From positions 1 through 26,480 of the forward strand of contig CAVQGX010000069.1 in assembly GCA_963712115.1 (NCBI GenBank): DNA of 26,480 nucleotides, given 5' to 3'. The notes under the pieces were generated by a model, which did not search any database, had not been told where the DNA came from, and saw only the letters and a list, made by a program, of their open reading frames with translations. Within the stretch, counting starts at the first letter, position 1; each line of letters begins with the position of its first letter. Source of the stretch: an uncultured delta proteobacterium (GTDB taxonomy: Bacteria > Desulfobacterota > Syntrophobacteria > BM002). The position numbers and the translations under genes are program-made. Shown here one piece after another: positions 1 to 26,480 of this stretch.

Positions 1-12
1 GGGAGGTGGGTT

Positions 13-147
13 ATGGCAACGATAAATCTCAGGAACGTCCCAGATGATCTGCACCGGAAAGCAAAAGCTAGAGCAGCAATGGAAGGAGTCTCATTGAAGC
101 AACTAATACTCAGGCTTTTAGCGGAATACCTCGACGGAGTTTGTTAG
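13..147 (+). CDS. Small ribbon-helix-helix (Arc/FitA-like) DNA-binding protein, 44 aa; possible antitoxin
   Basis: Translated by hand: MATINLRNVPDDLHRKAKARAAMEGVSLKQLILRLLAEYLDGVC*. GGAGG RBS at 2-6. Typical RHH pattern (TINLRNVP-DDLH...A...G.SL..LI). Too short for the ORF track. Confidence 0.8.
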   Translation: MATINLRNVPDDLHRKAKARAAMEGVSLKQLILRLLAEYLDGVC

Positions 148-187
148 TTAGTCCGAATATCTCACCAATTGTCTCCGGACTCCGGCT

Positions 188-754
188 CTATTTGCCGAGC
201 ATTTCCTCCTTTAGACTCTTTTGGGCGGGTTTATCTGAAAGCCATATACCGAAAACGGCCTGTTTAAAAGCAAGCCCCTCTATTCTGGTTTTGAATTCAC
301 TATTCTTGTAAACCTCTAATCCCTTACCAGGTGAGTAAATCAAGTCAAAAATATCATTTTCCTCTATCTTCTCTTTAAAGACAGAGATGAATTCTTCAAT
401 CTGGCTCTTGATGGGTTCGGTGTTACCCTTCGTGGCATTTTCAAAACCTTCCCTAGTTGCATTTTCCATTTTCTTACTGGTAATCAAGGAAGAGATAATA
501 TGAAGCCTGATAGCCATTAGCTCATCACCTTCTATGATCTCCTTTGGATTATTGCTCTTATTTTGAAGATAGAGGCCGCCCACATAAAGATCCATAAAAA
601 ACTTGCTGCGCACACCTGCACCGTTCAAGATCAGCTTGCTCTTGGCAACCGCAAGCGATTCAGGCATGTTAATGCCTTCGATTTCTTTGGCGTTACTTAC
701 TGGACTCATGATGATAAGGGTCAATACCAGCGGAATTACATGTTTTCTAAACAT
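188..754 (-). CDS. Chalcone isomerase-like family protein, exported
   Basis: Signal peptide, then LILNGAGVRSKFFMDLYVGGLY and C-terminal FKQAVFGIWLSDKPAQKSLKEEMLG, characteristic of bacterial chalcone-isomerase-like proteins. GGAG RBS. Confidence 0.85.
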   Translation of the reverse strand: MFRKHVIPLVLTLIIMSPVSNAKEIEGINMPESLAVAKSKLILNGAGVRSKFFMDLYVGGLYLQNKSNNPKEIIEGDELMAIRLHIISSLITSKKMENATREGFENATKGNTEPIKSQIEEFISVFKEKIEENDIFDLIYSPGKGLEVYKNSEFKTRIEGLAFKQAVFGIWLSDKPAQKSLKEEMLGK

Positions 755-812
755 CTCAATCTCCCTTAGGCGTCTTAAGGAAAAACCGGTGTTTTTTCGG
801 GGAATAGGTCTT

Positions 813-1670
813 CTATTCCTTTTTCTTGCCTTTTTTAGCGAGTTCTTTTTCTATTGCCTCCTGGAATCCCTCGAAGCTTCTATCCCTCAATTGCCTTCCA
901 TTGATAAAGATTGTGGGTATCCCTCGCACCCCAGCGTTTTGCCCTTCCCTTAAATCGCTTTCGACTATTGCCTCTATTTCGGGGGCTTTCATATCTGCAT
1001 CCAACTTCGCCGTATCCAATCCCACTTGCTGGGCGATGTCTCGAATCTTCGCTTCGTCTAGTCGGCTGTAATTCTTGTAAAGCTCATCGTGGAATTCCCA
1101 AAACTTACCTTGCCTGTTGGCTGCCAGCGCTGCCACAGCTGCCTGCCGGGCAAATTTGTGATTTGGAAGAGGAAAGTTTTTTATGGCCAGTTTGACTGTC
1201 TTCGGGTATGTCTCGAACACCTGCTCGAGTAGAGGCGAAAGCCTGGCACAGTAAGGTCACTGAAAATCGCTGAAAACTGCTATTTGTACCGGAGCATCGG
1301 CTGGCCCTTTGAAAGGAGAATTGGAAAGGTCGATATCTTTAATAAACTCTAAAAGAAGTATTTGAACCTGCTTGTTCTTTTTGCTGGTAAGAAGAATTAC
1401 ATCTTCCCACGGTCCAACTCTAATGCCATCCACTTGCCTTCCCAGCGAAATCTTGTCCTCGAGTTTGCCTTCTACCGAGTATATGAGAATGCTTCCCTGG
1501 TCGGTTAAAACATATATATATTTCCCGTTGAGAGAGGCAGCCAAATCAACAGGTGGACCTTCCAGTTTCAGTGTCTTTTTTACATCCCATTCCACCTCTC
1601 CCTTAACCGGGGAGGATAGGGTAAAGAAAATTACTGCTATGAGGAAGAAAATAACCGATCGCTTGTTCAT
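813..1670 (-). CDS. DsbA/thioredoxin-fold oxidoreductase with an N-terminal beta-rich domain; probable selenoprotein (UxxC), 285 aa
   Basis: ORFs 1257..1670 and 813..1220 are in the same frame, separated only by TGA at 1259-1257. Read-through gives AVFSDFQ-U-PYC-ARLSPLLEQVF, the DsbA FSDFxCPYC motif. cis-Pro loop GVRGIPTIFING and a signal peptide are present. Confidence 0.88.
1233..1244 (-). promoter_or_regulatory. Candidate bacterial SECIS apical hairpin
   Basis: AGGC-TTTC-GCCT stem-loop starting 12 nt 3' of the in-frame UGA. The stem is short and the loop is not the canonical G-containing one, so the exact fold is uncertain. Confidence 0.4.
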
Positions 1671-1745
1671 TTTAGGCCCTTTGTATCCCTTGACTGTTTG
1701 TGAACCAAATGGTGTTGTTCTGCTTGTCCGCCGCGAAAAAAATCG

Positions 1746-2360
1746 TCAGAACTCGTATTTGAATAAACTCAAAAACACACCTCCAGATGGCGTAGGTATA
1801 TAACCCATCTCCAGTGAGGTGGTTTTATATCCGATCCCGACAGTTGGAAACATTGCAGGTGCGATTCCTTTTAAGTTTATCGCCGCGTTGTTCCCATACC
1901 CATAGAGAATCCCTCCATACAAATTTCCCTGGTAAAAAAAATTGCCACTTTCGCTAAAAGGGTATTTATTTGTGCTGAATCTCTTTCCACCAAAGTATGT
2001 CGGGTCGTCCCAGGTGTTTATATATCTAGATACAACATAATTATCATATGAGGCGACGACCATTCTAAGATTCTCATTTGGGTTGTCCTGTTGGTCAACG
2101 TGCCTCGAAAATAAGCTGATCATGAGTGACATCTCACGGGAATCCGACTTGTCGGAAGAGCCCTCCACATCATCATGGGAAAGGTCGAGCCTTTTATCAT
2201 TCCCATCGGGGTCGTCGGATTGGTCCACTTGCTTTGCATACAAGCCAACCTCTGGTGACACCTCTTTAGAAGCCGGCTCATCAGAAGAATCAGCCGCTAC
2301 TACTGATATTGGTAGGAGGAACAATCCCACCACCATCAGACAGCCTAACAGTCTCGTCAA
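1746..2360 (-). CDS. Exported hypothetical protein, probable small outer-membrane beta-barrel
   Basis: Signal peptide, acidic linker, aromatic/Gly-rich strands (GGILYGY), C-terminal ...SLFKYEF beta-signal with terminal Phe. TTG start preceded by a GGGGG RBS-like tract. Confidence 0.65.
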   Translation of the reverse strand: MTRLLGCLMVVGLFLLPISVVAADSSDEPASKEVSPEVGLYAKQVDQSDDPDGNDKRLDLSHDDVEGSSDKSDSREMSLMISLFSRHVDQQDNPNENLRMVVASYDNYVVSRYINTWDDPTYFGGKRFSTNKYPFSESGNFFYQGNLYGGILYGYGNNAAINLKGIAPAMFPTVGIGYKTTSLEMGYIPTPSGGVFLSLFKYEF

Positions 2361-2500
2361 CTTTCCCCCCAGTGAGGTTTAAAGGATTGACGAACCGCGC
2401 TCCATCAGCAACCCCCTCAAGCGCTAACCCAGTCTAGGTACTTCCAGGTCCGGGGCAGGTTATCACAAACTATGTGAAGTATGAAAGAGGAAATAGCGTC

Positions 2501-2666
2501 CCTGATCCACCATCAAGGCATCATCTGCCGTTCGACAGGCTCACGGCCCTGAGCAAAGTCGAAGGGCGGCGTTGCCTTCGATCGCTCCTCCTTGCGGCGT
2601 ATTGTCCCATACGCCTCAGTCGTCGCTCCTCGGCGCCTTGCATCTAATACCTTGCTGGTGATCAGG
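2501..2666. repeat. Palindromic MITE/REP-like element with a nested second hairpin
   Basis: Terminal inverted repeat CCTGATCCACCATCAAGG / CCTTGCTGGTGATCAGG. Core GGCGTA-N8-TACGCC. Nested hairpin GCCGTTCGAC..GCTCA..TGAGC..GTCGAAGGGC at 2527-2567. Confidence 0.75.
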
Positions 2667-2741
2667 AATACTCCAGAAGAGGCTTATTTCAGTCCTGATA
2701 ACTAAATTAGACGGTGGATTTGGGGCTTAATGATGAAGCCG

Positions 2742-3779
2742 CTAGACAGCTGTAACGGAATTCTTACCGCGCTCTTTACTGCGGTACAAGGAGGCGTCAG
2801 CCATCTGGAGTAGCTCCCCCATGTCTCCTGCGTCTTGCGGATAGGTAGCAATACCGCAGCTAACCGTTATTTTGATGTCAAACCCCTCGGATTGGAGGAA
2901 ACGGGTCTGGAAAATCTCTTGGTGGACGTCTTTCATCTTCTTGAGTGCCGACTGTTTGTCCTGAGCCGGCATTATGACCACATATTCATCACCGCCGTAG
3001 CGGACGAGGCGATCATCGCAATCCAGTTGGGAAGCAATAACCACAGCCACTTCTTTCAGCGTCCTACTGCCCATAAGGTGTCCGTAGGTGTCCACCACCT
3101 TTTTGAAATCGTCCAAATCCAGAAAGGCAAGGGAAACAACCTGATCTTGCTGAAGCAACTTGCCTAGATAATCATGAAGAAAACGGGTGTTATAGAATCC
3201 TGTTACGTCGTCGGTTACTGCGAGAGACTGAATTCTCATGTGGTTGCGGGCATTGGTTATGGCTATAGAGACGTAATCTGCAAGAAAGGAAAGTACGGGC
3301 ATGGAACTTTCGTCAAAGAGAGCAGGGTCTTCGGGATTGATAATCTCAATAGCACCAATAACTGAGTCTTGCACTTTTAAAGGAAGGCAGATGAGAGATT
3401 TAGTGGTAAAGCCGGTCATGTCATCCACTCGTTTACTAAACCTGGGGTCTTGCTGCACCTTTTCGGGTACCAGTATGGGTTCACCTGTGAGCGCAGCAGT
3501 GCCGGCTATTCCCTCGCCAAGCTTCATCCGGGTGTGGGCAAGCATTTCTTTTTCCAGTCCCACCACTAACTCGAAGCACAGTTCTTGGGTCTCAGGGTCC
3601 AGCAGATATAATGTCCAGTTCTTTGCTCTTATGAGTTCACTTATCCGCTGCATGATTATTTTGAGGATCTGCTCCATGTTGAGAGTTGAAGTTATCGCTT
3701 TGCCGATCTCAACACAGGTCAGTAACTTTTTGTCATGGGATAACATTTTTTTGAATTCACTCCTTCGTCCATTTACCAC
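2742..3779 (-). CDS. GAF-domain diguanylate cyclase (GGDEF family)
   Basis: GAF domain (LGEGIAG...DPRF...TGFTTKSLICLPL), then DDVTGFYNTR, DLDDFKKVVDTYGH and RYGGDEY. Start may be the ATG at 3746. Confidence 0.93.
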   Translation of the reverse strand: MVNGRRSEFKKMLSHDKKLLTCVEIGKAITSTLNMEQILKIIMQRISELIRAKNWTLYLLDPETQELCFELVVGLEKEMLAHTRMKLGEGIAGTAALTGEPILVPEKVQQDPRFSKRVDDMTGFTTKSLICLPLKVQDSVIGAIEIINPEDPALFDESSMPVLSFLADYVSIAITNARNHMRIQSLAVTDDVTGFYNTRFLHDYLGKLLQQDQVVSLAFLDLDDFKKVVDTYGHLMGSRTLKEVAVVIASQLDCDDRLVRYGGDEYVVIMPAQDKQSALKKMKDVHQEIFQTRFLQSEGFDIKITVSCGIATYPQDAGDMGELLQMADASLYRSKERGKNSVTAV

Positions 3780-3963
3780 AATAGTTCTGGGAATATTTCT
3801 GGGCGCAAGTCTATGGACTGAGCCCTCGCCAGGGTCTACTTTGGCAAATCCTGCCGAAGGTTGTCAAGCCTATGCTCGGGTGGGGCTAAGAAAACCAGGA
3901 AGGGCACGAAGAAGATTGAGATTACGCGGGGGAGTGCATGGGCCAAGCTTAGAGTGTTGTGAT

Positions 3964-4141
3964 GTCATTTGCTTCGCGTCATTTGGCTTCGCCGTCATGA
4001 GGCCTTCCGGCCGTCATTAGGTTGTTTCAAGGCCAGAATGACATTCAACTATGCATGACAGCGTAGCGTATTGACCTAATGACCATAAATGACGCGCAGG
4101 CATGGTGACAGCAAAGCGCAATGACGGCCACGTTAGTGGCC
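3964..4141. repeat. Head-to-head array of GTCAT / ATGAC units separated by mini-hairpins
   Basis: GTCAT at 3964, 3978, 3994, 4013; (A/T/G)TGAC at 4038, 4055, 4071, 4079, 4089, 4105, 4121. Spacers include GCTTCGC, GGCTTCGCC, GGCCTTCCGGCC, GCGTAGC, GCAAAGC. Confidence 0.8.
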
Positions 4142-4149
4142 TAAGAGGA

Positions 4150-4881
4150 CTAGCCGACAGCTTCCAACTCATCTTTTCTGACGGCTGATTCAAGGAGCAA
4201 CTGAATGGCATTTATATCTTGGACAACCAAGTCGTCGAATTCCACCAGGCAATCTTGATAGTGAAAATCACCTTCAGTCCACCCTAGGAGGTCAAAAACC
4301 ACCTCTCGAACCTGGTGGTGAATTAACTCCTTCAGGGTATCTTCGTTGATATATCCCAAGGCTAGGAGCATCTCCCCCACCCTTTTACCGGCTTTTTTCG
4401 CCTCATCCAGGACTTGCAGGAGGGCTTCCGGGGATATGAGACCTCTCTGATAGAGGATCTGCCCTAGCTGAAGACCTGGTTGCCCGCTTCCCGCAATAAT
4501 CTTGCCTTCTTTTAGGCAAATGGCTCTTCTCTTCTGCCCATTGCTGAACTGTAGGATACCGCTTTTGTTGTCTGAGGATAGAATTTGCAGAATAGTAGAC
4601 AGGCCAATGGACTTCAGATTTCCCTTAAAATCCAGCGCAACTGCCTTCCTTGACGAATCAAAGGGATTCCACACTACCTGGCGGTCAGAATAATCTCTCT
4701 TGTTCCAGGCCTTTATCGCCTCTTTTTCAGTCTCTCTAACTGGACCACTGGTGCCGCACCAGCACACAATTGAGTAATAGTTTTGGGAATCTGGGATTGT
4801 TCTCAGGTAAGTCCTGTCAGCTTCATGCTCAGCTGAACCGCAGAAGGGGCAGGGTCTTAAACTCTCTTTCAGATCGGTCAT
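4150..4881 (-). CDS. Lar-type (restriction alleviation) zinc finger fused to a DUF4388/PatA-N-like domain with MshEN-like repeats
   Basis: LRPCPFCGS...IVCWCGTSGP...EAIKAWNKR, followed by FKGNLKSIGLSTILQIL...SGIL...LGQILYQRGLIS...VGEMLLALGYI...FDLLGWTEGDFHY. GGAGG RBS. Confidence 0.82.
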   Translation of the reverse strand: MTDLKESLRPCPFCGSAEHEADRTYLRTIPDSQNYYSIVCWCGTSGPVRETEKEAIKAWNKRDYSDRQVVWNPFDSSRKAVALDFKGNLKSIGLSTILQILSSDNKSGILQFSNGQKRRAICLKEGKIIAGSGQPGLQLGQILYQRGLISPEALLQVLDEAKKAGKRVGEMLLALGYINEDTLKELIHHQVREVVFDLLGWTEGDFHYQDCLVEFDDLVVQDINAIQLLLESAVRKDELEAVG

Positions 4882-5010
4882 CTTCCACCTCCGACTGAAA
4901 AGCCGTCAACCGGTCATTCAGTCCAAAAACTGACTCTTGTGAGTTGAGAGCCATCCCCCCCCGAAAAGCTTCTTTGGCCTCAATGAGCACATAAATCTTT
5001 CTGCTAATAT

Positions 5011-5025
5011 GAAAGAAATGTGCCA
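5011..5025 (-). promoter_or_regulatory. Possible variant sigma54 promoter upstream of the Lar/DUF4388 gene
   Basis: TGGCAC-ATTTC-TTTC: perfect -24 box, but TC instead of GC at -12. AT-rich DNA lies upstream. Confidence 0.3.
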
Positions 5026-5313
5026 TGGTTGGTATTTTAGATTTTTATATATTAATTTCGTAGTCTTATCTCTTCAAGGGTTTGCAGGCGAAGTGCAGAT
5101 ATTAGTTGGCTTGGAGCAAAAGTTTGTTAAAAAATTGCCACTTTTTGGGAAAATATTTATCCACCCGCCCTCCCATAGCGGGATCTTCGATGGGCCAGGG
5201 CAGATCGCATAGAGCTGCGCATGGCGCTTAGCACTTTGCCTCATGGGGGCAACCCAAAGGTAGGTACTGTGGGCCTGGATTCTTTACTTTTCTTTAGTGG
5301 AAGAGGAGGGGGG

Positions 5314-6609
5314 TTAAGGTCCAGACGGCTCGCGCCATATCTCGAGTATGGTTAGATCATCAGTGGCCTCGGCATCTCCTCGCCAAGCCCTGACCTCGTC
5401 CAACAGCTTGCTTCCCCACGGTGGACCTTTGGTTTTGTTGAGGTATTTGGGTAGTCGGTGGCTGCCGAAGAACTCATCTCTGTCATTCCGCGCTTCAGTA
5501 ACCCCGTCAGTTATGAACAAGATCGATTGCCCAGGTCCCAGGATGATCTCCCTAGTGTCGTAATGAGGTTTAGGTATGACCCCCAGAGGTATTCCCTTCA
5601 ACTCGGGGAGCTTTCCCAGCCCTTTGTCCGCAAACCACAAGGGAAACAAATGCCCACCCCTGACCAGTTGCATTCTCCCGGTTGCTGGCCAATATCTTCC
5701 CATAACAATGGTGGCGAAAAAGCCTTCCTTGGCCAGGAGAGAGTACATGGCACTGTTTACACTCTCTAGAACCTCATCAACCTCTTTGTCCACTAAAGCC
5801 TCGCTTCGAATCCTCGCCCACAAGGCTACCATTATCAAGGCCGCGGGAAGTCCTTTGCCACAGACATCAGCCACGTAGATTAGCCAACTGCCATCGGCCA
5901 GGTGAATGAGATCATATAGGTCACCACCAACAAAGGCTGCTGGCAGCGACACAGCCCAAACATTGCTACCGCCTGCCATCTCAGGGCATTGTGGACAAAA
6001 CTGTGCTTGAATTTGAGATGCCGCTTCTAGTTCAATCTGCAATTTTTGTTGCTTAAGTTGGGTTTCCAGAAGCCTAGATCTTATAATGGCCACGCCGGCC
6101 AACTGGGCAAAGCTGTCCAAAATCTCTTCATCTTCAGTGTCGAAACAAGGTCTGCCTTTCGAGTTCAGAACCTCAATTACACCCAGAAGTTCCTCTCCGT
6201 AGACAATAGGAACACAAAGGAGGTTTCTGGTTTGAAAGCCGGTGTAATGGTCAGCTTCTTTAAAGAACCTTGTGTCTCGCTGCACATCTTGGATGATGAC
6301 AGGCTTACGGTTTGCTGCAACCCAGCCGGCGAGCCCCTCGCCCATCTTCAATTCCACGTTAGTTTTGAGAATCTGTTCGGTTTCCTCGCCCAAAGCCTCG
6401 TTCTTGGCTAGAGCAAATTCGAGAACATCGGCTGTTGGATTGTAGAGCAAGATAGAAGATGCTTGGGCACCGGTCACTTCCTGGGCCAAGTCCAGAAGCT
6501 GGGGCAGCAAATCATTTAAAGACTCTATATGTGCCAAAGACTGATTTGCTTTGACAAGATTCTTTAGCCGCTTGGAAAGATTGACCTCGCTGGCAATGTA
6601 TCTTTCCAT
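5314..6609 (-). CDS. GAF-domain PP2C/SpoIIE (RsbU-like) serine phosphatase
   Basis: GAF (MGEGLAGWVA...DTRF...TGFQTRNLLCVPI...EVLNSK...FDTEDEE), then VGGDLYD, VADVCGKGLPAAL, ITDGVTEA and DDLTIL motifs. Confidence 0.93.
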   Translation of the reverse strand: MERYIASEVNLSKRLKNLVKANQSLAHIESLNDLLPQLLDLAQEVTGAQASSILLYNPTADVLEFALAKNEALGEETEQILKTNVELKMGEGLAGWVAANRKPVIIQDVQRDTRFFKEADHYTGFQTRNLLCVPIVYGEELLGVIEVLNSKGRPCFDTEDEEILDSFAQLAGVAIIRSRLLETQLKQQKLQIELEAASQIQAQFCPQCPEMAGGSNVWAVSLPAAFVGGDLYDLIHLADGSWLIYVADVCGKGLPAALIMVALWARIRSEALVDKEVDEVLESVNSAMYSLLAKEGFFATIVMGRYWPATGRMQLVRGGHLFPLWFADKGLGKLPELKGIPLGVIPKPHYDTREIILGPGQSILFITDGVTEARNDRDEFFGSHRLPKYLNKTKGPPWGSKLLDEVRAWRGDAEATDDLTILEIWREPSGP

Positions 6610-6750
6610 ATGCTAGGAAAATCCCTTCGAGAAATCAGCAGTCCAGACCGAAAGTCTGCAGTGCATATATGAGAATGATGACAGACAAGCCTTGTGGGGC
6701 TTACGGGACTAGAGTCCGCTGGCGTGATTTTCTGTTTGCCAGGGGAATAC

Positions 6751-6776
6751 AGGGCAGACTAGCAGTCTGCCCTTTT
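6751..6776. terminator. Perfect 10-bp hairpin, probable terminator
   Basis: AGGGCAGACT-AGC-AGTCTGCCCT, about 90 nt downstream of the 82-aa gene. The short T-run is on the + strand, so the direction is unclear. Confidence 0.5.
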
Positions 6777-6865
6777 CCCTTGTTGGAATCTCTGTCTGAT
6801 TAAAGCGTCGAATGATTCAACATACCATAAGGAAGTGGTGACAGTCAAAATCGACAGGGTAATCT

Positions 6866-7114
6866 CTAAGCAAATGCAGTCTGTCTCGGTTCGCCACGTC
6901 TTTGGAGGTTCGGGCAGTGGAAATGCAACGATTCTTCAGTGTCTGGAAGTTTACAAAAGAGGTCAACGTGTGATTCGGTTTTCAAGGCCTTAACTTCAAT
7001 TCCGGAGCTTTTTGGGCAATTCACCAGTACGGAGTCGGGAGAGATATCGAGCACCAAGGTTGGAGAAGTTTCATTTTCCAAAAGTGCGGTTATGGTTATC
7101 ATATATTTTTTCAT
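6866..7114 (-). CDS. Small hypothetical protein (82 aa), possibly a degenerate or truncated PilZ-like domain
   Basis: Strong GGAGG RBS and a sigma54 promoter directly upstream. VLDISPDSVLVNCP...LKTESHVDLFCKLP...LHFHC resembles the PilZ core. Confidence 0.6.
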   Translation of the reverse strand: MKKYMITITALLENETSPTLVLDISPDSVLVNCPKSSGIEVKALKTESHVDLFCKLPDTEESLHFHCPNLQRRGEPRQTAFA

Positions 7115-7163
7115 GATCCCCCTCCCCTATTAAGGGTTTCTGTTGCTCCCATATTTTCTATAG

Positions 7164-7178
7164 GCAACTGCCGTGCCA
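7164..7178 (-). promoter_or_regulatory. sigma54 (-24/-12) promoter
   Basis: TGGCAC-GGCAG-TTGC is an exact match to TGGCAC-N5-TTGC, 50 nt upstream of the 82-aa ORF and next to a sigma54 activator gene. Confidence 0.85.
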
Positions 7179-7300
7179 ACTCGAGGAAGGAAAGGAAGGA
7201 ATCTCAAGCAAATTGGTCAAGAATTTAATATCATTAAATCTTTTGAATTTTCTGCGGTGGCGAGACAAGGGAAAAGAGACCTCTCCCCTGGGAGTATGGC

Positions 7301-7406
7301 TGTAAACAAAGTTGACTTTATTTGAAGTGATCTACAAAATCTTTTTGATTTTGAGGAGTTAAACGGTGTAAACCAGGTTAGCAGGCTGGTGGCAACTCCT
7401 TTGACA
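7301..7406. promoter_or_regulatory. Candidate upstream activator sequences (three 17-bp imperfect palindromes)
   Basis: TGTAAAC-AAA-GTTGACT (7301), TGTAAAC-CAG-GTTAGCA (7367), TGGCAAC-TCC-TTTGACA (7390), lying 120-230 bp upstream of the sigma54 promoter. Confidence 0.5.
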
Positions 7407-7429
7407 CAAGTAAATAGCTACGCTCACTT

Positions 7430-9043
7430 CTAAAAACCGTATCTTTGCATCTTCTTCATTAGCCCATATCGGCTCAATCCGAGCTCTCCGGCCACTCTCG
7501 TCCTGTTCCCGCCATGTTTTTCGAGCGCTTGCGTCAGCACGGATTTTTCCAGGGCTACAACCATCTCCTTGAGAGTTCCCTTCATTTTAACTTCAGGGCT
7601 AACCGCTGCAGATTTTTTTACTATTTTTTCCGTAAGATGTAAGGGCCCAATTAATCCTACATCCTGTGCCAGGGCCACTGCCCTTTCAATCTCGTTTTCC
7701 AGTTCTCTTACGTTACCTGGAAAGGGATAGGCTTCAAGGCAGTGCAACGCTTCCGGGCTCAAACCCTTAGGGGAGCTGTCGATTTTTTGGCTGTATTTTT
7801 TGGCGAAGTGGTTGGCGAGAAGACAAATGTCACCAGTCCTCTCGCGCAGTGGTGGAACTTTGACGGTAAACACATTTAGACGGTAAAGGAGATCCTCTCT
7901 GAAGTTACCCTGGGCCACTTCCTCTTCCAAATTCCTGTTAGTTGCAGAGATAACTCTAGTATTCACCGTCTTATGATAATCAGCTCCCAATGGTCTTACC
8001 TCACCATCTTGCAGGACTCGCAAAAGACTGGTTTGCATAACCGGCGACATTTCTCCTACTTCATCAAGAAAGATTGTCCCCCCGTCGGCAATTTCAAAAA
8101 GTCCCTTTTTGTCTGCCACGGCACCGGTAAAGGATCCTTTCTTGTGACCAAAGAGTTCGCTGGTAAGTAAAGTCTCCGGAATACCTCCGCAGTTTTGCGA
8201 GACAAAGGCTCTGTTCTTTCTGGGGCTGTTGTAATGAATACATCGGGCAATAAGTTCTTTTCCCGTTCCTGTTTCTCCCTCTATCAAGACTGTTATGTCC
8301 AAATTCATTACTTTTTCACACAATTTGAACAAGTCAATCATCACTTTACTATTGCCGATTATCTCTTCAAAACTGAAACGTTTCTCGATCTCCTGTCTAA
8401 GAAGAATGTTTTCTTCTTTAGTGTGCCTGAGCAGTTTATCCTTCTCCTCATCTATAGCTTGCAATTCCTGGTATGCCTCGTCTAGCTCTGCATACATTCG
8501 GGCATTATCTAGGGCCATGGCTATTATCGGCGTCAGTGTTGTGACAAAAGTGATGTCTTCTTGGTCAAAAATTCCCTTCTTTTTATTGAGAACCTCGAGA
8601 ACGCCAACAGTTTTATCTTTCTTTTGCAGGGGTGCGGCTATCATCGAACTTGTCTTAAAACCGGTGGAATGGTCAATCTCCTTGTAATGGCGAGGATCCC
8701 CCTCAATATTGGAGATTAACTCGGCTTTTCCACTTTTGAACACGCTACCTGCAATGCCTTTGTCCGCAGGAAAGCGAATCTCTTTCAACTTAGTTACTAG
8801 GCCATTGGGATCACTCTCCGCCCAGCAAAAAACAAATTCATTTTTTGGACCGTCATGCAAAATTACAGAGACCCCTTCCGCCTCCATAACTTCCTTCATC
8901 TGCTTGATTATGTGTAATATGAGATCGTCTATATTCAGATACTGATAGAGAGACTGACTTATGTCCCAAAGCGTTTTCATCACACCAGCTTTAGAGCTAA
9001 CTGGGCTGTCGCTTTGCTTCTTTGCTTTTCTCTTTCTTGTCAT
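7430..9043 (-). CDS. GAF-domain sigma54-dependent transcriptional activator (NifA/FhlA-like architecture)
   Basis: GAF, coiled coil, AAA+ (GETGTGKE, ELFGHKKGSFTGA, FLDEV, FREDLLYRLN, FPGNVRELEN) and a Fis-type HTH. ATG 9043 has a GAGGTG RBS; the ORF track starts at GTG 9052. Confidence 0.95.
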   Translation of the reverse strand: MTRKRKAKKQSDSPVSSKAGVMKTLWDISQSLYQYLNIDDLILHIIKQMKEVMEAEGVSVILHDGPKNEFVFCWAESDPNGLVTKLKEIRFPADKGIAGSVFKSGKAELISNIEGDPRHYKEIDHSTGFKTSSMIAAPLQKKDKTVGVLEVLNKKKGIFDQEDITFVTTLTPIIAMALDNARMYAELDEAYQELQAIDEEKDKLLRHTKEENILLRQEIEKRFSFEEIIGNSKVMIDLFKLCEKVMNLDITVLIEGETGTGKELIARCIHYNSPRKNRAFVSQNCGGIPETLLTSELFGHKKGSFTGAVADKKGLFEIADGGTIFLDEVGEMSPVMQTSLLRVLQDGEVRPLGADYHKTVNTRVISATNRNLEEEVAQGNFREDLLYRLNVFTVKVPPLRERTGDICLLANHFAKKYSQKIDSSPKGLSPEALHCLEAYPFPGNVRELENEIERAVALAQDVGLIGPLHLTEKIVKKSAAVSPEVKMKGTLKEMVVALEKSVLTQALEKHGGNRTRVAGELGLSRYGLMKKMQRYGF

Positions 9044-9133
9044 CGTAGACACCTCAGGGACTCTATCGAGGTAATGGAGTAAAGGTATTGAACTCTGGAC
9101 CTGCCTCTCCTAGCCGTAAGCTCTACCCTTTAT

Positions 9134-9571
9134 CTAAACCGCCATGGCTATACCGTATAGACTTCCTAAATGTGCTCCTTGATCCAGGAGGTGAATGAGG
9201 AACCAGGGCCATATCTTGCCCATATTCATCTTCTCTGCTTCCTTGTTCTTTCCAGATATCCAACCAATTAACTCTGAACGTTTCACATGGATCCTGCCAG
9301 GGCCGTATAGCTTCACTTCGACTCTACATCGCAAGAAATCTATAGCGAAGTGAAGGACTAGAACCAAAAGGGCCCCCTTTATCCAGAGCTTACCCAATAC
9401 GAGCAGAAACAGACCCGCAAACAGTCCATGGACCGCACTATGGTAGCTGATTGCTAGAATTTGGTCCGACAGCCCTTGGCTGCGCTTGAGAACAGCAAGT
9501 TTATAGGAGGTAAAAACTGCGTCCCCCATCACATGGGATGCGAGAAGGAGGAAGAAGGTGCTTAGAGTCAT
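9134..9571 (-). CDS. DUF3307-like membrane protein
   Basis: LLLASHVMGDAVF, HSAVH, LHFAIDF and LDQGAHL His/Asp motifs within hydrophobic helices. ATG 9571 preferred over GTG 9628. Confidence 0.78.
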   Translation of the reverse strand: MTLSTFFLLLASHVMGDAVFTSYKLAVLKRSQGLSDQILAISYHSAVHGLFAGLFLLVLGKLWIKGALLVLVLHFAIDFLRCRVEVKLYGPGRIHVKRSELIGWISGKNKEAEKMNMGKIWPWFLIHLLDQGAHLGSLYGIAMAV

Positions 9572-9667
9572 ACCACTGACCAGAGTGCAGAAACGGTATT
9601 TACTTTTGGTGAATGAGCTGCGCCTCACCTTCGCTAAAACCGGCTCGCAGCGCCTAGAGCTTGGAGA

Positions 9668-9721
9668 GAAGGGCGGTCATATCTGCGGTGGGAGCAGCCG
9701 ATTCGTGAATTATCCGGGCTA
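9668..9721 (+). repeat. Truncated (right-end only) copy of the 184-nt palindromic element
   Basis: GAAGGGCGGTCATATCTGCGGTGGGAGCAGCCGATTCGTGAATTATCCGGGCTA aligns with the right ends of the full copies. Confidence 0.8.
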
Positions 9722-9771
9722 CAGCCGATGGAGAGTTTGTTTGGATTAGATGTGCTCCAGCCTTTACTAAA

Positions 9772-10008
9772 CTACTTCAATCTCTTGTTGAATTCCTCCA
9801 CTTTCTTCTCAAGGTTGCTGACCACGCTTCTGACCTTGTTCAAGACTGCTGCTGCCTTCTGGTCGTCCACCGAGGCCGGGTCAACCCCGCTTATGGCTTC
9901 TCCAATCTCTGTAACCGCCTCACTGAGAAGAATATTTAGCTGCTCGGCGGCTTCCAGCTGTTTCTGCATCAAAATAATATCCTGAACTGTAAGTGTGCGT
10001 TGTGACAC
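9772..10008 (-). CDS. Small helical/coiled-coil hypothetical protein (78 aa)
   Basis: GGGAG RBS before GTG, amphipathic helical sequence, co-oriented with its neighbours. Confidence 0.65.
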   Translation of the reverse strand: MSQRTLTVQDIILMQKQLEAAEQLNILLSEAVTEIGEAISGVDPASVDDQKAAAVLNKVRSVVSNLEKKVEEFNKRLK

Positions 10009-10127
10009 AGTCGGCTCCCTTTATAGATTAGTAGCTAGGAGTCTGGTGGGCTGGAAATCTTGTTTAGATTGTGGCTAATGGATACCTTAGCACATGTAAG
10101 TAGAATTGGTCAAAAGAGATTTGTGGC

Positions 10128-10311
10128 TAGCCCGGGCATATCATGAATTGTCGTCGGGAGACCGTGAAGATGGACGGGCCACCAGGCAACCGCAGGGGGT
10201 TGGACCCGAGGCGTACCTAAATGGTACGTCGCAGGGTTCGGCACCCGAGGACGCCTGGAAGGCCGGCCATATCCTCGGTCGCAGCAGACGATTCATGATA
10301 TGTCCGGGCTA
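10128..10311 (+). mobile_element. 184-nt rod-like palindromic element (MITE/REPIN-like), copy 1
   Basis: TIR TAGCCCGGGCATATCATGAAT / ATTCATGATATGTCCGGGCTA; central CGTACC-N5-GGTACG hairpin. The right end overlaps the TAG of the hybrid kinase. Confidence 0.9.
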
Positions 10312-12759
10312 ATCTCGATCCAGAACTTCCCGCACAACATTCAACATCTGTCTGATGTCATAGGGCTTGCTAACAAAGCCCTTAGCCCCGTTTCTCAGGA
10401 TTTCTCTGGTGGGCCCATCGGGGGAGTAGCCGCTGGCAATGGCTACCCTTGCTTCAGGGTTGACTTTCAAAAGCTCTAGGAGGCAGCGTTTGCCCCCCAT
10501 GCCTGGCATTATTAGATCTAGAATTACCAGGGCAATCTTGTCGCGCTCTTCTTGGTAGAGCTGTAAACCGCTCTCGCCGTCAGCAGCGGTGAGAACTGTG
10601 TAGCCAAATTCCTCAAGGATCTGAGCGCCAAGGATGCGAATTGGTTCCTCGTCGTCCACCAAAAGAATGGTCTCTGTGCCCCCTCGAGAAATGGTTGCCG
10701 CCTCCTGTGGTCTGACAATTTTGCCCATAAACTCGATGGCTGGGAGATAAATCTTGAAGGTGGTGCCCTCAGCCGGTTCACTGTAGCAGGTTATGTGGCC
10801 GTTGTGGCTTTTGACAATTCCATAAACCGTGGCCAGACCAAGGCCGGTGCCTCTACCGGTTTCTTTGGTTGTATAGAAGGGTTCAAAGATGTGTTCTAAG
10901 GTCTTTCTGTTCATGCCGTGACCGGTATCGGAGACTGTAAGCTGGACATATTCACCGGGTTGGGCCAGGTGATGCATCATGCAGTAGTTCTCATCCAGAG
11001 TCACATTAGCCGTTTCGACAATGAACTTACCCCCCTCTGGCATGGCATCCTTGGCATTTACCGCTAAGTTCATCAGGATTTGCTCCACCTGTCCAGGGTC
11101 TGCGTTGACGATTTTGAGGTCCTCGGCCAGACGGAACTCCATATGGATCATCTTGGGAATAGTCCTCTCTAACAATAGCCTCACACTCTCCACTTCGTGG
11201 TTCAGGTCAATGGGGCGCAGTTCGCTTTCTACTTTGCGACTGAAGGTGAGTAACTGTTGAGTGAGATCCGCCCCTCTTTCGGCGGCTCGAATAATTTGAC
11301 TGAGTTCTCGCTGACCAGAGTCTTCCTTGCCTTTTCTCATTTGAAGCAACTGGGCATAGCCCTGAACCGCTTGCAGCAGGTTGTTGAAGTCGTGGGCAAT
11401 GCCGCCGGCGAGGGTTCCTACAGCTTCCATCTTCTGAGCCTGACGGAACTGGGCCTGCATTTGTTCTTTTTCCTTTTCCGCCTCCTTGCGCTCAGTGATA
11501 TCTCGAGCGAAGGCACAGTTGTATTCTTTTCCCTTGAATTCGAGGTAATTTACCGTTATCTCCACAGGGAAGATCCTTCCACCTTTGGTACGATGTTGGG
11601 ATTCGATTATGAATGAACCTTTTGCTCTAACCTCCTTCCAATGTTCTGCCCACACAGCCACGGGAAAGCTCGGATCTATGTCATGCACCGTCATGGAGAG
11701 CAGTTCGTCCGGCGAGTAACCGAGAGATGAGCAAGCTGCATCATTGACAAAGATAAATCTCGCATCAGACCCCATCCAGAACACGGCGTCTCCAGCGTTG
11801 TCAACGGAAAACTGCGTAAGCCTGAGGGTTTCTTCAACCCTTTTGCGCTCGTAAATCTCAGCCCGCAATTCCTCATTGATGAGAGAAAGTTCAGCAGTCT
11901 TAGCCTTTACCTGCGCCCTCAAGATCAGGCCCGTTCCCAAAAACAGCACGATTAATCCGCCTGCCAATGCCAATAACGGTACGAACCATCTTGGCAATGT
12001 CCAGTGGGCATTTTGGGGTGTCCATTTGTCCAGTGATTGATGGTAGATCGATCCTTTGTCTGCTTTCAAGGGTGCCAGATGTTTGTCTATGGCACGGATA
12101 AGTTCGCCGTGCTTTTTCTTTGGCACGGCAAAATGGATATCTGCTGGACTTAGGATAATAGGGCTTCTACTTACCTTGTTGTATTTTTCAAATTCTAAAC
12201 CATATAATCGATCTATAACTCCAGCATCAACTCTTTTGCTGGAAACTAATTCCAGAACAGCATCATATTCGTAAGCTTCTATAAATCTACATTTGAGCTT
12301 GAATTGTTCAGCAAGTTTTCTGAGATTGTAATAATGTATGTCGTTATGAACAACTGCTATCTTTTTATTATCCAAATTGACTATCTGATTTATGTCAGAT
12401 TTTTTTTGAGTATAGATAATGCCCCAATCTGAAGATACATTTTCGTAGGTGAAGTCATATACTTTATTTCTTGCTCTCGAGTATTCGATGCCAACCAATA
12501 GATCGATCTCTTCCCTCTCGAGCCTCTCAAGACAATCTGTCAAGCTGCCCGGGACATAGTCTATTTTCCACTTCTCTTTGGAGCTGATGTACTCGAGGAT
12601 ATCAATGAGAAAGCCTTCCACCTTACCGTCATTTCCCACGGATACCAGTGGATAGTTGTCATAGACTCCTACCCTCAGCTGTTTATTACCGTGAACAGGA
12701 TGGGGGAGAGCAAGTTGTAAAATGACGATACAAAACAATACAAGTATGGACTTCCCCAT
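10309..12759 (-). CDS. Hybrid sensor histidine kinase/response regulator (periplasmic SBP family 3 - TM - PAS - HisKA - HATPase - REC), 816 aa
   Basis: LRVGVYDNYPL binding-protein domain, TM helix, PAS, LAGGIAHDFNNLL, NLAVNAKDAM, FEPFYTTK..GRGTGLGL, ILLVDDEE..ILDLIMP. ATG 12759 has an RBS and signal peptide; the longer ORF-track start runs through a repeat. Confidence 0.95.
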   Translation of the reverse strand: MGKSILVLFCIVILQLALPHPVHGNKQLRVGVYDNYPLVSVGNDGKVEGFLIDILEYISSKEKWKIDYVPGSLTDCLERLEREEIDLLVGIEYSRARNKVYDFTYENVSSDWGIIYTQKKSDINQIVNLDNKKIAVVHNDIHYYNLRKLAEQFKLKCRFIEAYEYDAVLELVSSKRVDAGVIDRLYGLEFEKYNKVSRSPIILSPADIHFAVPKKKHGELIRAIDKHLAPLKADKGSIYHQSLDKWTPQNAHWTLPRWFVPLLALAGGLIVLFLGTGLILRAQVKAKTAELSLINEELRAEIYERKRVEETLRLTQFSVDNAGDAVFWMGSDARFIFVNDAACSSLGYSPDELLSMTVHDIDPSFPVAVWAEHWKEVRAKGSFIIESQHRTKGGRIFPVEITVNYLEFKGKEYNCAFARDITERKEAEKEKEQMQAQFRQAQKMEAVGTLAGGIAHDFNNLLQAVQGYAQLLQMRKGKEDSGQRELSQIIRAAERGADLTQQLLTFSRKVESELRPIDLNHEVESVRLLLERTIPKMIHMEFRLAEDLKIVNADPGQVEQILMNLAVNAKDAMPEGGKFIVETANVTLDENYCMMHHLAQPGEYVQLTVSDTGHGMNRKTLEHIFEPFYTTKETGRGTGLGLATVYGIVKSHNGHITCYSEPAEGTTFKIYLPAIEFMGKIVRPQEAATISRGGTETILLVDDEEPIRILGAQILEEFGYTVLTAADGESGLQLYQEERDKIALVILDLIMPGMGGKRCLLELLKVNPEARVAIASGYSPDGPTREILRNGAKGFVSKPYDIRQMLNVVREVLDRD

Positions 12760-12797
12760 GGACCCCTCTTTTGGTCGAATGGCAGTCTTTACTTTTT

Positions 12798-12992
12798 TAA
12801 CCCGGATATTTAATGAATTGCCGTCGGGAGACCACGAAGATGGGCGTGCCACCTGGCAACCGTCCCGCGGTAGCGCGGGATTGGTCCCGAGGCGTACCTG
12901 AACGGTACGTCGCAGGGGCCGACACCCGAGTACGCCAGGAAGGACGGCCATATCCGTGGTCGCAGCAGGTGATTCATCAAATATCCGGGTTA
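12798..12992 (+). mobile_element. Palindromic element copy 2 (195 nt, with an extra internal hairpin)
   Basis: TIR TAACCCGGATATTTAATGAAT / ATTCATCAAATATCCGGGTTA; internal TCCCGCG-GTAG-CGCGGGA at 12863-12880. Confidence 0.9.
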
Positions 12993-13016
12993 GGTGAGAT
13001 AACTTGAAGAGATCTA

Positions 13017-13031
13017 GCATGTTCCATGCCA
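13017..13031 (-). promoter_or_regulatory. Candidate sigma54 promoter for the hybrid kinase
   Basis: TGGCAT-GGAAC-ATGC with correct GG-N10-GC spacing. Confidence 0.55.
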
Positions 13032-13085
13032 GCAGAGACCATGAGACGCCCAGTAAAATCGTTGCCTTTTATAAAGGGGCACTCG

Positions 13086-13138
13086 CCCTGTTAAATTCCG
13101 ACCATAGGCGGACCCTGCGAAGCAGTAATTTAACAGGG
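13086..13138. repeat. Short palindromic REP-like element with internal mini-hairpins; may also terminate thiL
   Basis: Perfect 12-bp IR CCCTGTTAAATT / AATTTAACAGGG enclosing CCG..CGG and CTGC-GAA-GCAG hairpins. Confidence 0.7.
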
Positions 13139-13180
13139 TAAAGGGGATTTCAATCTTTGGTAGGGAGCAGAAAGAGTTGG

Positions 13181-14176
13181 CTATTTAAAATGATCCCATC
13201 CGCTCGCTCCGATCGTCTCAAGGGAATTTTCCCTGGTCCTGAGTTTCAAACCAGGTTCGGCTACCATATGCCCTATCTGGTAGAATTCGCACCCCTCGGA
13301 CTCCAGAGCCGCTCGAAGATCTGCGGCCAAGCCTGGAACCACTGTCCCCAGCAGGACATAGTCCTCTCCTACATGGAGCGAAAGATGGTTTGAGTCTTCA
13401 TGGAATCTGCTACAGTAGTCCCTAAACTTCTCGGTGGTGGGGATCATTCTCTCTTCGACGATGGCACCTAGCTTTGATTCTCTGCAGATGTGACCTAGGT
13501 CTGCGGCAACACCGTCTGACACATCAATCAAGGAGTGGGCCATCTTCATGCTTGCAATGATGCGGCCCGCTTTTACGTGGGGATAGGGGTTATGATGAGC
13601 CTCTATCAGATCCTCCCATCCCTCGATCTCTCTTCCCTTTAGGATCAGGTCAAGACCTGCAGCCGAAGAGCCCACGGGCCCAGTTAGAAAAATCAAGTCT
13701 CCTTTGCCGGCCCCGGATCTATAGAGAATCTCATCCTCTATAGCTTCACCCACGAGGGCAATGTTGATCACCAAGTGTTCTGGAGATGAAGTGGTGTCAC
13801 CCCCTAGGAGATTCACCTCAAATTCTTTTGCCATAGATTTCATGCCATCGTAAATACCATCTAAAACTGCTAAATCTACCTTATCGGGGATGGCAATGGA
13901 GATTACCGCCTCCCTTGGAGTCCCGCCCATTGCGGCGATGTCGGATAAGTTGACCGCCAACGACTTTCTCCCAAGTTCGTAAGGGGATATCGCGCTTAAG
14001 AGGAAGTGAATCTTCTCCACCAGCATGTCGGTTGTCAGCAGGATGGCCATTTCCCCGGAGGTCTTGAACACGGAGCAATCATCTCCAATCCCTCGAATGA
14101 CGTTTCCGTCTCTAATAAGACAGCCCCTCTCGATCCGCTTAATAAAACCGAATTCACCAATGTCTTTTAGTTTCAC
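13181..14176 (-). CDS. thiL: Thiamine-monophosphate kinase
   Basis: IGEFGFI, GIGDDC, TTDMLVE..HF, AVNLSDIAAMGG, GGDTT, IDVSDG, GEDYVL and GWDHF motifs. Confidence 0.97.
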   Translation of the reverse strand: MKLKDIGEFGFIKRIERGCLIRDGNVIRGIGDDCSVFKTSGEMAILLTTDMLVEKIHFLLSAISPYELGRKSLAVNLSDIAAMGGTPREAVISIAIPDKVDLAVLDGIYDGMKSMAKEFEVNLLGGDTTSSPEHLVINIALVGEAIEDEILYRSGAGKGDLIFLTGPVGSSAAGLDLILKGREIEGWEDLIEAHHNPYPHVKAGRIIASMKMAHSLIDVSDGVAADLGHICRESKLGAIVEERMIPTTEKFRDYCSRFHEDSNHLSLHVGEDYVLLGTVVPGLAADLRAALESEGCEFYQIGHMVAEPGLKLRTRENSLETIGASGWDHFK

Positions 14177-14234
14177 TGCACCCTCACTGCTCTATACCTT
14201 TTGATGGATTCACCCTACCGCTTCCTTGGCCAAG

Positions 14235-14369
14235 GATGTGTGATGTGAGATTTGAGATGTGGAATTATCCGGCTACCTCGTCAACTTTTTCCCATCTCAC
14301 ATGGAACATCGCACATTCTACATCAGGTATTTTACTCTTTTTAGTGCCTAGTTCTTAGTGTCTAGTGCC
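14235..14369. repeat. Heptamer tandem arrays: (GATGTGA)x4 / (TCACATC)x5 inverted pair, plus (TAGTGCC)x4
   Basis: Degenerate period-7 units at 14235-14262, their reverse complement at 14290-14324, and a second unit type at 14342-14369. Confidence 0.8.
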
Positions 14370-14405
14370 TAAGTGGCTGCTGGTAACTGACTGCCTCTTG
14401 CCTAG

Positions 14406-15053
14406 TTACAGCCCCTTCGCCCTCATGACTTCTTTTTTGATCGCTTCGGCGGCTGCTCTCGGATTCTCCCGCGAACATATAGCGGAGACCACTGCAACCC
14501 CGTCCAACCCGGCCTTGACCGCCTCGTATGCGTTGGATTCGCTCATTGAACCAATCCCCACAACAGGGATTTTCACCGCTTCCTTTAAAAGATGTATACC
14601 TTTTATGCCTAGGTGCTGGGTAAGCTCCGGTTTGGTTTCTGTTACGAATATGGGCGACAAGCCCAAATAGTCGGCTCCCAATGCCTCTGCTATTTTAGCC
14701 TCCTCCGGCGTGAATACCGAAGCACCGATGATCTTTTGTGGCCCGAGTATCTTCCGGGCTGCGTCGATCGGCATGTCTTCCTGGCCTAAGTGTACGCCTT
14801 CAGCATCCAAGGCAAGAGCCATGTCGATTCGGTCATTTATGATCAGGGGTATATCTCTGGCTTTCAAATAAGCTCTTATCTTTAAACCTTCTTGGTAAAA
14901 CTCTTTGGTAGTTGCCTCTTTTTCTCTGAGCTGAACGAGAGTAACCCCCCCTCTCACTGCCGCCTGAATGACCTCAAGATTGCTGCGGCCAAGGGAGAGA
15001 GCTCTATCTGTCACCAGATATAGGGAGTAATCCACTTTCTTTTTATCATACAT
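14406..15053 (-). CDS. thiE: Thiamine-phosphate synthase
   Basis: LYLVTD, GGVTLVQLREK, LIINDRID, GVHLGQEDM, GADYLG, TETK and AVVSAI motifs. ATG 15053 chosen as the start. Confidence 0.97.
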   Translation of the reverse strand: MYDKKKVDYSLYLVTDRALSLGRSNLEVIQAAVRGGVTLVQLREKEATTKEFYQEGLKIRAYLKARDIPLIINDRIDMALALDAEGVHLGQEDMPIDAARKILGPQKIIGASVFTPEEAKIAEALGADYLGLSPIFVTETKPELTQHLGIKGIHLLKEAVKIPVVGIGSMSESNAYEAVKAGLDGVAVVSAICSRENPRAAAEAIKKEVMRAKGL

Positions 15054-15281
15054 TGCAATATCTGTGACCTCCTCTCGCCTTCCATGGTTTGAATCATTCC
15101 TTGACCTCTTCAAGATAGATCTTTAGCACTTCCCTCCTCCTTTCAGGGTGCAGCTCTCTATAGTTAATGATATATATTGCATTTATTGTCAAAACCCTAG
15201 GGCTCGGTTTCACTTGCAATCTACAACGTGTTTTTGTAAGTTTAGTGAAAAATCACTGGGGTTAACCTCGAAAAACCTCCT

Positions 15282-15923
15282 ATGGCTATATATTCAGAAG
15301 CAGAATTAGATGTAAAGGCGAAAGCGACTGTTTTTTCACTTGACCGTAATCTTGAGCGTACCAATGTTGTCAGGGAAATCTCCAATACCTACATCAGATT
15401 TTGTGAGACTTCAGAAGCAAAAAAGCGATTTATAAAACCCCGTAAAATCACTGAAGGAGTAGAGTTAAGACTTCTTTTTGAATCGCTTTGTTTTGCTATT
15501 TTTCTTACAACTAAAGTAACACCCAGGTATATTTCGACAAAAAGACTCATTATAAAGAAAGTAAATCATGAACTCGTGCGTTATTATAACGCCAGGGCTG
15601 CACAACATCTTATAAAACTATGCCACGATCTCGGTATGACCAAGCTAAGCGAGATCGTTTTAATTTCTTCATCCCCTGAAATTAAAATTAAGCATGGTGA
15701 TCCTTTACACCCCATGACGCGTCTAAAAGAATACTCGGAATGCCAGGGAAGAAAACGTGGAACAGAGGTACTACACTTTGGCAGAAACATAGGTAAGGCG
15801 CTTGACCCCTTCAATTGTCAAGCCCTTGAGACACTGTGGAGCGAGCTGGTGAAAACTCTGACCAAACTGACTGACAAAGTATTGAGTGAGGTCTTTAAGC
15901 CAACAGTCAAGCTGAGAGCATGA
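15282..15923 (+). CDS. Hypothetical protein (213 aa)
   Basis: Long ORF filling the gap, visibly more AT-rich than its neighbours, with no recognisable motif. Confidence 0.7.
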   Translation: MAIYSEAELDVKAKATVFSLDRNLERTNVVREISNTYIRFCETSEAKKRFIKPRKITEGVELRLLFESLCFAIFLTTKVTPRYISTKRLIIKKVNHELVRYYNARAAQHLIKLCHDLGMTKLSEIVLISSSPEIKIKHGDPLHPMTRLKEYSECQGRKRGTEVLHFGRNIGKALDPFNCQALETLWSELVKTLTKLTDKVLSEVFKPTVKLRA

Positions 15924-16097
15924 TCTCCACCTATTACCCTGGCATAGTAGTTGCAAAGTTTGTCATCCTTGACCAGTTTTGCCTCCATCAAATGAACAGT
16001 ATTGTACACTTCATAATTGCCGTCATTTCAACATTTTGTAGATTATTAATTGTTCTTGGGCACCGGGGTGGGGCTATAAAGCTACATCAATGGAGGT

Positions 16098-16481
16098 ATG
16101 ACTTTGGATACCAGTGAGTGGACTGAGACGCGAAAGCACCCAAGAAGTAAAGGTAGCTGGCCCGTAGTCATAATTACTGATCGAGGGGCCCTGATTGCAG
16201 AAACGAGAAACATAAGCCCTTTGGGAGCATTTATTTTCTGTGACCGCCCGCTTCCGGTCGAAGAAAAGATCCGGGTTCTCATCATGTTTCCCAATCAACG
16301 CTACCTGGATATCGCTGCCGAGGTAACATGGTCGTATCCCTACGGATCTTACAAAGACGATCCCCCTTGCGGTATGGGCGTGCGATTCACCGAGATCTCG
16401 AAGGCTGACCGGGATTTCATTTCTTCCTTGTCCTCGGGCTACCTGAAAACAGAACTCGAAAAAGGTACCTTCATAGATTAG
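16098..16481 (+). CDS. PilZ-domain protein (c-di-GMP receptor)
   Basis: RKHPR (RxxxR) and NISPLG ([D/N]xSxxG) motifs, AEVTW and GMGVRF. Confidence 0.9.
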   Translation: MTLDTSEWTETRKHPRSKGSWPVVIITDRGALIAETRNISPLGAFIFCDRPLPVEEKIRVLIMFPNQRYLDIAAEVTWSYPYGSYKDDPPCGMGVRFTEISKADRDFISSLSSGYLKTELEKGTFID

Positions 16482-16508
16482 CCGACTCATCATTGTTTTT
16501 TCATCATC

Positions 16509-16536
16509 TATCATTTCGCATCTCACATCTCACATA
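16509..16536. repeat. Heptamer array (TCACATC-like)x4
   Basis: TATCATT TCGCATC TCACATC TCACATA; same unit as at 14290-14324. Confidence 0.65.
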
Positions 16537-16547
16537 TTATTCTCTCT

Positions 16548-16731
16548 TAACCCGGATATTTCCTGAATTGCTGTCGCGAGACCGCGAAGATGGGCGTGCC
16601 ACCTGGCAACCGGAGGGTGTTGGTCCCGAGGCGTACCTGAACGGTACGTCGCAGGGGCCGACACCCGAGGACGCCTGGAAGGACGGCCATATCCGTGGTC
16701 GCAGCAGGTGATTCAGAAAATATCCGGGTTA
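16548..16731 (+). mobile_element. Palindromic element copy 3 (184 nt)
   Basis: TIR TAACCCGGATATTTCCTGAAT / ATTCAGAAAATATCCGGGTTA. The right end overlaps the TAA of thiM. Confidence 0.9.
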
Positions 16732-17529
16732 GCCCTCTTGCAAACGCGCCTTCTCTTGGAACTCCTGAGGGGTAATCTCGTGGAGTGCATCTAGCAGCGA
16801 TACTACGAAGGACCCAGGAGAATTCGCCTTTGCCCCAGCAAGCTCTCCCGCCAGGCCGAAAAATGCGAGACCAGCTGCTGCGGCTTCAAGGGAGTCACTT
16901 GTAATGCTAATGAAGGCTGCGATTGCTGCCGTTGCAGCGCATCCGGTACCAGTCACCAAACCGAGAAGGGGGTGACCGTTATAGCAGCGAATGACTCTCT
17001 CGCCGTCAGTAACTAAGTCCACGGGACCGGTGATGGCGGCAACCGAGTCGATCTCCTTGGCCACCGTCTTTGCGGCCTCAAGGGCCTCTTCTGCTCCATG
17101 GGCCGTTTCCACTCCTTTGGTTCTTACATAATCAGAACCGATGGAGAGGATTTCCGAAGGGTTGCCCCGCACCACGCTTAGTTTCAGTTCTTTTATTAGA
17201 GTCCTGAAAGCATGGGTTCGAAAAGACGTCGCCCCAGAGCCCACCGGATCCAAAACAACCGGCAGCCCGAGTTCGTTCGCCTTTTTCCCAGCCTTTAGCA
17301 TTGATTCAAGCCATTGCTTCGAGAGTGTGCCGATGTTTATCACCAATGCGCCAGCAAGGGAAACCATCTCCTCCACCTCGTCAACAGCATGAGCCATGAC
17401 CGGCGAAGCTCCCATGGCAAGAAGAGTGTTGGCAGTGAAGTTCATAACCACGTAATTGGTTATGTTATGGACCAGAGGCCTCTTTTCCCTGAGCTTTTCC
17501 AACAACGACTTCAAGTCATAATCAACCAT
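16729..17529 (-). CDS. thiM: Hydroxyethylthiazole kinase
   Basis: PLVHNITNYVVMNFTANTLLAMGASPVMA, INIGTL, VLDPVG, RGNPSEI and VTGTGC motifs. ATG 17529 has a GGAG RBS. Confidence 0.97.
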   Translation of the reverse strand: MVDYDLKSLLEKLREKRPLVHNITNYVVMNFTANTLLAMGASPVMAHAVDEVEEMVSLAGALVINIGTLSKQWLESMLKAGKKANELGLPVVLDPVGSGATSFRTHAFRTLIKELKLSVVRGNPSEILSIGSDYVRTKGVETAHGAEEALEAAKTVAKEIDSVAAITGPVDLVTDGERVIRCYNGHPLLGLVTGTGCAATAAIAAFISITSDSLEAAAAGLAFFGLAGELAGAKANSPGSFVVSLLDALHEITPQEFQEKARLQEG

Positions 17530-17585
17530 TATTTTCTCCAATCATTGTGGCTTTGTATCTCTACAGGTCATACCAAACTGCATGG

Positions 17586-17684
17586 GGTGAGCGGTAAGCA
17601 GTAGGCGGTAAGCGGTTCAAAAAACCGTCCAACTTGCCAATCCCTTGCTTTCCTCTGCTTAGTGTTCACTGCTAACTGCTTACT
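17586..17684. repeat. Inverted heptamer arrays (GGTAAGC)x4 / (GCTTACT)x4
   Basis: GGTGAGC GGTAAGC AGTAGGC GGTAAGC at 17586-17613; GCTTAGT GTTCACT GCTAACT GCTTACT at 17657-17684. Confidence 0.8.
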
Positions 17685-17688
17685 AAAA

Positions 17689-18198
17689 TCACCATTTCTC
17701 ATATCTTACCAGTTCCGAAAGAGGCTTTCTTTTCTTGGCGGGGGGGTTATCAGCTGCGTAGCCAAGGGGAGTGAAGGCTATCGGTTCAACCCCTTCAGGC
17801 AAGCTCAAAACCTCCTTGGCTGTCGCAGGATTAAAAGCCCCGATCCAGCAGGTCCCAAGCCCTTCGGCGGTAGCAGCCAGGATCACATGATCCATGACAA
17901 TGGCAACATCCACGTCGTTGTAATTCTTACCGTCTTTCCTCACCCAGTTTTTGCCGGGAATACCGCAAGCGCAGATGACCATCGGGGGTTGGACAAACCA
18001 TTTTTTATTGTAAATCTGCAACAACTCGGCTTCGCGACCTGCCGTGTGGATGACAAGCAATTGGAAAGGTTGGATATTCACCGCTGTTGGTGCCAACCGC
18101 GCAGCCTCGAGAATTCGCTCTAGCTTTCCTTTTTCCACCGGATCTCTTTTATAAGATCGCACGCTGTATCTTTTTCGGGCCAGCTCTAGAAAGTCCAT
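17689..18198 (-). CDS. Nitroreductase family protein
   Basis: KRYSVRSY, EAARLAPTAVNIQP, LAATAEGLGTCWIGAF, LGY and RKPLSELV motifs. Confidence 0.95.
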   Translation of the reverse strand: MDFLELARKRYSVRSYKRDPVEKGKLERILEAARLAPTAVNIQPFQLLVIHTAGREAELLQIYNKKWFVQPPMVICACGIPGKNWVRKDGKNYNDVDVAIVMDHVILAATAEGLGTCWIGAFNPATAKEVLSLPEGVEPIAFTPLGYAADNPPAKKRKPLSELVRYEKW

Positions 18199-18256
18199 AA
18201 TTAATTTCTCCTGGTCACTTGTCTTTATTTGCCTAACACTTTTATAGCCTAAAGTG

Positions 18257-18307
18257 CCCTCCCCCTAGTCGGAGATCCCGCTGCAGTTTAGCGCGGACGG
18301 GGGAGGG
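18257..18307. repeat. Short palindromic element with nested hairpin
   Basis: CCCTCCCCC / GGGGGAGGG 9-bp IR enclosing an imperfect CCGCT..TAGCGCGG hairpin. Confidence 0.55.
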
Positions 18308-18466
18308 GTAACTATTTCCAGTTCCGGGGTTCGAAGGGTACTTTGAGAGCTAGAATGCTTGACTCTTAACAAAAGGATATTATCTTTGCAAGTGTACCTG
18401 TTTTGGGCGAAGCCCTTTAACCCAATTTTTGAATTTCAACCTACGTCATAAACTATGCCAAAAATA

Positions 18467-18495
18467 TTGACTCGCAACTGGTTTCCGATTAAAAT
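18467..18495 (+). promoter_or_regulatory. sigma70-type promoter for the Cys-rich leader / DUF2318 operon
   Basis: TTGACT-N17-TAAAAT. Confidence 0.65.
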
Positions 18496-18504
18496 ACTAG
18501 GTAA

Positions 18505-18915
18505 TTGAATCTGAGGAGAGTAATCCCTTTGTTGCGACAATCATTTGGGAAGATAATAACACTGGTGATCGCAATCTCCTTGCTCACCGGAGGTCTTGCA
18601 CCTGCCAACTCCAGATGCACAGCTCAGTGCTGTGTACAGGTTAAGGCACCGGTTGCAGATCTAGTTGCTGATTGCTGCTCTGGCCACGAAACCGCTCCCT
18701 GCCCCCGTACGTTGGAATCCAGCTCTGAGTTCAAAGATTATGCTCCTTCCGCCGTGGCACCAAATGTAAGCCCTGCCACGGTGATGATTGCTGCAGCTTC
18801 AAACAACAAGTTAACCCTACCTCGATCTCATTCCCTTTTGGCTGCCATGAGGAGTCCCCAAATCAGAGGGCCAGGCGTGCCTATCTACCTTCTCACCGAA
18901 ACCTTCTTGATTTGA
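18505..18915 (+). CDS. Exported Cys-rich small protein, candidate metal-responsive leader peptide
   Basis: N-terminal hydrophobic segment, CxxxCC and CC-x6-C clusters, C-terminal RGPGVPIYLLTETFLI. Start may be TTG 18529, after GAGGAG at 18513-18518. Confidence 0.7.
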   Translation: MNLRRVIPLLRQSFGKIITLVIAISLLTGGLAPANSRCTAQCCVQVKAPVADLVADCCSGHETAPCPRTLESSSEFKDYAPSAVAPNVSPATVMIAAASNNKLTLPRSHSLLAAMRSPQIRGPGVPIYLLTETFLI

Positions 18916-19106
18916 TACTTACCTTTCAGTCCGCTGTATCTCCATTGCCGTTTAATGTTGTCCCCATTTAGGGGTCAGCCCTTTACTTAGTACATTTCTC
19001 GTCTCGAGAGCCGAGTCTTTCAGACGTCCTGGTCAATTGGCTTAGTCATGATGACAAAATTAGAATGACCCATGTCAAGGATGACCACATATTAAAGGAG
19101 TTTGTA

Positions 19107-19682
19107 ATGAGCAAGAAGAATAAGAAAAAAAATGTGGCGGAAAAGAGTGCTTCCAAAAAGGAAGCCATCCTCAAGACCGAAACAAAGAGCCAGTCACCCC
19201 TTCGAACCTTACTCGTTGTGGCGGTCGTGGTAATAGGAGGTTTGGCCTTTTACCTGTTTCAGTCCGGTTTTGACAGCAAGCCCCAAGCCCGAACACCTGC
19301 CATTCAACCTGAAGTCTCTGCCACCGAAGTCTCCTTCCCGCTGCAAGCCTTCGCCGATGGCCAAGCCCAATATTTTCAGTACCCCACCAGCAATGGTGTC
19401 ACTGTTCGTTTCTTCGTCCTGAGAAGTTCCGATGGGGTGGTCAGGGCGGCCTATGACGCCTGTGACGTATGCTGGCGGGAAGGGAAGGGTTACTACCAGG
19501 ATGGAGACTTTATGGTTTGTCGCAATTGCGGCCAACGATTCGCCTCCGTTAAGGTTAACGAAATAAAAGGTGGCTGCAACCCGGCACCTTTGGACCGGAC
19601 GGTTGTGGGTGACAAATTAGTTATAAAGATTGCCGACATAGTCCAGGGAAGCCAGTACTTTGACCTTGCCAAGAGGAGCTAA
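19107..19682 (+). CDS. DUF2318 (FtrD-like, Fe-S/Cys-rich) membrane-anchored protein
   Basis: RAAYDACDVC, GYYQDGD.MVCRNCG and GGCNPAPL motifs; single TM helix. ATG 19107 has an AAGGAG RBS. Confidence 0.9.
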   Translation: MSKKNKKKNVAEKSASKKEAILKTETKSQSPLRTLLVVAVVVIGGLAFYLFQSGFDSKPQARTPAIQPEVSATEVSFPLQAFADGQAQYFQYPTSNGVTVRFFVLRSSDGVVRAAYDACDVCWREGKGYYQDGDFMVCRNCGQRFASVKVNEIKGGCNPAPLDRTVVGDKLVIKIADIVQGSQYFDLAKRS

Positions 19683-19684
19683 GC

Positions 19685-20842
19685 ATGACACTTAAAGACA
19701 TTGCTCTGCGCAACATCAGGCGGCGTAAGGCAAAGGCTGGTTTTGTTCTCGCCGGGCTACTCATAGCGGTTTCCACGGCAGTGGCCCTCCTGGGCCTGAT
19801 CGAAGCGATGAACCGCGACATCCAAAAGAAACTGGAGGAGTATGGCGCCAACATTCTAATATTGCCGAGAACAGAAAATCTCTCCCTCACTTACGGAGGG
19901 CTTTCGTTGGGGGGAGTTTCCTTTGAAATGCAGGAAATTCGGCAGGCTGATCTAGTCAGGGTAAAAGCCATCAAGAACGCTGCCAATGTAGCTGCAATGG
20001 GGCCCACGGTTCTCGGTGCTATCGAGGTGGACGACCGCAAGGTGCTTCTTGCCGGGGTCGACTTTCAGGCCACAAAGATCTTAAAGCCCTGGTGGCAAGT
20101 GGTGGGCACCGTTCCAAGCGATTTTGGTGTCCTCCTGGGATCCGAAGCAGCTCGCATTTTGGCACTGGGAACCGGAGATCACTTCAAGGTCAACGGCAGT
20201 GAACTCCAGGTGTCGGGTTTACTGGCACCCACCGGCTCTCAAGATGACCATCTCGTCTTCGCCCGCCTTGATACGGCCCAGTCCCTTCTGCACAAGCAAG
20301 GGCGGGTCTCCATGGTCGAGGTGGCAGCCCTTTGCACTGCCTGCCCCATTGAAGCGATGGTGAGTCAAATATCCAGGGCCCTTCCTGGCACTAAAGTTAT
20401 GGCAATTCAACAGGTGGTGCAGGGCCGCATGGAAACTCTGGACCATTTCAGAAAATTCTCCTACGGAGTCGCGGTCGTGCTGGTGCTGGTAGGCAGCCTC
20501 GTGGTTCTGGTGACCATGATGGGAAGCGTGAGAGAGCGGACTGCCGAGATCGGCATTTTCCGGGCAATGGGGTTTAGGCGGAGCCACGTGATCCGAATAG
20601 TCCTTTTGGAGGCGGGGATAATCTCCGCCGTGGCTGGAGTTTTAGGCTACCTGATAGGCTTCGGTTCCACCAAGGTCGCCCTTCCCTTCTTTACCGGTGG
20701 CAACGGTATAGCGGTGATTTTCGATCCAGTGCTGGCAGCTGGGGCATTTGCGGCGGCCGTAATTATGGGCCTGGCCTCAAGTGTCTACCCGGCGCTTCTG
20801 GCGGCCCGAATCGACCCCTCTGACGCACTGCGGACTCTCTAG
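19685..20842 (+). CDS. ABC transporter permease, MacB/FtsX (type VII) family
   Basis: IALRNIRRRK, YGANILI, large periplasmic domain, SVRERTAEIGIFRAMGF, YPA..AARIDP.DALR. Confidence 0.93.
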   Translation: MTLKDIALRNIRRRKAKAGFVLAGLLIAVSTAVALLGLIEAMNRDIQKKLEEYGANILILPRTENLSLTYGGLSLGGVSFEMQEIRQADLVRVKAIKNAANVAAMGPTVLGAIEVDDRKVLLAGVDFQATKILKPWWQVVGTVPSDFGVLLGSEAARILALGTGDHFKVNGSELQVSGLLAPTGSQDDHLVFARLDTAQSLLHKQGRVSMVEVAALCTACPIEAMVSQISRALPGTKVMAIQQVVQGRMETLDHFRKFSYGVAVVLVLVGSLVVLVTMMGSVRERTAEIGIFRAMGFRRSHVIRIVLLEAGIISAVAGVLGYLIGFGSTKVALPFFTGGNGIAVIFDPVLAAGAFAAAVIMGLASSVYPALLAARIDPSDALRTL

Positions 20843-21023
20843 CTCGGATGTTTCGCGGATTGACGTCGCGAGACCGTGGAGAAGGGTGTGCCACCGGGCA
20901 ATCGCAGGGGGTTGGATCCGAGGCGTACTTGAAGAGTACGTCGCAGGGTCCAGCACCCGAGGACGACCGGAAGGACGGTCTGATCCACGGTCGCAGCAGC
21001 CCATTCGTGAATCATCCGGGCTA
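20840..21023 (+). mobile_element. Palindromic element copy 4 (184 nt, most diverged)
   Basis: TIR TAGCTCGGATGTTTCGCGGAT / ATTCGTGAATCATCCGGGCTA. It begins exactly with the permease stop codon TAG. Confidence 0.88.
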
Positions 21024-21039
21024 CTTGGAGAAAAAAACT

Positions 21040-21768
21040 ATGAGTTACATTCAAGCGGAAAACCTAATAAAGCAATACGGTACTGGTGATGCCGCGGTTA
21101 TGGCTGTGGGAGGCATGAGTTTCCGCATCCAAATGGGTGAGTTTGTAGCAGTGATGGGAGAGTCGGGATCGGGAAAATCCACCCTCTTATCCGTGATGGG
21201 AGCTCTAAACACCCCCACATCAGGCCAATACTCGGTGGATGGACTCGAGGTCTACCATCTAAAACAGGATCAAAGGGCTGATTTTCGCAGGGAATTTTTG
21301 GGCTTTGTCTTCCAGAGTTTCCACCTTGTTCCCTACCTCACCATCTTGGAGAACGTCATGCTTCCACTAGTAACGGTCAAGACTAATGGAAGAACAAAGC
21401 GGGCCATGGCAGAGGATGCTCTGTCGAGGGTGGGCCTTGATGGCAAGGCTCACCGCTTACCAAGCCAAGTATCTGGTGGCGAACAGGAGCGCGTTGCCAT
21501 TGCCCGCGCCATAGTGAATGAACCACCAATCCTCCTTGCGGACGAACCATCGGGAAACCTGGACAGCAAAACTACTCGAGATGTAATGGATCTTCTCCAG
21601 AGCCTCAACCAAGACGGAATGACCATCGTCATGGTGACCCACAGCCCTGAGTGTGCGGGTTACGCTCGAAGATTGTTGCGTATTTCCGATGGTCTCCTGG
21701 TGGAAGATATTCCCATCAACGGATCAGCTAGAAATCTGGAGTGTTGGAGTATTGGAGTAATGGAGTGA
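21040..21768 (+). CDS. ABC transporter ATP-binding protein, LolD/MacB family
   Basis: GESGSGKST, FVFQSFHL, VSGGEQERVAIARA, LLADEPSGNLD, VTH. ATG 21040 has a GGAG RBS; the ORF-track extension from 20848 is repeat-derived. Confidence 0.95.
   Translation: MSYIQAENLIKQYGTGDAAVMAVGGMSFRIQMGEFVAVMGESGSGKSTLLSVMGALNTPTSGQYSVDGLEVYHLKQDQRADFRREFLGFVFQSFHLVPYLTILENVMLPLVTVKTNGRTKRAMAEDALSRVGLDGKAHRLPSQVSGGEQERVAIARAIVNEPPILLADEPSGNLDSKTTRDVMDLLQSLNQDGMTIVMVTHSPECAGYARRLLRISDGLLVEDIPINGSARNLECWSIGVME
21737..21768 (+). repeat. Octamer tandem repeat (TGGAGTRW)x4
   Basis: TGGAGTGT TGGAGTAT TGGAGTAA TGGAGTGA; contains the ATPase stop codon. Confidence 0.8.
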
Positions 21769-21834
21769 TGGAAAATGCAGGATGGGCATCGCCCACCTGG
21801 CAATATTCCTTTATATCGAGTGGAGTAAAGAGAA

Positions 21835-22287
21835 ATGGCAAAAAAGAAAAAGACACGATCGCAACAGATAAAGCAGCAACCTGTTAAGCAAAAACAGTCT
21901 AATTTTTGGATGATTACGACCATCGTTGCCGTGGTCTTACTGGTTGGCGTATCGGCGAAGACCATGTTTTCTCCCAGTGAGAACCCAAGATCAATCACGC
22001 CAATCCAGTCGACAACAGCACAGCCAATCACGATCCAGCCAAAAACCGTGCTGCCAACAGCCACCACGCTAGCTACAAATTCTGTGGAGGATCAGGTCCG
22101 CCAGGTGGCAGTGAATTTTAAATGCGCCTGTGGGGGCTGTGGAGAACTTCCATTGGCAGAGTGCCAATGCGACATGCCCGAGGGAGCGGTGGAGGAGAAA
22201 AGCTTCATCCGCACCAAACTAGCTGAAGGCTTTACCGTACCGGAGATCATAGACCTGGTGGACCAAAAGTACGGCCACCGTGCCTAA
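21835..22287 (+). CDS. Membrane-anchored Cys-rich protein with a CcmH/CycL-like C-terminal domain
   Basis: Lys-rich N-terminus, TM helix, Thr/Pro linker, FKCACGGC..LAECQC...FIRTKLAEG.T..EIIDLV..KYG. Confidence 0.72.
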   Translation: MAKKKKTRSQQIKQQPVKQKQSNFWMITTIVAVVLLVGVSAKTMFSPSENPRSITPIQSTTAQPITIQPKTVLPTATTLATNSVEDQVRQVAVNFKCACGGCGELPLAECQCDMPEGAVEEKSFIRTKLAEGFTVPEIIDLVDQKYGHRA

Positions 22288-22299
22288 TAGGTCACAAAG

Positions 22300-22338
22300 A
22301 AACTATCCCTCTTCCCTTTTCAGGGAGAGGGATAGTTT
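22300..22338. terminator. Bidirectional intrinsic terminator between convergent genes
   Basis: AAACTATCCCTCT / AGAGGGATAGTTT perfect 13-bp arms, plus an inner CCCT-TTTC-AGGG. Confidence 0.8.
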
Positions 22339-22369
22339 GAGTTAATATTTTTATGCGGCTGGTTACAGT

Positions 22370-22885
22370 TTATTGGGAGCAGGGACCGTAGCCCTGACCG
22401 TAATGCCGGCCATGCTGGCCGTATCCACCGCGGTGACCGTACTGTCCGTGATGATGGTCCCGGCCGTGGCCTTCCCCGTATCCTCTATCAGATCCTCGAC
22501 CAAAGCGGGCATTGGGCGCTATCTTGCGGGCTTCGAGCTCAAAATCTACCCGTTTATCGGCCATTTTGGCTTTGAGATCGCTGATCTCCTTTTGCAGGGT
22601 CCTAACTTTCGTGGCATCCGGGTTGGATGACTCGAGTAGGGTGTCCAGCTCAGCCGACTTGTTCCAGATTTCTTCTCTCAGCTTGGCCGTGTCGTTGACA
22701 AACTTCTCGTGCAGCTTGTCCAGTTCTACCTGCTGACTCTCGGTTACATCTCCCCCCTCAACCCAGCAAGGTCCGGAGCCGGGGCCGCCATAGTTCTTAC
22801 CCCCTCCCCATCTGTGGGCAAAAACAGGAGCCGCTAGAATGCCTACCATGAACAGAATACCAAGTGTCATCAAAACTTTTCTCAT
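22370..22885 (-). CDS. zraP: ZraP/Spy-CpxP family periplasmic protein with a His/Gly-rich tail
   Basis: Signal peptide, VTESQQ (LTxxQ-like), LREEIWNKSAEL..LL....PD..KVRTLQKEISDL. Divergent from a zraSR-like pair. GGAGGT RBS before ATG 22885. Confidence 0.82.
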   Translation of the reverse strand: MRKVLMTLGILFMVGILAAPVFAHRWGGGKNYGGPGSGPCWVEGGDVTESQQVELDKLHEKFVNDTAKLREEIWNKSAELDTLLESSNPDATKVRTLQKEISDLKAKMADKRVDFELEARKIAPNARFGRGSDRGYGEGHGRDHHHGQYGHRGGYGQHGRHYGQGYGPCSQ

Positions 22886-22938
22886 TTTTTTAACCTCCAT
22901 TAACTGATCAAATTTCTCGCTCTTCGCTTATCCTTATG

Positions 22939-22953
22939 GCAATGTGCGTGCCA
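22939..22953 (-). promoter_or_regulatory. sigma54 promoter of zraP
   Basis: TGGCAC-GCACA-TTGC, exact consensus. Confidence 0.9.
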
Positions 22954-22967
22954 AAAAATCTTCATCA

Positions 22968-22980
22968 AATCAACCTGTTG
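22968..22980 (+). promoter_or_regulatory. IHF binding site
   Basis: AATCAACCTGTTG matches WATCAANNNNTTR and lies between the sigma54 promoter and the candidate enhancer. Confidence 0.7.
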
Positions 22981-23048
22981 AATTTACACACATTTAACGC
23001 CAAGCAATCAGAAGAACAGGCCACTCTCCTTGACGTTACACCTTAGAG

Positions 23049-23107
23049 TGGATACTTTTTATCCATGTTTGCTGTCAAAAAGTATGCAGGTGGATAAAAA
23101 ATATCCA
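23049..23107. promoter_or_regulatory. Two palindromic candidate activator (ZraR) binding sites
   Basis: TGGATA-CTTTT-TATCCA (23049-23065) and TGGATA-AAAAA-TATCCA (23091-23107), 42 bp apart. Confidence 0.75.
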
Positions 23108-23228
23108 TCGATTTTTTCTTTTAATCGGAGAGGTAACTACTGGGAAAGTTTGAGTCAAGTGGGGCAGTAAAGGAATTGGTTCAAGAAAATGGGCCCTGGC
23201 CCACTAATTGCTCTATTGAATAACTGAG

Positions 23229-25031
23229 ATGACAAATGAACGGAAAAAATACCTCTGGCTCTCCCTAACTCCTTGGGCAATCTTGGCTGCCCTGGCAGTG
23301 TTGGCACCGATTGTTTTCTTTCTAGCCAACAAAAACATCAGGGAGGACAAGGAGAACATGACCCGCCTTATGGTTGAGAAGGGTGCTGCCCTCATCCGCT
23401 CTTTTGAAGCTGGTGCACGCACTGGGATGATGGGAATGGGTTGGGGCGGTGCGCAACTCCAGCAGTTGCTTGTTGAAACTGCCAAACAGCCAGACATCCT
23501 TTATCTAGTGGTAACCGACAAAGACGGATTCGCAGTTGCCGACAGTGAGCCTGATCGGATTGGAAAGAAACATGAGCCAGCATCGGAAGTGGTTCTTGGA
23601 GAGGAATCGGATAAGCTCACGTGGCATCAAGTCAAAACTGAGAAAAATACTCTAGCCTTTGAGGTTTACAAGCGTTTCAAGCCTATTAAAGGTATACCTA
23701 GTTGGGGTGGCATGCACCACCATGGCATGATGATGAGGGGATCAGGATTCGGTAGAGGGCGGAGTGAAAGGTCTTTGGAAAGACTCCTGGATGAAGAAAA
23801 TGGTCCACCCCTCTATATCTTTGTTGGTCTGGATATGAGTGCCATGGAATCGGCCAGGGTGGAGGCCAGACGTCATACCATTGCCATGGCCTTGGGTGCC
23901 TTCCTCATAGGTCTGGCGGTTTTAGCTTCCCTGTTCCTCGCTCAAGGTTACAAGCTGGCCAGTCGCGCCCTCGCCAAGGTGAGAGCTTTTTCTGATCAGG
24001 TCGTTGAAAATCTTCCTATGGGCCTTATTGCTACAGATGAATACGGCAAGGTAGCCGCCTATAACCAAACGGCAGAGGCAATTTTGGGAATTCCAAGTGA
24101 TACGGTATTTGCCGAGTCAGCAGCAAAAGTCTTGCCGCAGGAGCTATGGGAACTAACCGAGCGCTTGGGAAACAGTGGAACTGTAGTGGAGGAGGAGGTG
24201 GAGTGTCAGACCGCCTCCTCCACCGGAGTCCCGCTTAAGATTAGCGGTGCTGTTCTCCATGGTGATGATGAAGGCTTTCTCGGCTATGTCTTTATATTCC
24301 GTGATTTAGTTGAGGTCCGCCGCTTGCAGCAGGAGGTGGAAAGAACCAAGCGACTGGCCTCGCTGGGGAGCCTGGCCGCAGGGGTGGCCCATGAAATTAG
24401 GAACCCATTGAGCTCGGTCAAGGGGTTTGCCACCTATTTTCGGGAGAAACTCAAAGACAGTCCCCAGGACCGAGACACAGCCACCACCATGATTCAGGAA
24501 GTGGAAAGACTGGACCGCGTTATTGGACAACTACTGGAATTCGCCCGCCCCAGTACCCTCAAGATCAAACCGGTCCGAGTAACGGATTTGATCCGACACT
24601 CACTTAAACTTATCGAGGGAGACGCCCGCACCAAGGGAGTCGAGGTAAAAACTGATATACCTGCAAACCTTCCCCAGGCTCTCATGGATGCAGACAGAAT
24701 GAATCAGGTGTTGCTGAACCTGTACCTCAACGCCATTCAAGCAATGGATGGAGGAGGCGTTTTGCAGGTTACGGTTTCCAGGGATGATTCCAGAAAGCTT
24801 ACAACAATAACGGTTTCCGACAACGGCCGAGGAATAGAGGCGGCAGACCAGGAGCGCATATTTGACCCCTACTTTACTACCAAATCAGACGGTACCGGCC
24901 TCGGCCTTGCCATAGTGCACAAGATTTTAGACGCTCACGGCGGCTCTATAAAGGTTAGAAGCCAAAAAGGCGCAGGGACTACTGTAACCATGACTTTGCC
25001 GGACGGGGAGGAGGAGCGAGATCGTGGTTGA
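23229..25031 (+). CDS. zraS: Two-component sensor histidine kinase, ZraS-like, with PAS domain
   Basis: EKGAALIRSFEAGARTGMMG, two TM helices, PAS, LAAGVAHEIRNPLSSVKGFATYF, QVLLNLYLNAIQAM, YFTTKSDGTGLGLA. Confidence 0.88.
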   Translation: MTNERKKYLWLSLTPWAILAALAVLAPIVFFLANKNIREDKENMTRLMVEKGAALIRSFEAGARTGMMGMGWGGAQLQQLLVETAKQPDILYLVVTDKDGFAVADSEPDRIGKKHEPASEVVLGEESDKLTWHQVKTEKNTLAFEVYKRFKPIKGIPSWGGMHHHGMMMRGSGFGRGRSERSLERLLDEENGPPLYIFVGLDMSAMESARVEARRHTIAMALGAFLIGLAVLASLFLAQGYKLASRALAKVRAFSDQVVENLPMGLIATDEYGKVAAYNQTAEAILGIPSDTVFAESAAKVLPQELWELTERLGNSGTVVEEEVECQTASSTGVPLKISGAVLHGDDEGFLGYVFIFRDLVEVRRLQQEVERTKRLASLGSLAAGVAHEIRNPLSSVKGFATYFREKLKDSPQDRDTATTMIQEVERLDRVIGQLLEFARPSTLKIKPVRVTDLIRHSLKLIEGDARTKGVEVKTDIPANLPQALMDADRMNQVLLNLYLNAIQAMDGGGVLQVTVSRDDSRKLTTITVSDNGRGIEAADQERIFDPYFTTKSDGTGLGLAIVHKILDAHGGSIKVRSQKGAGTTVTMTLPDGEEERDRG

Positions 25032-26396
25032 ACTCAAGATTTCAGGCAACATATTGGTGGTGGACGACGATCGGGCCCATCGTACCATGCTTCGTACTCT
25101 CTTGGACGGATGGGGATTTTCTGTTGAAGAAGCCGATGACGGGGCTCGGGCCATTGAAAGAGTGCAGGAGAAATCATACGACCTGGTCTTGATGGATGTT
25201 CGCATGGTCGAACTATCTGGATTGGAGGCCTTACCTGAGATAAAAAAATTCAATCCAGCCATTCCTATAATTATCATGACTGCCTATTCCTCCGTGGACA
25301 CTGCGGTGGAAGCTCTAAAAAAGGGAGCTTACGACTATCTCGGCAAGCCTCTGGACTTCGACGAACTCAAGCTAGCCATTGAAAGGGCTATGGATCATAG
25401 CCGGCTGAAGGAAGAAAACCGTGCTCTCAAAGAACGGCTTGGGTCCGGCTTCAACACCGGCGATATCATAGGCCGCAGTCGGGTTATGTTGGAATTGCTG
25501 GAGACTGTTTCTCTTGTGGCACCCACAGAAGCAACAGTTTTGATAACTGGCGAGTCTGGCACAGGAAAGGAACTCATCGCCAGCGCAATCCATTTAAACA
25601 GTCCACGACGAGAAAAGCCATTCATTCAGGTCAACTGTGCTGCCATCACTGAGACCCTTTTAGAGTCCGAGCTCTTCGGCCATGAAAAGGGTGCATTTAC
25701 CGGCGCAGATCGACGCCGGGAAGGGAGATTCCGCCTGGCTCACGGTGGGAGTATCTTTTTGGACGAAGTCAGCGAGATGTCAGTAGCAATGCAAGCCAAA
25801 TTGTTGCGAGTTTTGCAGGAAAAAGAGATCCAAAGAGTTGGTGGTGAGGAGGTCCTAAAGGTAGATGTCCGGGTAATGGCAGCTACAAACAAAGATTTGA
25901 AAAAAGAGATTGAGGCTGGAGGATTCAGGGAAGACCTCTATTACCGGTTGAACGTAGTTACTCTGGCTGTGCCTGCTCTCAAGGAAAGAAGAGAAGACAT
26001 CCCTCTTTTGGCCCAGCATTTTCTCGAGACCTTTGCTGAAAAGAACCGCAAGCATATCAAGGGCTTCACACCCCAGGCCATGGATCGGTTAGTGAGATAC
26101 AACTGGCCGGGAAATGTGCGTGAACTAATGAACGCGGTTGAGCGCGGCGTAATTCTTTGCCGGGGCGAATACATTGCAGAAAGGATTTCCCCCTCTCTGT
26201 CAGCGAGGCTGAGGTCCAAAAGTCGGAGTTGGTCAGAGAGGGATTACCAGCCGATTTGCCCTTGGAGGAAGTAGAGAAGGTAACCATTTTGAACACCCTC
26301 GAATCGGCGGGGGGCAACAAGAGTGAAGCCGCAAGGCGACTAGGAATCACCAGGCGCACCCTTCATAAGAAGTTGAAAAAATACGGAGTGATGTAA
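25024..26396 (+). CDS. zraR: sigma54-dependent response regulator, ZraR/NtrC family, with a 1-nt frameshift at ~26180-26182 (sequencing error or pseudogene)
   Basis: REC (ILVVDDD, LMDVRM, MTAYSSV) and AAA+ (GESGTGKE, GAFTGA). The Fis-HTH (GNKSEAARRLGITRRTL) is in another frame ending at 26396. Adding one A in GCAGAAAGGAT restores ...IAEKDFPL... and a 457-aa protein. Confidence 0.88.
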
Positions 26397-26480
26397 TCTC
26401 CCCTCCTACCTGGAAAAATTTCAATATCTAGTGCCAAATATAATCCTCGCGAAGTTTAGATTAAGGGATGTAATCTAAAG

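Follow-up and report, generated by a model that had tools for sequence, protein, structure and literature searches.

The repeats between positions 9668 and 21023 of the window (the whole 26,480-nt stretch of DNA analysed) probably constitute a ~182-bp MITE, flanked by duplicated TA, that would be mobilised in trans by an IS1380-family DDE transposase, a reading to which we assign a probability of roughly 80%. The interior of the element appears to evolve apart from its ends: it is unrelated to the IS, and it stays conserved, though the ends do not, between MAGs that bear different phylum labels. Upkeep of a rod-shaped fold by paired base changes is unusual, yet precedented among such elements. 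A repeat search, direct reading of the sequences and alignment place four full copies and one end fragment, all on the + strand, where the original prediction had put them:

9668-9722, + strand: solo 3' end fragment, the last 55 nt (model positions 133-187; nhmmer match on contig C69), ending in ...ATCCGGGCTA
10128-10311, + strand: full copy 1, 184 nt with the TA at each end counted
12798-12992, + strand: full copy 2, 195 nt, with the in-register part at 12809-12992
16548-16731, + strand: full copy 3, 184 nt
20840-21023, + strand: full copy 4, 184 nt, between an FtsX-like permease gene and an ABC ATPase gene

Counting the flanking TA at each side, three of the full copies are exactly 184 nt, as had been claimed. 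The last bases of copy 1 (10309-10311, CTA) form the TAG stop of a minus-strand hybrid histidine kinase ORF (10309-13020), and the corresponding site in the related genome G012 (L139) holds a single TA without the element. Copy 2 is lengthened at model position ~66 by an additional 11-nt hairpin (CCCGCGG-TA-GCGCGGG type), an insert that recurs in other copies of the family in the alignment. Its site is without an element in G012 and retains a ~30-nt end-to-end remnant in G016. Bases 16729-16731 of copy 3 (TTA) are the TAA stop of a minus-strand hydroxyethylthiazole kinase gene (16729-17541). This copy offers the cleanest filled/empty case: the empty site in G012 reads TTCTCTCT-TA-GCCCTC, against ...CT-TA-[ACCCGG...CCGGGT]-TA-GCCC where the site is filled. 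The first bases of copy 4 (20840-20842) are the TAG stop of the FtsX-like permease gene, and the ABC ATPase gene starts at 21040. The orthologous site of copy 4 is filled in G016, G012, G015 and G014; it is empty, with flank matches split or adjacent, in G002, G013, G006, G008, G007, G005, G018 and others, and the empty junctions were read directly for G002, G013 and G006.

Across the 4.9-Mb genome, nhmmer finds 175 non-overlapping loci, 97 of them full length. All but one of these full copies (96/97) lie outside long ORFs; the remaining one lies inside. The terminal inverted repeats of the 97 full copies follow the pattern (TA)GCCCGGAT(A/G)TTTCATGAAT ... ATTCATGAAA(T/C)ATCCGGGC(TA). The proposal that this is a non-autonomous mobile element is upheld by the ~97 full copies and by empty orthologous sites in relatives. 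Orthologous sites are filled in some same-genus genomes and empty in others, and this genome in turn has empty sites for insertions found elsewhere. The element has the hallmarks of a MITE, namely TIRs, a TA duplication, empty sites, short length, no coding capacity, many copies and an autonomous element with identical ends. In a sample of the phylum, it is distributed patchily and occurs in 6 of 151 genomes. On the complete chromosome G018, the copies show no two-domain orientation pattern: 21 of the 57 are on the + strand and 36 on the - strand, with 9 + and 19 - in the first half and 12 + and 17 - in the second (the halves are not anchored on the origin of replication).

The candidate partner comes from a search of 22 same-family genomes with the NF033539 profile, which led to a 444-aa transposase in the genome G015 (G015:C527; 399 bits against a cut-off of 180; E 1.6e-119). 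The gene is bounded at 348 and 1981 by CCCGGATATTTCATGAAT, inverted, each beside CTAG. The ends of this 1634-bp IS (L145, from the same genus) start CCCGG, and its inverted repeats are identical to the element termini at 18/18 nt. In metagenomes, 80 loci encode relatives of the L145 transposase, and a script paired the ends of 34. Of the paired loci, 31 are ISs of ~1630-1640 bp starting CCCG.. (the exceptions are L162, L205 (aligned 5 nt out) and L192). Metagenome copies of this IS have the 18-nt ends of the element, and TIR variants among the metagenomic ISs include the one found on the MITE subfamily of a Terriglobia-labelled MAG. The IS ends and the MITE have only the first ~16-18 nt in common, and derivation of the MITE interior from the IS interior was rejected on a best local score of 22, against a shuffled maximum of 23-27. 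The 10-nt CGAGGACGCC is common to the MITE and the ribosome-binding region of the IS, a match within chance.

The window had been described as lacking a cognate transposase, which holds equally for the whole assembly. In this assembly (94% complete, 70 contigs), no IS has matching ends and no MITE-type end pair encloses a transposase, and we therefore infer mobilisation from the identity of the ends. The three NF033539 matches of this genome (G000) have a different inverted repeat, alike at 13 of 21 positions, and its own IS1380 flanks are TTAA and CTAA. An IS630/Tc1-mariner partner was rejected: the ends of the five DDE_3 elements in G000, TATATATAGCGTC... and TAGTATTTAGTTGC..., are unrelated. 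A 2351-nt pair of MITE-type ends on C19 was likewise rejected, as it encloses two ORFs of 144 and 134 aa, neither of transposase-like size. Judging from sequence alone, we take these ORFs to be MsrA/MsrB.

Insertion occurs at the TA of YTAR sites and leaves flanks of the form Y-TA...TA-R; TA flanks the element on both sides, and empty sites carry a single TA. When the target is a stop codon, insertion restores it as TAG or TAA through element ends of the form TA|G... or TA|A..., and an element end overlaps 34 of 99 adjacent gene 3' ends. The target duplication of the IS1380 family is 4-5 bp. Among the IS1380 relatives, 28 flank pairs were read by eye, and 10 of them show a 4-bp duplication, non-palindromic in five. 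In the MITE, by contrast, the two flanking 4-mers agree in no more than 15 of 95 copies, and the base beside CCC/GGG acts as though it belonged to the inverted repeat (G:C 68, A:T 17, G:T 6, A:C 0). Every empty site fits either a 2-bp or a 4-bp duplication; neither a strict 4-bp duplication model nor random carry-over of old flanks fits the flank statistics.

The copies had been predicted to fold end to end into a rod with covarying arms. Each copy does so fold, covariation lies well above shuffled and slid controls, and the alignment contains all five arm pairs that had been listed. For the copy at 10128, the + strand fold reaches -120.9 kcal/mol (z -12.2, with 0/200 shuffles as good), against -96.0 kcal/mol (z -6.9) for the - strand; + strand folds are more stable than - strand folds by 24-36 kcal/mol. 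Covariation was counted in alignment A2 (70 copies from several genomes) on an RNAalifold structure, against 500 shuffles and against partners slid by 1-3 columns. Paired cells make up 96.1% of 3473, compared with 90.1% after shuffling (0/500 shuffles as high). Both sides change in 30 of 50 pairs, against a shuffled mean of 13.6 (0/500) and 11-15 for slid partners, and double-change cells number 219, against 56.9 shuffled and 17-29 slid. These counts agree with the earlier view that structure is kept while sequence drifts. The original prediction had also weighed ends that match a known IS family together with internal covariation that loses significance in a larger alignment: the former is the case (18/18 nt of IS1380-family inverted repeats), and the latter, in 70 copies, is not.

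The leftover mismatches are skewed to G:T on the + strand, as had been noted, with 651 G:T against 143 A:C cells over 72 pairs in 95 copies from this genome. By parsimony on a tree of 160 copies, itself poorly resolved, WC->G:T events number 308 against 137 WC->A:C, along with 122 double WC->WC changes on single branches. At some pairs, 11-16 switches are inferred on the copy tree, which suggests recombination among copies; such recombination would inflate the parsimony event counts. A matching mutational bias was not found in unpaired columns (C>T 0.0189 vs G>A 0.0188; A>G 0.0133 vs T>C 0.0188). The ~135-nt interior is a conserved rod of helices with compensatory changes and a few invariant loop and bulge motifs. 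With core model R1, this interior is also recovered, between different ends, from MAGs labelled Terriglobia, Acidobacteriota and Holophagae. ORFs listed around the copies in Acidobacteriota MAGs, whose DNA is high in GC, gave no information on gene context. Variants in size differ by hairpins inserted at fixed positions, the only way in which the element grows. The idea that the added hairpins are separate mini-elements was rejected: the palindromic 16-mer CCCGCGGTACCGCGGG matches 56 times on both strands, at ~28 loci, roughly equal to the number of copies seen carrying the hairpin in the alignment (carriers judged by eye).

For the outermost ~18 bp, covariation is explained more simply: the local IS variant recognises one inverted repeat, to which both ends have to conform. 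Beyond this, new copies might arise only from copies whose + strand can fold; the transposase would then favour as its substrate either this folded single strand or a cruciform in which the two very close ends meet. A foldable + strand as substrate would account for the covarying helices, for the tolerance of G:T but not A:C and for size variants confined to hairpins. Transit through a structured single strand is possible, and the covariation could also be sustained at the RNA level or through conversion between copies.

A more tentative proposal, which we regard as rather doubtful, is that the conserved ~135-nt rod is a functional single-stranded nucleic acid and not filler, in one of two versions. 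In the first, these very short elements may be moved by IS1380/piggyBac-type transposases in folded form, either single-stranded or as a cruciform. Their true substrate would then be the base of the hairpin, together with the nucleotide beside the CCC/GGG ends; this would constitute a new mode for a DDE transposase. Such a version would account for the odd flanks, with their complementary inner base and their lack of duplicated 4-mers. In the second, the rod may be a structured RNA module passed between MITE shells that differ in their ends, in MAGs labelled Desulfobacterota, Acidobacteriota and Holophagae.

An unlikely alternative places a functional structured RNA inside the MITE shell, with selection on the + strand transcript keeping the helices and the invariant loops. 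Tolerance of G:T but not A:C on one strand, the 24-36 kcal/mol advantage of the + strand, the position of the invariant motifs in loops and bulges, and an interior retained in MAGs with different phylum labels despite changing ends would all suit such a cargo. Its + strand, however, is sense in 22 and antisense in 41 of the 63 cases between co-directional ORFs (crude ORF-based gene calls), so host transcripts would mostly carry the weaker-folding strand. At one orthologous site, copies are 91-96% identical, against 71-90% for 300-nt coding flanks, and show two double changes; at a second, the element is 91% and the flank 82% identical. Filled or empty status nevertheless does not track flank similarity (G014 is filled at 79%, G002 empty at 87-92%), so re-insertion or precise excision could mimic conservation in place. 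Four metatranscriptome libraries yield hundreds of element contigs (Logan), which come without strand or ends and might include DNA carry-over. Precedent for an RNA role comes from Bacillus bcr1, described in PMC3184786 as MITE-like, transcribed and marked by compensatory changes. Against an RNA cargo, cmscan of the whole window with Rfam 15 (E <= 1) gives no match on the copies; the sole match in the window is the unrelated sn1502, whose 23.9 bits fall below the gathering score of 60. With roughly a hundred copies in a genome and a patchy presence (6/151 genomes), the element looks more like selfish DNA that has spread than like a host gene. The dispersed free RNA gene once offered as an option gives way to a MITE of the ordinary type.

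Complementarity might instead be unselected, the product of mismatch repair on hairpins or cruciforms, or of conversion or recombination among copies, that shifts both arms; we consider this quite improbable. At many pairs, the copy tree implies 8-16 switches in which the same two pair types alternate, a pattern that resembles the reshuffling of a few alleles and exceeds what independent double mutation would easily give, and the pairs that vary in orthologous copies are those polymorphic family-wide. Hairpin repair would, however, erase G:T pairs and asymmetric loops, and the retention of both counts against it: pair 29-159 is T:G in 89 of 95 copies and pair 86-104 is G:T in 81 of 95, and the asymmetric loop motifs are invariant. 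Conversion tracts are contiguous and would split most pairs 100-170 nt apart unless the tract ends were symmetric. In the diverged subfamily from the Terriglobia-labelled MAG, moreover, several helices differ in sequence with pairing retained.

The original prediction had favoured a REPIN/HUH-like or unknown kind of element. Movement by an HUH (Y1) transposase that recognises single-strand DNA hairpins, in the manner of REPIN/RAYT-like or IS200/IS605-like elements, would agree with the rod fold, the one-strand asymmetry and the four Y1_Tnp genes in the genome, but has next to no probability left: no copy or end lies within the ~1.5-kb flanks of any of the four, so that none is the RAYT/Y1 gene flanked by these ends that had been sought; the element has true TIRs, a TA/YTAR duplication and empty sites, whereas HUH elements, to our knowledge, lack TIRs and target duplication; and its termini are those of a DDE IS1380-family element (18/18 nt).

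Taken as a MITE moved by an IS1380-family transposase, the element shares with IS1380-family ISs a CCC-starting inverted repeat, a YTAR target with a central TA and frequent insertion at stop codons, but unlike them it has no transposase gene and its interior is unrelated. Correia/NEMIS of Neisseria and ERIC of Enterobacteriaceae are small TIR-bounded intergenic repeats that form hairpins in mRNA. Correia duplicates TA, compensatory substitutions have been reported for ERIC, and we know of no IS1380 partner for either. Their sequences and hosts are unrelated to those of the element, which has a ~135-nt interior with invariant loop motifs common to MAGs of different phylum labels.

The transposon piggyBac targets TTAA, excises precisely and passes through hairpin intermediates. 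Its eukaryotic non-autonomous elements resemble the element described here in having CCC...GGG ends beside a TA-centred palindromic target, and the single target copy kept at empty sites is a further likeness; the element, however, is bacterial, with its target relaxed to YTAR. PMC5718144 pairs IS1380-like elements with piggyBac, of which IS1380 is the bacterial counterpart. The repeat bcr1 of the Bacillus cereus group, as portrayed in PMC3184786, is like the element in being MITE-like (~155 bp), with direct-repeat flanks and a variable distribution, and in compensatory changes that keep a long double-stranded fold. According to the same account, bcr1 makes 5-bp duplications and is transcribed, whereas the element duplicates TA within YTAR. 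The two differ in phylum and in their ends, and the description of bcr1 in PMC3184786 names no IS partner.

Genomes of this group of uncultured sediment bacteria each carry ~100-130 copies, to which annotation can now give a label. The element provides the stop codons of many genes, sits within operons and breaks assemblies. It is a clean case in which different constraints act on a structured interior and on the transposon shell around it, whose ends are fitted to the IS1380 variant found locally. IS1380-family transposases mobilise resistance genes, for example those beside ISEcp1, and one-strand G:T tolerance together with the anomalous flanks offers a testable handle on the mechanism of this transposase family. 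If the rod is only a by-product, the element would be ordinary selfish DNA. In the RNA-library runs, 16492-16539 was uncovered in three, which is uninformative, and a contig from one RNA library joins 16550 to 16733 at copy 3.

Repeat search, reading of the sequence and alignment locate four full copies and one solo end of the element in the window, all on the plus strand and at the coordinates originally predicted. Three of the four full copies are exactly 184 nt; copy 2 reaches 195 nt because of an additional 11-nt hairpin.

Copies of the MITE in the window
9668-9722, plus strand: solo end fragment, final 55 nt of the 184-nt unit
10128, plus strand: copy 1, 184-nt unit, TA to TA
12798-12992, plus strand: copy 2, 195 nt, TA to TA (184-nt unit in register from 12809)
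16548, plus strand: copy 3, 184-nt unit, TA to TA
20840, plus strand: copy 4, 184-nt unit at the FtsX/ABC junction, TA to TA

The genes of the window are ordinary, a sigma-54 activator, hybrid kinases, ThiM and an FtsX/ABC pair among them. The ~400-nt stretch separating the solo end from copy 1 (9723-10127) appears, by eye from its sequence, to encode on the minus strand a putative coiled-coil-like small protein about 85 codons long, and an imperfect palindrome (12993-13180; GCCCTGTTAAATT...AATTTAACAGGG) directly follows copy 2. In the whole genome (G000; 4.9 Mb, 70 contigs including the window as C69, 48.9% G+C), an nhmmer profile of the four window copies gives 273 matches at 175 non-overlapping loci, 97 of them full length and 95 distinct.

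The ends of the element are those of an IS1380-family IS. Among 22 genomes of the family searched, contig C527 of G015 carries a 444-aa transposase that scores 399 bits against the IS1380 model NF033539 (cut-off 180) and is flanked at 348 and 1981 by inverted CCCGGATATTTCATGAAT, each adjoining CTAG; these ends are identical to the MITE termini at 18 of 18 positions. A metagenome scan with this transposase yields 80 loci, and a script paired the two ends in 34. Of these, 31 are ISs of about 1630-1640 bp starting CCCG, two (L162 and L205) are aligned 5 nt out, and the 1214-bp end pair at L192 is a chance pairing. IS end variants include CCCGGATTATTCATGAA, the variant found on the MITE subfamily of the Terriglobia MAG. 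Only the first ~16-18 nt are common to the left and right IS ends and to the MITE, whose interior does not resemble the IS significantly. End identity and ends-only sharing thus define the element as a MITE with IS1380-type ends, and it shows every defining MITE feature tested. One publication lists IS1380-like elements as piggyBac's prokaryotic counterpart (PMC5718144). The aligned IS left ends, including 348-442 of the G015 locus (L145), have a conserved 5' leader pairing, GGGCATC...GAGGATGCCC, that would occlude the transposase gene's ribosome-binding site and may allow translational control.

No IS with ends matching the MITE was found in the G000 assembly. Its three IS1380-family matches have the inverted repeat CCCTAATGTTGCATAAAAATC, like that of the MITE at 13 of 21 positions, and the two on C9 and C53 (L142, L143) are bordered by the 4-bp duplications TTAA and CTAA.

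Second IS1380-family IS in G000
C9:16535-18081: copy a, 485-codon open frame, ends CCCTAATGTTGCATAAAAATC
C53: copy b, 99.9% identical to the C9 copy, ends CCCTAATGTTGCATAAAAATC
C5: third copy, broken

The REPIN/HUH-like element of the original prediction fails, as none of the four Y1 genes in G000 has a MITE copy in its flanks of about 1.5 kb. IS630-type elements likewise duplicate TA, and a partner of this type is rejected on the unrelated ends of the five that G000 carries. The prediction had named two findings that would count against it, ends matching an IS family and an absence of significant covariation; the ends do match, whereas the covariation is present, with double changes exceeding both shuffled and slid controls.

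Empty sites in related genomes, which had been proposed as a check, exist and carry a single TA. Copy 3 gives the cleanest pair, with TTCTCTCT-TA-GCCCTC where empty and TTCTCTCT-TA-[ACCCGG...CCGGGT]-TA-GCCCTC where filled. The relative G012 lacks copies 1, 2 and 3 at the orthologous sites. Copy 4 sits at the FtsX/ABC junction; this site is filled in G016, G012, G015 and G014, and its flanks adjoin in G002, G013 and G006 (for which the junction sequences were read), G008, G007, G005, G018 and others. Insertions known from other MAGs correspond to empty sites in G000, again with a single TA. Over 95 copies the flanks read Y-TA...TA-R, indicating a YTAR target. Because the MITE starts as TA-G or TA-A and ends as C-TA or T-TA, insertion at the TA of a stop codon rebuilds TAG or TAA. 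Copies 1, 3 and 4 rebuild the stop codons of the kinase gene, thiM and the FtsX-like gene, respectively, and across G000 a MITE end overlaps 34 of the 99 adjacent 3' ends of genes, taken from crude ORF-based calls.

IS1380 insertion is expected to duplicate 4 bp. Among IS copies, identical flanking 4-mers occur in 10 of 28 flank pairs read by eye, and the five that are non-palindromic fit this expectation; five other pairs read TTAG...CTAA. Only 15 of 95 MITE copies have identical flanking 4-mers, and the two ends carry complementary bases next to CCC/GGG (G:C 68, A:T 17, G:T 6, A:C 0), as though these belonged to the hairpin. These statistics fit neither strict 4-bp duplication nor random carry-over of old flanks; a hairpin-dependent step would fit them, speculatively. 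At the site orthologous to copy 2 (window 12798-12992), G016 (L134/L138) retains a ~30-nt end-to-end remnant, CCCGGATTTTTCA-CC-AATCCGGGC, and G000 holds sixteen pairs of MITE ends less than 100 nt apart, so internal deletions sparing only both inverted repeats are common.

The covariation of the MITE is real. In a 70-copy alignment from several genomes, folded to an RNAalifold consensus, 96.1% of cells are paired versus 90.1% when shuffled. Both sides change in 30 of 50 pairs (shuffled 13.6, with 0 of 500 as high; slid partners 11-15), and double-changed cells number 219 (shuffled 56.9; slid 17-29). Structure is therefore conserved while sequence drifts, as predicted, and all five of the covarying arm pairs first noted are present in the aligned window copies. 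On the plus strand copy 1 forms an end-to-end fold of -120.9 kcal/mol (z -12.2); the minus-strand value is -96.0.

The outer helix, in which 13 of 16 pairs have double changes, is identical with the inverted repeat and pairs because both ends must match one transposase; MITE subfamilies track IS end variants. Inner helices 3, 4, 6 and 7 lie outside the portion common to IS and MITE, with double changes in 5 of 6, 7 of 9, 3 of 10 and 1 of 6 pairs, respectively. The diverged copies from the Terriglobia MAG differ in sequence across several helices and retain pairing, and loop and bulge motifs such as CGAGAC, GTACGTCGCAGGG, CCGAGGACG and GGTCGCAG are invariant or nearly so. Length variants are in all cases hairpins added at fixed points, near model positions 52, 66, 128 and 158; a further variant, in 13 copies, has a ~170-nt repeat-rich rod at model 61-77.

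Copies with the ~170-nt insert
G000 C18:138263-138598
G000 C27:88718-89042
G000 C43:55878-56194
ten more copies

GCGGAAT/GCGGATT heptads on one arm of this insert and ATCCGAR heptads on the other form a side rod, and GCGGAATGCGGA occurs 23 times in G000.

A real one-stranded structural constraint acts on the conserved interior, and this is the aspect that deserves a bench test. The predicted G-T bias on the plus strand holds, with 651 G:T versus 143 A:C cells in 95 copies. Parsimony states on a FastTree of 160 copies give 308 changes from Watson-Crick to G:T, 137 from Watson-Crick to A:C and 122 single-branch double changes between Watson-Crick pairs; these counts are upper bounds, since the tree is weakly resolved and 8-16 switches back and forth between two pair types are required at several pairs, which suggests recombination among copies. 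Unpaired columns lack such a bias (C>T 0.0189 versus G>A 0.0188, and A>G 0.0133 versus T>C 0.0188, per site-branch). Within co-directional ORF gaps the plus strand is sense in 22 of 63 and antisense in 41 of 63 (p about 0.02 by normal approximation on crude ORF calls), so host mRNAs mostly carry the weaker-folding strand. The 57 copies on the complete chromosome of G018 (21 plus, 36 minus) form no two-domain pattern. RNA libraries contain the element abundantly, seen as contigs only.

Compensatory change has a precedent in ERIC. Another precedent is bcr1 of Bacillus, a MITE-like repeat in which compensatory base changes are described (PMC3184786). A limited search of the literature on IS1380 with MITE or piggyBac and on MITE compensatory structure returned no description of this MITE family.

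At orthologous sites the copies are more alike than their surroundings. At the FtsX/ABC site, identity to the window copy is 91-96% for the five orthologous copies, versus 71-90% in 300-nt coding flanks; 24 pairs vary among these copies, 12 are paired in every one of the five and two have double changes. The orthologous pair at L098 has an identity of 0.914 in the element versus 0.823 in both flanks, and L065 and its counterpart on C45 have 0.962 versus 0.856 and 0.776. The filled or empty state of the FtsX/ABC site does not track flank similarity, so re-insertion at a hot spot or precise excision could stand in for conservation in place.

MITE matches occur in 17 of 17 same-genus genomes searched and in one genome from another genus of the family. 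A 20-base central pattern matches at least 113 stretches in a species-level genome collection; among the matches listed, most lie in MAGs labelled Syntrophobacterales, Syntrophobacteria or 'Deltaproteobacteria' and several in one Terriglobia MAG, and six loci (Streptomyces, Nocardioides and others) are chance matches with no similarity beyond the pattern. The interior core model R1 (E <= 1e-8) finds matches in 6 of 151 genomes evenly sampled from the phylum, the patchiness expected of a mobile element. By the labels of the MAG records, in which binning errors are possible, R1 also finds the ~135-nt interior in a Terriglobia MAG (G038; 136 matches, both strands counted), a Holophagae MAG (G037; 9 matches, IS1380-type ends) and two Acidobacteriota MAGs (G035, 11 matches; G034, 13). 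In the latter two, some copies have diverged CCYGG...TCAYGA-type ends over the outer 25 nt, whereas other copies have unrelated sequence there. The interior predates its present shell. Near-identical copies also occur at L033 (labelled Alphaproteobacteria) and L069 (labelled Acidimicrobiia), from the same sample series. They score 196 and 210 bits, equal to copies from the genus of G000, and may be mis-binned, contamination being likelier than genuine presence in those phyla.
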